The position numbers were made by a program, and so were the translations under genes. From Macrostomum lignano (lineage: Eukaryota): DNA of 64,000 bases. Location of the stretch: contig NIVC01000513.1 in the NCBI GenBank assembly GCA_002269645.1, positions 186,001 to 250,000 of the forward strand, in the 5' to 3' direction. The notes below the pieces were generated by a model. That model did not search any database and was not told the origin of the DNA. It worked only from the letters and a program-made list of their open reading frames with translations. How positions within the stretch are numbered: position 1 is the first letter of the stretch; each line of letters starts with the position of its first letter. Of this stretch, positions 1-64,000 are shown piece by piece.

Positions 1-1190
1 TTCTGATCCAGGAGTCCAAACTGCTCCTGCAGGACCCCACCCCTTGCCTCCATGGTTACGCCGCAGTTCGGGTAGACCGCAAGCAGCCGGATGGTGGAGG
101 TGGGCTGCTCACATTCATCCGGGACTGTCTCGCATTCGAACGCAAGCTGGTGACGACCTGCGAGCCAATCGAAACCTGCCGCGTACGTATCTTCCTAAGC
201 TCTAAGAAATCCTTGGATGTGGATAACGTATACGTCCTGCCTGTCTATGGCGGCAAAGAACACAGCGAGGTACTCTGGTCAACCCTCCCAACAAACGCCA
301 ACCTGCTCGCCGGCAACTTCAATGCCCACTCGGCCATCTGGGACCAGACCCAACTGGCCAATGGTTGTGGCAACACCCTGCTGGACTGGGCCACTGAACA
401 TGGCTTGATGGTCATGAATAACGGCTCACCAACCAGAATTAACCGCGGTACAGGTGGCAAGAGCACGCCAGATGTATCGCTTTGCCGCAACGCTTGGCAT
501 CACTGCACCTCTTGGAGTACCCTCGACGACCTCAGCTCCGACCACCTCCCAATCGCCATCCACCTCCGCTGCACCACCAAGAATCTCCATTGTCAGACCA
601 GGACTTTCTAGAGAAGCACCGGGGTAGACTGGATAGCATTTGCCCAGGACGTCGACTCCCAAGTCGCCACCTTCAAAAGCACCGGCGTCTCATTCAAACA
701 ACGAGCCAGCCGCCTCACGGAGGCCATCATAGCATCGGCATACTGCCATGTGGGGAAAAAGTCCTCCAACAACCAGCCCGGCCCTGGCTCTCCCAGGAGG
801 CTTGCGAGGCCATCCGCAAGCGCAATTGCCTCAGCAGAGACGTCGGTAACCGCCGTGCCAAATGGCTCCAAGCCTGTGCAGACGCCACTACACTCTCCTG
901 CAAGAGCAAGGAATAGAGCTGGCGGGAATTCCTGTGCGACACCGACCTATTCCAAGATGCCACCAAGGCCTGGCACCTTGTCCGCAGCCTTAGTGGTACC
1001 CCAGGCGATAACACCACTAATGAGGCCCTGTCCATCAGAGACAAAACCTACTGCAACAATGCGAGTAAGGCTGAGATCTTCATCAAGCACTACAAGGCGG
1101 TCAACCGTCTCCACTTCAACAAAGCTGACTGCGCCATCAACTGCTCTGCTAAGTCTGCCGTATGCGCCTACGACACCAACCAGGAGGCTG
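1..1190 (+). mobile_element. Decayed LINE (non-LTR retrotransposon) ORF2 fragment: APE-type endonuclease plus linker, truncated before RT
   Basis: Frame from nt 3 reads LIQESKL...GGGGLLTFIR...NVYVLP...LLAGNFNAHSAIWD...TRINRGTGGKSTPDVSL...SDHLPI (Exo-endo-phos motifs; GDFN changed to GNFN). It continues through stops and frameshifts as PWLSQE...SWREFL...AWHLVRSL...KAEIFIKHY, the usual EN-RT linker. Runs off the window start and ends at a minisatellite. Confidence 0.9.
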
Positions 1191-1455
1191 AAGAGTGCTT
1201 GCTATCTGGGGTTGCTTGCTATCGAGGGGATGCTTGCTATCTGGAGGATGCTTGCTATCTGCGGGATACTTGCTGTCTATCTGGGGGATGCTTACTATCT
1301 GGGGTCTGGGGGAATGCTTGCTATCTGGGGATGCTTGCTATTTGGGGTTGCTTGCTATTGGGGGGATGCTTGCTACCTGGGGGATGCTTGCAGTCTGGGG
1401 GATGCTTGCTATTTGGGGATCGATGCTTGAATGCTGTCTGAGGATGCTTGCTGTC
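1190..1455. repeat. Minisatellite, ~18-bp unit GGATGCTTGCTATCTGGG
   Basis: Degenerate tandem copies visible directly. Confidence 0.9.
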
Positions 1456-4140
1456 TTGGGATGTTTTGTTTTTAGAGGGAATGTCTATTGTTGTTTTTTG
1501 AAGGCTTTATTTCGCTGTCTATTTGTTATTTGTAAAAAACAAGGATTCTATCCAGATGTCCCCCACTGGGGGGCAAAGATTGCTAGTAAATTGCTAAAAA
1601 TTAAAATCGAGGAGAGTGCAACAAAAATAATATTTTCATAAAAATTCCCAGCTATTCTTTTTATTAGAAAAAGGAAATAATAATTTGATAAAAATAAATC
1701 AAAGATAACAATAAATTTTATATCAAGATATAAAATAAATAGATCTAATCGACATAAATGGCAAAATGACAAACCATTGACTAAAACAGTAACTGTTTAA
1801 ATAGCCTTAGAAGTAGCCTAGTACTAGGCCTAGTAGGCATGAATCAAAACTTATTCAAAAGAAGTTACTTTCGAGAGCGCGCAGTTGAAAAAAAGATGTG
1901 TTTGAGCGTGCGATAACATTCAAATCTATTACTTTTAAGCCGGCGTTTCATTTATGCGTAGTAAAGCTCAGCTTAATACTAAAATTTACTGTTTGCTTCG
2001 TTTAACAACCATGGTCATGGATAGTATTTTGTAAACGTGATATGAATTTAAACATGATCAGTTAAATAATGATCACGATCACAAAGAGGACAAAGAGGAC
2101 CCGATCTTAACCCTAATTTCTAGTTTAATCATAAATATTGACAGTTGGACTAGGAATTTAACTAAACGTAGGCTACGCAATTCGCACTTTTTCAGCGGAA
2201 TTTTAATTTATTGAAAGTGCTAGTTACGTTAAAATTGGAATAACAAAGTTTTTAATATTAAATTAGGCCAGCTAATGCAGTTTTCTTTAAAGTATTTAAA
2301 AATTTTGCTTTATTTTATTTTGTTTATTTAAAGTTTGAATAACTTACAAATATATTTTAAGCAATGTTGAGTTTAATTTGTTTATTTTCTGTGAAAATAT
2401 TGCATTGGCCGTAAAGTAAAGTTGCTAAAAATTACATCGATGGATAGACCAATTTAAGAAGAAAAAATGTACTCCAAATGCGGCAAATCATCCATTTTTT
2501 TACCATGGCGTGACTTGATTAAACCGAAAAGTCAAAAACAATAAAAAGCAAAAAATTATACTTGGTAGGTATAGTAAAAATGTGCAATTAAGGTAAAGGC
2601 ACTAAGGTCACTTGATCTAATTATAAAAAATTAAAAGCTTAGTTTTACTATCATTTTCTGATATTTTTAAATTATTGGACTTCTTTATAAGTTTATGTTG
2701 AAAAAATACTTTCAATTTACCAATTTTTAGAAATTTTCACTGGACACTTAGCCTAGGCTAGGCCTAGGGCACTAAAATCATCTAGTAAAATGCTGGCACT
2801 GAAAAGCATGGGCACCAAAATGCATGTGAACTATATATTGCATTTATAAATGAACATTTTTAAATACAAAAATATAAAGTTAACTTGTACTGTCTTACAT
2901 ATAAAATGAAGAAAGTAAGCCTGCTAGTATTCAATCCTAGTCTAGTGACTAGTCCTAGATGCAACTGCTAGTGGATCTAGGCAATCTGGCCATTTTAAAT
3001 TGTGGTGAAGATGGACCTAGGGTAAGTTGCAAAAAATTCCCACCTAGAATAGAAAATACAGATTATATTATATAGATTACAAAACATTTGGCCTTAATAA
3101 GACAATTATAATTACTTCTGCTATTTATTTAAAACTGTGTTAATTTTTGCTTTTGGTCTATAGGGTTTTTCATAAGCCTAAGTAAGTTACATTTTTGGTA
3201 AAAAAATAAGTTGCATAGCTAGCGTAAATCAGGGGTATCGCACATGTATGGTCTTCTATAATAATACCTTGTGTTGAATGATTTATTTAGTTGTATGTAT
3301 ATATAATTATTCATCAATAATATAATATGTATTTGAGTTTGCATTAATAAAATCAATATCTGTAAAGAATCTCTTTATTAGTAATACTTTGAAATATTGG
3401 CAGCTATCATTTTGTCAAATCAAATTACTAGTAAATGGATTTAAAATCATTTAGCAAAAAAATATGCAGCTATTACTTGATTGCTTTAACTTTATTATTT
3501 TTTAAAGGGAAAAAATCTTATTTAATAGGCCTATTTATTATTAAAGTAGGCCTAGGCATATATGTGTTCCTCTCTTTTAGTTAGGCCTATATTATAGTAT
3601 GTTAGAGAGTTTGATATACATTGATTTATATACATTTCTATTCAAGGCAAAGTGCCAAAATCATAAAAAATTTGGATTCACAAAAATTTCAATATATAAA
3701 GGATGGGTTACATTTAGTTTGCTATCCTTAGCCTTGGCCTAGGCCTATAAAATTATTGTTATAATAAATTTGACAAATATCTAGTTGATCATATCTTTTA
3801 AAAAATATATATTTTGAATGAATTAATCATTCATTGAATTGAATTAGAATTGCTTTAGCAAATAGAATAATCTTATTAATATTGTTGGCTATTTGCAAAA
3901 AAATATCCCTTTCTGTTTTCAATATGGCAATTGCTCTTGCCAAAATGTTTAATTATTCTTAAATTTTCATTGAAGTATTGATTACCAAAAGTTTATATTG
4001 CTCAAATGATTGGTAGCTAATTGGCATTAGGATGCTTTCTATCTTTAGTTCATACTAGCACACTAAGTCTCTATGGCGGGTATTTAAATAGGCCTATAAA
4101 ATTCAAAAAATTAAAGCATTATAAAAATTGTTTTTTAATA

Positions 4141-4878
4141 TAGGGTGTCTCTATAATTTTCATTTTTGATTTCTAGGTTTTTCCAAAACTTTTCCAAGTT
4201 ATCTCTAGTTATTTCTAGGTAAGATTTTATAGGTTTTAGTTAATTTTTAGTTTTTTATAAAAAGCAAACAAATATTGAATTTTAGATGCCAGTTCAGAAT
4301 ATCATATAAGAAAAATTGATTGTTTCAAGCTTTTAAAAATATTTAGTGCATAAAAATCAAATTAGTAACTAAGCAAGTTTTTAGAAGTAAGTTTGTAGAA
4401 ATTGTTAGCATGAGAGTTTAGCTTGCTCTATTCATTTCTTCTGAGTGAGCATTTTGTGCAGCTTTAAGACACAAGGTTAAGCCTCAGTTCTCTTTACCAA
4501 AAGTGCTTGTCTTTTAGCTTCTATTTCTTGTTCCTTGTATACAATCTCTTTAGATGTTCTTCTTTTTTAGACACTTTCTAGCATTTTGCTCTTCATTCTT
4601 CTTGTTGTCTAGGGCATTGCAGTAATGCTATTTGGCCATTTGGATGCTCAAAAATTAGTGGCTTGGATAGAGCAGTATTCATTAGAATACTAGCAGCTCT
4701 AATTGCATATTGAACAAGGACACAAGGTGCATAGACACCAGTGACTTTTGCTTATGGAACTTAAACAATAAGCTTACATTTTTCACTGATCCAGGTTTTT
4801 CATTGAATTCTAGGTTATTATCATTTTTTCAGTTTTTAAGGGATTTTTTTAGGTTATTCTAGGTTGCAGACACCTTGC
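4141..4878. mobile_element. Possible degenerate TIR (MITE/hAT-like) element
   Basis: Left TAGGGTGTCTCTA versus reverse complement of the right end CAAGGTGTCTGCA (9/13 match); TTCTAGGTT subterminal repeats near both ends. No clear TSD. Confidence 0.35.
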
Positions 4879-5271
4879 AGATATCTTAATAACCACATCT
4901 AAATCTAATTTTTCATAAATTGAAATTTTATATAATAAGCAAACATGCCCCCCAATCACCTCTATGGTTGGTTTTTTCAATTGAAAATTCAAACATTGAA
5001 AGCATTGAAAACACTTTTTAAATGTTAAAAAACTTAAAAAACACTTTTTTAAGACACTAGCTTTTCTAACTCTAAGCTTTGTGCATACCTGATAATTAAA
5101 AACTTTGTTTAAAAAATGAAAAGTTGAAAAGCTAAATTATTAATGTAAACTTGAGATTTCAATTTTGTCTTCTAGCATGTCCCAATATTAGTGATAGAAA
5201 ACTAGACAAGCTTATTATTATTGTTTTATATTTTGATATCAAAGAAGTTCAACTGAAAATAGCAGTACACA

Positions 5272-5709
5272 ATGTTCTTCTTTCAGGCTTCTAGAATAAG
5301 TTTATTCATTTCTGCAGCCAGGCGTGGTCTCTGCAGTGATGCATTCGCAGGCTACCAGGGTCCCATTGCCTGTCGCATTCAGTCCAGCCTCCAATCCTCA
5401 TCAGAGCTGCGCCCAACTCATTTAAAAATTATCAACGAATCAGCTGGCCACGCAGTTGCCGATAGACACAGGGCTGAGACTCATTTTAAAGTGCTGATTG
5501 TTTCAAACCAGTTCGATGGTGTATCAGTAGTTAACCGGCACAGGTTGGTGAACAAAGTGCTGGCTAGTTATCTCGGCGGCTCGTCAAGTTCCGGCCGAGG
5601 TGGAATTCACGCGCTGAGCATTGATGCCAGAACACCCGACGAGTGGCTGAAAGAGGCTGAGGTATCTGGTTCGCCTCCTTGCATGGGCGGTGAAAGAAAG
5701 CAGAATTGA
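5272..5709 (+). CDS. BOLA1: BolA-like protein (BolA1 type, probably mitochondrial), single exon, 145 aa
   Basis: LRPTHLKIINESAGH...AETHFKVLIVSNQFDG...VNRHRLVNKVL...IHALSIDARTPDEW...SPPCMGG are the BolA family motifs. Confidence 0.93.
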   Translation: MFFFQASRISLFISAARRGLCSDAFAGYQGPIACRIQSSLQSSSELRPTHLKIINESAGHAVADRHRAETHFKVLIVSNQFDGVSVVNRHRLVNKVLASYLGGSSSSGRGGIHALSIDARTPDEWLKEAEVSGSPPCMGGERKQN

Positions 5710-5990
5710 ATGATTACATGCTGCACTCTGATATTTGAGTTCGCCTTAGGCTAAATACGTTGAGCTAATAGGATATCCAAGAGCGGTATTGCTTTAACCG
5801 CCGTGTGTATGTTTACATTTTCTCTCTAGCTCGGAAAGTTCAAACTCAACTAAGTCTTAATTATGAAGAAATGAATGTTCATTTGTAAAGAACTGCTTTC
5901 ATAAAACGGAATTTGACTGCATTTCATTGACTGTTATTCATTATTGTTCATTTATTATATATAATTCTGTTTGAATTAGGAACTGATGGC

Positions 5991-6870
5991 GCGGAGAGGC
6001 AGATTCTCAGGGACTGAGGGAGCGGAGAGGCAGATTCTCAGGGACTGAGGGAGCGGAGAGGTAGATTCTCAAGGACTGAGGGAGCGGAGAGGCAGATTCT
6101 CAGGGACTGAGGGAGCGGAGAGGCATATTCTCAGGGACTGATGGAGCGGAGAGACAGATTCTCAGGGACTGAGGGAGCGGAGAGGCAGATTCTCAGGGAC
6201 TGAGGGAGCGGAGAGGCAGATTCTCAGGGACTGAGGGAGCGGAGAGGCAGATTCTCAGGGACTGAGGGAGCGGAGAGGTAGATTCTCAAGGACTGAGGGA
6301 GCGGAGAGGCAGATTCTCAAGGACTGAGGGAGCGAAGAAGCAGATTCTCAAGGACTGAGGGAGCGGAGAGGCAGATTCTCAGGGACTGATGGAGCGGAGA
6401 GGCAGATTCTCAGGGACTGAGGGAGCGGAGAGGCAGATTCTCAGGGACTGAGGGAGCGGAGAGGTAGATTCTCAAGGACTGAGGGAGCGGAGAGGCAGAT
6501 TCTCAGGGACTGAGGGAGCAGAGAGGCATATTCTCAGGGACTGATGGAGCGGAGAGACAGAATCTCAGGGACTGAGGGAGCGGAGAGGCAGATTCTCAGG
6601 GACTGAACGAGCGGAGAGGCAGATTCTCAGGGACTGAGGGAGCGGAGAGGCAGATTCTCAGGGACTGAGGGAGCGGAGAGGCAGATTCTCAGGGACTGAG
6701 GGAGCGGAGAGGCAGATTCTCAGGGACTGAGGGAGCGGAGAGGCAGATTCTCAGGGACTGAGGGAGCGGAGAGGCAGATTCTCAGGGACTGAAGGAGCGG
6801 AGAGGCAGATTCTCAGGGACTGAGGGAGCGGAGAGGCAGATTCTCAGGGACTGAGGGAGCGGAGAGGCAG
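5991..6870. repeat. Minisatellite, 31-bp unit GCGGAGAGGCAGATTCTCAGGGACTGAGGGA (~28 copies)
   Basis: Near-perfect tandem array between BolA and the TPRG1-like gene. Confidence 0.97.
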
Positions 6871-7046
6871 ATAAAAAACCAGGTTCTAGTATACTGCCTA
6901 AACATCCTTGACGCTTAACCTAAACTTAATACATTCCAGCGCAGTTAATCTGTTTCTCAACTCTTAACTTTGATTCGAAAACGGACACAAGTTAATTATT
7001 CAATCAATACAATAACACTACTAACAAGCCAAGCCAAGTCAGTAGT

Positions 7047-9210
7047 ATGTCTTCGCCAACCGAAGCCAGCGTGCCGCAGGTGAACTTCCAAAGCTCCAAG
7101 CTGGAGATTGGCGATCCGGCCTACGGCGGTGCCGACTCTTATCCACAGGGCCAGCAGCAGCAGCAGCAGCCGCTTCCGCCGGAAGGCACCTCTCTGCTCG
7201 ACCCCACCTTGCTGGCCTGTCCACCGACCAGGGAGAGGTTTTTCGTCACCAAGCTGACACCTCAGGAGATCACGGACGCCTGCGTGACCGCCGCTGTGAA
7301 TGCCGAATCTGACGGGGCGGTGAAACAGCAGTTTGTGCTCACAGAAATCGACCACTGGAATAACAACTACGAGAAGGTTGTGCTGCTGTGCGAGAACTCC
7401 GTGCTGGCTATTAAATTCGATTTTGTTACCAGGAAGTTTAAGCACGCCAAGAGGATTCTGCTGTCCTCTGTTGTTAAAGTGAGCTTTGCTCTTCTCTGTT
7501 ATGTAGTTTGAACTGCTTGACTTGATGAATGGGGATTTATGGCGGATGGGGTGGGGATTTGAGGCAAGTGGGGTGGGGATTTGAGGCAAGTGGGGTGGGG
7601 ATTTGAGGCAAGTGGGGTGGGTATTCGAGGCGGATTGGGTGGGGATTCGAGGCGGATGGGGTGGGTATTCGAGGCGGATGGGGTGGGGATTCGAGGCGGA
7701 TGTGGTGGGGATTCGAGGCGGATGTGGTGGGGATTCGAGTCAGATTGGATAGGGTGGGGATTCGAGTCAGATTGGATAGGGTGGGGATTCGAGGCGGATG
7801 GGGTGGGGATTCGAGTCAGATTGGATAGGGTGGGGATTCGAATCAGATTGGATAGGATGGTGATTCGAGTCAGATTGGATAGGATGGTGATTCGAGTCAG
7901 ATTGGATAGGGTGGGGATTCGAGGCGGATGGGGTGGGGATTCGAGGCGGATGGGGTGGGTATTCGAGGCGGATGGGGTGGGGATTCGAGGCGGATGGGGT
8001 GGGGATTCGAGGCGGATGGGGTGGGGATTCGAGGCGGATGGGGTGGGGATTCGAGGCGGATGGGGTGGGGATTCGAGGCGGATGGGGTGGGGATTCGAGG
8101 CGGATGGGGTGGGGATTCGAGGCGGATGGGGTGGGGATTCGAGGCGGATGGGGTGGGGTTTCAATTCAGATTGGATAGGGTGGGGATTCGAGGCGGATGG
8201 GGTGGGGATTTGAGGCGGATGGGATAAAAAAGGTGAATAGGTGTTAGATATGTTATATTATATCATGTTAGCTGTATTGAGTATTTAGGAACCGCATACA
8301 ATGATTTAGTGGAGGTAGAAGATACACTTTGGATATAAGGTGTACAACAAATTCAAATTCAAAGCCGGCTGGTTTTAAAAAGAAAAAATATTCAGATATT
8401 CAGCATACAGAATCAGCTTTTTTAATTCTAAAAAATGAAGTTCTACATATGTCTGGTTAATGCTGACTAATGAGTTAGCTGAGGTCTCAACCATACGTGC
8501 TGCTTATGCTGTGCTAGCCATTTTCTGTCAGTCAGTCAGTCAGTCGGTGATCTCTCTCCTTTCCGCTGTATAATTGCATATATGTATGTGCGAGCCAGCC
8601 AAGATAGGAAAGAGAGTCTATGCATAGTTCAATTTTAATGTTTGCACAGGCTCTGAGCAATACATGTACCCGAGTATGAGCCACGCATGTATCGCATGTA
8701 TGCATTGTTGTAATACATGTCTTAATGTTTCGATACATATCGGCGTTATTTAATGTTTCGATACATATCGGCGTGATTTAATGTTTCGATACATATCGTT
8801 TACTAATCGAATCCATCCACTACCCGCGCATCCAGCTGGCCATGGGCGAAGTCGTGTTCCCCGGCCGGACGATGGCCGATCCGCGTCGGCACGGCGCCGC
8901 CCGCATTTTCTGGGGCGACCCCGGCCAGGTGGCTCTCAGCACTCGCTGGAACCCGTTCAGCTCTGACAACATCCCCTACCTGACCCTGGCCCACCACCCG
9001 CTGCACTACTGCGACCAAGACCGTGGCGACGCCATCTACGATGTTGACGCGTTCTTTATTGAACTGGCCAACGTTATTCGGCAACGCAGCCCGGGCGTCC
9101 CAATAGTGGCCGAGGCCCTGCCGATCAGCCTGATGCACGGCCTGGCCTCCACAGTGTTCAACCAGAGCGGCCTCGGCTACTCCAAGGACCGCAATGGAGC
9201 CAGCTTCTAA
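7047..9210 (+). CDS. TPRG1L: Tumor protein p63-regulated gene 1-like protein (hSac2 domain), 2 exons, 268 aa
   Basis: Exons 7047-7478 and 8836-9210 (GTGAG donor at 7479; TACTAAT branch and CCAG acceptor; phase 0). Motifs LTEIDHWNNNYEKVVLL, IKFDFV, IFWG...STRWNPFSS..IPYLTLAHHP and C-terminal NQSGLGYSKDRNGASF match TPRG1/TPRG1L. Confidence 0.92.
7540..8222. repeat. Intronic minisatellite, 22-bp unit GGATTCGAGGCGGATGGGGTGG
   Basis: G-rich tandem array within the TPRG1-like intron. Confidence 0.95.
8720..8800. repeat. Short tandem triplication TTAATGTTTCGATACATATCG(GCG)
   Basis: Three adjacent copies just before the exon 2 acceptor. Confidence 0.85.
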
Positions 9211-10583
9211 CCGAACTTGTCTCTCTAATCAATGTTCACAGACTAAGAAAAGAGGGCCGATTGCTTCTTAATTTATTGTAGAGTAGAATAGCGAAAAACT
9301 CTATTTTGACTACTTAAAGTAAATCTTCTGTTTGAGACACTCCTATCCTGTGTAATCGCGTTTTTTGTTACTTTTAAACCGAGCCGAAAACAAATTCAAG
9401 TTACCAGAGAAATAATTATTAGTGCCAGCGCGTCCGTTTCAGAAATCGGAAAATTAGAAATTCAAAATGCCGCTGTTTTTTAACTTTTTTAAAGGTGTGA
9501 GTGTGTATTTTAACCGCATAATCGTTTCCTTGTTTTGAGATTGGATCCGCGCTGTCATTTAATACGTCTGCCTCCCAATTATCGTTGTTGTCAAACATTT
9601 TTCAAAGCTAATTAGTTTTTTCAGAGAAACTTCGAGTATGAAAGCTTATGTCATTTTAAAAGGTCACCATTTGGTGTTAAACAAAAATTATAAGCTTTCT
9701 TGGTTATTAGTTCTATTTTCTGTTTTAATATTAAAGTAGGGCATTGCTATTATGTATTGCCACTATTCTGCTCTCATATTATGCGTTTTCATATAGTCAG
9801 TGTGATGCGATTTCAGTTATTAGCCTTGTGCATTATTTATGATCATTATTTCCTTTCAAATAGCGATCTTTAAACCTGGGCTCGGCAAGAGAGGGGAGTG
9901 GAGGGGAGATGAGGGAACAATGCTGAGAAAAGACAGACTTTAAGCAGCCCGGATAGAGAGGTTTAGGGGGCGAGCCGGGCTTTGCCGACCGATGCTTTAA
10001 AGCAATAGTCGCCATGAATATCCTGTCTGTATCTAAATATAATAAATACATATGCTATTCATCATTATTAAACCTCTAATGCTACTGTTCATATTATAAT
10101 TAAATTACCTTTCCTTGTGATAACAGTATAAATGCTTTATTCAATTAACTAATACACATTTATTCAGCAAAATAAAAAGGGACAAAAACAAACCATTTTA
10201 CAAAAATTCTGCTTTTTCAAATTCAACTATTAATGAAAAGTGTATTATTTTGTTCGATACATGGAGACAGGTAAATGCATCAGATAAGAGAAGAGAAATA
10301 AAAAGCAGAATTCAGTGTCTTGTTAATTGAATGCACACCCTTCTGCGGGTCTACCTCGAAGAAAGCGGTACCTAGGGCAAAGAAGAGTCAGTTTGAAGCG
10401 TTTTATTGTCTGCGACTCTGGGCTGGGTCCGTACAGTCGTATCTGAGGCGTGCTAGAATCACTGAGTTGCGTCTAAAGTGCATCTGCCTCATTTTATAAA
10501 TTAGAATCGAATTTCGTATTTTTATCAACTGTGTTTGGTCTACTTGAGTTAGTAGAAACTAGAAAGATAAGTACTAACACAAC

Positions 10584-12269
10584 CAGGGGCGTCGCCATGG
10601 ATTTTATGGTGGGGGGACAAAGAAAATTATACATGTACATTATTTTCAGAATCGGTGTTGTCAGCACTCATTTTAGCGCCTCGGGCACTCATTTTAGCGC
10701 CGCAGGCACTCATTTTAGCGCCGCAGGCACTCATTTTAGCGCCTCAGGCACTCATTTTAGCGCCGCAGGCACTCATTTTAGCGCCGCAGGCACTCATTTT
10801 AGCGCCGCAGGCACTCATTTTAGCGCCTCAGGCACTCATTTTAGCGCCTCAGGCACTCATTTTAGCGCCTCGGGCACTCATTTTAGCGCCGCAGGCACTC
10901 ATTTTAGCGCCTCAGGCACTCATTTTAGCGCGGCAGGCACTCATTTTAGCGCCTCAGGCACTCATTTTAGCGCCGCAGGCACTCATTTTAGCGCCTCGGG
11001 CACTCATTTTAGCGCCGCAGGCACTCATTTTAGCGCCTGGGGCACTCATTTTAGCGCGGCAGGCACTCATTTTAGCGCCACAGGCACTCATTTTAGCGCC
11101 GCAGGCACTCATTTTAGCGCCTCGGGCACTCATTTTAGCGCCTCGGGCACTCATTTTAGCGCCGCAGGCACTCATTTTAGCACCGCAGGCATTCATTTTA
11201 GCGCCTCAGGCACTCATTTTAGCGCCTCAGGCACTCATTTTAGCGCGGCAGGCACTCATTTTAGCGCCTCAGGCACTCATTTTAGCGCCGCAGGCACTCA
11301 TTTTAGCGCCTCGGGCACTCATTTTAGCGCCTCTGGCACTTATTTTAGCGCCTCAGGCACTCATTTTAGCGCCGCAGGCACTCATTTTAGCGCTGCAGGC
11401 ACTCATTTTAGCGCTGCAGGCACTCATTTTAGCGCCTCGGGCACTCATTTTAGCGCCGCAGGCACTCATTTTAGCGCCTCAGGCACTCATTTTAGCGCCT
11501 CAGGCACTCATTTTAGCGCGGCAGGCACTCATTTTAGCGCCGCAGGCACTCATTTTAGCGCCGCAGGCACTCATTTTAGCGCCGCAGGCACTCATTTTAG
11601 CGCCTGGGGCACTCATTTTAGCGCCTCTGGCACTCATTTTAGCGCCGCAGGCACTCATTTTAGCGCCACAGGCACTCATTTTAGCGTCACAAGCACTCAT
11701 TTTAGCGCCTCAGGCACTCATTTTAGCGCCTCTGGCACTCATTTTAGCGCTGCAGGCACTCATTTTAGCGCCTCTGGCACTCATTTTAGCGCCTCAGGCA
11801 CTCATTTTAGCGCCGCAGGCACTCATTTTAGCGCTGCAGGCACTCATTTTAGCGCCTGGGGCACTCATTTTAGCGCCTCTGGCACTCATTTTAGCGCCTC
11901 TGGCACTCATTTTAGCGCCTGGGACACTCATTTTAGCGCTGCAGGCACTCATTTTAGCGCCTGGGGCACTCATTTTAGCGCCTCTGGCACTCATTTTAGC
12001 GCCTCAGGCACTCATTTTAGCGCCGCAGGCACTCATTTTAGCGCTGCAGGCACTCATTTTAGCGCCTGGGGCACTCATTTTAGCGCCTCTGGCACTCATT
12101 TTAGCGCCTCAGGCACTCATTTTAGCGCCGCAGGCACTCATTTTAGCGCCGCAGGCACTCATTTTAGCGCCGCCAGGCACTCATTTTAGCGCCGCCAGGC
12201 ACTCATTTTAGCGTCCAAATAGCGGCACTATGTTTTGTCGCCCTGTCCCCCCTGTTGGCGACGCCCCTG
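10584..12269. mobile_element. Non-autonomous TIR element (hAT/MITE-like) with a central 21-bp tandem array
   Basis: Perfect 14-bp TIR CAGGGGCGTCGCCA ... TGGCGACGCCCCTG; subterminal GGGGGGACA / TGTCCCCCC; flanking 8-mers AACACAAC and AACATGAC (6/8), a possible decayed 8-bp TSD. Confidence 0.8.
10664..12213. repeat. Minisatellite, 21-bp unit GGCACTCATTTTAGCGCC+NNN (~73 copies)
   Basis: Constant 18-nt core plus a variable 3-nt slot (GCA/TCA/TCG/TCT/TGG/ACA). Confidence 0.98.
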
Positions 12270-12362
12270 AACATGACGACTCTTTGGATTCTACAACTCA
12301 CGTGATGCGCTGCTGACTCAACAGTCGCCTCTCCGTTGCATTACAGTTATTTTATTCGTTAT

Positions 12363-12585
12363 GGGGTTGTAGCTTAGTAGTTATAGCGGCGGACTCACGA
12401 CTTGAAGGTCGGGGGTTCGAGTCCCGATCCCACTTGAACAATTTGTGTCCTTGAGCAAGACACTTAACTCTGCATTGCTTCAGTTCACCCAGCTGTAAAA
12501 TGGGTGCCAGCATTAGCTGGGGTAATTGTGGGTGTGTGTGGCGACCCCCCAGTCCTTGGACTGAACAGCCGTACGCAGCTTTCAG
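12363..12585 (+). mobile_element. tRNA-derived CORE-type SINE
   Basis: tRNA-like head GGGGTTGTAGCTTAGTAGTT (A box) ... GGTTCGAGTCC (B box), then TGTGTCCTTGAGCAAGACACTTAACTCT...CTTCAGTTCACCCAGCTGTAAAATGGG, closely resembling the MIR/CORE domain. Confidence 0.85.
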
Positions 12586-12733
12586 ATGCGCCGCGCAATC
12601 GCTGCGGCTGAGCTGTCGGTTGCACATCTTGTCACGGTAACCTTTTCAACGGGCCCAACTCCAGCGAACTACTTAGCAGCAGCAAGCAGGATTAAACTAC
12701 CCCGCCCCGCGTTGTCAATAGCAACACAGCCGG

Positions 12734-15187
12734 TCACACCCGATAGAAGGCCGGCCCGAGCCGCAGCGCCTGTCCCAGGCCGATCTTATCCAGCTTCAAT
12801 CGCAGCGCAGGCTGCTTTCTCACTTCTCCATCGCCGACAGCTGATAAGTAGTAGGATGCTGTGTGCGAGGTCGCCAGTTCGAATCTCGGCACGGCGTACA
12901 CCAGCCCATGGTTGGCCAGCCAGACGGCAGTGAGCAGAGCGGGCAGACGGCAGGGCGCAGCGGCCAGAGCCAGCAGGCCCCGGTCGCAGGCCCGCCACAC
13001 CAGGTGGAAGGCCAGCAGCACGCCGGCAAAGGCGGCAAAGGTGGGCAGCATGAACAGCAGCACAGCGAATGCCAAGGTGCAGAGCAGCAGCTGGTCCAGC
13101 TGGTAGGGCGCGCTGTCGGCTCTCAGACGCAGCGGATTCCACTTGCGGCCGCGCAGCAGCCGGGCGGCGGCGCCGAGCAGTCGGAGCTGCAGACAGCAGA
13201 GCCGGCAGCACAGAGAGTCCAGCAGGCGCAGGTGCAGCGCTAGGAGGCGGCAGAAGTCGGACAGCAGGGCGAGCTGGCAGGGAGCGCCGCCCACAGCCGC
13301 TAGAAGGAGGCTGGCCCGCCACAGGTTGGCCGTGATAATGGGCAGCAGGAGAGAGTCGGTCCACTGGTGCCAGATGCTCAGCTGGTAGGCCAAACCCTGG
13401 GAGAGATTATTCAGGTAGAGAATAATGTGCGAATCGTGCTACTCACAAGACTGACTGCAAGTAGTGTGTTCAATCCTTGCTTACTGTCTTATTGGCACAC
13501 AAGCGCGCGGATACGTACGCAGTCATACGCACAGGCACACACTCGCACAGGAGTGTACAGCGGCCCTAACTTTATTTATCGTTAGGCATGTACACTTCAC
13601 TGTGCCTTGGGGTTTGGCCAACAAGGCTGCTAAACTTAACTGAAAAAACTGGGAGAATCCCTAAGAAACACACAAAGGAAATCCCTTAATGACATACGCT
13701 CGTGCAATAGTCTATGGCCGCTGCGCCCAAATGCCGCCTCCCTCATCCCTTCCTAATATATAAGTGTCCTAGCTTCATCATCTTGTTACAAGCCCCGCTA
13801 ACATTAATGTGGTCCTAAAGCCAAATAAACAAGCAAAGCAAGATACGAGCTTCGTTATTCATCAAGCACTAGAGTTGCCATCAGAGCATCACACTTAACT
13901 AAAAAAACTGGGGGAATCCCTAACAAACAGGCAAGGGAAATCTCTAAACTAAAAAAATGGGGGAATCCCAACAAACAGGCAAGGGAAATCTCTAAACTAA
14001 AAAAATGGGGGAATCCCAACAAACACACAAGGGAAATTCCTGAACTGAAAAAACTTGGGAATCCCTTACAAACACACAAAGGAAATCCTAAAAACCACGC
14101 AAGGAAAATCCCAAAACTTGAGGAATCCCTAACAAACACACAAGGGAAATCCCTAAACTAAAAAAACTTGGGGAATCCCTAACAAACACACAAGGAAATC
14201 CCTAAACTGAAAGAACTGGTGGAATCCCAAACAAACAAAAGGAAATAAAAAAACGAAAAAGACTGGGGGAATCCCTAACAAACACGCATGGGAAATCCCT
14301 AAACTGCGCCAATGTAAAAATCAATTGCAAATTAGCATTCAAGCGCAGCAAATGTGTCACACAACACCACCACACCGCGCACACACCTGAGCCAGCACCC
14401 TCGCAGCCCCGCTATGCAGCTTCAGTCCTGCCGGGTAGCGCCTCAGCCATTCGAGAGCCGAGCGCAGCGCCAACTCCAACTGCGCAGTCCAGTGACGCAG
14501 CGCAAACGCGCATCCGCCGCTATCGCCACCCCGACAGCAAACCGGATTCAAGCCGCTGACTGCATCGCAGAAGCAATTCGCAGCCAGAACCAAGCAGGCT
14601 CCTAGAAGCAGCTGCAACGCCAGCTGTGCCGCAGCGTGCGGATTCGAATTCGGCGGCAGAGATAATTTGAAATTTTGCCAAGCGGAACGAATCCGACTGA
14701 TGGTTGCGCACCAGGATAGTGCCGTTGCTAATAACGACGCAGGCTTCTGGTTAGCAACCCCGGCTGCAGGACCAGCTGGTCTAGCCAGACTGCTGGGACA
14801 GCCCAGCTGCTGTCTGAAGGCATCCAACCGAGGCCCAGTTGGTGGCAGAGCTCCCAGCGAGTCCGACGGATGAGTCATGAACAAACTGTCTCTGACAGAC
14901 CGGGGATCGTAGAACACAATGAGTGTGGATTCACTCATTAGCAGGTCATCCAGAGGTTCAACATTATCAATGTCATCGGCAAATTCCAGCACAGTGGCCA
15001 CTCGTTGAGCTTCGTTGCGACGGCCTGTTAGCGTAGTTGAACTATTTTTATTAGGCGGCAACTTCAAAGAGGTTGCCAGCATCGATTCAGGTAAGAATAG
15101 AAGCCACTGAGGGCTGCTGGGTGGAGCAGCTGTTGGCTCTTCGTGCATTTCGGTAGGTGAGAAATTTGCTGGAATAGGAATGTACAT
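12734..15187 (-). CDS. PIGQ: Phosphatidylinositol N-acetylglucosaminyltransferase subunit Q (PIG-Q/GPI1), 2 exons, 487 aa
   Basis: Exons 15187-14387 and 13396-12734 (CAG|GTGTGT donor, CCAG acceptor, phase 0). Motifs EWLRRYPAGLKLH and LLRGRKWNPLRLRADSAPYQLDQLLLCTLAFAVLLFMLPT match the Gpi1 domain. Confidence 0.92.
13640..14305. repeat. Degenerate ~40-bp tandem repeat (AAACT..GGGAATCCC..ACAAACAC..GGAAAT) in the PIGQ intron
   Basis: Repeated GGGAATCCC/GGAAATCCC units. Confidence 0.85.
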
Positions 15188-15239
15188 TTTTGTTATCTTA
15201 TGGAGAGGCAGAGTGTACTAAGTGGCAGAGTGTACACTA

Positions 15240-15650
15240 GGGGCACGGAATCCGGATGGGGGTTAAATGTACCAGGGGGAATCAGAGTTGGGTTGAATGT
15301 ACACTAAAAACAGGGAATCCAAGTGGGGTTCAATGTACACTAGGAACAGGGAATCCAAGTGGGGTTCAATGTACACTAGGGGCAGGGAATCCAAGTGGGG
15401 TTCAATGTACACTAGGGGCAGGGAATCCGGGTGGGGTTGAATGTACACTAGGGGCAGGGAATTCGGGATAAGGTTGAATGTACACTAGGGGCAGGGAATC
15501 CGGGTGGGGTTGAATGTACATTAGGAGCAGGGAAAGGGAATCCGGGTGGGGTTCAATGTACATTAGGAGCAGGGAAAGGGAATCCGGGTGGGTTGAATGT
15601 ACATTAGGAGCAGGGAAAGGGAATCCGGGTGGGTTGAATGTACATTAGAA
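15240..15650. repeat. Minisatellite, ~36-bp unit GGGGTTCAATGTACACTAGGGGCAGGGAATCCAAGT; degenerate relative at ~15950-16170
   Basis: Tandem array between ALKBH7 and PIGQ. Confidence 0.92.
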
Positions 15651-16203
15651 GCAGGGTCTAGCATTAACAAAGTTAAGGTAGGGGTAAGAGGCATCGGGAC
15701 ACTTAACAATTGAAACAAAGTGAATTCGACCCAATACTCGTAATTATGTCTCTAAAAATCGGGATATTTGTCATTAAATCAAAGCAAAAAAACACTCTAA
15801 TGGGTCAATATTTAGCATGTATTTTTATAGAAACTGCAAAACGAAAAAGAGCCAACAGCGCTAAAATGCGACACAAATAAGAAGCAGAAATCGATATCTC
15901 AAAATTTAGACGTACGAATACATTCAAGGCAGATGACATTAGAGGCCAGAGAATCCTACGATGGTTGGATGTACAGAAGGGGAACAGGGAGTCAGATGAT
16001 GGCTGGATGTACATTTGGGGTTAGAATCCGACGATGGTTGGATGTACATTGGGGGGGCAGAGAATTCGATGATTGCTAGGTGTACACTGGGGAGCAGAGA
16101 ATCCAATGATGCCGCGGCTGGGTGTACATTAAGGGGCAGAGAATCCGATGTACGATTGTACATTGAATGTACATTGAAGGACAGACATACGCCATCACAG
16201 TCA

Positions 16204-16956
16204 TCACGAAGATCCATCCTGGCCACCATCGGCAGCTTTAACTCTCTCCGGATCAGGCTGACACCGACAGATGACGGAAACCCGCCTGCCCTTCCTCACA
16301 ACCTGCTTGCCAATGCAATTATTGGCATCGTCATTGCCCAGCACAGCGTGCGCATAGTCGTACCGCAGCCGGTCTTTCATAACGTAAAGAGACCGACGCG
16401 GCAGCAGCACTTTGGCCCAAGCGGATTGCTCGGCGGTTGCTAGGGTGAATCGCATCACGCAGTCGGACAGCAAGCTCAGGCCTGCTATGATGGAGCCGCA
16501 GAATCTCACCGCATCCACGTGCGGCCGGATGTGACCGTCTTCGGCCAAGTCTAGCACGTGGACATGCTCCAGCTGGGACTTTCCGGTCAGTCCGGCTGTC
16601 TCGGCCACTCGCTGAAGCAGCGCGCGATTCGCATCCGACCAGACGGTGCGCTCCGTCTCCCGGTAGTTGTGGATGGCGTCGTCCCAGTGCGCAGACTCGT
16701 AGCGCAATTTACGGAGAATCGGCTGCAGCTCCGACATCAGGGCGGCCTCCTCCGACTCAGAGATGAACTGGGGGAACAGGCTGAGATGGCTGCGGATGTC
16801 CTGCTCAGTAGCGGCGTCAGATGCTTCAACACGAACGACTGGAGGAGGGTGACCGGATGTCGGCGATGCTGTGATGGCGGCGCAGCATCGAACTAGGAGG
16901 CATCGATGTTCCCGAAGAAGATGGACAAGAAGACGCGAAGGAGAGGTGCTGAGCAT
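16204..16956 (-). CDS. ALKBH7: Alpha-ketoglutarate-dependent dioxygenase AlkB homolog 7, single exon, 250 aa
   Basis: LRYESAHWDDAIHNYRETER, HVLDLAEDGHIRPHVDAVRFCGSIIAGLSLLS (HxD), LLPRRSLYVM...RYDYAHAV and GRRVSVICR are ALKBH7 signatures. Confidence 0.96.
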   Translation of the reverse strand: MLSTSPSRLLVHLLREHRCLLVRCCAAITASPTSGHPPPVVRVEASDAATEQDIRSHLSLFPQFISESEEAALMSELQPILRKLRYESAHWDDAIHNYRETERTVWSDANRALLQRVAETAGLTGKSQLEHVHVLDLAEDGHIRPHVDAVRFCGSIIAGLSLLSDCVMRFTLATAEQSAWAKVLLPRRSLYVMKDRLRYDYAHAVLGNDDANNCIGKQVVRKGRRVSVICRCQPDPERVKAADGGQDGSS

Positions 16957-17044
16957 GTTGGGGATTGCTGGAAAAGTTCAGCGGGTATGAAGGTTGAAAT
17001 ACGGCGATTGGATGTTGCAATATTATATAGATGACAGCTAAGGA

Positions 17045-18367
17045 CTGTGTTGGACAGACTGGGCTGGTGTTGGATAAACTGGGAAGGTGTTGGATTGATT
17101 GGGATGGTGTTGGATAAACTGGGATGGTGTTGGATAGACTGGGCTGGTGTTGGATAGACTGGACTGGTATTGGATAAACTGGGATGGTGTTGGATAAACT
17201 GGAATTGTGTTGGATAAACTGGGATGGTGTTGGATTGATTGGGATGGTGTTGGATAAACTGGGATGGTGTTGGATAGACTGGGCTGGTGTTGGATAGACT
17301 GGACTGGTATTGGATAAACTGGGATGGTGTTGGATAAACTGGAATTGTGTTGGATAAACTGGAATTGTGTTGGATAAACTGGGATGGTGTTGGATAAACT
17401 GGAATTGTGTTGGATAAACTGGGATTGTGTTGGATAAACTGGGATGGTGTTGGATAAACTGGGATGGTGTTGGATAGACTGGACTGGTATTGGATAAACT
17501 GGGATGGTGTTGTATAAACTGGAATTGTGTTGGATAAACTGGGATGGTGTTGGATAGACTGGACTGGTATTGGATAAACTGGGATGGTGTTGGATAAACT
17601 GGAATTGTGTTGGATAAACTGGGATGGTGTTGGATAAACTGGAATTGTGTTGGATAAACTGGGATGGTGTTGGATAGACTGGAATTGTGTTGGATAAACT
17701 GGGATGGTGTTGGATAAACTGGAATTGTGTTGGATAAACTGGGATGGTGTTGGATAGACTGGAATTGTGTTGGATAAACTGGGATTGTGTTGGATAAACT
17801 GGGACGGTGTTGGATAGACTGGAATTGTGTTGGATAAACTGGGATGGCGTTGGATAAACTGGAATTGTGTTGGATAAACTGGGATTGTGTTGGATAAACT
17901 GGGATGGTGTTGGATAGACTGGAATTGTGTTGGATAAACTGGAATTGTGTTGGATAAACTGGGACGGTGTTGGATAGACTGGAATTGTGTTGGATAAACT
18001 GGGATGGTGTTGGATAAACTGGAATTGTGTTGGATAAACTGGGATTGTGTTGGATAAACTGGGATTGTGTTGGATAGACTGGAATTGTGTTGGATAGACT
18101 GGACTGGTATTGGATAAACTGGGATGGTGTTGGATAAACTGGAATTGTGTTGGATAAACTGGGATGGTGTTGGATAGACTGGAATTGTGTTGGATAAACT
18201 GGGATGGTGTTGGATAAACTGGGATGGTGTTGGATAAACTGGAATTGTGTTGGATAAACTGGGATTGTGTTGGATAAACTGGGATTGTGTTGGATAGACT
18301 GGGATGGTGTTGGATAAACTGGGATTGTGTTGGATAGACTGGGCTGGTGTTGGATAGACTGGACTGG
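17045..18367. repeat. Minisatellite, 20-bp unit TGGATAAACTGGGATGGTGT and variants (~65 copies)
   Basis: Long tandem array; source of the spurious 585-aa ORF. Confidence 0.97.
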
Positions 18368-18869
18368 TGAAGAATCGATGGGTCGATGTTTAGTGTATAT
18401 AATCAAGCCTGAGGGATAAGAAGGCCCAGAAACAGTGCCGAGTTTCTGCTGCAAAACAGGCTCATAACCCTGAAAAACTAGGAAGCGCACATCGATCGTC
18501 ACACCGGCCATTCCGGACCAGAACCGACACTCAATAAAAAATCTTATGTGTCCCTTCTCCACTCCGGCTCCGCTACTCTTCACTAGAAAGACCGGGAATT
18601 AAACGCCAATGACTGTAAGTATACAGCCTGATTGAACCCCGCCCTTGAAATCCCAATCGCGTATCCATAATAGATCCCCCTTTTTTCTATCCCACCCACT
18701 CCAACATGCCAACGCCCTGAGAGGGACCAAGGCAGAGTGAGAAGGGCAGAGAGGCCAAACCAACTTTTGCGACATTCCCTGAAAACTCCCCCAAGTGTAC
18801 GCACTAAAGTCTCAAGCGCTGTGTACGCGGGACTCTAGGGATAAAGAAGTGAGGAGAGAGCAGAGAATA

Positions 18870-19673
18870 ATGGCCAATTCTTTGCGTGCTACTGCCGCTA
18901 CAAAAGCTGTTGGTTCCCTGACTCACACAGAAAATTGCAAAGCCAACTGTTCTCAGCGTAAAAGCCACAAAAAACAGACAGAAATGCTGAATACGCCGCG
19001 TCAGCTAACGCTAATCTACGCGGCCTGTCAGTGCCTGTCAGCCTGTCTGGACATCGGAGCTTTGATTGCCTCGGCTGTGGCAGCTTTCGGTGACACAGGC
19101 GGAGGCCGAACCGGCGACGTATGCAAGAGGGGCAGCGGCAACCAGGAGATCTGCCGGTTCCCAGTCTGGTCTCTCAGCGTAGCCATTGTGGGACACCTGG
19201 GCATGCTAGCCTACAGTGCGGTGGCTGTGCAAGGACCAGTCTCGGCCACTCAGACCACTGCCGCTGTGCTCATTGGAGGCGGCTGCCTAGCAGCTGAACT
19301 GGCGCCAGCTATCATTATCAGTTCATCGTTCAGTTCAGCTGAAGCCGGATGGCGACCAGCGGCGGCACTGATGTACACAGCTTCAGTAATCAGCCTGGCC
19401 CAACTCCTGCTACTTGCAGCGTCAAGGAAGCTGTTCAAAAAGCTGTCAAAGACAACTAATAGTCATCTCTCTACCAAGACGCCTGTTTCAACCGTGGACA
19501 GCAGAGTAACGGCAAGCGATCAGGGCGGCTTTGCCGGTTCAACGATGCGCAAATCCTTCTTCACAAGATTGGCGTCGCTGGGGCGACGAAAGCAGTCAGA
19601 AAAACAGGAGCGGCCCGATTCGGGTGAGAATGCAGCATTGGTTGACCTGTGGCCACCTTCTATGGACTTTTAA
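18870..19673 (+). CDS. Uncharacterised four-transmembrane protein (claudin/PMP22-like topology), single exon, up to 267 aa
   Basis: Non-repetitive GC-rich ORF with four hydrophobic segments, two Cys in the first loop (DVCK...EICR) and a basic cytoplasmic tail. The start could be ATG 18870 or 18984. Confidence 0.65.
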   Translation: MANSLRATAATKAVGSLTHTENCKANCSQRKSHKKQTEMLNTPRQLTLIYAACQCLSACLDIGALIASAVAAFGDTGGGRTGDVCKRGSGNQEICRFPVWSLSVAIVGHLGMLAYSAVAVQGPVSATQTTAAVLIGGGCLAAELAPAIIISSSFSSAEAGWRPAAALMYTASVISLAQLLLLAASRKLFKKLSKTTNSHLSTKTPVSTVDSRVTASDQGGFAGSTMRKSFFTRLASLGRRKQSEKQERPDSGENAALVDLWPPSMDF

Positions 19674-19849
19674 CACTTGTTTTGATAAATTCTGCTATCA
19701 CTAACAACTCTTCGTAATTTAGATAATTCACTAATCATTAATTTTATTAGACTGGGACACTGCCACCCTCAGATATTTGTTGCTGGGCCAGACTTATAGA
19801 TCATCAGCTGCTTGGTCATCTTACTATTGCAATAGATCATCAGTGCCAT

Positions 19850-20182
19850 CTTCCCAGATCCTCAGTTGCTGGGCCAGCCTGCCAGATCCTCAGGTGCTGG
19901 GCCAGCCTCCCAGATCCTCAGTTGCTGGGCCAGCCTCCCAGCTCCTCAGTTGCTGGGTTCGCCTCACAGATCCAAGTTAATGGGCGACCCTTCCAGATCC
20001 CATTTGCTTCCCACAGTCCCAGATCCCATTTGCTTCCCACAGTCCCAGATCCCATTTGCTTCCCACAGTCCCAGATCCCATTCGCTTGCCACAGTCCCAG
20101 ATCTCATTTGCTTGCCACAGTCCCAGATCCCATTCGCTTGCCACAGTCCCAGATCCCATTCGCTTGCCACAGTCCCAGATCC
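19850..20182. repeat. Two adjacent minisatellites: 28-bp CTCAGTTGCTGGGCCAGCCTCCCAGATC and 26-bp CCACAGTCCCAGATCCCATTTGCTTC
   Basis: Both share the CCCAGATCC core. Confidence 0.92.
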
Positions 20183-20929
20183 AGCTTGCCGAAAACTCCA
20201 AATCCAACACACAGACCAGTACCCGAGACCGTACAGCAGCGCCAATCCTGACGATGCCAGCCCCTACGCCGTATCGAACGTATTCGGCGTGCGAGAACAA
20301 CAGATGAACCAGTGGCAGCACCACAGCAGCAATACTTATCACACGACAACTACCAGCAGCCATATTACGGTACAGTCAGCACATCAAACGAGGCCGCCGC
20401 TAATAACAAAGGCTTCACTTCAGACGAAGGAGGAGGAGAAAAAACAGAACAATTAAAGTCGCAAGCGGCCTGGCCCTACAGTACTACTGAAATATAAACT
20501 CAAGTAGTGTGTTTAACCACTAGAAATCTAACATTTTTCTAGCTTATCCTATTTCTAAGCATATTATAAACAGTTTTTAATAATTTGTCAATACAGTTAA
20601 AGAAAATTTGCAACACATATTTCTACGAGTAACGTTAATAACTAAATTTTTATTCTTATTTCATATATTTTTTAAACCGACTATTTTCAAGTATGCAATT
20701 AACATTATTATAAATTACTGTATAAGTCAAAGCCATAGTTTTACCTGGCAGTATATAAATATGAATGACACTGAATAGCACTAGACAGAATTATAAATGC
20801 CTAACAGTTTTTATTGACATAATTATTTTGAATTAAGCAAACTATTTTAGACAAAATTTCACCTGCTGTCAATTCATAATTATTATAGTTAGCAGACAGC
20901 TTGGCCCAGGATGCCAGGACTTTGGGAGC

Positions 20930-23450
20930 CTAGGAAGCGCTGGCAGCCACGCCAGGGTCATAATTCTCCTTAGCAACCAAGGAAGCTGGCGCCACCGCAG
21001 CAGCTGCAGGATTAGCGGCGCTGGTCGGATTGGCACCGTCCATTGTGTCGGATTTTTTATTGCTACTCTCCGACACCTGCTGGTGCCGCTGCTGCGACTC
21101 AGCTGACTGGCTGAGTGGCTTAAATGGAAAACAATGCAATTTTCAAGAGTCAAAAGTAAGCAGCCAAAATGATAATTTTAAACTTTACACTTCGGAGTTC
21201 ATAGTCTACTTGAAAAGCAACATATACTACTTAGTACTTGAACTGATTTTCAATTGAGGACTACTAAGTATTTATTTTTAATTGGGGTCATAAAGTATTG
21301 ATTTTTCTTCAGGGGTCAAAAAATATTGATTTTTTAAGTTCATAAAGTATTAATTTTTCTTCGGGGGTCATAAAGTATTGATTTTTTTCTTCGGGGGTCA
21401 TAAAGTATTGATTTTTAATAGGGGGTCATAAAGTATTGATTTTTATTAGGGGTTCATAAAGTATTGATTTTTAATAAGGGGTCATAAAGTATTGATTTTT
21501 AATAGGGGGTCATAAAGTATTGATTTTTAATAGGGGGTCATAAAGTATTGATTTTTCTTCGGGGTCATAAAGTATTGATTTTTCTTCGGGGGTCATAAAG
21601 TATTGATTTTTAATAGGGGGTCATAAAGTATTGATTTTTAATTGGGGGTCATAAAGTATTGATTTTTAATTGGGGGTCATAAAGTATTGATTTTTAATAG
21701 GGGGTCATAAAGTATTGATTTTTCTTCGGGGGTCATAAAGTATTGATTTTTAATAGGGGGTCATAAAGTATTGATTTTTAATTGGGGGTCATAAAGTATT
21801 GATTTTTAATTGGGGGTCATAAAGTATTGATTTTTAATAGGGGTCATAAAGTATTGATTTTTCTTCGGGGGTCATAAAGTATTGATTTTTAATAGGGGGT
21901 CATAAAGTATTGATTTTTAATTGGGGGTCATAAAGTATTGATTTTTAATTGGGGGTCATAAAGTATTGATTTTTAATAGGGGGTCATAAAGTATTGACTT
22001 ATACTTTGGGGTCATAAAGTATTGATTTTTAATAGGGGGTCATACAGTATAGATTTTTAATTAGGGTGAAAAGGTTATGATTTCAACTTGGGACTATGAA
22101 GGAAATTTTGCTTTAAAAAAACATCGGTCATAAAATGAAAACGAAATTATCAATCACAATACCTGCTGCTGCTGTGGCTCCGCATCAGCGGACTGCTGCT
22201 TCTGTACAGAACCGGACCCTGAGTCGGCAGCCTCAGCAGCGCCAGCGACAGCCTGGCAACCAGCTACGGCTGCTTCGAAGGCAGAATCGGCAGTGGCGCC
22301 CGCGACACTCTCGCCCCAGTCGATGCCGCGTCTGGTGATCCGCGGATTGCCGGCCAGGATCTGCCTGGCCAGCTTGTCGTACTGCGGCCGGTCTGGCGGA
22401 GTCTCACGCAGCTGCTCGTCTGAGTACTCGTTGTTCACGTAGTAGCCGACGCGGATGAACTCCTGCCGGCAGGTGCGCGGCGGTGGGCTTGAGTAGATGT
22501 ACTTGAATCTGTCTAGTCTAGTAGAGGCTGTCTCTGGTTATCTATGGAGTTTTCTCTGCTAGCCTGTCTTCTGGGGTCTGTCTTTAAGGTTGTTTTTGAA
22601 GGATCTGTTTTTGGGGGATCTGTTTTTGGAGGATCTGTTTTTGGAGGATGTTTTTGGGGGATCTGTTTTTGGGGGATGTTTTTGGGGGAACTGTTTTTGG
22701 GGGATCTGTTTTTGGGGATCTGTTTTTGGGGGATCTGTTTTTGGGAGATCTGTTTTTGAGGGATCTGTTTTTGGGGATCTGTTTTTGGGGGATCTGTTTT
22801 TGGGAGATCTGTCTGCGAGGGATGTCTCAGGGGGGATATCTCTGGGGGGTCTGCCTCAGGGGGAATGTCTCTGTGGGATCTGTCTCAGGGGGAATTTCTC
22901 TCGGGGATCAGCCTCAGGGGGAATGTCTCAGGGGATATGTCTCTGGAAGATCTGTGTCTGGGGGATCTGTCTCTGGAGGGAATCTGTCTCTAGGGGGGGG
23001 GGGGGATCTTTCGGGGCGCTGACGCCTTGGGATGGCAGACTTCAAGAAATCGTAATTAACCAGAATTAACCGAGCTTCGTACTTCCTGGTACACAATCTC
23101 ACTAATAGAAATAAAATTTTCAGTTAAAAGCGACAAACCTGATCGCGATACAGACAGGCCACAATCACAACGGTGACTCCAACAGCATCTTCAACTGGAA
23201 TAACGTCAGTATTTGGCGGGCCAGCCTCGAACACGAACTGATGCTTGCCAACTGGCACTGGGCCGACCAAGATGGAGTCCAGAGTCTGGTCTAGAGACAT
23301 ATTATAAGCGCTAGACACGTAGATCAATCGCCACTCCAAGTCCTCCTCCAGCGGTTCGTAGCACTCGAATGTGATTTTGAAGCGAAATGGGCTGAGAAAG
23401 GTGGCCTCTGTGTCCAGGACTTCCACATTTGAAATGTTAACTTTGGCCAT
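20930..23450 (-). CDS. ASF1: Histone chaperone ASF1, 3 exons, ~266 aa
   Basis: Exons 23450-23139, 22462-22163, 21118-20930, all phase 0 with GT-AG. MAKVNISNVEVLD...FRFKITFECYEPLEEDLEW...ILVGPVPVGKHQFVFEA...AVGVTV...EFIRVGYYVNNEY...NPRITR..IDW is the ASF1 core, followed by an Ala/Gln/Ser-rich tail. Confidence 0.95.
21290..22050. repeat. Intronic minisatellite, 28/29-bp unit GGGGGTCATAAAGTATTGATTTTTAATA
   Basis: Fills ASF1 intron 2. Confidence 0.96.
22565..22975. repeat. Intronic ~14-15-bp repeat GGGGATCTGTTTTT grading into GGGATCTGTCTC variants
   Basis: Within ASF1 intron 1. Confidence 0.9.
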
Positions 23451-24949
23451 GGCTGCGTTCAGATTATTGCTTGCAGACAAAAATTCCAATCGATTAGCAG
23501 AGGGTTATGAATAATTTTACTTATTCAAGTAAGAGACAAGCAAGTAAAAATTATATTCAAATTTATTGTTGAAAAATACAATTGGTAGTCTTTTCTTGTA
23601 TTTTCATGCAATACATTATATAAAATTCAATTTAGATTTAGAATGCTGATGAGAAAAGTAGAAGAATAAGTAATATGGATCACTCACTGGGGCCATTGGA
23701 TAAATATTTAGGGCACTGATTACTGATTTGGGGCCACTAAATACCGGATAGGTTCACAGAATACTAATAGGGCTATTTAAATAACAAATCAAATAGTATT
23801 AAATAACTAATTAACTAAATAAATAACTAATATCTAGAACCTAGTATTTATCTTAGATACTTAATACATCCAATATAATGTTGCTCTTAAGCTGACACAC
23901 TCCTAGACTTTATTTCAATGCATCATTACATTTTTATTGGGTCATTAAATTTCTTTTTATTAATATTGCCTTATATATTATGACTTCGGGTTAGGATTTG
24001 GCAAGGAACAAGTCAAATTTATCACAATTCAATTTGCCAAAAGCAGTTTTTTCTGCTAAAAATGTTTGTCTTTACTTTTGAGTTAATGGTCCTATATGAT
24101 TATCTTATATATGATGCTTATATAATTTTATAAGTTAATAGTCCCATGTGTGCAATATAGCCAATGAGTTGCTATTTGTATCATGATAGTAAATGAGCCA
24201 ATATATATCATCTAAATGAATATGATTAACATGTTCAATGATTCATAATGAGCCAATGTTTATAGCACTGAGGGAGATATTGTTATACAATTATATATGT
24301 ACATAACAAAAATTATTTAAACTAGCCATGCAGCTTATCTTTTTACCAATGCAACTTACCTAGGTAGAAAAGAAATGTAAGAAAAATGAATATAGTTATG
24401 GATAAATGACAGGAGTAACTATGATTGTATTATTAAAGTTAATCGTTTCATTATCTAATTTATATTACATTTATATTTTTAGATATTTTAAGTAAGCATT
24501 TTTTCAACTTACCTTGGCTAAGAACCTTGCTATTTGCCAGCCAGCCAGAATGACTGGCTTAGCTGAGTGGTGCACATGTACATGTACAATAGAAAGAATA
24601 CTTCAAGTTGGACTTAGTCCTAGTGCATGACAATGTGACTTTTATGACTTACAATTATGACTTTCTATAAAATTTTAATTATTATGCATTTATAGTGGCT
24701 ATAAACAAATTGTATACATGTATAACAAGAAAGGTCAATGTATAATTTGATAGAACTTTTTATTGCATATTTCCTTTCTTTTCATAAAAAAATCTTTCTA
24801 TAGATTTGGCCAATATCTACCAATAAACAAGAACACTAGATATTCATTAAAAATAAATGTATTAATGAACAAGCTTACATGGTCAAAATATTTATATATA
24901 TAGAGGGTTAACAATGTTTACTACTCTTTTGTTAGCAAAAATATGATAT

Positions 24950-26334
24950 TGTGGCGGCCAGACTACGCGACCGGCAGCACCAGTGTAGCTGCACTGGAAA
25001 ACCCCCCACCTCTGTCTAGCTGAGGTGGGGTGGGTGCATGCCAAGCTAGCCGGCTTGCTAAGCCAGGGGGGGGGGGGTTGGCATAGCCAATCACGTCACG
25101 CCACCTTTTTGCACCTCCCTTGGCCCCTCAATCTTGCACTGTTTGTTATAATCATATAAATACACATGCAATGCAGTGCAGAATCTTCGCTGCCATTCCA
25201 TCTATTGAAACATAAAGGCCTTCCGCCTCATTGGTAAGCCCGACTCTTAGCGCAGAACGCTGGGCCTACCTGGTTGGCCCTGTGCAGTCCTGGTAGCCAA
25301 CCACCTTGGCCAACTGCAATGGCAGCACCGCAGCCTAGCAGCACTGCAGCCCAGCAGCATGAATCGGCCTAGTCAGCCCGCCCCCGAGTAGCTCCTGGGG
25401 TCTCGCCTTTTGGCCCCCGCGTTGGACCAACTAGCGCCACACGCTGCAGCTACTTCAAGGTTAGCACCACTGCTGCTAGCCTAGCGTCCCCAGCCTCTGT
25501 GCAGGAGCATCAATCCAGCTCATAGCAGCAACTGACTGTCAATTGCCTCGGGTGTGGTCCAGCTGCGTGCCCCTGCTGCTGCCTTTTTTGCCCACCTGGC
25601 GCCCCTGCTGCTGCTTTTGGCACCTGCCTGGTGCCCTGCTGTTGCCTTCGGCGCCTGCCTGGCACCCTGCTGCTGTTGGCACATGCTCGGCGACCTGCTG
25701 CCATTGGCGCCCACCTGGCGCCCTGCTGCCATTGGTGCCTGCTTGGCGCCCTGCTGCCATCGGTGCCCACTCGGCAGCCTGCTGCTATTGGCGCCCGCTT
25801 AGTGCCCTGCTGCCATCGGCGCCTGCTCGGCACCCTGCTGCCATTGGCGCCCACCTCGCGCCCCTGCCATTTTCAGCGCCCACCTTGCGCCCCTGCCACC
25901 TTTAGCACCCGCCTTGTGCCCCTGCGGTCTTTGGTGCCCATTCCTCAGCAGCTCCGCGGTCTTTGGCGCTTAGCTTTCGGTGCCCGCTCCTTGGCACTCT
26001 CGCGGCCTTGGCTACCACCCGACGTTCAGGGCCTAGCTCAGTGCTGGGGGGAGCTGTGTGGCGGCCAGACTACGCGACCAGCAGCACCAGTGCAGCCGCA
26101 CTGGAAACCCCCCCCCCGCCTCTGTCTAGCTGAGGTGGGGTGGGTGCACGCCAAGCTAGCCGGCTTGCTAAGCCGGGGGGGTTGGCGTAGCCAATCACAC
26201 CACGCCACCTTTTTGCACCTCCCTTGGCCCCTCAATCTCGCACTGTTTGTTATAATCATAAAAATACACGTGCAACACAGTGCAGAATCTTTGCTGCCAT
26301 TCCATCTATTGAAACAAAAAGGCCTTCCACCTCA
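24950..26334 (+). mobile_element. Non-autonomous LTR retroelement (TRIM-like), 1385 bp
   Basis: Direct repeats 24950-25230 and 26057-26334, both TG...CA. TGGTAAGCCCGAC (PBS-like) follows the 5' LTR; GGGGGGAG polypurine tract precedes the 3' LTR; flanks ATAT/GTAT. The internal 826 bp has no recognisable gag/pol and contains a GC-rich GGCGCC...CTGCTGCC repeat. Confidence 0.88.
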
Positions 26335-29300
26335 GTATAGTCTTTTTGTGAATATAATTCACTTCAATAACAAAGTAGATTTACAACTACTGACAATTTA
26401 TAGTAATTAACTTTTGAAACTATTAGTTCAGTCAAATCTGTCAAATCTGGCATACCCTGCCCCAGGTGCAAGGGGAGTGCTTCAAAAAGGTCCAGTCTTT
26501 TGGCCTGCGAGCCTATAAATACAAACCCCCTACAGACCCCTACAGACCCCACAGACCCCATAGTTTACCACTTCTATTCCTCTTTATTTAAAGAGCTATA
26601 CAAAGAAAATTAAATGGACAACTCCATTGACTTCCTACAAGATCTAATTGGCAATCTATCAGAAGATATGGAGCCACCGCTAGTGCCCAACATTGATAAA
26701 AAAGGCATCACTTCATTGCCTAACGCAACCGAAGGTACCCGGCATAAGCAACAAATGGCCAAGGACATCACTGCAGGCATCATCATCGCCTTGCTGCCAA
26801 ATGAAGTCAGATGACCCTGAGCAAAAATGAGCCACTCTTGGGGGACTAATTTGCAGAGATATACTAGAGTTTTGCCGTGACCCTCTAGTCTTGGTAATGC
26901 CCAATTAGACTAACTCATGTATCAGCTAGACTGCTCAGGCCATACATTAGATGCTACTAGAATTAGACATTAGACACTACTAGAGTAATACATTAGATGC
27001 TACGAGTACCAGACTAATATATTAGAGGCTATCTAGAAGTGTATTAAAGAGAAATCATTAACTGATTCTAAGAAATAATTAGAGATATAAATAGGACAAC
27101 TTTGATAGCAGCCTATAGAATATTTAAAAGACAGAGGAAGACACACCTATCACAGCTGGTAGTATCAGACCATCAATAGAGTTTATAATATAGAAAAACA
27201 AGAAGCCTGTTATAACTGGTGACTAATAGACTAATTGGTAAGATTGTTTTAAAGGATAGAAGTGACATATATCTGCTATAGGCCTTATTTCTTAAATAGT
27301 AGTTTTTCATTCATATTTTAATAACCAATTTGTCAAGCATCTATTTATTAAATAATGGACAAATAAAACAAAATATATTGTTTAACTAAAGACTAAAATT
27401 AGTTAAGGTTAAACTAAAAAGTAAAGTATATCACTAATTTGTTTTTAATTAAATATGCTGTAAGGCCTAGGCCTAGTAGTTGAAAATTAATTTTTTTCAT
27501 TGGTCTATTTATTCTTATGAACCTTATTGAATAATTAAGTACTAGGCCTAATATATAATTAGACCTATAATATAATAATCCCAAATCATAATAGGCCTGC
27601 CACCTACCTAGGACCTAGATCCAGTAGCCTAACTAGGGGGGGGGGTGGGTAGGGGCAGAGGGCAGTTGTTACCATCTTCCCATCCTCCCCCCATTTTTTT
27701 AGAGGTAGAGACTAGAAAGAAAATCAAAGCATTGTCGAGGCGGCCTTAGCCCTAGTCTAGAAAATGGGTAGTATACCAGATTAATCTAGCATAGGCCTAT
27801 ACTCGCAACTTTTGACATACAATTTTTTTTTAAATTTGGCATACTATTTGGTGTAAAAAATGGATAGTGAAAAAGTGGCATACATCATGATACATGTTCT
27901 TGCAATTGCAAAATCAAATAGTAAAATAAATTTAAATTTAAATGGAATTATAGAAAGTACTTATTTTGAAAGAATGAAAGAAATCTTGGCATGTATTGAC
28001 ATCCCGCCATAAAGAGTATCAGCAAACAAGCAAAAAAGTGAAATGAAAGAGCAAAATAGGTTATTCAATGCACCACAAAGGCACAATATAAGAAATAAGG
28101 CTTATAATGAGGCTTATTTTTTCTGTAAATCTGGGATTTTAATTTAGGGTTGGAAAAAATGTGGCATATACTGGCATACTAAAAAAATTGTGGGAGATTT
28201 TAGTCTGGCGTACATTCAGGGTGTTCCAAACTATGGAAAAGGGGGACCAAGTGAATTTTAATTTTTTGCCAAAATACAAAGCCTGGAGAGCTGCACCTCC
28301 TCTGCCCTCTTGGGTCCTTACCCTTCAGAATCCATCCCCCCCAACAATTTCTGGTTGCACTACTGGCTAGGTCCTAGCCTCAGCCCTCAGAAATATTAGA
28401 AATGAAAAATCAATGAAACAATTTGGCTTCTTAAAGACAAGTACAAATAGTCAAAACATTGTTTTTAACCAGTAGAAAAGATGTTGGTATTGACTAAAGT
28501 CGTAATAACTGTTGTAAATGAAATAATTCAAACTTTTTCATATCGGCTCTCGCCCCTCCCTGGGCCTTGCCCTTGGACTTGAGGACACGGGACAGAATTG
28601 GTCCATTGGACCATATTTATGCACATTGCACAAAGACAAAAATTCAACCTTTAATTTGGTCTAATCTATAATCCACATTACTAAAACTGCTCGTCATAGA
28701 AGTATTCTAGTTTTTTGCATTATCTTGAGCACTGAACAGCTTGAGCGAGCCAGCTTATGAACTGTAAACTAAAGAGTGTGAACTCGATCGGCTTAAATTT
28801 GAAAACTTTCTGTGAACTATTGTTCATTATAACAAAGCTAGTTTTTTTTATTTTAAGTAACTAAAAATTTTGTTTTTAGGCTAAAAGAGCTTATGCTTTA
28901 CTACAAAATTTGTTACAAAAAGTAGAAGACTAGAAGACATAATTTCTATTTCGAGGGTAAATAATATGCTTTTAACACGACAACCTGCTGAAAATTACTC
29001 GATTCCTTCTGGCCTGGCTTGATTTGACTCTCCTGATTCCTTTGTAGTTAGTTTGTTGCCAATGATAAATGGCTTTGCCCTCAATTCATTGGTTGTCTTC
29101 TATCGCAGAAGACTCTGTTGAACAGCTTAAAAGGTATTTTTAACTTCTGAACAAGAGTTCATTTGCTTTCGCTCATGAGTTTTACAAAAAAATATTATAT
29201 TTTGTATTTCTATAAATAATGATTAAACAATATAAATTTCTAATATAACAAGTAAAGTATTAATATAAAGGGCTAGCGAAAAATTGGGTCAATGGCGTTT

Positions 29301-29537
29301 TGTAAGAAATGCATTTCTTTCAGCCAACAACTGCTCCCTTGTAATGTAAGTCTCAATGCTCTAGGTTCTTTCTTTTCCTCGACACAATTCCTTTATCCAA
29401 CTCATAGAAGCCGCGATATCCATATTGATCTCATTTAAAAAATTTTGAATCAGCATGTATTCTTTTTAAGAACTCTGACAAGGGCTCAGATACAACAATA
29501 ATCAGGGTTCGTGCACTCATTAAACCCATTATTTCAG

Positions 29538-32500
29538 ACACAACACAGCTATAACGGAGACTAGGAATAATGATTTGTATTTGCACGGAGGGTTCAAGCT
29601 TTCGAAGGTGAGAATACATTTTTGAAGATAGAATTTTTGCTTAATGCATTCCTGCGGAAATTCCTAACTTTGATCTGATTTATGCAATTTTCCAGTCTGG
29701 AAAGAAAATCACATTCTACAACGACATCTGGAAAATCTCAGGTACATTGGACTAAATTGATTATTAAATTTCTGTGCAGTAATACTTTCAAAGATGGACA
29801 AATATCTTAAAAGAATTTATACATAACCTTCTTTATCAGCTGGCATCATAAAATTCATTTTTTCAGTTCAGGATAGTCAAAGATTAAAATGTGTGAAAAT
29901 TTCGTCAGGGCATGGAGACGTGCCTGAGGCCAGGGCCTATCACCACTTGCAGTAAGTGCCCCCTTTTGCACTATTTGTAGTAGTAAATTTGCTAACTTTA
30001 TCACAACTTTATCAACCAGATAAATACAAATCTGAACTTAAGAACTGTCATTGACAGAACGAAAAAATATATTTTTTTAATAATGTATTTTTTTAATTCC
30101 AGCCTATTCGAGAATTTATTAATCCTGTTTGGCGGCAAGAGCAATCTTAATGAGGCCTCCTGCATTCCCGGAACCTACCAGTTCGACGTTTGTAAGCGAT
30201 TCTAGTGTTGCATTTCAATGATATGAAATTGTATGCAGTATGACCCTCATAAGCGCTACACTTACCGTACAATGTCAAGGACTAATATAAGGCCATGCAG
30301 AGACGTAGCCTAGGCGCAAGGGGGTCACGGCCCCTCTCAATTGGCTGGCTAAAATTATGGCGCTCTTCTGACAGCTGATTTATCGCCCCATGCAGCAGTT
30401 GAGGCGCCTCTGCTCCCATTTTTTCAGTTTCCTAATGCGTGATTATTTTGTTTTTGGCGCAACTGATGCTGGCGCCTCTGGTGCTGGCGCCTCTGGTGCT
30501 GGCGCCTCTGGTGCTGGCGCCTCTGGTGCTGGCGCCTCTGGTGCTGGCGCCTCTGGTGCTGGCGCCTCTGGTGCTGGCGCCTCTGGTGCTGGCGCCTCTG
30601 GTGCTGGCGCCTCTGGTGCTGGCGCCTCTGGTGCTGGCGCCTCTGGTGCTGGCGCCTCTGGTGCTGGCGCCTCTGGTGCTGGCGCCTCTGATGCTGGCGC
30701 CTCTGATGCTGGCGCCTCTGGTGCTGGCGCCTCTGGTGCTGGCGCCTCTGGTGCTGGCGCCTCTGGTGCTGGCGCCTCTGGTGCTGGCGCCTCTGATGCT
30801 AAAGCCCGTTGCTAGCGCTCTTACCCCTTAAAGCCCATCGACGCCCCTAAGGTAGTAAAAGCCGAGTTGATATCCTTAAATTTTTCATTCCGATGTTGAA
30901 AAGCCCAAAAATCTGCAAATAAACTCTGCAGTGGTGCGCAAGTGGACCCACGTCAAGGCCAGCGGAGAGGAGCCCGAGCAGGTGTACAACACCAGCAACA
31001 TGATCGAATCGCAGCTTGTTGTATTCGGCGGCCATAGCAACGGCGTCCTTAGCAATACGACGTTTGTGTACGACATCATGGCGCAGCACTGGCACCGGGC
31101 AACGGTCAGCGGCGCGCCGCCGTCGCCCAGATGCGAACACGCGGCCGCTGCGGCGGGCCAGAGCCTGTACGTGTTCGGAGGCACCGGAGGTCAGGGCTGC
31201 TTTTACAACGACTTGCACCAGCTGGACACTGGTGAGTGGCCCCGGTACTCAAAGACAAGTAAAAGTGGATGAATAGTTTCATAGCCAGGGACTCACAGAG
31301 ATGATGCATGTATGTGTATTTGTCAACTGGTCTTGACGGTTGAGCTATGGACCTCGCACGTTCATAATTGCGGATTCCAGCTTCATTAGCATGGATTCCA
31401 GCTTCATTAGCATGGATTCCAGCTTCATTAGCATGGATTCCAGCTTCATTAGCATGGATTCTAGCTTCATTATCATGGATTCCAGCTTCATTAGCATGGA
31501 TTCCAGCTTCATTAGCATGGATTCCAGCTTCATTAGCATGGATTCCAGCTTCATTAGCATGGATTCCAGCTTCATTAGCATGGATTCCAGCTTCATTAGC
31601 ATGGATTCCAGCTTCATTAGCATGGATTCCAGCTTCATTAGCATGGATTCCAGCTTCATTAGCATTGATTCCAGCTTCATTAGCATGGATTCCAGCTTCA
31701 TTAGCATGGATTCCAGCTTCATTAGCATGGATTCCAGCTTCATTAGCATGGATTCCAGCTTCATTAGCATTGATTCCAGCTTCATTAGCATGGATTCCAG
31801 CTTCATTAGCATGGATTCCAGCTTCATTAGCATGGATTCCAGCTTCATTAGCATGGATTCCAGCTTCATTAGCATGGATTCTAGCTTCATTAGCATGGAT
31901 TCCAGCTTCATTAGCATGGATTCCAGCTTCATTAGCATGGATTCCAGCTTCATTAGCATGGATTCCAGCTTCATTAGCATTGATTCCAGCTGAACTAAAT
32001 ACCATATTTTCCAGTCAGTTGAATCTTCATAAAGCATCGAAAGCGCTGAAGTTCAAATGGCCTCTACTTACAGTAGCCAATTCAGAATAATTTCCCGATT
32101 TCTGCAGCCACCCTGCAGTGGTCGCGCGTCCCAGTCGAGGGTCACCTGCTGCCGATGCCGCGAGCCGGGCACAGCCTCACCGCGCACCAGTCCAAGGACC
32201 TGTTCCTATTCGGGGGTTACAACGACTGCGTGTTCCCGGATGGCGGCCCGGTCCAGGAGCCGCTGATGAAGTTCAGCCTCTACAAGCGGACTTGGAAGGT
32301 GCCGTCGGCTCTGCCAGCGTCTGGTGGGCAGCCGGAGAACCTGATCCACCACGGTGCCTGGATACACCGGCACATGTGCTACATCTTCGGGGGCGCGGGT
32401 CTGGAGGACAGCGCCAGCCTGATTCGCATCTTTCGCATCATCAACCCCAAGAAGCGCAAGGGTGAGACTGGGGATTATGATATGGAATTTAATCGAGAAC

Positions 32501-34239
32501 TAGAATTAGGTAGAAAAAGAGAATTAGGGACTTCATATTGCTCTATTTGGGGGTAAAATGTCAATTTATTCAGTCTGAGTTAATCTTGATTGATATCATC
32601 ACTGTCGCGTGCGTGCAAGAGGGACTCTCTGGTGCGGCACAGCAACCCATGAATCCAACACCTCAGTTCTAGAAAGGTAAAACCTGTCTTTTAACTCGTT
32701 TTGTGAGTCAAGTCTCGAACTGGGCGTAAGCTGGGATATTAAGAGAGCTACTCGAAAAGGCTCGAAAAGACGGATGGTTGATCGCAGAACTTGCATAGCT
32801 ACAGGGACTCTCGATCCATTAGTGTCGAGTGTTGTCCTTGAACTGATGAACTGTTCTGAAACAATTTGTTACTAAATTATGCGTTAATTTATCGCATTTA
32901 GAATACCTGGCCGCTCTCAACCAATGCGAGAATGAAGAGGATCTTGAATGGGATTCCGAGGTAGGAGCAATACGCAATTATCAATATTTTTATACGAAAT
33001 TTTCCCGGAGTAATTATGATTTATGATTAAGTGCGAACTGAATTCTACAGGCGCACGGCCAGCACTCCTTGTCACGGATGAGCAGCGCTCGTTCCAGCGC
33101 CCGGAGTCTCAACCCGAGGCCCTTCAGCGTGGTGAGTTTGATAAATTCTTTGATGTGCCGCTACTATCCTAGATTCTTTGATGTGCCGCTACTATCCTAG
33201 ATTCTTTGATGTGCCGCTACTATCCTAGATTCTTTGATGTGCCGCTACTATCCTAGATTCTTTGATGTGCCGCTACTATCTAAGATTCTTTGATGTGCCG
33301 CTACTATCCTAGATTCTTTGATGTGCCACTACTATCTAAGATTCTTTGATGTGCCGCTACTATCCTAGATTCTTTGATGTGCCACTACTATCTAAGATTC
33401 TTTGATGTGCCGCTACTATCCTAGATTCTTTGATGTGCCGCTACTACCTAAGATTCTTTGATGTGCCGCTACTATCTAAGATTCCTTGATGTGCTGCTAC
33501 TATCCTAGATTCTTTGATGTGCCGCTACTATCCTAGATTCTTTGATGTGCCGCTACTATCTAAGATTCTTTGATGTGCCACTACTATCTAAGATTCCTTG
33601 ATGTGCCGCTACTATCCTAGATTCTTTGATGTGCCACTACACTATCCTAGAAATTAAAATTTGATTTCAAGAATTCGATCTTATTCTTGACAAGTCCTTT
33701 TAAAAGTACACGTGCGTCTTGTCTTTAAAAATAGAGGTTATCTGCCTCGAACCAAAACATGTTTTAAGCGATATTATGTACTTTTTCTTAACTCTGTTTG
33801 AGATAAAAGGGCTACTCACTATCCTATCACCTGAGAGCATTGTCGCTGCATGAGTAAATATCTGTATCTCAGTCTGAGTTATTTTGACTCACTAATAGCC
33901 ATCCTAGAACCTCATGTCTGTGTTCTAAAATTGCAAAGCTTTCTGTCAACAAAAGTTCACCAGCCAAAGCTAGTATACCACTATTGTTCAAGCAAGAAAT
34001 TTAAAAGCCACGTCTTCTCGCAGTAGCTACTGCTTCTTGCTGACTTGTACACTATTCTTTGATTTGTTTTCAAGTTCCCATTTCATTTCCATAGGGAAAA
34101 AGTAGAAACAGCAAGATTCGCTCCCATCCCACAGAACTACCAAGGGGGTCGCGGCGAGAGGCAGCCGGTTCTGTCCAAGGAGGAGAATGACCGGGCTGTA
34201 GAGTTGCTGATGGAGCGAATGAAAAAGATGGACATTTGA
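29538..34239 (+). CDS. Kelch-repeat beta-propeller protein (RABEPK/KLHDC-like), at least 9 exons, 5' end not resolved
   Basis: Phase-consistent GT-AG exons 29538-29607, 29696-29741, 29867-29951, 30103-30191, 30932-31231, 32108-32461, 32902-32960, 33051-33131, 34075-34239. Repeats DLYLHGG, FYNDIWK, PEARAYH, LLILFGG, LVVFGG, PSPRCEHAA...LYVFGG...FYNDLH, PMPRAGHS...LFLFGG, YIFGG. Confidence 0.88.
30298..30849. mobile_element. Probable degenerate MITE related to the 10584-12269 element, with a central 15-bp array
   Basis: Left CAGAGACGTAG versus right CGACGCCCCTA (about 7/10 inverted match); lies in kelch intron 4. Confidence 0.55.
30468..30800. repeat. Minisatellite, 15-bp unit GCTGGCGCCTCTGGT (~22 copies)
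   Basis: Near-perfect array. Confidence 0.97.
31372..31990. repeat. Intronic minisatellite, 21-bp unit GGATTCCAGCTTCATTAGCAT
   Basis: Fills kelch intron 5. Confidence 0.97.
33146..33650. repeat. Intronic minisatellite, 28-bp unit TTCTTTGATGTGCCGCTACTATCCTAGA
   Basis: Starts ~15 nt after the donor of the last kelch intron. Confidence 0.97.
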
Positions 34240-35232
34240 GTATACCCGAGATTATCTGCAGCAGCTGAACTGTTTCAGGTTCAACATGATCAAAAAGTTT
34301 TACCCAAAGACAACTTTAATGTAGAAACTTTGCGACTAACTGAAGCCTCTAACCAAAAATGTTGTTTATGAATGAAGTTGCCTATAAATAAAAAGTATTT
34401 CTTATATAATATATTAAAAGTAACAGAAAAATGATTTAAAAAAAGATATTCTGGATCTTTGTCTCCTCGTTCAGTAGCTATTTTGACGCCATTTTGTTTG
34501 TTTGTTATAATTAACTTATTTAATTCCGCAGTTGCTGAAACGAAAGTGGCAGAAAAACAAATTTTAACCTAACCCTATATATCTTTGTTGCTCAAAATAT
34601 ATTCTTTAGAAGCTGAAGTAAACAAACAATGAACGTTAAAAAATTATATATTTAATTACTGCCTGTGTCAAACTGTACGTATCGGCTTGTTTAATCGTTA
34701 TTCTGAGAATATTTTTATAAATTGTAATTCTGCGTATTTATCACGAATCCCACATACGTAATTTAAATAATTTTTAACTCCTTGTTTTAATTTGGGATTA
34801 ACTTTTACTTCCCTCATTTTTTAAGAGTAATTGTCAAATATATAGCTCTGAATTCTCAATATGAGTCTACCTTTTATCGTGACTCGTGTATTGTGTGTTA
34901 ACTAAATCAAAATTATTTGAATAATATTAATAAATAATAAAATCTTAAAATGAAACTTTCATTAAAACAAAAAACTTGAAAATAGCCAATTTTGACGGCA
35001 CCTCGCAAAATCACAATTGATGTGCAGAAACAATCGATCTCACTACAGTAAGATCGCCGACTGGTAAAGTCCAATGATCAACTATTTATTAATTGTTTAC
35101 AATTGCGGGCTCATCACATTGCAAAAAGATATTACATCAGAACAATAACTGTTCATGCCGTGTACTTTATTAGTTCAACTTGGTGACATTGTGCGAGAGA
35201 CTTCTTAGAAACAAGCCAACTTTGAACTGGAT

Positions 35233-35659
35233 TCAGCCGAATCTGAAAGTAACCAGTTTTGTTATAAATTGGTGATTTAGTTTTTTCAAACGTCTCGAAT
35301 ATACTTGTAATTCGACGTCATAAAAACCTCACCGAATTCGAACCACGTCTTCTCCGGGCTCCTCAGCTGCCAGAGCGGCCGCGAGCTGCTTGGCGGCGGC
35401 GGCGGTGGCGGCTCCACCTTGTTGCCGATGCTCCGGCGAAGTTAGCAGCAGGCGGTACAGACTCCGCTCCAGCTTGTCAAGCGAAGCATGCCGCGGTCTG
35501 ATCAGGCGGATTCCAGATTGGTCTTCTTCCAGCTCGTCGACGCTTGAGCAATGCGATGGAGCCATCATCGACAGTGCCACCAGGCTCACCAGAAGTACCT
35601 GAAGACCCGGCAGGGGCGAAACAGCACACAGTGACCAACCTAACTAACTAACTGGCTAG

Positions 35660-35716
<57 letters not shown>

Positions 35717-35779
35717 AAACAAACAAACAAACAAACTAACTAAATAACTGACCTGCAGGCAGAAGATTCGTAGCGTCAT
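35233..35779 (-). CDS. RFamide-type neuropeptide precursor, 3 coding exons, 100 aa, ending ...GEDVVRIRFG-stop
   Basis: Exons 35779-35753 (MTLRIFCLQ), 35598-35333 and 35242-35233. Donors GTCAGT and GTGAGG; acceptors TTCAG. Hydrophobic signal peptide; the splice CG|A TTC GGC TGA gives RFG-stop; AATAAA lies ~70 nt past the stop. Confidence 0.8.
35638..35746. repeat. (TAAC)n/(AAAC)n microsatellite in neuropeptide intron 1
   Basis: Direct reading. Confidence 0.95.
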
Positions 35780-36119
35780 GTCGGCTTCAGTACTTTATCT
35801 GTAGGTTTCTCAAGTAGATTTCGATTTTTCTCGGTTCAGCGCGGCGGGCGAAGACCTGCTGCATCTCAGGTCGGCCTCCTAAATAGACGATTCAGCCTCC
35901 GAAAATTTGCAGTGGATCTGATGATGACAGCGGATTAAGGAAGGCACGGGACAGCGAATCAAAATGCGACACCAGCAACTCTACTGGGAGGCCCTCCAGC
36001 TGCTGGTCTCATGCAGGAAGGTCTCATGCAGCATTGTGGTCTCTTGATCGGTCCGCGGAAGTCACTCAGTCGCTCATTCACTTACTCAGTTACACAGTTC
36101 CTCAGCCGCAAAACCATCT

Positions 36120-37440
36120 TGTGACTCAATCATTCAGTGACTCAATCATTTAGTGACTCAATTATCTAGAGACTCAATCATTCAGTGAATCAATCATTCA
36201 GTGACTCAATCAATCAATGAATCAATCATTCAGTGACTCAATCATTCAGTGAATCAATCATTCAGTGACTCAATCATTCAGTGACTCAATCATTCAGTGA
36301 CTCAATCATTCAGTGAATCAATCATTCAGTGACTCAATCATTCAGTGAATCAATCATTCAGTGAATTAATCATTCAGTGACTCAATCATTCAGTGAATCA
36401 ATCATTCAGTGACTCAATCATTCAGTGACTCAATCATTCAGTGACTCAATCATTCAGTGAATCAATCATTCAGTGACTCAATCATTCAGTGAATCAATCA
36501 TTCAGTGAATCAATCATTCAGTGACTCAATCATTCAGTGAATCAATCATTCAGTGACTCAATCATTCAGTGACTCAATCATTCAGTGAATCAATCATTCA
36601 GTGACTCAATCATTCAGTGACTCAATCATTCAGTGAATCAATCATTCAGTGACTCAATCATTCAGTGACTCAATCATTCAGTGACTCAATCATTCAGTGA
36701 ATCAATCATTCAGTGACTCAATCATTCAGTGAATCAATCATTCAGTGAATCAATCATTCAGTAACTCAATCATTCAGTGAATCAATCATTCAGTGACTTA
36801 ATCATTAAGTGACTTAATCAATCAGTGACTTAATCATTCAGTGAATCAATCATTCAGTGAATTAATCATTCAGTGACTCAATAAATCAGTGAATCAATCA
36901 TTCAGTGACTCAATCATTCCAATCATTCAGTGACTCAATCATTCCAATCATTCAGTGACTCAATCATTCAGTGACTCAATCATTCAGTGAATCAATCATT
37001 CAGTGAATCAATCATTCAGTGACTTAATCATTCAGTGACTCAATCATGAAGTGACTCAATCATTCAGTGACTCAATCATGAAGTGACTCAATCATTCAGT
37101 GACTCAATCATGAAGTGACTCAATCATTCAGTGAATTAATCATTCAGTGACTCAATCATTCAGTGACTCAATCATGAAGTGACTCAATCATTCAGTGAAT
37201 TAATCATTCAGTGACTCAATCATTCAGTAACTCCATCATTCAGTAACTTAATCATTCAGTAACTTAATCATTCAGTGACTCAATCATTCAGTGAATCAAT
37301 CATTCAGTGACTCAATCAATCAGTGACTTGATCATTCAGTAACTCAACTATCCAGAGACTCAATAATTCAGTTACCTAATCATATAGTGATTCAATCTTT
37401 TAGTGACTCAATCATTCAGTTACTCCATCATCCAGTGACT
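36120..37440. repeat. Minisatellite, 16-bp unit TCAATCATTCAGTGA(C/A)
   Basis: Long tandem array. Confidence 0.97.
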
Positions 37441-37699
37441 CAACTAGACAAAGCACTTCCTCCTATCAATATGCTACAGAGGCAGCAACAGCAGGATGTG
37501 TTTACACCATTCTCAGGTCATTCCGTCCTATGATATAGCTCAGTCCATCGACTCGCTGTCCCAAAATCTGCTTTGGTTAGTCGAGACCAAAAATAATCGA
37601 GGCCTCAGCAGCATATCGGATTTCCTGACGGCGGATCACTTTGGAATATGAGAAATCACACAGGCCCACCTCAGCTCACTGGAATGAAAATTCCCAGTG

Positions 37700-38650
37700 A
37701 CAGAATGACAGAGTGACAAAATGATAGAGTGACACAATGATAGAGTGACAGCATGATAAAGTGACACAATGATTGAGTGACAGAATGATTGAGTTACAGA
37801 ATGATAGAGTGACACAATGACAGATTGACACAATGATAGAGTGACACAATGACAGATTGACACAATGATATAGTGACACAATGATAGTGACACAATGATA
37901 GAGTGACACAAGGATAGAGTGACGGAATGATAGAGTGACAGCATGATAAAGTGACACAAGGATAGAGTGACACAATGATAGAGTGACACAATGATAGAGT
38001 GACAGCATGATAAAGTGACACAATGATAGAGTGACACAATGATAGAGTGACAGCATGATAAAGTGACACAATGATAGTGACACAATGATAGAGTGACACA
38101 ATGATAGAGTGACACAATGATATAGAGTGACGGAATGACAGAGTGACAGAATGATTGAGTGACAGAATGATAGAGTGACAGCATGATAGAGTGACACAAT
38201 GATAGAGTAACAGCATGATAAAGTGACACAATGATAGAGTGACGCAAGGATAAAGTGACACAATGATAGTGACACAATGATAGTGACACAATGATAGAGT
38301 GACACTATGATAGAGTGACAGAATGATAGAGTGACACAAGGATAGAGTGACACAATGATAGAGTGACACAAGGATAGAGTGACGGAATGATTGAGTGACA
38401 CAATGATAGAGTGACACAAGGATAGAGTGACACAATGATAGAGTGACACAATGATAGGGACACAATGATAGAGTGACACAATGATAGAGTGACACAAGGA
38501 TAGAGTGACACAATGATAGAGTGACACAATGATAGTGACACAATGATAGAGTGACACAATGATAGTGACACAATGATAGAGTGACACAATGATAGTGACA
38601 CAATGATAGAGTGACACAAGGATAGAGTGACGGAATGATTGAGTGACAGA
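37700..38650. repeat. Minisatellite, 16/14-bp unit GATAGAGTGACACAAT
   Basis: Tandem array with variants. Confidence 0.96.
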
Positions 38651-39089
38651 TGAGAGTGATGCGGAATGAGTGATAAGCATGCAGGCAGGACAGTACAAAC
38701 AACTTGAATGTGAATCCTTGCGCACTACTAGTAGTAGGCTATATCAGTAGTCTGACAAAGAAGCTCAAGCTTACAAGCTGGCGGAATTAATATGAATTAT
38801 GCTGTTTCAAGTGTCCCAAGAGAACTCAGCTTTGAATCTATGATTCTGCTCAAGCATCGAATACCCTTACCTGCAGGAGTTCAATCAATGCGTCAAAAAA
38901 TGAATAATTCAAGCCTTAAGTCAGGTCTCGACTTGTTTACCTGCATGTCGCACGCCAGCTAATCTAAATGAAAGTTTCATCAAAAGATAATTATTTTTCA
39001 TTAGGCTATCATTATTTTCCCAATAATGAAACTCCTGAAATATTCACCAGATACGTAGATGGGCATTGACAAGATACAGTTCAGTGAGC

Positions 39090-39850
39090 CAGTGTGACAC
39101 TGACAAGATCCCAGTGAGGCACTGACAAGATCCCAGTGTGACACTGACAAGATCCCAGTGTGACACTGACAAGATCCCAGTGTGACACTGACAAGATCCC
39201 AGTGTGACACTGATAAGATCCCAGTGAGGCAGTGACAAGATCCCAGTGTGACACTGACAAGATCCCAGTGTGACACTAATGACCCAGTGTGACACTAATG
39301 ACCCAGTGTGACACTAATGACCCAGTGTGACACTAATGACCCAGTGTGACACTAATGACCCAGTGTGACACTAATGACCCAGTGTGACACTAATGACCCA
39401 GTGTGACACTAATGACCCAGTGTGACACTAATGACCCAGTGTGACACTAATGACCCAGTGTGACACTAATGACCCAGTGGGACACTAATGACCCAGTGTG
39501 ACACTAATGACCCAGTGTGACACTAATGACCCAGTGTGACACTAATGACCCAGTGTGACACTGACAAGTTCCCAGTGTGACACTGACAAGTTCCCAGTGT
39601 GACACTAAGAATTGACCCTGTGTGACACTAATGACCCAGTGGGACACTAATGACCCAGTGTGACACTAACAAGATCCCAGTGTGACATGACAAGATCCCA
39701 GTGTGACATGACAAGTTCCCAGTGTGACACTAACAAGATCCCAGTGTGACATGACAAGATCCCAGTGTGACATGACAAGATCCCAGTGTGACATGACAAG
39801 ATCCCAGTGTGACACTAAGAATTGACCCTGTGTGACACTGACAAGATCCT
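39090..39850. repeat. Compound minisatellite, 22-bp CCCAGTGTGACACTGACAAGAT and 19-bp GACCCAGTGTGACACTAAT
   Basis: Two related units in alternating blocks. Confidence 0.96.
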
Positions 39851-40199
39851 GTCTCTGCATCTGTTCAATGCAGAGTAGTGCAGTGCATCCCAAAGCCCTA
39901 ACAAAGCTAAATAACAGTTAGGAAAACAGTGCACCGATAGCTGCACAGAGTTTAGAAAGGCAACTGAAGCTTCGATTCCGCATGGGATGAAGTTCTGACG
40001 CTGGGCCATAAACAGAAGATATTGTTTAACTATAGGCGTATGGAAGCTGGCACACACACTGTTGGGGTCGGCTTGTTCTGCAGCCATAACTTCATTCTGA
40101 TGCATTGCGCATTTGAACCCTGATAGCCCCAAACCTCTCACAGTCTCCCACTTTAATTCTGCCTCACTCCTGCGAACTTGCAACCGGATATAACCAAAG

Positions 40200-40335
40200 C
40201 TTTCACAATGGCGCCCCAGGATGGCACCTTCACTATGGCGCCTCCACAATGGCGCTTTTTGATGGCGCCTCCACAATGGCAATTTTACGATGGCGCCTCC
40301 AGTATGGCGCCCCTGGATGGCGCCTTCACTATGAC
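40200..40335. repeat. Short degenerate ATGGCGCC repeat cluster
   Basis: About six ATGGCGCC/T units. Confidence 0.7.
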
Positions 40336-40939
40336 GCTTCCACAGTACAGTGACTTTTTGCTGGCGTTGCACGACAAGATTTAAATTCGACAGGAGTCGA
40401 AATTTTAGACTTGATGAACATTGACAGGACATGTCTACTATAGTATACCCTAATTACTATCGAAATTAGTGACATTGTACGGGACTTACTAATACCTAAG
40501 CGAGCCATCCGCTCACTGCTAGTAATTAGAAATAAAAATGTAAAATTATTCCCTGACCGAAATTTCTCACCCAAGAATACTTCTGGAATATCAGTTAGCG
40601 ATATCGAGGTTATAAAATTCCCAGCATGAACTCTCCAGATGAATTATCGAAATTTTGGCTACTTAGGGAAAATTTAGGGAAATAGAATTCGATCTATCCA
40701 ATAATGTAGATCACTGTTGTAACAGCCTTTGCATGCCTTCTTTTTATGGACTTTACTTTCAAATTGGACAAGAAAATGTTGCAATTAGCGAATTGTGTCA
40801 AGACAATGACAGTGCTGGCAGTAATTAGTGCAGTTTCAGCTTTAATCCCACAGCTAGAGGGAGTTCAAGATTAGAAATAAGTAAATTGTGAAATGCTCTG
40901 AGCTCAAATTAGGTCTTTGCTTCGCTTTGCTGTGCCTGC

Positions 40940-41278
40940 TAGGAATGTCACCTGTTAGACAGGAGTGTCACCTGTTAGACAGCAGTGTCACCTGTGTGTT
41001 AGACATGAATATCACATGTGTGTTAGACATGAGTGTCACCTGTGTGTTAGACATGAGTGTCACCTGTTAGACAGGAGTGTCACCTGTTAGACAGGAGTGT
41101 CATCTGTTAGACAGGAGTGTCACCTGTTATACAGGAGTGTCACCTGTTAGACAGGAGTGTCACCTGTTAGACAGGAGTCTTACCTGTTAGACAGGAGTGT
41201 CACCTGTTAGACAGCAGTGTCATATGTGTGTTAGCCATGAGTGTCACCTGTGTGTTAGACATGAGTGTCACCTATGTG
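40940..41278. repeat. Minisatellite, 20-bp GTCACCTGTTAGACAGGAGT with a 24-bp variant
   Basis: Tandem array upstream of the GPCR. Confidence 0.93.
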
Positions 41279-41638
41279 TTAAATGGGAATGTCTTCATGT
41301 TACAGATGCAGCAGGAAACCCATTAGTCTTAATCCTTAGTACGAGTAATTACTTCCGAGTGTGCAATCAAGTAAATTTTGTGAATTTTTTCCGGCTAGTT
41401 AATGAAGGTCAATGTTTTCTCGATACATTAGCAAAACATTTTACCATCGAAGGGGTTTGAAAAAATGTTGAAAAGCTTTCAAAAGCAGCTTCCTAGGAGA
41501 TTGGGTGTCTTATCGCTACCCAATCAGCTTTTTGGGGAAATGACTTAACTAGCATAGAAATCCTAGAAACATGAAACCGCCGTCAGAAGGAGTGTTTTCG
41601 GCACAGACCAAAACCAATCTTCATCTAACACAGGCAAC

Positions 41639-43128
41639 ATGACTACTCCAACGGAAGTAGAAGCTGACAGCGACTTGTGGTTCGCTGAGAACTGCTCAAA
41701 TCTTGAATTGCCATCAAGGATGGTGTTTTGGTTCGGATCCAATCCCGAACAGACTGCCACGGACGTGCTGTACCTGTTCAAAGCAGGGCTGGCACTGCTG
41801 GCTTTGGTCGTCTCCGCTGCGTCCTTCTACGTGTTCTGGTATCGGCACTACCGCCAGAGAAATGTCCGGCACAGCAACAGCAGCTTAAACCACTCGATTA
41901 GTAACGAAACTACAGGTAACTTCTGCACCTGCAGCGCCCTGTCCCAGATGCTGCTGCACCTCACCGGTTGCGAGGTGGTCCTCAGTCTGTCGGCGCTGCT
42001 GTTCGAGCTGTACTACCTGCTGACCGCGCCGCCTGCTGGCCACCGGCTCCCGTCGGGTCCCGGCTGGCTGTCTAAGCTGATGCTCTACCCGCTCTGGCTG
42101 GTGTACAAGGCCAGCTCGCTGACCCGCAACTGGCTCATCGTGCACATCGCCTGGCGAAGGTGGCGCGCCGTCAGCGGACGCACCCTCATGACGTCCCCGC
42201 CGCCGAGCCGGTCGGTGAACCAGGCATCCGGCCTTCTGGCTGGGCTGTCGCTGCTGGTGACTCTGCCCCGGGCGCTGGAGGTGAGGTACACCATGTGCCC
42301 GGCTACTCAGAAGATTGTAGCGATCAAGGCCGCCCCATTTGCCACATCCGCTGCCTACTGGATCTACCCCAGGTGCTTCTTTGCGCTGCACTCGCTGCTC
42401 CCAGTGTTCTGTCTTCTCGTAGTCAGCTGCCTCACCCTGTACCAGCTGAAGCGGGCGGACCGCCAGCTGTTAAGGAATGTCCCGGCTCCGTTCTTCGTCA
42501 GACTGAGACGGCAGCGAGAGGCGCAGGCTGGGTAAGCGCAAAATTTGGTTATAAGATTGAAACGACTTTTCAGAACTGGCGGTTTACCTGTCGACTACTA
42601 TTCTCCGTTGTTGGGCCAGAAGTAGGTGTAAAATCTGGCTGGTTGACGACACTTCTGTCCTTTTCGCTAACTCCTGAATACACACTGTACACACGCTCAC
42701 ATAGGGTGTACAGCGACCCTGACTTTCCAATCGTCATGGATGTACACTCTCTGACATCTGACATCTGACATCTGACATCTGACATCTGACATTTGACATT
42801 TGACAGAGAAACCAACACTCTAAAATTCACTTTCATTCTGTTACTCATCTGACGTAGTTAAGAATTTTGAAACCGCTGTCTGCTTTTTGTCAGGTCGGTG
42901 AACCGCACAGTCCTGGTACTCTGCTCGGCCTTTGTCATCTGTGAGCTGCCTCTGCTGGTTGCTGGGGCGATTAAAGATCTAGAATGGCCGGGCATCAACA
43001 TGTTCATGGGCGTCGCCAACGTGCTGACCACGGCCGATTCTGTAGCGAATTTCGTCATCTATTCGCTATCGATTCCTCATTTCAAGTCGCAGCTGCGGCG
43101 CTGCTGTCTGAACTGCCGGATGCGGTGA
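41639..43128 (+). CDS. Rhodopsin-family (class A) peptide GPCR, FMRFamide-receptor-like, 2 exons, 375 aa
   Basis: Exons 41639-42531 and 42894-43128 (GG|GTAAGC, TCAG|G, phase 2). Seven hydrophobic segments; TM3 LTRNWLIVHIAWRRWRAV; TM5 FALHSLLPVFCL; TM6 FVICELP; TM7 DSVANFVIY. Confidence 0.9.
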
Positions 43129-43229
43129 ACATTGTCAAGACCATCGTTCCACGTGTTGGAGAGGAACTATATTTCCAAAATTTACTTCAATAATATGGCT
43201 GTTGTATCCATTGTTCACGATATTCCAAC

Positions 43230-43446
43230 AAGGATCTTAATGAGTTGCATGTCGCAGGCAAGTGTCCTGAAGTCAGGGTCACTTTAAGCGACATTGACCC
43301 TTGGGGGCTGGCCCTCAAGGGCGTTAATTACACGAGCAGAGCCAAGCTGAGATTCCAATTCAGCCCCGAAATGTGACTGCACTTGGAATCGAGCCTGGGC
43401 CGCTGGAACATCAGATCGCCGCGCCAGACCACTGGGCTACGGCCCC
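43230..43446 (-). mobile_element. tRNA-derived SINE, second family
   Basis: Minus strand begins GGGGCCGTAGCCCAGTGG (A box) ... GGCTCGATTCC (B box), followed by a non-tRNA body. The 3' boundary is approximate. Confidence 0.6.
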
Positions 43447-45449
43447 AACGTGACTTCCCTAAGCCTCTTGTATGTTGAATTTAGTACCTGTTTATGCCAC
43501 AGTTTAGTAAGGAAATATCCAATTTTTTCCTGTGTTTAACTTCTTGTTCGATAGATCTTCGGTCGTACGCACCCAGCTCTCATCAAACTTGAATTGATGT
43601 GCTGACCCTGCATGTGATTTTTCTGTAACTGAGCGGATATGCGACAGCGAAGTTTTATCAATAGTTAAAACAATTGCAATTTGTTGTATTTTCAATTTCT
43701 TTGACATTGCATATTTATTTGTAATCAAGTAATATTTTTGTGTATTATATGTTCAAGATAATTAAGTTCGTGTATCTTCGTCCGCTTTTTCTGTTTTGTG
43801 CATTCGATCTTATTACTCTGGTTTGATTCGTGTAGTGAACTCGACTTTTCCGATGTAACTGTCCGCTTGTGTATTTTTTTAATTTAATTTTACAATCATT
43901 TGGGGCTTGTGTGCAGGAAAATTGGGTTGTCGTACGATTCACGCCCCATAGGTCCAAACCCCCGAGGCACACAGAGTGTACATGCCTGACGATTAGAAAG
44001 TCAGGACCGCTGTACACTCCGCGGTTCATGATGTTACCGACTGTTGCATCGGCCTGCTCATTCATTTGAAGTATTCGCCTGGTGTAATCATCTATCCATC
44101 TGAGTTTATTGTTCGCATTGTTCGTTGGCTATTCTTTAGGTATTTTGATATCGAATTTAAACACGAAACGACAAAGAGCTTGGAAAAATGTTATGAAATG
44201 CTACCCACCTTTGTAGCCAAGCGCGCGAGTAAAGTGTCTAGAAAAATTAATAATCCTAATAGGCTGGATTTTTTTCTTTTAATCCAAGAAGATTCGAGCG
44301 GATTACCGACGGACGGTCTGTGTAGTCGCCCGCTGTGTAATCCTGTGCAATTTTGCTTAATAAAAGTAATGAAAAACACTTTGCTAAATTATAGAACAAA
44401 CCCATAAAAGGAAAGGGTGATTACTATATGTTATTCAAAAGATGCTCATCAAAACTCGTGCGAGGACAAGGACGTACTTTAAAAGGTGAAAAACGAGTGA
44501 CGCACAGCCTTTGCTGATATCCCATTAAGGATTCAATTTGGTGTAAACTTCTATAGTGGCACGAGAATGGTCAGAGTGCCAATAAATTTAAGCAAAAATG
44601 AAGATTAATTAAAAGCTAGTTGACAATTCTTATACCTAAGAGGACCTTTCGAAACTTTCGGCGAATCTTACCCTTTTGCCAGTTCTATTGGATTCAAAAT
44701 CATTTATGATTATTCCTTACAAAAGTTATTCTAACTTGACTTGATTTTTTAAAACTGATCGATGCTGCTTTCCGGTACGCAACCAAAAATCGGTGCAAAT
44801 CCGGGTGAAAAATGAATTCGACAATCTATATCTACCGTATCTCTACTCATAGTAAGAATGACGATGATTAAGTGGAAGGGAATCTGAGACAAATTCAATT
44901 TTGCGATTTTTGCGGTCGTCTAGAGGAGTTGAAGCGGTTAGAAACTTAGGAGTCCTTTTTAAGCCTAATTTCGGAATAACAAGGTTGTTAGGCCGTACAA
45001 GTTTATGGGGTGATTTTTCGTACGCGCTCTTAGAGAATGGAGTTAGGATCACACATTGTGCGTGACAATTAGCTTCATGTGATGACGAATTCGGAGTTGG
45101 TGAGGGGCCTCAAAATTTTCTAATAAAACCCTTTTTTAATCCCTTAGTGTAGAACTCAGAAGACTGGCTTGGGGAGAAGACGGTTGTCGCTGCAACGAGG
45201 AGGGGAGGCGCTTGCGGCTCGGAACTGGAGGATGAAGATAGTGGTACAGGTGGAACGTTGAGTCTGCTGAGCAGGTTGCCGTGGGCTGCGTTGACGGCGG
45301 GGGCATTGGACAGGTTGGGTTTCAGCTTCAATTGAAATCGGTTGAGCTGAAGGAGACTGAAGGCTGAACAGGATTCTTCCACTCTAGTAAACTATCCCAA
45401 GATCTAGGTCGCAAATCGTCGCTGGATGCGGACTGACCCGTGGCGCTTG

Positions 45450-45718
45450 TTGACTTGTTTGACTCAACTGCAGGGGACTCCGTGCATCCGGATGGATCGA
45501 GGAGGCGTTGCCGCCCATTTCGCTAACCCCTAGCGACCACGGGCAGGTGGTGCTGCGGTGTCCAGCAGGGAGATCCGGTGGATGGTCGCTCTCCCGGTAG
45601 CCCTTAGGTAGCGGACGAGCTGGCAGAGATTCTGGGGCCTGAAAACGTCGGAGAGGTCCGGGTTTGGGCCGAGGTAGGTGAGCAAGGGCGGGGCATTCAC
45701 ATATGAAGTGCTCCGCAT
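45450..45718 (-). mobile_element. Probable LINE 3' end fragment
   Basis: [32 protein letters not shown] resembles the extreme C-terminus of I/Jockey/R1-group ORF2, followed by a short UTR ending CAAACAAGTCAACAA. Confidence 0.45.
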
Positions 45719-45719
45719 G

Positions 45720-46220
45720 AGAGGGAGAGAGGGGAGAGAGAGGGAGTGAGAGGGAGTGAGAGGGAGAGAGGGAGAGTGGAAGGGAGTGAGAGGGAGAGAG
45801 GGGAGTGAGAGGGAGAGAGGGAGTGAGAGGGAGTGAGAGGGAGTGAGAGGGAGTGAGAGGGAGAGAGGGAGAGTGGAAGGGAGTGAGAGGGAGAGAGGGG
45901 GAGTGAGAGGGAGAGAGGGAAAGCGAGAGGGAGAGAGGGAGTGAGAGGAGTGAGAGGGAGTGAGAGGGAGTGAGAGGGAGTGAGAGGGAGTGAGAGGGAG
46001 AGAGTGAGAGAGTGGAGTGAGAGGGAGTGAGAGGGAGTGAGAGGGAGAGAGGGGGAGTGAGAGGGAGAGAGGGGAGAGAGAGGGAGAGAGGGGAGTGAGA
46101 GGGAGAGAGGGGAGTGAGAGGGAGTGAGAGGGAGTGAGAGGGAGAGAGAGGGAGTGAGAGGGAGAGAGGGGGAGTGAGAGGGAGAGAAGGGGAGAGAGGG
46201 GAGAGAGAAAGAGAGGGCAG
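45720..46220. repeat. GA-rich simple repeat (GAGGGAGTGA)n
   Basis: Direct reading. Confidence 0.95.
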
Positions 46221-46848
46221 GGACAGGGGAGGTGGCTCTAGGTATTAAAGTATGCATTGCAATATTTAAGTAGTACAAAACTGACAAGAATCGATTCTCA
46301 CATCTTCAGAAACTCTCATATGTGAATGTGGTGCAATAAATCCAGTAAATTTGTAGGGAATTTATGTAAAAATTACAGTAACAAGAATTTTCATCCTTCA
46401 CAAAATTATTTTTCCAATTTCGGGTCTCGATAGAAAAAAATCACTAATAAATAACTTTCAAAAGAATCTTGAACTCTTGAGCTGCTGCTCTTTGCAGCTT
46501 AAAACTTCTCATCTGCGCAAAAAGCAAATTTAAACCTTAAATTTAAATCTTCAATACATTCAGTAATGCTGAATTGGTCCCTATAGCGGTATAAAAATGC
46601 AACCTAGCTTATAAAATGGTTGAATGCCGACTAATGCATGTTAGAATAAGAAATTTTGCACCTCTGCATTTTCTGCGCAAAAGAGAATTGTAATTTAATC
46701 TAAAGCAAGATTTATAAAGCATATAAAGTCTTTGCTACAAAGTGTTTTGAGTTACGGGTTGCCTATAAATTCGGATTAGCTTATCAACGTTTGTAGAGAA
46801 GAGAGCAGTTGGTTTAACAAAAATAGCCTACAATAACTTCATCTCGCA

Positions 46849-49239
46849 ATGATGTCTGCTGGTAGCAGTGCGGCAACTTCAATGGTAAGAACATTTTCAT
46901 TGGGAAATTCCATCTGTCAGACAGTCAAACTGGATTAACCCTACCCTCAAATTGCTGAATTTTCAACAGAGCATTCTCGATGGCGGCAGAGTTGAGTTTT
47001 CAACTCGACTGGATCGAGCAAGACGCCTGCTGATGCTCTTGCTGATTGCGGTTCTGTCAATTCTGCTTCTAGTTTTCGTTCTGCTCTACGCTCTCAGCAC
47101 AGCTCGGTTACCACCTGGAGCAGCCACTCCCAAGCATCCCAGCCTGTGCACCAGCGAGGCCTGCATAAGTGCAAGCGCACTGCTGCAGAGCCACATCGAC
47201 CGATCTGCGGACCCATGCCAAGACTTCTACAGCTTCGCCTGCGGCGGTTTCCATAAAACCCACCCCTTCACCGCCGAGACCGTGGGCTCAGTACTACAGG
47301 AGGACAACTCCATTCAAGGAAATCTATTTGAGATGATGTACTTCAAGAACTTGTCCAAGCCCAGAGACGCAAGCGAAGCGCAGCTGTTCCAGACTCTGCG
47401 ATCCATCTACGGGACCTGCATGGATTGGCGCGGCTCCAGCGTTCTGAATTCTAAGAAAGAGGAATTTCTCCCGAACAGCTGGCAAACTGGAGAACGACCG
47501 TTCGACATGAAATCATTAGTGAGACCTTTGTTGGACTTTCTAGAGGGCTACTCAGGCATTGAAGACTTCCTAGCGAGACTGGTGATATCCGGTACATCGG
47601 ATCTGTTCAGATTGTCGCCAGGCTCGGTGGAGCGGAGTCTGAGATTGCACTCGTCACCATACTACCTATCTACCCTGAAATCCTGGAATCATGTTTTCAA
47701 TGTCGGAATTTCTGCATTAGAAGATTTCAGTGATCTCATAGACCTGAATTTGACTGTTAGTATAAATCAGATGAAGCCTGCAGTTCAGCAAATGTTAAAC
47801 AAAGGCGAATCGTACTTGAAAGTTGGTCCTTACCATCTGGAACAGCTGCAGAATTTTACTCAGTTTGAGGCAGAAAATCTCAACTTTAACTGGACGGAGT
47901 TTTACAGCGCTGTGAGCAAGTATTCAGCCAATAAGTTACCTCCCTCAATGAGAGTCAAGATTATTAGGTACCCGCTATTATTTTTTGTACTCGAGCAGCT
48001 CACAACGGAGCTGGAGCACAGACAGGGACCGTACTACGACTTTATTCGCATGGACTCTGCATTGTCGGCAGTCAATTTTCTTCCAGACGAATCGTTTAAA
48101 TTCTTTAAAAACCTTTTCGGGCAACAAAAGTATCTCATTCATGAGAAAGAAAGCCGGAACAGCTCAAGACTGTGCATGGACATGATGTTGGGCTCCATGC
48201 CGCCAGTGGCTTTGCAGATGTTCAGCAGCGCCTTCGTCACAGATGACTTCAACTCAGTGAAAGCGGTAGTCGGCGACATCAAGGAGGCCATGTGGGAGAA
48301 TGTGGACAGCGAGGCGTGGATTGAGCAGCCGAGTAAGGCAGCAATTAAGAAGAAGCTCGACGCCATTCGGAGCACCGTCGGCTACCCCCAGTTCAACATT
48401 TCCGAGTTCACCGAAGGCTACTCAAAAGTTGCTGCTCAAGTTAACCAAAGCAGAACATTTGGCGATGTTGTTTTGCAGTTTAAAAGCACTCAGCTTCAGA
48501 ATCGACTTTGGATTTTGACAGCTGACAAACAGGACTTGATGCCAAGTGACATTTTTTCAAGAATTTTTACTGTCAACGCTCATTACTCGCTACACCTGAA
48601 TTCGCTCTTCATCTACCTGGGCCTGCTGCTCACCAAAGTCTACATGAAGGGCTACCCGACTGCCTGCTGTACGGAGGCATCGGCGGCACAGTCGGCCACG
48701 AGGTCGGGCACGCCTTTGACAAATTAGGCAATAAAAAAATTAGCGTTGGAGAGGAACAGATAGGTGTATTTGACAATCTCACAGCGCTGCGGTATGACAA
48801 GCAATCTCAATGTCTGGCAGATTTCTACAACCAGATCATCGATCCTGAGTTTGCAAAATCCGACATTTGGGACAATTCAATGAATGCAGGAGTGCGGAAG
48901 TTTAACGAAAATTTTGCCGATATTGTTGGCATCAATTCTGCCTTCCGAGCTTACAGAAGCAGTTCGGCAAAGTCTGGGAGGCGGCCCCGGCTGATTCCAG
49001 GAGAGAAGCTGGCGGGGCTGACACCGGATCAGCTGTTCTTCATCCACAATGCTCAGCTGCTCTGCACAAAGGCGGAAAAGAACACCCTGATCTCTGTATT
49101 CAAAGATAAGCGTCACTCGCCTCCGCATCCCAGAGTGAACGGTCAGGTGATGCAGTCGAAGGACTTCGCCAGGGTGTTCAAATGCCAGCCGGGAGACCCC
49201 ATGTACCTGACTGATAATGACAAGTGTCACTTCTGGTGA
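46849..49239 (+). CDS. M13 family metallopeptidase (neprilysin/ECE-like), 2 exons, ~768 aa if a 1-nt frameshift at ~48663 is corrected
   Basis: Exon 46849-46884, intron GTAAGA...AACAG, exon 46970-49239. Type II TM anchor, CTSEAC...DPCQDFYSFACGG, VNAHY. After the shift the frame reads LLYGGIGGTVGHEVGHAFD (HExxH), ENFAD, HSPPHPRVNG, FARVFKCQPGDPM...CHFW. Confidence 0.92.
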
Positions 49240-49904
49240 AGCACCAGTCTGACCATTTTAACCATGCTAACTTCAATACTCTCTCAAACTCTAATCAGAT
49301 TTGTTTTTTAGTTACTCAATAATTTTCACTCAATTTATCCACCAGAATTGGTGGAGTTATCAACTAGTGCACCCGGATTTTATCTTAGCTCCTTTGAGAA
49401 ATTATCAATTGGATTTATCGATATATAGATCTATCAAGCCTATAGATCTGCTAATCCAATGTACTATCGGATTTAGAAAATCGCCTCCTTAAACAAATAT
49501 AATCAGTATATTATCTAAGCTTCGGTCTGTTATTAACCTCGGTGAGTACATTCACTTTATACTACTATCCAATATATATTAGTACGTTAGGTAAAACCCT
49601 TTAAAATCAGGCATAATCCGAAATGGTCAGCGATGCTTAAATTGTATCACCCCTACGGTTGGTCTATTTAACATTTCTTTAGTTCATGCAAAAAAACAAT
49701 TTCAGCAGCAATTGACTAAGTTGTGTAGATGTTGAAAACTGGTGACGCTCAAATTATTAAAACAAAGACTGATAATTCAATAAAGCAACATGCATACATC
49801 TCTTCAACCATTCATAAAGAATAATGTAGTCTCGATCTCTACATAATATCATCCATAATATTTTATCTAATTTAAATAGTACCTAAAATGTCAGTCGCGA
49901 AATT

Positions 49905-50175
49905 GTTGCAATCGTGTTGTCATATTGTTGCAATTGTGTTGTCAAACTGTTGCAATCGTGTTGTCATATTGCTGCAATTGTGTCGTCATATTGCTGCAAT
50001 TGTGTCGTCATATTATTGCAATCGTGTTGTCATATTGTTGCAATTGTGTTGTCATATTGTTGCAATTGTGTTGTCATATTGTTGCAATGTGTTGTCATAT
50101 TGCTGCAATTGTGTTGTCATATTGTTGCAATTGTGTTGTCATATTGTTGCAATTGTGTTGTCATATTGTTGCAAT
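49905..50175. repeat. Minisatellite, 22-bp ATTGTTGCAATTGTGTTGTCAT
   Basis: Tandem array. Confidence 0.94.
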
Positions 50176-50791
50176 CCGGTAGTTTTATGTCAGTCATTCT
50201 GCTTTAAAAAATCTTTAATGGACCCAGCCGAGGAGCTATCTGATTCAAAATAATGAAAAATAAATTTTAAGCTTCTACTTTCAGTAGGAAATTTTGTTCA
50301 AAAAGAAAATTTTAGAATCAGAACAGGAAAATCCCTTTCTTAGAATATTTCTGAGCTTCTGGGAATTTCAGTTCGTTCTGGGAGAAGTCCGCGTGGGAAA
50401 ACTATAGAGATTGGGGAAGAAATGGAGATTAGAGGGGAGTAGCAGTCAGCATTAATGATGGAATTTGAAAGCAGATTGGCAGCACGCCAGTGCCACTCAA
50501 TTCCAGAAAATCGTGTTTTCATCACGAGATTGTTTCGATTCACTGACTTCGCAGCCTCCTGGGGTTTAGGCAATGGCAGCGGCTTTAGAGGTGCTGGTAG
50601 TAAATGCTGGTAGCTTCATCCAATATCTGCGGCGAGTTTGATTGGAAATATTTCTCTCGGGCCGATTGCGGAGAACGATAGACCCTCTGCATGGTTGGGA
50701 CCGATATGAAAATCAAACTTGTGGAACATGTTTTTTGGGATTGAATGAGCTGTGCGCTGGCACAAAACCAATGACGACACATGCTGCTCTG

Positions 50792-51170
50792 CAGCTGTCA
50801 CCCCTCTGTAGCTGTCACCCCTCTGTAGCTGTCACCCCTCTGTAGTTGTCACCCCTCTGTAGCTGTCACCCCTCTGTAGCTGTCACCCCTCTGTAGCTGT
50901 CACCCCTCTGTAGCTGTCACCCCTCTGTAGCTGTCACCCCTCTGTAGCTGTCACCCCTCTGTAGCTGTCACCCCTCTGTAGCTGTCACCCCTCTGTAGCT
51001 GTCACCCCTCTGTAGCTGTCACCCCTCTGTAGCTGTCACCCCTCTGTAGCTGTCACCCCTCTGTAGCTGTCACCCCTCTGTAGCTGTCACCCCTCTGTAG
51101 ATGTCACCCCTCTGTAGCTGTCACCCCTCTGTAGCTGTCACCCCTCTGTAGCTGTCACCCCTCTGTAGCT
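50792..51170. repeat. Minisatellite, 17-bp GCTGTCACCCCTCTGTA (~22 near-identical copies)
   Basis: Almost perfect array. Confidence 0.97.
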
Positions 51171-51989
51171 CCTAAGTATTAAGTTAACCAAATTATTCAG
51201 TCAACTTCACAATGCAACTACATGCCAGCTTATACTCGTAGTGGCTGCTATAAAAACATACAAAAACACTGCAATACCATCTGGCACTCTCAATCGAAAC
51301 AGCTAGACTTAATTAGTAAGGAAATGCTTTCCAGAGGAGCATATAATCCTTTCTGCAAACATCTGCCATTAGAGGTACTCGAGTCGTTTTAGCAGCTGTC
51401 CTCCGTGCTCAAGGGTTCTGATTCTCACTGTTCCAGTCGTAGGCGTTTAGCGCTGAGTTCGTGACTATCCATGATGATGAAGATCATGTGTGTCATGTCA
51501 TTGAGAGAAAGTCAGGGCCGCTGAGCAACCTCTGTGCGACTTTTCTGGACCAGAGATAGCCGGGGTATTTTTTACTCCAAAATAATTGCCTTTCATCCCG
51601 TGCTGGGTCGCAGGTGCAAAAACAAATCGTCGACATCGTTTTGAATAGAAGCTGAAACGCGAATTCCCTGTGTTTTTCTGCTGTCTCAAACGACATCAGG
51701 TGGTGCCTTATAAAAGCGCTTGTTTTGAGGCAAAAATTCTCAGACCGACTGTAAAAACATCAGTACACGACCGATCGGGTACAGTCCCCCGCCTCCCAAT
51801 GAGTAAAAATAGACAACTGACTATCAACACCAAGGTTTGCATGCGTCTCTCACTCTGAACTGCGTCTTCAGGTTTATTTTTTGACGACAGAATAAACATA
51901 ACAGCCAGTGCACAATTGCTGAGAAAATACTGAGGTTTGAAGTCTGGGTCTCATCTTTTCTATCCTCATCGAAGATATGAAGTGAGAAG

Positions 51990-52955
51990 CGACTTCACAT
52001 CTCCGACACTTCATATCTCCGACACTTCCATTTCTCCGACACTTCATATCTCCGACACTTCATATCTCCGACACTTCATTTCTCCGACACTTCATATCTC
52101 CGACACTTCATATCTCCGACACTTCATATCTCCGATACTTCATATCTCCGACACTTCATATCTCCGACACTTCATATCTCCGACACTTCATATCTCCGAC
52201 ACTTCATATCTCCGACACTTCATATCTCCGACACTTCACATCTCCGACACTTCATATCTCCGACACTTCATATCTCCGACACTTTATATCTCCGATACTT
52301 CATATCTCCGACACTTCATATCTCCGACACTTCATATCTCCGACACTTCATATCTCCGACACTTCATATCTCCGACACTTCATATCTCCGACACTTCACA
52401 TCGCCGACACTTCACATCTCCGACATTTCATATCTCCGATACTTCATATCTCCGACACTTCACATCTCCGACACTTCATATCTCCGACACTTCATATCTC
52501 CGACACTTCATATCTCCGACATTTCATATCTCCGACACTTCATATCTCCGACACTTTATATCTCCGACACTTCACATCTCCGACATTTCATATCTCCGAC
52601 ACTTCATATCTCCGACACTTCACATCGCCGACATTTCATATCTCCGACACTTCACATCTCCGACACTTCATATCTCCGACACTTCATATCTCCGACACTT
52701 CATATCTCCGACATTTCATATCTCCGACACTTCATATCTCCGACACTTCATATCTCCGACACTTTATATCTCCGATACTTCATATCTCCGACACTTCATA
52801 TCTCCGACATTTCATATCTCCGACACTTCATATCTCCGATACTTCACATCTCCGACACTTCATATCTCCGACACTTTATATCTCCGACACTTCACATCGC
52901 CGACACTTCACATCTCCGACACTTCACATCTCCGATACTTCACATCTCCGACATT
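51990..52955. repeat. Minisatellite, 16-bp CTTCATATCTCCGACA (~60 copies)
   Basis: Tandem array; source of the spurious 348-aa ORF. Confidence 0.97.
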
Positions 52956-53289
52956 TCGCTCTAAATTTATAATAAATAAATAAATGAATGGATATTGACA
53001 ATTCGAATTTTATGGAGTGGTATATATTTCTTTCCGAATAATGAGACACTCAACAGTTATTACAGGAGTCTACATGGGTAGTGCAGTCTCGCAGGGTGGG
53101 ATATAGGATAATATGCGCGAATGCTAGGATTAAGGATTAACAAAACAGTCTGTCCTGATCAAATTTTCCTGATCACTGATCAATCCTGATCTTCCTGATC
53201 GCTTCGATACCTGCAGGGGAATAACGCACTGACTTCAAAGAAACATGGGAAAATAACAGCTGAGATGGACTGAAACGATATATATCGAC

Positions 53290-53630
53290 TGCATAGCAAC
53301 AGCATAGCAATAGCATAGCAACGGCATAGCAAATGCATAGCAACTGCACAGAAACTGCAAAACAACTGCGTAGCAACTGCCTAGAAACTGCATAGCAACT
53401 GCATAGCAACTGCCTAGAAACTGCATAGCAACTGCATAGCAACTGCATAGCAACTGCATAGCAACTGCATAGCAACTGCATAGCAACAGCATAGCAATTG
53501 TATGAGTATGTGCTGCTACTACAGACTGCAATAGCTAAGTGACAAAAGCCAATATTTTAAGACAAATACATTAATTATAGTATCTAGGTGGCAATAGCCT
53601 AGCAACAGCATAGCAACAGCATAGGGACAG
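53290..53630. repeat. 11-bp repeat GCAACTGCATA downstream of the YWPGMW precursor
   Basis: Tandem array, same unit as 54340-54600. Confidence 0.93.
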
Positions 53631-53823
53631 TACAGATACAGTTCGCTGTTACCGCAACATGCCGTTAAAATAGAAACGCCAAGCTCAGAGACGCACAAAA
53701 CCGTTTGGTGTTGGTGGGGTTGATGACATTCGGAGAAAACGACACACGATACAATACGTAGAACTTGTCGGCCTCCAAAAGGTTTGTCTATAAGATGAAA
53801 CCAACCAAGATAGCAAGAACTGC

Positions 53824-54711
53824 TCAATCATAGTAGTAATAATAGTTGTTGTGCAGGCCGTTCAGGATGCTGCAGGCGGCGGGGTCGCCAGTCTCGCCGC
53901 AGGCTTTGCCCAGCCAGTACGGATGGTCGTTGCCGTAGCCGTAGGACCGCTTGGACGGCCGGCGCTGCTGGTAGCGCCACATGCCAGGCCAGTAGTAGGC
54001 GCGCTTGCCCTCCAGTGGCGAGCTCTCGTCGTAGTAGCGATCGAAGTTCCACATGCCAGGCCAGTAGTAGCCTCGCTTGGCGTACCTGGCCCCGCCGTAG
54101 TAGTCGTAGTAGCGCTCCCCGTAGCCGCCGCCGTCGCTTCGGTCGAACTGCCACATTCCCGGCCAGTAGCTGGCTCGGCGCTCCATCAGGCTGGCGGAAG
54201 CTGGCAGACCGGCCGTTGGTTTGGCGCAGAAGCAGATGGTGTACAGCAGGAGCAGAGCCAGCGGAGCGGCCAGGCGGACTGTCTGCGGCCTGAGCAGGGG
54301 AGAGTGGCGAACCGATGCGTTCGAGATTAAGTTTGGAATAGCATGGCAACCGCATAGCAACCGCATTACAGCTGCAAAGTAACTGCATGTATATTAACCG
54401 CATAGAAACTGCATGGTAATGGCATATAGCATCGGCATGGGAAAAGCATAGCAACTACATAGCAACCGCATGGAAACCGCATAGCAACAGCATAGCAACT
54501 GCATGGAAACCGCATAGCAACAGAATAGCAACTGCATAGCAACTGCATAGTAACGGTACAGCAACCGCACAGCAACTGCATAGCAACTGCAACCGCACTG
54601 TAACTCATACGAGAGCCGAGTGAAAAATCGGTTAGCAGAATCTGGTGAAACTGAGCAATATGAAGTGAAAAGTAAAAAATAAAAGCCAGCTTACTTTCCA
54701 AGAGTTGTCAT
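53824..54711 (-). CDS. Secreted Tyr/Trp/Gly-rich peptide precursor with three YWPGMW repeats, 2 exons, ~160 aa
   Basis: Exon 54711-54695 (MTTLG, AA|GTAAGC) and exon 54289-53824 (CTCAG|G; phase 2). Signal peptide LAAPLALLLLYTICFCAKPTAG; RR-ASYWPGMW, KR-GYYWPGMW, KR-AYYWPGMW; further RR/KR sites. Confidence 0.85.
54340..54600. repeat. 11-bp repeat GCAACTGCATA inside the precursor intron
   Basis: Tandem array. Confidence 0.93.
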
Positions 54712-55299
54712 TCCGGACGCGGTAGACTTAAACAGCAGTCAGATCAGAGCCTCAAGAGTTGCGGCAGCTCGAAGTCCAGCGGTTCTTCCCAGCAGGAGGG
54801 AACTGGGATAATTTATAGAGCATTCGGCCAGCCAATCAGAACCTTGCCAGCAATGCGCAATCGATAGGATATTTAGAATCGCCTCATCAAGGATCTGCCG
54901 ATCTGGGTCTGGTTTGATCTGATGGCCAAATATGGATCTGCTGGTGGCCGCCTACACGTGTCCTGACCCGTTCCTCCACGGGCTGGTTCCTGACAAGATA
55001 TGGGATATTATTCTCCGCTTCGATTCTAAAATTAGCCTTGAAAGATGAGAAAACAGAAATATAAAATCTTGGCTGCAGAGACGCCTTCTCGACTCTCGGC
55101 ACAGTTTTGAGTCTAAAAGTCAACAGACTTGCCTCGATACAGGACAGCAGGGCAAAATATCCGACTGCAATGTTTTTGACATTGTAAAATGACTTATAAG
55201 GTTTCTCATCGTTTTGAATAATTATAGCATTTGCATCTTAAGAAAAATATACAAAAACAACCTTCGTAGGAGTTTCCTATGTGTAAAAATTCTGTCTAA

Positions 55300-55625
55300 C
55301 ATGCAAAATCATTTCTAACATGTACACTTTTGTCCCACATGTACACTCCTATCTAACATGCACACTCCTATCTAACATGTACACTTATCTAACATGTACA
55401 CTTTATCTAACATGTACAGTCCTATCTGACATGTGCACTCTTATCTAACATGTACACTATTATCTAACATGAACACTCCTATCTAACATGTACACTCCTA
55501 TCTAACATGTACACTCTTATCTAACATGAACACTCCTATCTAACATGTACACTCCTGTCTAACAAGTACACTCTTTAACATGTACACTCCTATCTAACAT
55601 GTACACTCTTGTCTAACATGTACAC
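55300..55625. repeat. Minisatellite, ~19-20-bp TCTAACATGTACACTCCTA
   Basis: Tandem array. Confidence 0.94.
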
Positions 55626-56010
55626 TCCGAAAATAATTTGAATAAAACGCCCAGCTTACATTTCTTTCCATTCCACGAAGCCCCTCCCAAACAATGTTGT
55701 GCAGGGCAGAACCAACTCAAAAATGTTCAAGAATGCCCTGGCGTCAACTCCCGCTGTGCCGAGCTCGTCTAGAAAGCTTCACGCGCAAACAGGTTCAGAG
55801 TTTTACAATCTGATAGAAAAATTTTGAAATCAGCTCTTTGACGTGGCTGACGACCTGTCGAAAGTCGAGGCTAATGAAGCGTGCTTGTCACGCATTACAT
55901 GGATCTCATTAAAATCCTGTTTCCCCACTCAAACTGGACTAACGAAAAAAAATGAAGAAGCTAAAAATGATTTAAAGAGATACATTTTTGTCACAAGATT
56001 TAATAGAAAA

Positions 56011-56190
<180 letters not shown>

Positions 56191-56639
56191 GAATCAGCAG
56201 TCGCAGCGGATGGTGCCAGGCAGTCATAAATAAGAAGGCAATGCTGAGGCACTCGCAGACTCTCAGCCCCATCTCAATGCTAATTATGCTAATCCAGTCT
56301 ATAAAACTGATTGAACTGCAAGCTTTTTACGAGCGCGGCATTCCGGAAGCGCAAATAAAACCCCACGACCCGACTCTGGCCGCCTCCGCGATGGCGGATC
56401 CGGTAACACGAAAGTGAGCAAGCAGGAGCTGAATTTGAATTACAGCCGTTAATAAATTTTTGAATTGAGTTGGTAATTTTGCTTGGCAACGGAGGCGAGC
56501 CAACACTGTTTCATTTCTGAGCCAGCTGCTTTTGCGCAAGGAATGCCTTGTGCGGTTCGGCTGTGCAGTGCACTGAAAGCCACTTTTAGTTCATCAAAGA
56601 TTGACGTAAAAACTGTAAGCCTATGGAGATTCTATCGGG

Positions 56640-57090
56640 TATTCTAATCTCAGGGGGAGATTCTCTAATCTCTGCGGGGTCAGTAAGTCTCTGATCTCAT
56701 CGGGGAGATTCTCTAATCTCTGCGGGGTCAGTAAGTCTCTGATTTCATGGAGGGATTCTCTAATCTCTGCGGAGTCGGTAAGCCTCTAATCTCATGGGGA
56801 GATTCTCTAATCTCTGCGGGGTCAGTAAGTCCTAATCTCAGGGGGAGATTCTCTAATCTCTGCGGAGTCGGTAAGCCTCTTGAATCTCATGGGGGAGATT
56901 CTCTGATCTCTGCGGAGTCGGTAAGCCTCTAATCTCATGGGGAGATTCTCTAATCTTTGCGGAGTCGGTAAGCCTCTAATCTCATGGGGAGATTCTCTAA
57001 TCCCTGCGGAGTCGGTAAGCCTCTAATCTCATGGGGAGATTCTCTAACCTCTGCGGAGTCGGTAAGCCTCTAATCTCGGTGGGAGATGTT
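56640..57090. repeat. Minisatellite, ~47-bp GCGGAGTCGGTAAGCCTCTAATCTCATGGGGAGATTCTCTAATCTCT
   Basis: Tandem array. Confidence 0.93.
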
Positions 57091-57554
57091 TCAACCTCTG
57101 AGGTTGGGAAATGTTTAATCTCAAGGAGGCAAAACCTTATCTCCCACTGAATCGATACAGCTCGCTATTTACCTGTCTATAAATAGCGATATCATGGCTA
57201 ATAAAAAACGGAAACAATGCTGCAGGTTTCCACAAAACGTGCTGAATAGCTTGCATTAGAATTAATACTTCAGGCAGCCGGCTCTCTCAGCTTGCAGTCC
57301 GAAGGATTCTGCAAGACACGGGGCTGGGGGTGTGGAAGCAGGTTCAAATATTTGAACAAGCAAGAGGCGGAGGCAGGCAGGGAGGGAGACAGACAGTCAC
57401 ATCCCAACAATGTCCATGGTAGGAAATTTAGTCTCGAATGCTCAAAGGAAACTTTTTTCTTAGCTATTTTTGACTATTTGGGAAATAGGATCCGGCCGGG
57501 GCTGATACAGTGACTGGTTCTGGGCCACTTTATTGACACAGTTCTCTCATTTTT

Positions 57555-57915
57555 CACCCTTGCCTCTCTACCTCTCACACTGTCTCTCTCCCTCTCACCC
57601 TGTCTCTCTCTCTCACACTGTCTCTCTCTCTCTCACCCTGTCTCTCTCCCTCTCACCCTGTCTCTCTCTCTCACACTGTCTCTCTCTCTCTCACCCTGTC
57701 TCTCTCCCTCTCTCATCCTGTCTCTCTCCCTCTCACCCTCTTCTCTTTCCCTCTCACCCTGTCTCTCTCCCTCTCACCCTCTCTCTCCCTCTCACCCTGT
57801 CTCTCTTCCTCTCTCATCCTGTCTCTCTCCCTCGTCTCTCTCCCTCATCCTCATCTCTCCATCTCACCCTCGTCTCTCTCCTTCTCATCCCGTCTCTCTC
57901 CCTCTTACCCCAGTC
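57555..57915. repeat. CT-rich repeat (CTCTCACCCTGTCTCTCT..)
   Basis: Direct reading. Confidence 0.92.
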
Positions 57916-58679
57916 TACTCTCGCTCTTAACAGCCTAATATAACTTTTGACGACTAACCGCAGTCATGCCTGCTTAACCTTCATGTCAATCTGTTTCGCT
58001 CTCAGTCAAAAAGAGGAACTTGTTATTCCCTCTCCCAGTCAAAACAGACGCCACTGCCGCTACAACAAGGCGTTATCTGGTTGCCCAGAATGGAGTATAG
58101 ATTACACAAAAAACCATAGCCGACATCATATACTCGTAGGACTCTCCATCATCGCGCAGCCTCCCAGGTAATATTGAATTAAGATAAAGGCAGATGGCCA
58201 ACTTACCCAGAGTGGAATATAAATAGACAAACATTTGGTGCGTGCCAGTTTAGCACTGCCCGCTCCAATACCCAGGTAAATTGACAGGTCAATAACCGGT
58301 AAGTGAGGGGGTACCCGTGGGCCATGTCTACTGGAGTTAGGAGGTCCACCATCAATCTCTCTACTTATTTGCGCCAGGCGATCTTATTTTAATTTCCGAT
58401 CATTCTGCGTTTGAGCGATGAAAGCGCGTTGGGATGAAATCGTGCGGTGAATCCAGAGGGAGTGCTGGAGTCAGTTGGTGTTCTTGGGAAACTATCGGTG
58501 TGATAAAAGCTTAAATAAATATTTTCCTGAAATTTGAAGATCTGACTAAATTTTATTGTTGGATTTTTAATGAGCGAATTTAATTTGGGATTCAATAGTA
58601 AACCCGATGGAGTTCTGATTCCGGAGTTTTTGAAGAGAATTTGAGTATGAATAGATTAATTTTTTAGGGGAATTCCAGA

Positions 58680-59290
58680 GGGGAATCTTTAGAGTTCCAG
58701 GGAGAATCTCAAGAGTTCCAGAGGGGATTCTCAAGAGTTCCAGAGGGGAATCTCAAGAGTTCCAGAGGGTAATCTCAAGAGTTCCAGAGGGTAATCTCAA
58801 GAGCTCCAGAGGGTAATCTCAAGAGCTCCAGAGGGGAATCTCAAGAGTTCCAGAGGGGAATCTCAAGAGCTCCAGAGGGGAATCTCAAGAGCTCCAGAGG
58901 GGAATCTCAAGAGCTCCAGAGGGGAATCTCAAGAGCTCCAGAGGGGAATCTCAAGAGCTCCAGAGGGGAATCTCAAGAGTTCCAGAGGGGAATCTCAAGA
59001 GTTCCAGAGGGGAATCTCAAGAGTTCCAGAGGGTAATCTCAAGAGTTCCAGAGGGTAATCTCAAGAGTTCCAGAGGGTAATCTCAAGAGTTCCAGAGGGG
59101 AATCTCAAGAATAATTCCAGAGGGGAATCTCAAGAGTTCCAGAGGGGAATCTTAAGAAGAACTCCAGAGGAAAATTTAAAGAATACCAGAAGGGAATCTA
59201 AAGAGAATTCCAGAGGGGAATCTCAAGGATAATTCCAGGGGGGAATCTCCAGGAGAATTCCAGAGGGGAATCTCAAGGATAATCCCAGAG
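58680..59290. repeat. Minisatellite, 22-bp GAGTTCCAGAGGGGAATCTCAA
   Basis: Tandem array. Confidence 0.96.
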
Positions 59291-59979
59291 GGAATTTCAG
59301 TAGCAATCTCAGGATTCTGAAGACAGTTAAAATTGAGCACTAACAAGGAAAATCCAATTAAATATTTTTGAGACAATAGCAGAGTGCGCAGAAGTGCAAT
59401 AAAAAATTGCAAAATCAAAATTCAAAGTCAAAAACCCGATTAGAAAGTTGAACTTCATTTATTGAATTATTTTTACTTTTTTCATTGAAACTTTCGAAAA
59501 AACGTAACAAAAAACTTCAGTATTGCAGAGAGTCGGTTTGTAAGCGAGATTATAAAATATGTAATTCGGGTTAAACAAACAACTAAAGAGCTAAATTTTC
59601 CATTTTCGATTAATTAAAAATTGGGCCATTATTATGCGATTAACAAAACAAATAACGAATGAATAAGATTGTTGCAAGACACATTCTATGTAGCTATTCA
59701 AAAATTATTTTTCAAGATATCTACGAGTATATGGTACTCGTAATACTATTGCAAATAAATCTCTTAGCACAGAGATTAATAATATTTATTAACATAAATC
59801 GTAACGAAAAATCTGTCAGTTTTGCGCTTTAGACTGCGGAAAAAGTTTAAAGAATGTCAAGCTGAACTGACCAAAGCTCAGACTCCCATAACTTTGCGAG
59901 CGGCGAGGCCCTGCAAAATTTACAAAAAAAATAATTTCTGATAAATTAATTTTTAATAAATTATTCGGGGATTTGTGGA

Positions 59980-60140
59980 TTTGGGTAGATTTTGGGAGAT
60001 TTAGGGGATTTGGGGAGATTTAGGGGATTTCGGGAGATTGAAGGATTTTGGGAGATTTTGGGATTTGGGGAGATTTGATGAATTCGGGGACATTTGAGAT
60101 TTGGAGATTTGGGGATTTGGGGAGATTTGGAAGATGAGGG
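59980..60140. repeat. Degenerate GGGGATTT/GGAGATTT repeat
   Basis: Direct reading. Confidence 0.8.
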
Positions 60141-60224
60141 ATTCAGAAGAAACTACTCATTGGCATTGAGTCAGTAGTGCAAGTGGGGCATGAATACAGC
60201 AAGACAAAAAGACCCGCAGCTCAC

Positions 60225-60566
60225 TTGGGCGGCTCCAGATGCGGGTTCTCGTTGGGCTCGTCTTGGCCGAAACCGGCGGGACGAAGCTGCGCCTCTTCGA
60301 CCGTCAGCAGCTCCAGCTCCATCTCCACCTTGCCCTGCCGATGCGGGATTTCAGTATTGAGGTGTCGGGACCAACCAGCCTCTCAGCAAAGCTGCCCGAT
60401 CTTCAACTTCTCATTTGACTTCTTATATTTCTAATCAAATTTCAGCTCTGCTTCCAAGTTGATCACCGTCTCGCCAATCACGTCATCGGAGCTGAGGAAG
60501 TCGTAGTCCTTGACGCGGATGTACATGTCTTTGTCGATTGGCAGGATGCACTTCAGCTCGAATATC
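60225..60566 (-). pseudogene. Ferlin (myoferlin/otoferlin-like) remnant: C2E exon fragment joined to the exon ending C2F
   Basis: From acceptor GCAG|G at 60566: IFELKCILPIDKDMYIRVKDYDFLSSDDVIGETVINLE, then in-frame TAG (60433) and TGA, then CAG|GKVEMELELLTVEEAQLRPAGFGQDEPNENPHLEPP with donor GTGAGC at 60224. Missed by the ORF track. Confidence 0.8.
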
Positions 60567-60599
60567 CTGCGAATGTGGGGGATGAGCGGCGCTGGCATT

Positions 60600-61500
60600 A
60601 AGGATTAGGAATTTGAGGACCAAGGACTTTCGGGTCAGGAATTTGAGGGTCAGGGATTTAAGAATCAGGGATGCGAGGATCAGGGATTTGGGGATCAGGG
60701 ATTTGAGGATCAGGGATTTGAGGATCAGGGATTTGAGGATCAGGGATTTAAGAATCAGGGATGCGAGGATCAGGGATTTGGGGATCAGGGATTTGAGGAT
60801 CAGGGATTTGAGGATCAGGGATTTGAGGATCAGGTATTTGAGGATCAGGGATTTGAGGATCAGGGATTTGAGGGTCCCAAGGACTTTCGGGTCAGGAATT
60901 TGAGGATCAGGGATTTAAGAATCAGGGATGCGAGGATCAGGGATTTGGGGATCAGGGATTTGAGGATCAGGGATTTGAGGATCAGGGATTTGAGGATCAG
61001 GGATTTGAGGATCAGGGATTTGAGGATCAGGGATTTGAGGATCAGGGATTTGAGGATCAGGGATTTGAGAATCAGGGATTTGAGGATCAGGGATTTGAGG
61101 ATCAGGGATTTGAGGGTCCCAAGGACTTTCGGGTCAGGGATTTGAGGATCAAGGGATTTGAGGATCAGGGATTTGAGGATCAGGGATTTGAGGATCAGGG
61201 AGTTGAGGATCAGGGAGTTGAGGATCAGGGATTTGAGGATCAGGGATTTGAGGATCAGGGAGTTGAGGATCAGGGATTTGAGGATCAGGGATTTGAGGAT
61301 CAGGGATTTGAGGGTCCCAAGGACTTTCGGGTCAGGGATTTGAGGATCAAGGGATTTGAGGATCAGGGATTTGAGGATCAGGGATTTGAGGATCAGGGAT
61401 TTGAGGATCAGGGAGTTGAGGATCAGGGAGTTGAGGATCAGGGATTTGAGGATCAGGTATTTGAGGATCAGGGATTTGAGGATCAGGGATTTGAGGATCA
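60600..61500. repeat. Minisatellite, 15-bp GGATTTGAGGATCAG with higher-order blocks
   Basis: Marker CCAAGGACTTTCGGGTCAGG recurs at 60620, 60877, 61119, 61317. Confidence 0.96.
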
Positions 61501-61745
61501 GATTTGAGAAACAAGTAGGCAACAGAACTAAGAGAAATACGAGTATTCTGGAGATTTTACCTTGATGCCTAACTGCTTTTTTGATAAGCGAGTATATCTT
61601 CTGTAGTAAATTTAAAATTTTCTCATAATTATTTGAGCTGATAAAAAGAAGAATTGCATGGAAAATTGTATTGAAATATACGTGTACTAATAAAAAGTAG
61701 TAGGAAAATAAACGTCAACGAAAATGTATAGTACAATTTTTCTTT

Positions 61746-61796
61746 TTAGCCAACGCGTTTCGTCAAACATTGAGTCAAAGACGTCGTCAGGGCCAA
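61746..61796 (-). ncRNA. Minimal type I hammerhead ribozyme (Penelope/retrozyme type)
   Basis: Minus strand: UUGGCC (stem I) CUGACGA c GUC-15nt-GAC (stem II) GAAA C gc G UU GGCUAA (stem I'). Palindromic ACGCGU stem III; GUU cleavage triplet. Confidence 0.75.
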
Positions 61797-61812
61797 TTTA
61801 CTAATTCACCTT

Positions 61813-62068
61813 AATTCAATCAATGGTAGGTTAATATGAAGCACGAATTCAAGTTAATGGCCAAGGGCTACCGTTTTTATTAACAGCGTTTAAAAGTTGA
61901 AATTTTCATTTTCATCATTCGTCATTTTCCTATGTGACACCGTTGCTACATCTTATCAGGGACGATTTCGCAAAAGTAAGTAGCATAGGAAAAAATGCGA
62001 GCGAAGCGAAGCGAAAATTTGGCCATTAACTTGAATTCGTGCTTCATATTAGCTGCATTGATTGAATT
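61813..62068. mobile_element. 256-bp inverted-repeat module (MITE or Crypton terminus)
   Basis: ~50-bp inverted repeats 61813-61864 and 62019-62068 (core TAATATGAAGCACGAATTCAAGTTAATGGCCAA); internal GCGAGCGAAGCGAAGCG motif; no TSD seen. Confidence 0.75.
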
Positions 62069-62143
62069 GTCTATGGGTGAAAAGGCGGGAAAGAAAATAT
62101 CGATGCGTACACTTCATGTCAATGGACAGTACCGCAGATAACA

Positions 62144-63082
62144 TTGGTGAATCAGTTGTCTATGGCCGAAATTGGAGGCCATAGACATCGAAATTGGAGA
62201 CTGGCCGTGATATGCAAAAGCTTGCATGCTACTTTGAGGGAGGTACGGCAGTGGCAGAGCAGGACAAATTTATTTCTGTTTTATGTCCTTTATTACTTGG
62301 GCGAAAGAGGCCAAAGAGCACCTGCAGCATCTGACACGACGAGCTGCATTGGAGCTGCACATCGACTCTGATGGTAAGGAGTTCTACTGTCTGCCGCCTC
62401 TTCCGTCTAAGAATAAGTCCGCGGATCCAGTGAGAAGTAAAGCACAACCCGACAACCAGCCGGCAAGGATTTACGATATTGAAAAGGTACGACGGTATCT
62501 AGACCTTCTACCAGTTGAAACCAAGGATAACCATCTAGTTCCACAGCCACTGGCAAACTCTGCGAACGGAAGTCCTACGTATTCAACGAAGCAGAATCGC
62601 GGTGTCAACTATCTTGTTCGATTCATGCATAACTTGAGCGAGACGGCTGGGCTATCGAAGATGCATTCCAACCATTGCATCAGGTAGTACGACTAATTTT
62701 TTTGATCTCGAAAATAACAGATCTTAGATCTTTAATTTATCTGCGAGAAAACATTGTAAACTACATGCATTAGTAATGTAATCATCATTGATCATATTTT
62801 CTTAGGGTCACCAGGATTACGGATCTAGAGGCCGCGGGACATAGCATGGCCGACATTATGTCCATCACCGGCCAGACATCTGAACGAACGGCACGCAGGT
62901 ACCTTACAAAACGTCAGGACCGATCTCTGCAAGCGAGCAGCTCTGCTGTGACGTCGGCATTGGCACTGCAAACTAAAGAAGAAGAAGTTAAAGGTGACCA
63001 GGCCGGACACGTAGGACCAAGCGATTCTGGGGCCAGTGAGCTGGATATTAATGTGGTGTCAAATTGGAAGCCCAATTGTTGA
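62144..63082 (+). mobile_element. Crypton-type tyrosine recombinase (DUF3504-like), one intron, frameshifted
   Basis: FYVLYYLGERGQ/EHLQHLT...IDSDGKEFY (+1 shift at ~62315)...RGVNYLVRFMHNLSETAGLSKMHSNHCIR | VTRITDLEAAGHSMADIMSITGQTSERTARRY. Intron 62684-62805 (AG|GTAGTA...CTTAG|G). R, HxxR and Y present. Confidence 0.85.
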
Positions 63083-63169
63083 AGTTTCCTGAATTTGAAA
63101 GTCAATATTAAATACCTTTTGTTTCTTGCGTTGCGTCTGCATGTTGCGAGACAGTTACGAGTTGTTATT

Positions 63170-63310
63170 TTGGATAATCGGGATCCCGGGATTTTCCTAC
63201 AGTTTTAAGCGGATTTTTCGGGATTTATAATCCCGGGATTTCAGAGCCACGCGATTTCGGGATTTTTTAAACCAGGGATTGTCAATTGTCAGGGAGTTTG
63301 GAATCCCTAA
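63170..63310. mobile_element. Probable truncated MITE end with CGGGAT subterminal repeats, ending GGAATCCCTA
   Basis: Several CCGGGATT units; only one terminus visible. Confidence 0.4.
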
Positions 63311-63386
63311 GAGAGAGAGAGAGAGAATAGGCACGGAACCGCTCACAGCACTCTTACATGTAGCTGACGCTCCACCCCATTGCCAG

Positions 63387-63810
63387 CTATAGCTGCAAGT
63401 TCAAGTTGGGTTTGTGCATTCTGATCATATTATACAAAGCTTCAATAATCTTAAGCTTATGGTCAAATTTGCACCCATCCAGCACTTTAAAGAGCTGAAT
63501 CGGTTCACCGTCACAACATTTTTTTACAAACAAGCAGATGGTCATTAATCGCAGAGCTTTTTAGCCAATGTTCCCTTGCTCTAGTGTGCAGGTGTCGCTT
63601 CGTTTTTCCAATGTAGGAAACGCTCTGATCCTCAGAGCAGCGAAATTGGTAAACAGCACCACCCCTTAGAGCAGGTGGAACAGCTGACTTAAGCCTGCTA
63701 GCATAGCGACCAATCTTTACGGTGCGAAACACAATCCTAACGGTGCATTTAAGCCATTTGCTAATTTGCTAAACGTTTTCCCAAAAAAGCAAAACTAACG
63801 AGAACAATAA
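63387..63810 (-). mobile_element. Penelope-like element remnant, GIY-YIG endonuclease
   Basis: VRIVFRTVKI...AVYQFRC...SYIGKTKRHLHTRAREH...SAINDHLLVCKK, +1 shift in an A-run at ~63520, then CCD...FKVLD...LKIIEAL...KPNLNLQL-stop. Typical PLE C-terminal Uri domain. Confidence 0.85.
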
Positions 63811-64000
63811 TAGATGCCATCAAAGAACTTCTTGCTGTACGATTTAACTATAAATGAGTTTATAGAAATTGAAATGAAAAACTAATAAAAATAAATTCAT
63901 GTCAGAGTTTGGTTCATCAGTTGTTTTTAGTCTTTTTGGTGCCACGATTTAGCCGGGGACGGTCGCTTTCTCTGCTCGCTTGAAGAACCAGTTGACTGTT

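What the first reader, a model, noticed from the sequence alone, without database searches (positions are those of the whole stretch)
35233..35779. Hidden RFamide neuropeptide precursor completed by a phase-2 intron in the penultimate Arg
Seen: the unspliced ORF ends VVRIR-stop, but the CGGTGAGG there is also a donor. A 90-nt intron joins CG to A TTC GGC TGA, giving EDVVRIRF-G-stop, with a signal peptide from a separate first exon. Established: C-terminal Gly is the amidation donor, and NPY/NPF-family genes carry an intron splitting this same Arg codon. Inference: an NPY/NPF/PrRP-related but atypical peptide, since it lacks the NPF tyrosines and GRPRF and has no dibasic sites. Annotation pipelines would likely miss the amide.
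Basis: partly seen in the sequence, partly recalled or inferred. Interest (0 to 1): 0.8.

Follow-up and report, generated by a model that had tools for sequence, protein, structure and literature searches.

The report
Divergent NPF-like RFamide prohormone gene
This is a real three-exon flatworm (Macrostomum lignano) gene for a small secreted protein ending in ...RIRF-Gly; it has the splice architecture typical of neuropeptide F/Y genes but no other sequence likeness to them, and GenBank already holds the exact spliced product as a 'hypothetical protein'.

Summary
On the minus strand there are three coding exons: 35779-35753, 35598-35333 and 35242-35233. The introns are GT-AG, 154 nt and 90 nt. 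The second intron sits between bases 2 and 3 of an Arg codon (CG|A). Splicing replaces VVRIR-stop with VVRIRFG-stop.

The gene is not hidden. The window is Macrostomum lignano contig NIVC01000513.1, and the exact 100-aa spliced product is in GenBank (PAA81771.1/PAA82424.1, 'hypothetical protein', plus a third copy). That annotation was built only from RNA-seq transcripts, so both junctions have indirect transcript support.

The canonical NPF gene of the same genome (...AGRPRFGKR) is split at the identical CG|A position, and the literature treats this intron as the NPY/NPF hallmark. Gly-stop endings also occur in planarian prohormones, including NPY-7.

Nothing else resembles NPF:
- there is no Pfam PF00159 match
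- profile and pairwise scores are insignificant
- the conserved Tyr/Pro residues are absent
- 73 residues follow the signal peptide, with no dibasic site
- a search of 1.84 billion representative proteins found no homologues

PrRP, sNPF, FLP and NKY membership were tested and rejected. Best reading: a lineage-specific, highly divergent NPF-type RFamide prohormone. This is plausible but functionally unproven, and of moderate interest.

The parts
35753..35779 (-). Coding exon 1: ATG plus 8 codons (MTLRIFCLQ), the first part of the signal peptide. It ends at CAG|GTCAGT (phase 0).
   Evidence: the GenBank CDS start matches (gene span 547 nt = 35779..35233)
35599..35752 (-). Intron 1: 154 nt, GTCAGT...TTCAG, largely a (TTTG)n/(TTAG)n microsatellite. 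It is expanded to about 595 nt in copy NIVC01000471.1 and is 12 nt longer in NIVC01000157.1.
35333..35598 (-). Coding exon 2: 266 nt. It encodes the rest of the signal peptide (to about Cys26, 35548-35598), an acidic/basic spacer, an Ala-rich predicted helix and ...EDVVRI plus the first two bases (CG) of Arg98.
35243..35332 (-). Intron 2: 90 nt, GTGAGG...TTTCAG, phase 2 inside Arg98 (CG|A). If the intron is retained the frame stops at once (CGG TGA), giving ...VVRIR.
   Evidence: The same position and phase occur in the canonical M. lignano NPF gene.
35233..35242 (-). Coding mini-exon 3: A TTC GGC TGA. It completes Arg98 and adds Phe99, Gly100 (the amidation donor) and the stop codon.
   Evidence: the annotated product ends RFG
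35166..35171 (-). AATAAA polyadenylation signal 62 nt after the stop codon (a second one lies at 35085-35090).
   Evidence: sequence pattern only; actual use not shown
35787..35864 (-). Possible upstream ORF: ATG...TGA, 25 codons, ending 7 nt before the main ATG. It is relevant only if the transcription start lies further upstream.
   Evidence: read directly; the transcription start site is unknown

Best explanation
This is a transcribed three-exon gene of the flatworm Macrostomum lignano (locus family Mlig021140, three near-identical copies). It encodes a 100-aa secretory preproprotein.

Proposed mechanism:
1. Removal of the 90-nt phase-2 intron joins CG to A-TTC-GGC-TGA. The in-frame stop that overlaps the donor is bypassed and the protein ends ...Arg-Ile-Arg-Phe-Gly.
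2. The signal peptide is cleaved at about residue 26.
3. The terminal Gly is used by peptidylglycine alpha-amidating monooxygenase to give ...VVRIRF-NH2. No convertase or carboxypeptidase step is needed at the C-terminus, because Gly is the last residue.

The N-terminal limit of the mature peptide is uncertain. It would be 73 residues if uncleaved. It would be 31 residues (Q69-F99) in the g1 copy, which has an R67-K68 site.

The RxRF-Gly end split by a phase-2 intron in the Arg codon matches the NPY/NPF gene hallmark and the canonical NPF gene of the same genome. So the gene is most likely a lineage-specific, extremely divergent offshoot of the NPF/NPY prohormone family, acting as a secreted RFamide ligand for an NPF/RFamide-type GPCR.

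Shown: the gene structure, identity with a transcript-derived annotation, and the shared intron position.
Inferred: signal-peptide cleavage, amidation, neuronal or endocrine expression, the receptor, and descent from NPF.
For: - Gene model and coordinates.
- The exact 100-aa product is in GenBank for three copies, with CDS spans consistent with removal of exactly these two introns.
- The NIVC01 annotation was made only from RNA-seq-derived transcripts (StringTie/TACO/de novo assembly plus TransDecoder).
- The architecture occurs once in 64 kb against 0.04 expected.
- The intron between nt 2 and 3 of the Arg codon of RF/RY is the accepted NPY/NPF marker across phyla, including planarians.
- The canonical M. 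lignano NPF (P0094...LALAGRPRFGKR) is split at the same CG|A position.
- Gly-stop endings occur in planarian prohormones: Smed-NPY-7 (with 59 residues after its signal peptide), npp-3 and npp-4.
- The N-terminus has signal-peptide features.
- M. lignano has a PC2 homologue expressed in the nervous system and GYIRFamide-type neurons.
Against: - There is no detectable sequence similarity to NPF/NPY beyond R-x-R-F-G. Pfam PF00159 is absent. hhalign against seven Smed NPY prohormones gives 9% probability. Smith-Waterman z-scores are below 3, against 6-14 for the canonical M. lignano NPF.
- Pro and Ala occupy positions 10 and 17 from the C-terminus, where NPFs usually have Tyr.
- 73 residues follow the signal peptide and this copy has no dibasic site.
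- No orthologue was found in 1.84 billion representative proteins or by the word-indexed search.
- The three copies are about 99% identical, introns included. Copy g1 versus g2 differs by 2 nonsynonymous and 1 synonymous change, so there is no evidence of purifying selection.
- There are no expression, peptidomic or receptor data.
- The ORF is exactly 100 aa. From my own knowledge, that is TransDecoder's default minimum length, so annotation alone does not prove the gene is coding.
Confidence: 0.55

Rival explanations
1. It is a lineage-specific small secreted protein, an orphan gene unrelated to NPF. The C-terminal RFG and the intron position would be coincidental or convergent. It may or may not be amidated and is not a ligand of the NPF system.
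For: No sequence similarity to any NPF. No homologues anywhere. The pro-region is long and Ala-rich, unlike 36-40-aa NPFs. The structure model has low confidence (pLDDT 53.5).
Against: The joint occurrence of a signal peptide, R-x-R-F-G-stop and a phase-2 split of the same CGA Arg codon as the genome's own NPF gene is improbable by chance. The field uses exactly this intron to assign NPY/NPF orthology, for example for C. elegans FLP-27.
Confidence: 0.27
2. It is not a functional coding gene. A low-level transcript happens to carry an ORF that just reaches the ORF caller's length threshold, and the RFamide-like end has no meaning.
For: The ORF is exactly 100 aa. There is no evidence of selection between copies, no homologues and no literature or supplement mention of Mlig021140.
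Against: The N-terminus has good signal-peptide features. Both introns have canonical splice sites that are kept in all three copies. An AATAAA lies 62 nt after the stop. The NPF-type terminal module is specific.
Confidence: 0.1
3. It belongs to another known RF/RYamide family: PrRP/sNPF, flatworm FLPs of the (G)YIRFamide type, or spiralian neuropeptide KY (NKY).
For: - The C-terminal IRFamide resembles flatworm YIRFamide/GYIRFamide (spp-11).
- NKY precursors also place one long R[YF]-Gly peptide at the extreme C-terminus and occur in flatworms.
- There is a weak local match to Platynereis NKY-2 (SPEHRQQGGAA against SVPHQQEGGAA, z = 4.0, p = 0.003).
- hhalign gives 26% probability on a spacer motif.
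Against: - PrRP genes have a phase-1 intron elsewhere, and sNPF and FLP precursors are multi-copy with dibasic flanks.
- The invariant NKY-2 core WIWMPAQGY...GKIMRYG is absent.
- The one NKY-2 gene examined is a single uninterrupted ORF (...ATG CGT TAC GGT TAA) with no intron in the Arg codon.
Confidence: 0.05

Closest known systems
Flatworm neuropeptide F / NPY-superfamily prohormone genes (M. lignano Mlig016961 NPF; Schmidtea mediterranea npy-1 to npy-11, especially npy-7)
   Same: A signal peptide and a single C-terminal peptide ending R-x-R-F followed by the amidation Gly. A phase-2 intron sits between bases 2 and 3 of the Arg codon; it is the same CG|A split as in the M. lignano NPF gene. 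The precursor ends at Gly-stop and has a longer-than-usual pro-region, as in Smed-NPY-7.
   Different: It has RIRF rather than (G)RPRF/Y. It lacks the conserved Tyr/Pro and the L..YL..LN..Y core. There is no PF00159 hit and no significant profile or pairwise similarity. 73 residues follow the signal peptide instead of about 30-45. This copy has no dibasic site. There is an extra phase-0 intron in the signal peptide.
Spiralian neuropeptide KY (NKY-1/NKY-2) precursors
   Same: A precursor of about 100-140 aa with a spacer and one long peptide at the extreme C-terminus, ending R-Y/F-Gly(-K/stop). NKY is described as an NPY paralogue and is present in polyclad flatworms.
   Different: The invariant WIWMPAQGY...GKIMRYG core is missing. 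Only a short, weak match exists. The NKY-2 gene examined has no intron in the Arg codon.
Flatworm FMRFamide-like peptides (YIRFamide, GYIRFamide; e.g. Smed-spp-11, npp-4)
   Same: The C-terminal -IRFamide motif and precursors that can end in RFG-stop.
   Different: FLP precursors encode several short copies flanked by KR/RR. This gene has a single terminal RFG and no repeats.

Membership tests
NPY/NPF superfamily | C-terminal R-x-R-F/Y followed by Gly (amidation donor) | tested here: met
   The spliced CDS ends R96-I97-R98-F99-G100-stop. Amidation itself was not tested.
NPY/NPF superfamily | Intron between nt 2 and 3 of the codon for the Arg of the terminal RF/RY | tested here: met
   The split is CG|gtgagg...tttcag|A at 35333/35242. 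The control M. lignano NPF gene is split at the same CG|A.
NPY/NPF superfamily | Sequence similarity to the family (Pfam PF00159 pancreatic hormone domain; profile match) | tested here: not met
   There is no PF00159 hit at E<=10. hhalign against 7 Smed NPYs gives 9% probability. The candidate is absent from the profile search that found M. lignano NPF. Pairwise z-scores are below 3.
NPY/NPF superfamily | Conserved Tyr at positions 10 and 17 from the C-terminus, and N-terminal prolines (PP-fold) | tested here: not met
   Pro is at position 10 and Ala at position 17 from the C-terminus. The only Tyr is Y57. The AF2 model is too poor to judge the fold.
NPY/NPF superfamily | Single peptide of about 36-40 aa directly after the signal peptide or after a dibasic site; Gly followed by a dibasic site and a C-terminal flanking peptide | tested here: not met
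   73 residues lie between the predicted signal cleavage site and Gly. This copy has no KR/RR/KK and ends at Gly-stop. There are partial precedents: Smed-NPY-7 ends GRPRYG-stop with 59 residues after its signal peptide, and copy g1 has an RK site that would give a 31-mer.
NPY/NPF superfamily | Activates an NPY/NPF-type GPCR | not testable with these tools
   This needs receptor pharmacology.
PrRP / sNPF | PrRP: a phase-1 intron in the N-terminal or central part of the peptide. sNPF: several short copies. | tested here: not met
   The introns here are phase 0 (in the signal peptide) and phase 2 (in the terminal Arg), and there is a single RFG.
Neuropeptide KY (NKY-2 type) | Invariant core NNGxWIWMPAQGYVSVP...GKIMRYG at the precursor C-terminus | tested here: not met
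   The core is absent. hhalign against the 28-sequence NKY-2 alignment gives 26% probability on 15 spacer columns only. The NKY-2 gene in L005 has no intron in the Arg codon (one example only).
Flatworm FLPs ((G)YIRFamide type) | Multiple short RFamide copies flanked by dibasic sites | tested here: not met
   There is one terminal RFG, no repeats and no dibasic sites (compare Smed-spp-11 and npp-4).

The most novel reading that the evidence does not exclude
Only the terminal 'amidation cassette' of an NPF gene survives here: R-x-R, the phase-2 intron, and a 10-nt mini-exon encoding (R)FG-stop. The rest of the peptide has been replaced or expanded. The product would be an unusually long (31-73 aa) Ala-rich secreted RFamide hormone specific to macrostomid flatworms, with its own receptor specificity. 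This would be an extreme case of NPF-family divergence, or of exon shuffling of the NPF terminal module onto an unrelated secreted protein.
Probability: 0.18. Interest if true: 0.55.

Novelty: new variant of a known kind. Interest (0 to 1): 0.35.

Why it matters
If the peptide is real, the NPY/NPF gene architecture can persist after the peptide sequence has diverged beyond recognition. This matters in two ways.

First, gene structure rather than sequence would be needed to catalogue flatworm neuropeptidomes. M. lignano, the only flatworm with stable transgenesis, would gain a tractable new RFamide ligand.

Second, it is a caution. The 'NPF intron' alone may over-assign orthology.

It would also add a candidate ligand for the expanded orphan NPY-like receptor repertoire of flatworms. 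In practice the gene is already annotated structurally, so what is new is a functional hypothesis, not a new gene.

Tried and rejected
1. Homologue searches found nothing useful. The word-indexed search of 5.8 billion proteins found only the M. lignano copies. The full HMMER scan of 1.84 billion representatives found only the query itself and two hits I treat as spurious: P0102 is a tandem-repeat artefact and P0103, a weaker 8-stretch match to a 1666-aa protein, was not examined.
2. Pfam gave only a sub-threshold Transketolase_C hit, which I rejected as noise.
3. Profile and pairwise comparisons with planarian and M. lignano NPFs showed no significant similarity.
4. The three genomic copies are about 99% identical, introns included, so they cannot be used to test selection.
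5. AlphaFold2 on the single sequence gave pLDDT 53.5. This is too poor for a fold search, so none was run.
6. The NKY hypothesis came from a short QQ-GGAA match. I rejected it after building the NKY-2 family alignment and checking one NKY-2 gene's structure.
7. Literature and supplement searches for RIRFamide, VRIRF and Mlig021140 found no prior description or expression data. McVeigh 2009 (PMC2749192) is not held.
I did it through the database id instead.

Full report
**1. What is in the sequence**

- Exon 1 is 35779-35753 (ATG ACG CTA CGA ATC TTC TGC CTG CAG, MTLRIFCLQ).
- Intron 1 is 154 nt (GTCAGT...TTCAG, phase 0) and is almost entirely a (TTTG)n/(TTAG)n microsatellite.
- Exon 2 is 35598-35333.
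- Intron 2 is 90 nt (35332-35243, GTGAGG...TTTCAG).
- Exon 3 is a 10-nt coding mini-exon, 35242-35233 (A TTC GGC TGA).

Without splicing, the frame reads ...GTT CGA ATT CGG TGA (VVRIR-stop), and the stop overlaps the donor. With splicing, CG + A restores Arg and the protein ends ...EDVVRIRFG-stop. The CDS is 303 nt and the product 100 aa. An AATAAA lies 62 nt after the stop.

The N-terminus looks like a signal peptide. It has Arg4, a hydrophobic core at residues 5-21, and small residues at -3/-1 of C26|S27.

I scanned both strands of the 64-kb window for this architecture: R-x-R with CG|GT or AG|GT, an intron of 40-1500 nt, an acceptor followed by N-F/Y-G-stop, and at least 60 open codons upstream. 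Only this locus was found. Block shuffles gave a mean of 0.04, and 8 of 200 had one or more.

**2. Where it comes from, and whether it was hidden**

The spliced protein is 100% identical over its full length to GenBank PAA81771.1/PAA82424.1, 'hypothetical protein BOX15_Mlig021140g2/g3 [Macrostomum lignano]'. A third copy, g1 (PAA89281.1), differs by S28R and Q68K.

The window is contig NIVC01000513.1 of assembly GCA_002269645.1 (Mlig_3_7). Its annotated CDS span is 547 nt, which equals 35779..35233. The other two copies have CDS spans of 985 and 556 nt and also yield 100 aa. These spans match the microsatellite length changes in intron 1 and a 3-nt deletion in intron 2, with all splice sites unchanged.

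Wudarski et al. 2017 state that this GenBank annotation was produced only from RNA-seq-derived transcript models, with ORFs called by TransDecoder. The transcript models came from StringTie/TACO plus a de novo assembly.

The claim that pipelines would miss the RFG end is wrong. What is missing is only a functional name. I found no paper or supplement that mentions this gene or an RIRFamide peptide.

**3. The NPF-type hallmark, with a control in the same genome**

Collins et al. 2010 and Yanez-Guerra et al. 2020 both describe an intron between the second and third base of the codon for the Arg of the C-terminal RF/RY. [quoted passage not shown] It has been used to assign orthology, for example for C. 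elegans FLP-27.

A profile of seven planarian NPY prohormones (sequences from Collins' Table S5) retrieved the canonical M. lignano NPF. This is BOX15_Mlig016961g1, which ends ...SELANYLMQLHSALALAGRPRFGKR....

In its genomic locus the coding sequence is split as ...GGA AGG CCT CG|gtaggt ... ttttcag|A TTT GGC AAG CGC. That is the same CGA Arg codon, split at the same point, as in the candidate (ATT CG|gtgagg ... tttcag|A TTC GGC TGA).

Ending the precursor at the amidation Gly is normal in flatworms. Smed-NPY-7 ends ...GRPRYG-stop and has 59 residues after its signal peptide. Smed-npp-3 and npp-4 also end RFG/RYG-stop.

**4. What does not fit NPF**

Beyond R-x-R-F-G there is no detectable similarity.
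- Pfam PF00159 is not hit.
- hhalign against the planarian NPY alignment gives 9% probability.
- The NPY profile search did not retrieve the candidate.
- Smith-Waterman z-scores against ten flatworm NPFs are all below 3. The canonical M. lignano NPF scores z = 6-14 against the same set.
- Pro and Ala occupy the positions (10 and 17 from the C-terminus) where NPFs usually have Tyr.
- The region after the signal peptide is 73 residues: an acidic stretch, IRLIRPRH, a Leu-rich segment, and an Ala-rich segment predicted helical at low confidence (pLDDT 53.5).
- This copy has no dibasic site. Copy g1 has R67-K68, which would release a 31-residue peptide (Q69-F99).
- A full HMMER scan of 1.84 billion representative proteins found no homologue apart from two hits I treat as spurious; I inspected only the stronger one, a repeat artefact.

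The three copies are about 99% identical, introns included. Copy g1 versus g2 differs by 2 nonsynonymous and 1 synonymous change, so they say nothing about selection.

**5. Other families considered**

- PrRP-type genes carry a phase-1 intron in the N-terminal or central part of the peptide, and sNPF precursors are multi-copy. Neither fits.
- Flatworm FLP precursors such as Smed-spp-11 (YIRFamide x3) are multi-copy with dibasic flanks. Only the -IRFamide tail is shared.
- Spiralian neuropeptide KY deserved a test. Its precursors place one long R-Y-Gly peptide at the extreme C-terminus, it has been described as an NPY paralogue, and it occurs in polyclad flatworms.
  - A short local match to Platynereis NKY-2 exists (z = 4.0, p = 0.003).
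  - The 28-sequence NKY-2 alignment has an invariant WIWMPAQGY...GKIMRYG core that the candidate lacks.
  - hhalign gives only 26% probability over 15 spacer columns.
  - The one NKY-2 gene I examined is a single uninterrupted ORF ending ATG CGT TAC GGT TAA, with no intron in the Arg codon.
  - NKY membership is rejected.

**6. Most likely mechanism**

Shown: a transcribed gene whose second intron must be removed to create the Phe-Gly end, and an intron position identical to the NPF gene of the same genome.

Inferred from established peptide-hormone biochemistry:
- co-translational signal-peptide cleavage near residue 26
- transport through the regulated secretory pathway
- conversion of the C-terminal Phe-Gly to Phe-NH2 by peptidylglycine alpha-amidating monooxygenase, with no need for convertase or carboxypeptidase trimming because Gly is terminal
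- action of the R-I-R-F-NH2 tail on an NPF/RFamide-type GPCR

M. lignano has a PC2 homologue expressed in the nervous system and RFamide-type neurons. I put 0.55 on the reading 'divergent NPF-derived amidated peptide precursor'. The rivals are an unrelated orphan secreted protein with a coincidental end (0.27), a non-functional ORF at the caller's length threshold (0.10) and another RFamide family (0.05).

**7. Novelty and verdict**

The gene is not new as an annotated object. The new element is the functional hypothesis that a 'hypothetical protein' is an NPF-architecture RFamide prohormone.

It fails several defining NPF features, so I do not file it as an NPF family member. I describe it as a new variant of a known kind: an NPF-type terminal module on an otherwise unrecognisable precursor. 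The interest is moderate. It is a good example of gene structure outliving sequence similarity, or a caution about relying on that intron. It is lineage-restricted as far as can be seen, and it has no expression, peptide or receptor evidence.

Noticed in passing
window 1-64000 (e.g. 10664-12213, 17047-18369, 36121-37443, 37696-38648, 51992-52957, 60601-61501): The window is packed with minisatellite arrays of period 10-60 nt. TRF reports 47 rows at score >=200, with up to 83 copies. Most ORFs of at least 150 aa in the mechanical ORF list lie inside these arrays (e.g. 37676-38725, 10531-12189) and look like repeat artefacts. This fits the high tandem-repeat content reported for the M. lignano genome.
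   Followed up: partly
window 35599-35752 (-); L001 about 10028-10622; L003: Intron 1 of the gene is itself a (TTTG)n/(TTAG)n/(CTAGCCAGTTAGTTAG)n microsatellite. Its length varies between the three genomic copies (154, 166 and about 595 nt), but the splice sites are intact.
   Followed up: yes
window about 29069-34239 (+) (mapped from L002 11541-16711): A 417-aa Kelch/beta-propeller protein gene lies tail-to-tail with the candidate gene. It is its neighbour in all three genomic copies, so the copies are segmental or whole-genome duplicates and not dispersed paralogues.
   Followed up: partly
L003 (NIVC01000157.1), codon 68 of copy g1; corresponds to window 35424: Copy g1 carries Q68K (plus S28R). 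This creates the only dibasic site (R67-K68) in any copy. The site is followed by Gln and would release a 31-residue peptide, QGGAAT...VVRIRF-NH2. It is unknown which allele is ancestral.
   Followed up: partly
window 12363-12432 (+): There is a weak tRNA-like Rfam match (31.6 bits against a gathering score of 29, E = 0.011). ARAGORN does not call it. It may be a degenerate or SINE-like tRNA relic.
   Followed up: no
window 35787-35864 (-): A 25-codon upstream ORF ends 7 nt before the main ATG. A TATTTAG motif lies about 20 nt upstream of its ATG, so the uORF may or may not be in the mRNA.
   Followed up: no
L005 1501-1869 (ENA ERZ26052378 contig ctg10271): An NKY-2-type neuropeptide gene of an unidentified spiralian sits on a 1.85-Mb contig. 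It is a single intron-less ORF ending IMRYG-stop. So NKY-2, although described as an NPY paralogue, lacks the NPY-type Arg-codon intron in this instance.
   Followed up: partly
L004 2001-3269 (NIVC01002694.1): The canonical M. lignano NPF gene (Mlig016961g1) is also labelled only 'hypothetical protein' in GenBank. It has Ala rather than Tyr at position 10 from the C-terminus, and its intron is 924 nt.
   Followed up: yes

What the first reader, a model, noticed from the sequence alone, without database searches (positions are those of the whole stretch)
53824..54711. Novel-looking prohormone with repeated YWPGMW peptides and a Tyr-rich, Cys-bridged tail
Seen: a signal peptide, then dibasic-flanked products ASYWPGMWQFDRSDGGGYGERYYDYYGGARYA, GYYWPGMWNFDRYYDESSPLEG, AYYWPGMWRYQQ, SYGYGNDHPYWL-G-K (possible amide) and ACGETGDPAAC...NNYYYYYD. 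The conserved motif sits at the N-terminus of each peptide, unlike most amidated neuropeptides. I do not recognise YWPGMW from any named family. Inference: a new neuropeptide or pheromone/seminal peptide family; the high Tyr content leaves DOPA-type adhesive or eggshell function as an alternative.
Basis: partly seen in the sequence, partly recalled or inferred. Interest (0 to 1): 0.85.

Follow-up and report, generated by a model that had tools for sequence, protein, structure and literature searches.

The report
Orphan flatworm multi-copy secreted peptide precursor
This is a real, transcribed, two-exon gene of the flatworm Macrostomum lignano. It encodes a small secreted precursor that looks built to be cut into several short YWPGMW peptides, probably signalling peptides, and the family has not been described before but is of an ordinary kind.

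Summary
On the minus strand, 54711-54695 plus 54289-53824 splice into a 160-aa protein. It has a signal peptide, three dibasic-flanked YWPGMW units and a two-cysteine tail. The protein is 100% identical to 'hypothetical protein BOX15_Mlig013514g1' of Macrostomum lignano, a gene model built from RNA-seq.

The gene is under purifying selection. Three genome copies differ only at four synonymous sites. An orthologue at about 45% identity keeps the cleavage sites, the 12-residue cores and the block YWLGKACGETGD..ACS.LNG, but not the spacers.

Exhaustive searches found only four relatives. One is an M. lignano paralogue with at least five GYYWPGMWNFRNAD units. Two AYYWPG-type precursors come from an unidentified eukaryote. 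In all 22 units the core sits exactly two residues after a dibasic pair.

Nothing matched in Pfam, PDB or the literature, and there is no folded domain (pLDDT 38). The tyrosine-rich stretches are not conserved (14% against 6% Tyr), which weakens the DOPA/eggshell idea. The 'YWL-amide' is doubtful.

The best reading is a lineage-restricted, non-amidated neuropeptide or peptide-hormone precursor. Tissue, cleavage and receptor are untested. It is a new member of a known kind, of moderate interest.

The parts
54812..54817 (-). TATA box (TATAAA), 106 nt upstream of the ATG. An inverted CCAAT box lies at 54832-54836.
   Evidence: One search gives the positions. One search shows both elements are invariant in the three M. 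lignano copies. Promoter function is inferred, not tested.
54695..54711 (-). Exon 1 coding part: ATG plus 14 nt (MTTLG, K split in phase 2). The donor is AA|GTAAGC.
   Evidence: Identical in all three genome copies. The spliced product equals the NCBI model.
54290..54694 (-). Intron, 405 nt, GT...AG. Most of it is an 11-bp tandem array (54341-54591).
   Evidence: The paralogous copies carry a 559-nt intron; the 154-nt difference is not a multiple of 3. Intron identity is 95.5% against 99.4% for exon 2.
53824..54289 (-). Exon 2: the rest of the CDS (aa 6-160) plus the TGA stop.
   Evidence: GC3 0.83. The only differences between copies are synonymous.
54223..54289 (-). Signal peptide, continuing from exon 1; about aa 1-28, with the hydrophobic core at aa 12-27. 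The exact cleavage site was not predicted. It is followed by the short pro-region KPTAGLPASASLME.
   Evidence: The Kyte-Doolittle maximum of 2.6 falls at aa 16-26. AlphaFold places a helix at 13-27. The orthologue and P0005 have comparable N-terminal hydrophobic leaders.
54079..54180 (-). Unit 1: RR | ASYWPGMWQFDR + spacer SDGGGYGERYYDYYGGARYA (aa 43-76). YWPGMW lies at 54168-54151.
   Evidence: Core plus cleavage site are 12/14 identical to the orthologue; the spacer is 5/20.
54007..54078 (-). Unit 2: KR | GYYWPGMWNFDR + spacer YYDESSPLEG (aa 77-100). YWPGMW lies at 54066-54049.
   Evidence: core 10/14, spacer 2/10. The core is nearly identical to the paralogue's GYYWPGMWNFRNAD.
53947..54006 (-). 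Unit 3: KR | AYYWPGMWRYQQ | RR PS KR (aa 101-120). YWPGMW lies at 53994-53977.
   Evidence: core 10/14.
53827..53946 (-). C-terminal product SYGYGNDHPYWLGKACGETGDPAACSILNGLHNNYYYYYD (aa 121-160). The conserved block is aa 130-150 (53919-53857). Cys136 is at 53901-53899 and Cys145 at 53874-53872.
   Evidence: the block is 18/21 identical to the orthologue, while the Tyr tail (aa 151-160) is 0/10. One search aligns YWLG with the YWPG of other units. The disulfide is inferred.

Best explanation
This is a bona fide two-exon gene of Macrostomum lignano, present in three near-identical genome copies. It encodes a 160-aa intrinsically disordered preproprotein.

Proposed mechanism:
1. The signal peptide takes the protein into the secretory pathway.
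2. A prohormone-convertase-type protease cuts after the RR/KR pairs. This releases three peptides that each begin [A/G]-x-Y-W-P-G-M-W. The core is about 11-12 residues and may be further trimmed at the conserved Arg at position 12.
3. Acidic, Tyr-rich spacer fragments are released as by-products.
4. A 40-residue C-terminal piece is also released. Its conserved YWLGKACGETGD..ACS.LNG block probably forms a C136-C145 disulfide loop.

The peptides are not C-terminally amidated, because no Gly follows the motif. Their invariant 'message' is N-terminal, as in enkephalins or orcokinin/pedal peptides.

The most likely role is as neuropeptides or peptide hormones of a family restricted to macrostomid flatworms and a few other animals.

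What is shown: the gene structure, transcript-based annotation, purifying selection, unit architecture, the restricted family, and the absence of a fold. What is inferred: cleavage, the disulfide, the cell type and the signalling function.
For: 1. Identity and expression.
- The protein is 100% identical to BOX15_Mlig013514g1.
- GenBank annotation of Mlig_3_7 was derived only from RNA-seq transcript assemblies (PMC5730564).
- A conserved TATA/CCAAT promoter lies upstream.

2. Selection.
- The three genome copies differ at 4 CDS sites, all synonymous third positions.
- Exon 2 is 99.4-99.6% identical between copies, against 95.5% for the intron and 81-96% for the flanks.
- Against the orthologue from RNA-seq run SRR30276804, the cores plus cleavage sites are 32/42 identical and the C-terminal block 18/21.
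- In the same comparison the spacers are only 10/55 identical and the signal/pro region 8/42.
- 26 of 57 conserved residues with degenerate codons use different codons.

3. Architecture.
- In five proteins, 22 of 22 [YFQ]W[PR] cores have a dibasic pair exactly at positions -4/-3. The background rate of dibasic pairs is 4.5% per position.
- Copy number varies: 3, 4, at least 5, and 7 units. This is the behaviour of a unit that functions after release.
- Many units end in RR followed by spacer and KR.

4. No folded domain (mean pLDDT 37.9) and no Pfam or PDB match.

5. The processing machinery exists. An M. lignano PC2 homologue is expressed in the nervous system, and its RNAi is lethal (PMC4490696). 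The PC2 promoter drives pan-neuronal reporters (PMC12435804).
Against: - There is no expression localisation, no peptidomic detection and no receptor.
- The same precursor architecture is used by non-neuronal secreted peptides (antimicrobial multipeptide precursors, pheromones, seminal peptides).
- The lack of amidation and the very narrow phylogenetic distribution are less typical of classical neuropeptides.
- The two main flatworm neuropeptide catalogues (McVeigh 2009, Koziol 2016) could not be read. A prior description there cannot be excluded.
- Signal-peptide cleavage was not predicted with a dedicated tool.
Confidence: 0.55

Rival explanations
1. The precursor is processed in the same way but made by non-neuronal secretory cells (epidermal, pharyngeal, prostate or cement glands). 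On this reading the Trp/Tyr/Arg-rich peptides act outside the body, as antimicrobial or defensive peptides, or on a mating partner as seminal or pheromonal peptides.
For: - The precursor architecture is shared with multipeptide antimicrobial and pheromone precursors (general knowledge).
- The peptides are rich in Trp, Tyr and Arg.
- The family is young, fast-evolving and copy-number variable. Reproductive and immune effectors typically behave this way.
- UniProt's automatic name for the paralogue is 'Salivary secreted protein', which is weak evidence.
Against: - Conservation of a precise 12-residue core across taxa suggests recognition by a specific receptor rather than membrane activity.
- No match was found in the supplementary files held as text for the M. 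lignano prostate/seminal-fluid screen. Those files may not contain sequences, so this is weak.
- Nothing ties the gene to any gland.
Confidence: 0.3
2. This is a structural tyrosine-rich protein that is not cleaved into peptides. It would be cross-linked through DOPA/quinone or dityrosine in eggshell, adhesive or cuticle-like material.
For: The window protein has 14.4% Tyr and 12% Gly, with runs such as YYDYY and YYYYY. Flatworm eggshell precursors are Tyr/Gly-rich (general knowledge).
Against: - Tyr richness is not conserved: the orthologue has 6.0%, P0005 8.3% and P0006 5.9%.
- The Tyr-rich segments are exactly the unconserved spacers and tail (5/20, 2/10 and 0/10 identical).
- Selection instead preserves the dibasic sites and the YWPGMW cores.
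- The protein is very small and varies in copy number.
Confidence: 0.05
3. This is not a functional gene. It would be a chance ORF or annotation artefact in GC-rich, repeat-flanked DNA.
For: The exon is embedded between 11-bp tandem arrays. Overlapping ORFs exist in other frames and on the other strand.
Against: - GC3 is 0.83 only in this frame.
- All substitutions between the copies are synonymous.
- An orthologous mRNA with the same architecture exists in another species.
- A paralogue and distant relatives exist.
- The gene model is RNA-seq based.
Confidence: 0.02

Closest known systems
Flatworm multi-copy neuropeptide prohormones (planarian npp/spp genes, Collins et al. 2010, PMC2953531)
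   Same: Small secreted precursors with a signal peptide, tandem short peptides delimited by KR/RR, and unconserved spacers. They are processed by PC2, which is neuronal in M. lignano too.
   Different: No sequence relationship: WPG, YYW, YWP and related strings are absent from the 8 supplementary files of that catalogue held as text. Most catalogued flatworm peptides are C-terminally amidated with the conserved motif at the C-terminus. Here no Gly donor follows the motif and conservation is N-terminal.
Opioid-type (proenkephalin) and orcokinin/pedal-peptide-type precursors
   Same: Several non-amidated peptides per precursor, each starting right after a dibasic site with an invariant N-terminal 'message' and a variable C-terminal extension. 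The 'NFDR/QFDR' after the motif loosely recalls the orcokinin N-terminus NFDEIDR (from memory).
   Different: The similarity is one of architecture only. The YGGF and NFDEIDR-type consensus sequences are not present, and no profile or database match was found. Homology is not claimed.
Wamide family (cnidarian GLWamides including cubozoan pQPGMWamide, PMC6402141; protostome MIP/allatostatin-B)
   Same: The tetrapeptide P-G-M-W is identical to the C-terminus of pQPGMWamide. Both are Trp-rich multi-copy precursors.
   Different: In Wamides the Trp is the amidated C-terminus (W-G-basic). Here PGMW is always followed by [QNHR]-[FYH]-x-R with no Gly, so the defining amidated Trp cannot form. In this family the motif sits at the N-terminal end of the unit.
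Gly/Tyr-rich 'neuropeptide-like' antimicrobial peptides of C. elegans (nlp-29/31, cnc genes) and trematode Tyr-rich eggshell precursors
   Same: Small secreted proteins rich in Tyr and Gly. The nematode NLPs also carry dibasic sites.
   Different: There are no YGGY/YGGW repeats. Tyr/Gly richness is confined to unconserved spacers of the M. lignano copy and is absent from the relatives.
Luqin/RYamide-type precursors (C-terminal two-cysteine motif)
   Same: There is a conserved pair of cysteines about 10 residues apart in the C-terminal part of the precursor.
   Different: There is no RF/RW/RY-amide peptide. The Cys loop directly abuts the last unit. The spacing is C-x8-C here (CGETGDPAAC), and no sequence similarity was detected.

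Membership tests
Multi-copy neuropeptide / peptide-hormone precursor (prohormone-convertase substrate) | N-terminal signal peptide | tested here: met
   Hydrophobic core at aa 12-27 (Kyte-Doolittle maximum 2.6). AlphaFold helix at 13-27. Comparable leaders in the orthologue and P0005. No dedicated predictor such as SignalP was available.
Multi-copy neuropeptide / peptide-hormone precursor (prohormone-convertase substrate) | Repeated peptide units delimited by dibasic cleavage sites | tested here: met
   3 units in the window protein. 22 of 22 cores in five family members have KR/RR exactly at -4/-3, against a 4.5% background.
Multi-copy neuropeptide / peptide-hormone precursor (prohormone-convertase substrate) | Conservation concentrated in peptides and cleavage sites, not in spacers; copy number variable | tested here: met
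   32/42 identical for cores against 10/55 for spacers. 3, 4, at least 5, and 7 units in different genes.
Multi-copy neuropeptide / peptide-hormone precursor (prohormone-convertase substrate) | No globular domain | tested here: met
   Mean pLDDT 37.9 with no residue above 70. No Pfam or PDB hit.
Multi-copy neuropeptide / peptide-hormone precursor (prohormone-convertase substrate) | Expression in neurons or endocrine cells, mature peptides detectable, cognate receptor | not testable with these tools
   No expression atlas, peptidome or receptor data could be reached.
Wamide (GLWamide / MIP) | C-terminal Trp-amide generated from W-G-(K/R) | tested here: not met
   PGMW is followed by Q/N/R/H and never by Gly in any of the 12 PGMW units of the three Macrostomum-type proteins.
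Orcokinin / pedal peptide type | Family consensus sequence (for example NFDEIDRSGFGF; x-[FL]-D-S-[IL]-...-G-[FL]) | tested here: inconclusive
   Tested only by eye against a consensus recalled from memory. An 'NFDR' fragment is present but the rest of the consensus is absent. No profile of that family was available. Searches returned no such relatives.
Tyr-rich DOPA/quinone-tanned structural precursors (flatworm eggshell / adhesive) | High Tyr (with or without Gly) content as the conserved property of the protein | tested here: not met
   Tyr is 14.4% here but 6.0%, 8.3% and 5.9% in relatives. The Tyr-rich segments are the least conserved.
Luqin-type precursor | Single RF/RW/RY-amide peptide after the signal peptide plus a distal C-x(about 10)-C motif | tested here: not met
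   No R[FWY]-G-basic site is present in the sequence. Only the Cys pair is present.

The most novel reading that the evidence does not exclude
YWPGMW/AYYWPG peptides are a previously unrecognised family of non-amidated neuropeptides with an N-terminal message. They have their own receptor, occur in macrostomid flatworms and at least one other animal lineage (the ENA ERZ25070786 organism), and carry a conserved disulfide-loop co-peptide. This would add a new signalling system to the spiralian neuropeptide repertoire, in a transgenic model flatworm.
Probability: 0.45. Interest if true: 0.5.

Novelty: new member of a known kind. Interest (0 to 1): 0.38.

Why it matters
Macrostomum lignano is the flatworm model in which transgenesis works, and its PC2-dependent peptide signalling is essential. 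However, I could reach no peptide catalogue for it. An orphan, strongly constrained, multi-copy peptide family offers a concrete ligand set for receptor deorphanisation, a cell-type marker or promoter, and RNAi tests.

Its features are unusual among flatworm peptides: an N-terminal aromatic 'message', no amidation, and a conserved Cys-loop co-peptide. The patchy distribution also bears on how new peptide families arise.

Lineage-specific peptide precursors turn up in most neuropeptidome surveys, so a specialist would find this useful rather than surprising.

Tried and rejected
- **Pfam.** Searches on the protein and on all relatives gave nothing above noise.
- **PDB.** Sequence search gave no hit at E<=1.
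- **AlphaFold2.** No confident structure, so no fold search was run.
- **Word-seeded searches of 5.8 billion proteins.** With the single sequence and with two profiles, only the family members listed were found.
- **Exhaustive HMMER over 1.84 billion representatives.** This added P0003 and P0005. P0004 (809 aa, a repetitive protein) was rejected as spurious because it has no motif, no dibasic frame and is low-complexity.
- **JGI metagenome scan.** 290 pattern matches, none confirmed.
- **Full-text searches.** Queries for YWPGMW, PGMW, YYWPG, YFWPG, YYWRG, YWPGV/M, YYWP, YWPG, FWPGM, WPGVK, WLGKAC and Mlig013514 returned no relevant paper. The exception was the cubozoan pQPGMWamide, which was rejected as a relative because it needs amidation.
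- **Supplementary files.** Those of Collins 2010, Wudarski 2017 and Weber 2018 contained nothing. Hall 2024 and the multiome preprint have no supplements held.
- **Papers not held.** McVeigh 2009 and Koziol 2016 could not be read.
- **Species identification.** I tried to identify the ERZ25070786 organism from cluster mates of neighbouring transposon ORFs. All were singletons with no names. The species behind SRR30276804 could not be determined.
- **Unspliced ORF.** The 180-aa ORF 53824-54366 was considered as the product and rejected. Its extra N-terminus lies in the 11-bp array, whose length differs by 154 nt (not a multiple of 3) between copies.

Full report
**1. Observation.**
On the minus strand an ATG at 54711 opens a 17-nt coding exon ending in AA|GTAAGC. 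A 405-nt intron ends in ...CTGCTCAG at 54290. Exon 2 runs from 54289 to the TGA at 53824.

The 160-aa product is MTTLGKPQTVRLAAPLALLLLYTICFCAKPTAGLPASASLME-RR-ASYWPGMWQFDRSDGGGYGERYYDYYGGARYA-KR-GYYWPGMWNFDRYYDESSPLEG-KR-AYYWPGMWRYQQ-RR-PS-KR-SYGYGNDHPYWLGKACGETGDPAACSILNGLHNNYYYYYD.

- The degenerate DNA pattern for WPGMW occurs three times in the window, against 0.06 expected by chance.
- Third-position GC is 0.83 in this frame and 0.53-0.56 in the others.
- The tandem-repeat arrays nearby lie in the intron and the 3' flank, not in the exon.

**2. What organism and is it a gene?**

The same protein is encoded at three places in assembly GCA_002269645.1. The window corresponds to NIVC01000513.1. 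That annotation was produced solely from genome-guided RNA-seq transcript assemblies (PMC5730564), so both the transcript and the splice junction have experimental backing.

- The three copies differ at four CDS positions, all synonymous third positions.
- Exon 2 is 99.4-99.6% identical between copies. The intron is 95.5% identical and differs in length by 154 nt. The flanks are 81-96% identical.
- A TATA box (54812-54817) and an inverted CCAAT box (54832-54836) lie about 106-125 nt upstream of the ATG. Both are invariant in the three copies.

**3. Relatives.**
A word-seeded search of 5.8 billion proteins and an exhaustive HMMER search of 1.84 billion cluster representatives together found only four true relatives.

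- *An orthologue.* An mRNA contig from RNA-seq run SRR30276804 (species not identifiable here) has a full ORF with a signal peptide. It carries four units (RR-ASYWPGMWHFNR..., KR-GYFWPGMWHFSR..., KR-GYFWPGMWQYRR..., KR-ATFWPGMWRHRQ...) and the tail ...RYWLGKACGETGDLYACSVLNGIFDY.
- *A paralogue.* A second M. lignano protein, UniRef A0A1I8HFB1, is automatically named 'Salivary secreted protein'. It has at least five identical KR-GYYWPGMWNFRNAD units.
- *Two distant loci.* Both come from one ENA long-read assembly, ERZ25070786, of an unidentified AT-richer eukaryote. One is an intact 312-aa precursor with a signal peptide and seven units such as KR-AYYWRGVKNHRWYNDF-KRR and KR-AYYWPGVKK.... The other is interrupted by frameshifts and has at least seven units.

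Nothing was found in JGI metagenomes.

**4. Anatomy of conservation.**
Between the window protein and its orthologue:

| Region | Identical residues |
|---|---|
| Three cleavage-site-plus-core segments | 32/42 |
| Block YWLGKACGETGDxxACSxLNG | 18/21 |
| Spacers | 10/55 |
| Signal/pro region | 8/42 |
| Tyr tail | 0/10 |

- 26 of the 57 conserved residues that have degenerate codons use different codons. The amino-acid conservation therefore reflects selection rather than recency.
- Across all five proteins, every one of 22 [YFQ]-W-[PR] cores has a dibasic pair exactly two residues before the aromatic residue. The background rate is 4.5%.
- Units often end with RR (or a conserved Arg at core position 12), followed by a variable spacer and the next KR.
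- Unit number varies between genes: 3, 4, at least 5, and 7.

These are the signatures of a precursor whose functional entities are the released peptides. The family consensus is [KR][KR] | [AG]-x-[YF]-W-[PR]-G-[MVI]-[WK]-x-[FYH]-x-[RW].

**5.
- *Product boundaries.* The Tyr/Gly-rich stretches (SDGGGYGERYYDYYGGARYA, YYDESSPLEG, NNYYYYYD) are the unconserved parts. Tyr content is 14.4% here against 6.0% in the orthologue and 6-8% in the distant relatives. High tyrosine is therefore a species-specific spacer property, not the selected feature. This removes most support for a DOPA or eggshell role.
- *The proposed amide.* SYGYGNDHPYWL-amide would need cleavage at a single Lys. In the four-sequence alignment, 'YWLG' falls in register with 'YWPG' and 'YWRG' of the other proteins. 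'YWLGK' is thus more simply a degenerate last unit fused to the Cys-loop block. Amidation is possible but unsupported.

**6. What it is not.**
- No Pfam family and no PDB relative match.
- AlphaFold2 gives mean pLDDT 37.9, with only the signal-peptide helix and short low-confidence elements.
- The tetrapeptide PGMW also ends the cubozoan GLWamide-family peptide pQPGMWamide (PMC6402141). The defining W-Gly-basic amidation site is never present here, so membership in the Wamides fails.
- No luqin-type amide, no YGGY/YGGW repeats and no full orcokinin consensus are present. This last comparison was by inspection against a consensus recalled from memory.
- The planarian prohormone catalogue does not contain WPG, YYW or YWP in its supplementary files held as text (PMC2953531).
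- Full-text searches with twelve motif fragments and the gene id returned no relevant paper.

**7. Mechanism (shown and inferred).**
Shown: a transcribed, selectively constrained, secretory-type, disordered multi-unit precursor that belongs to a tiny family.

Inferred steps:
- The signal peptide is removed at around aa 28.
- Convertase cleavage after RR43-44, KR77-78, KR101-102, RR115-116 and KR119-120 is followed by carboxypeptidase trimming.
- This yields three YWPGMW peptides and a C-terminal peptide with a C136-C145 loop.
- The peptides act on a receptor through their invariant N-terminal aromatic motif.

M. lignano has a PC2 homologue expressed in the nervous system whose knock-down is lethal (PMC4490696). 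Its promoter marks neurons (PMC12435804), so the machinery is in place.

I put about 0.55 on a neuropeptide or hormone role, about 0.3 on a non-neuronal secreted effector (antimicrobial, seminal or pheromonal), about 0.05 on a structural Tyr-rich protein, and about 0.02 on an artefact.

**8. Novelty and limits.**
To the extent I could search, the family is undescribed and is annotated only as 'hypothetical'. It is a new member of a familiar kind, the orphan multi-copy peptide precursor.

Limits:
- Peptide sequences printed only in figures or in supplements that are not held cannot be searched.
- No expression atlas was reachable.
- The source species of the orthologue and of the distant relatives remain unknown.

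Noticed in passing
window 53288-53497, 53591-53624 and 54341-54591: Arrays of the same 11-bp unit (GCATAGCAAC[TC]) lie on both sides of exon 2, in the 3' flank and filling most of the intron. The intron array differs in length between genome copies (intron 405 against 559 nt).
   Followed up: partly
window 46952-48727 (+): A neprilysin-like gene (Peptidase_M13_N, E=1e-22) lies about 5 kb from the precursor. An M13 peptidase also lies next to a second copy of the locus (L002). M13 enzymes degrade neuropeptides. The linkage is probably just conserved synteny between duplicated regions.
   Followed up: partly
L002, L003, L004 (GCA_002269645.1 contigs NIVC01000471.1, NIVC01000157.1, NIVC01000513.1): The locus is present three times, with identical protein and 4 synonymous differences. 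This fits the known hidden polyploidy and large duplicated fraction of the M. lignano genome.
   Followed up: partly
window 52500-52957 and 55295-55628: There are further long tandem arrays: a 16-bp unit with 28.6 copies and a 19-bp unit with 17.9 copies. ORFs through such arrays (for example 51937-52983) give spurious weak Pfam hits (Toxin_trans, VPS9, ToxN).
   Followed up: no
L006 9500-10663 (ENA ERZ25070786 ctg142615l): The second AYYWPG-type locus of the unidentified eukaryote needs at least two frameshifts to be read through (units appear in three frames). It is either a pseudogene or contains assembly errors. Several called genes on this contig contain in-frame stops under the standard code.
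   Followed up: partly
P0003 = UniRef A0A1I8HFB1 (not in window): The M. lignano paralogue with at least 5 identical GYYWPGMWNFRNAD units is named 'Salivary secreted protein' in UniProt. Its N-terminus looks like read-through of the 5' UTR, and the sequence is truncated at the C-terminus. The name appears to be automatic.
   Followed up: no
window 10531-12189 (+), 31106-32005 (-): Long ORFs here have only low-complexity Pfam hits (DUF4106, Alanine_zipper). They are probably translated repeats rather than genes.
   Followed up: no
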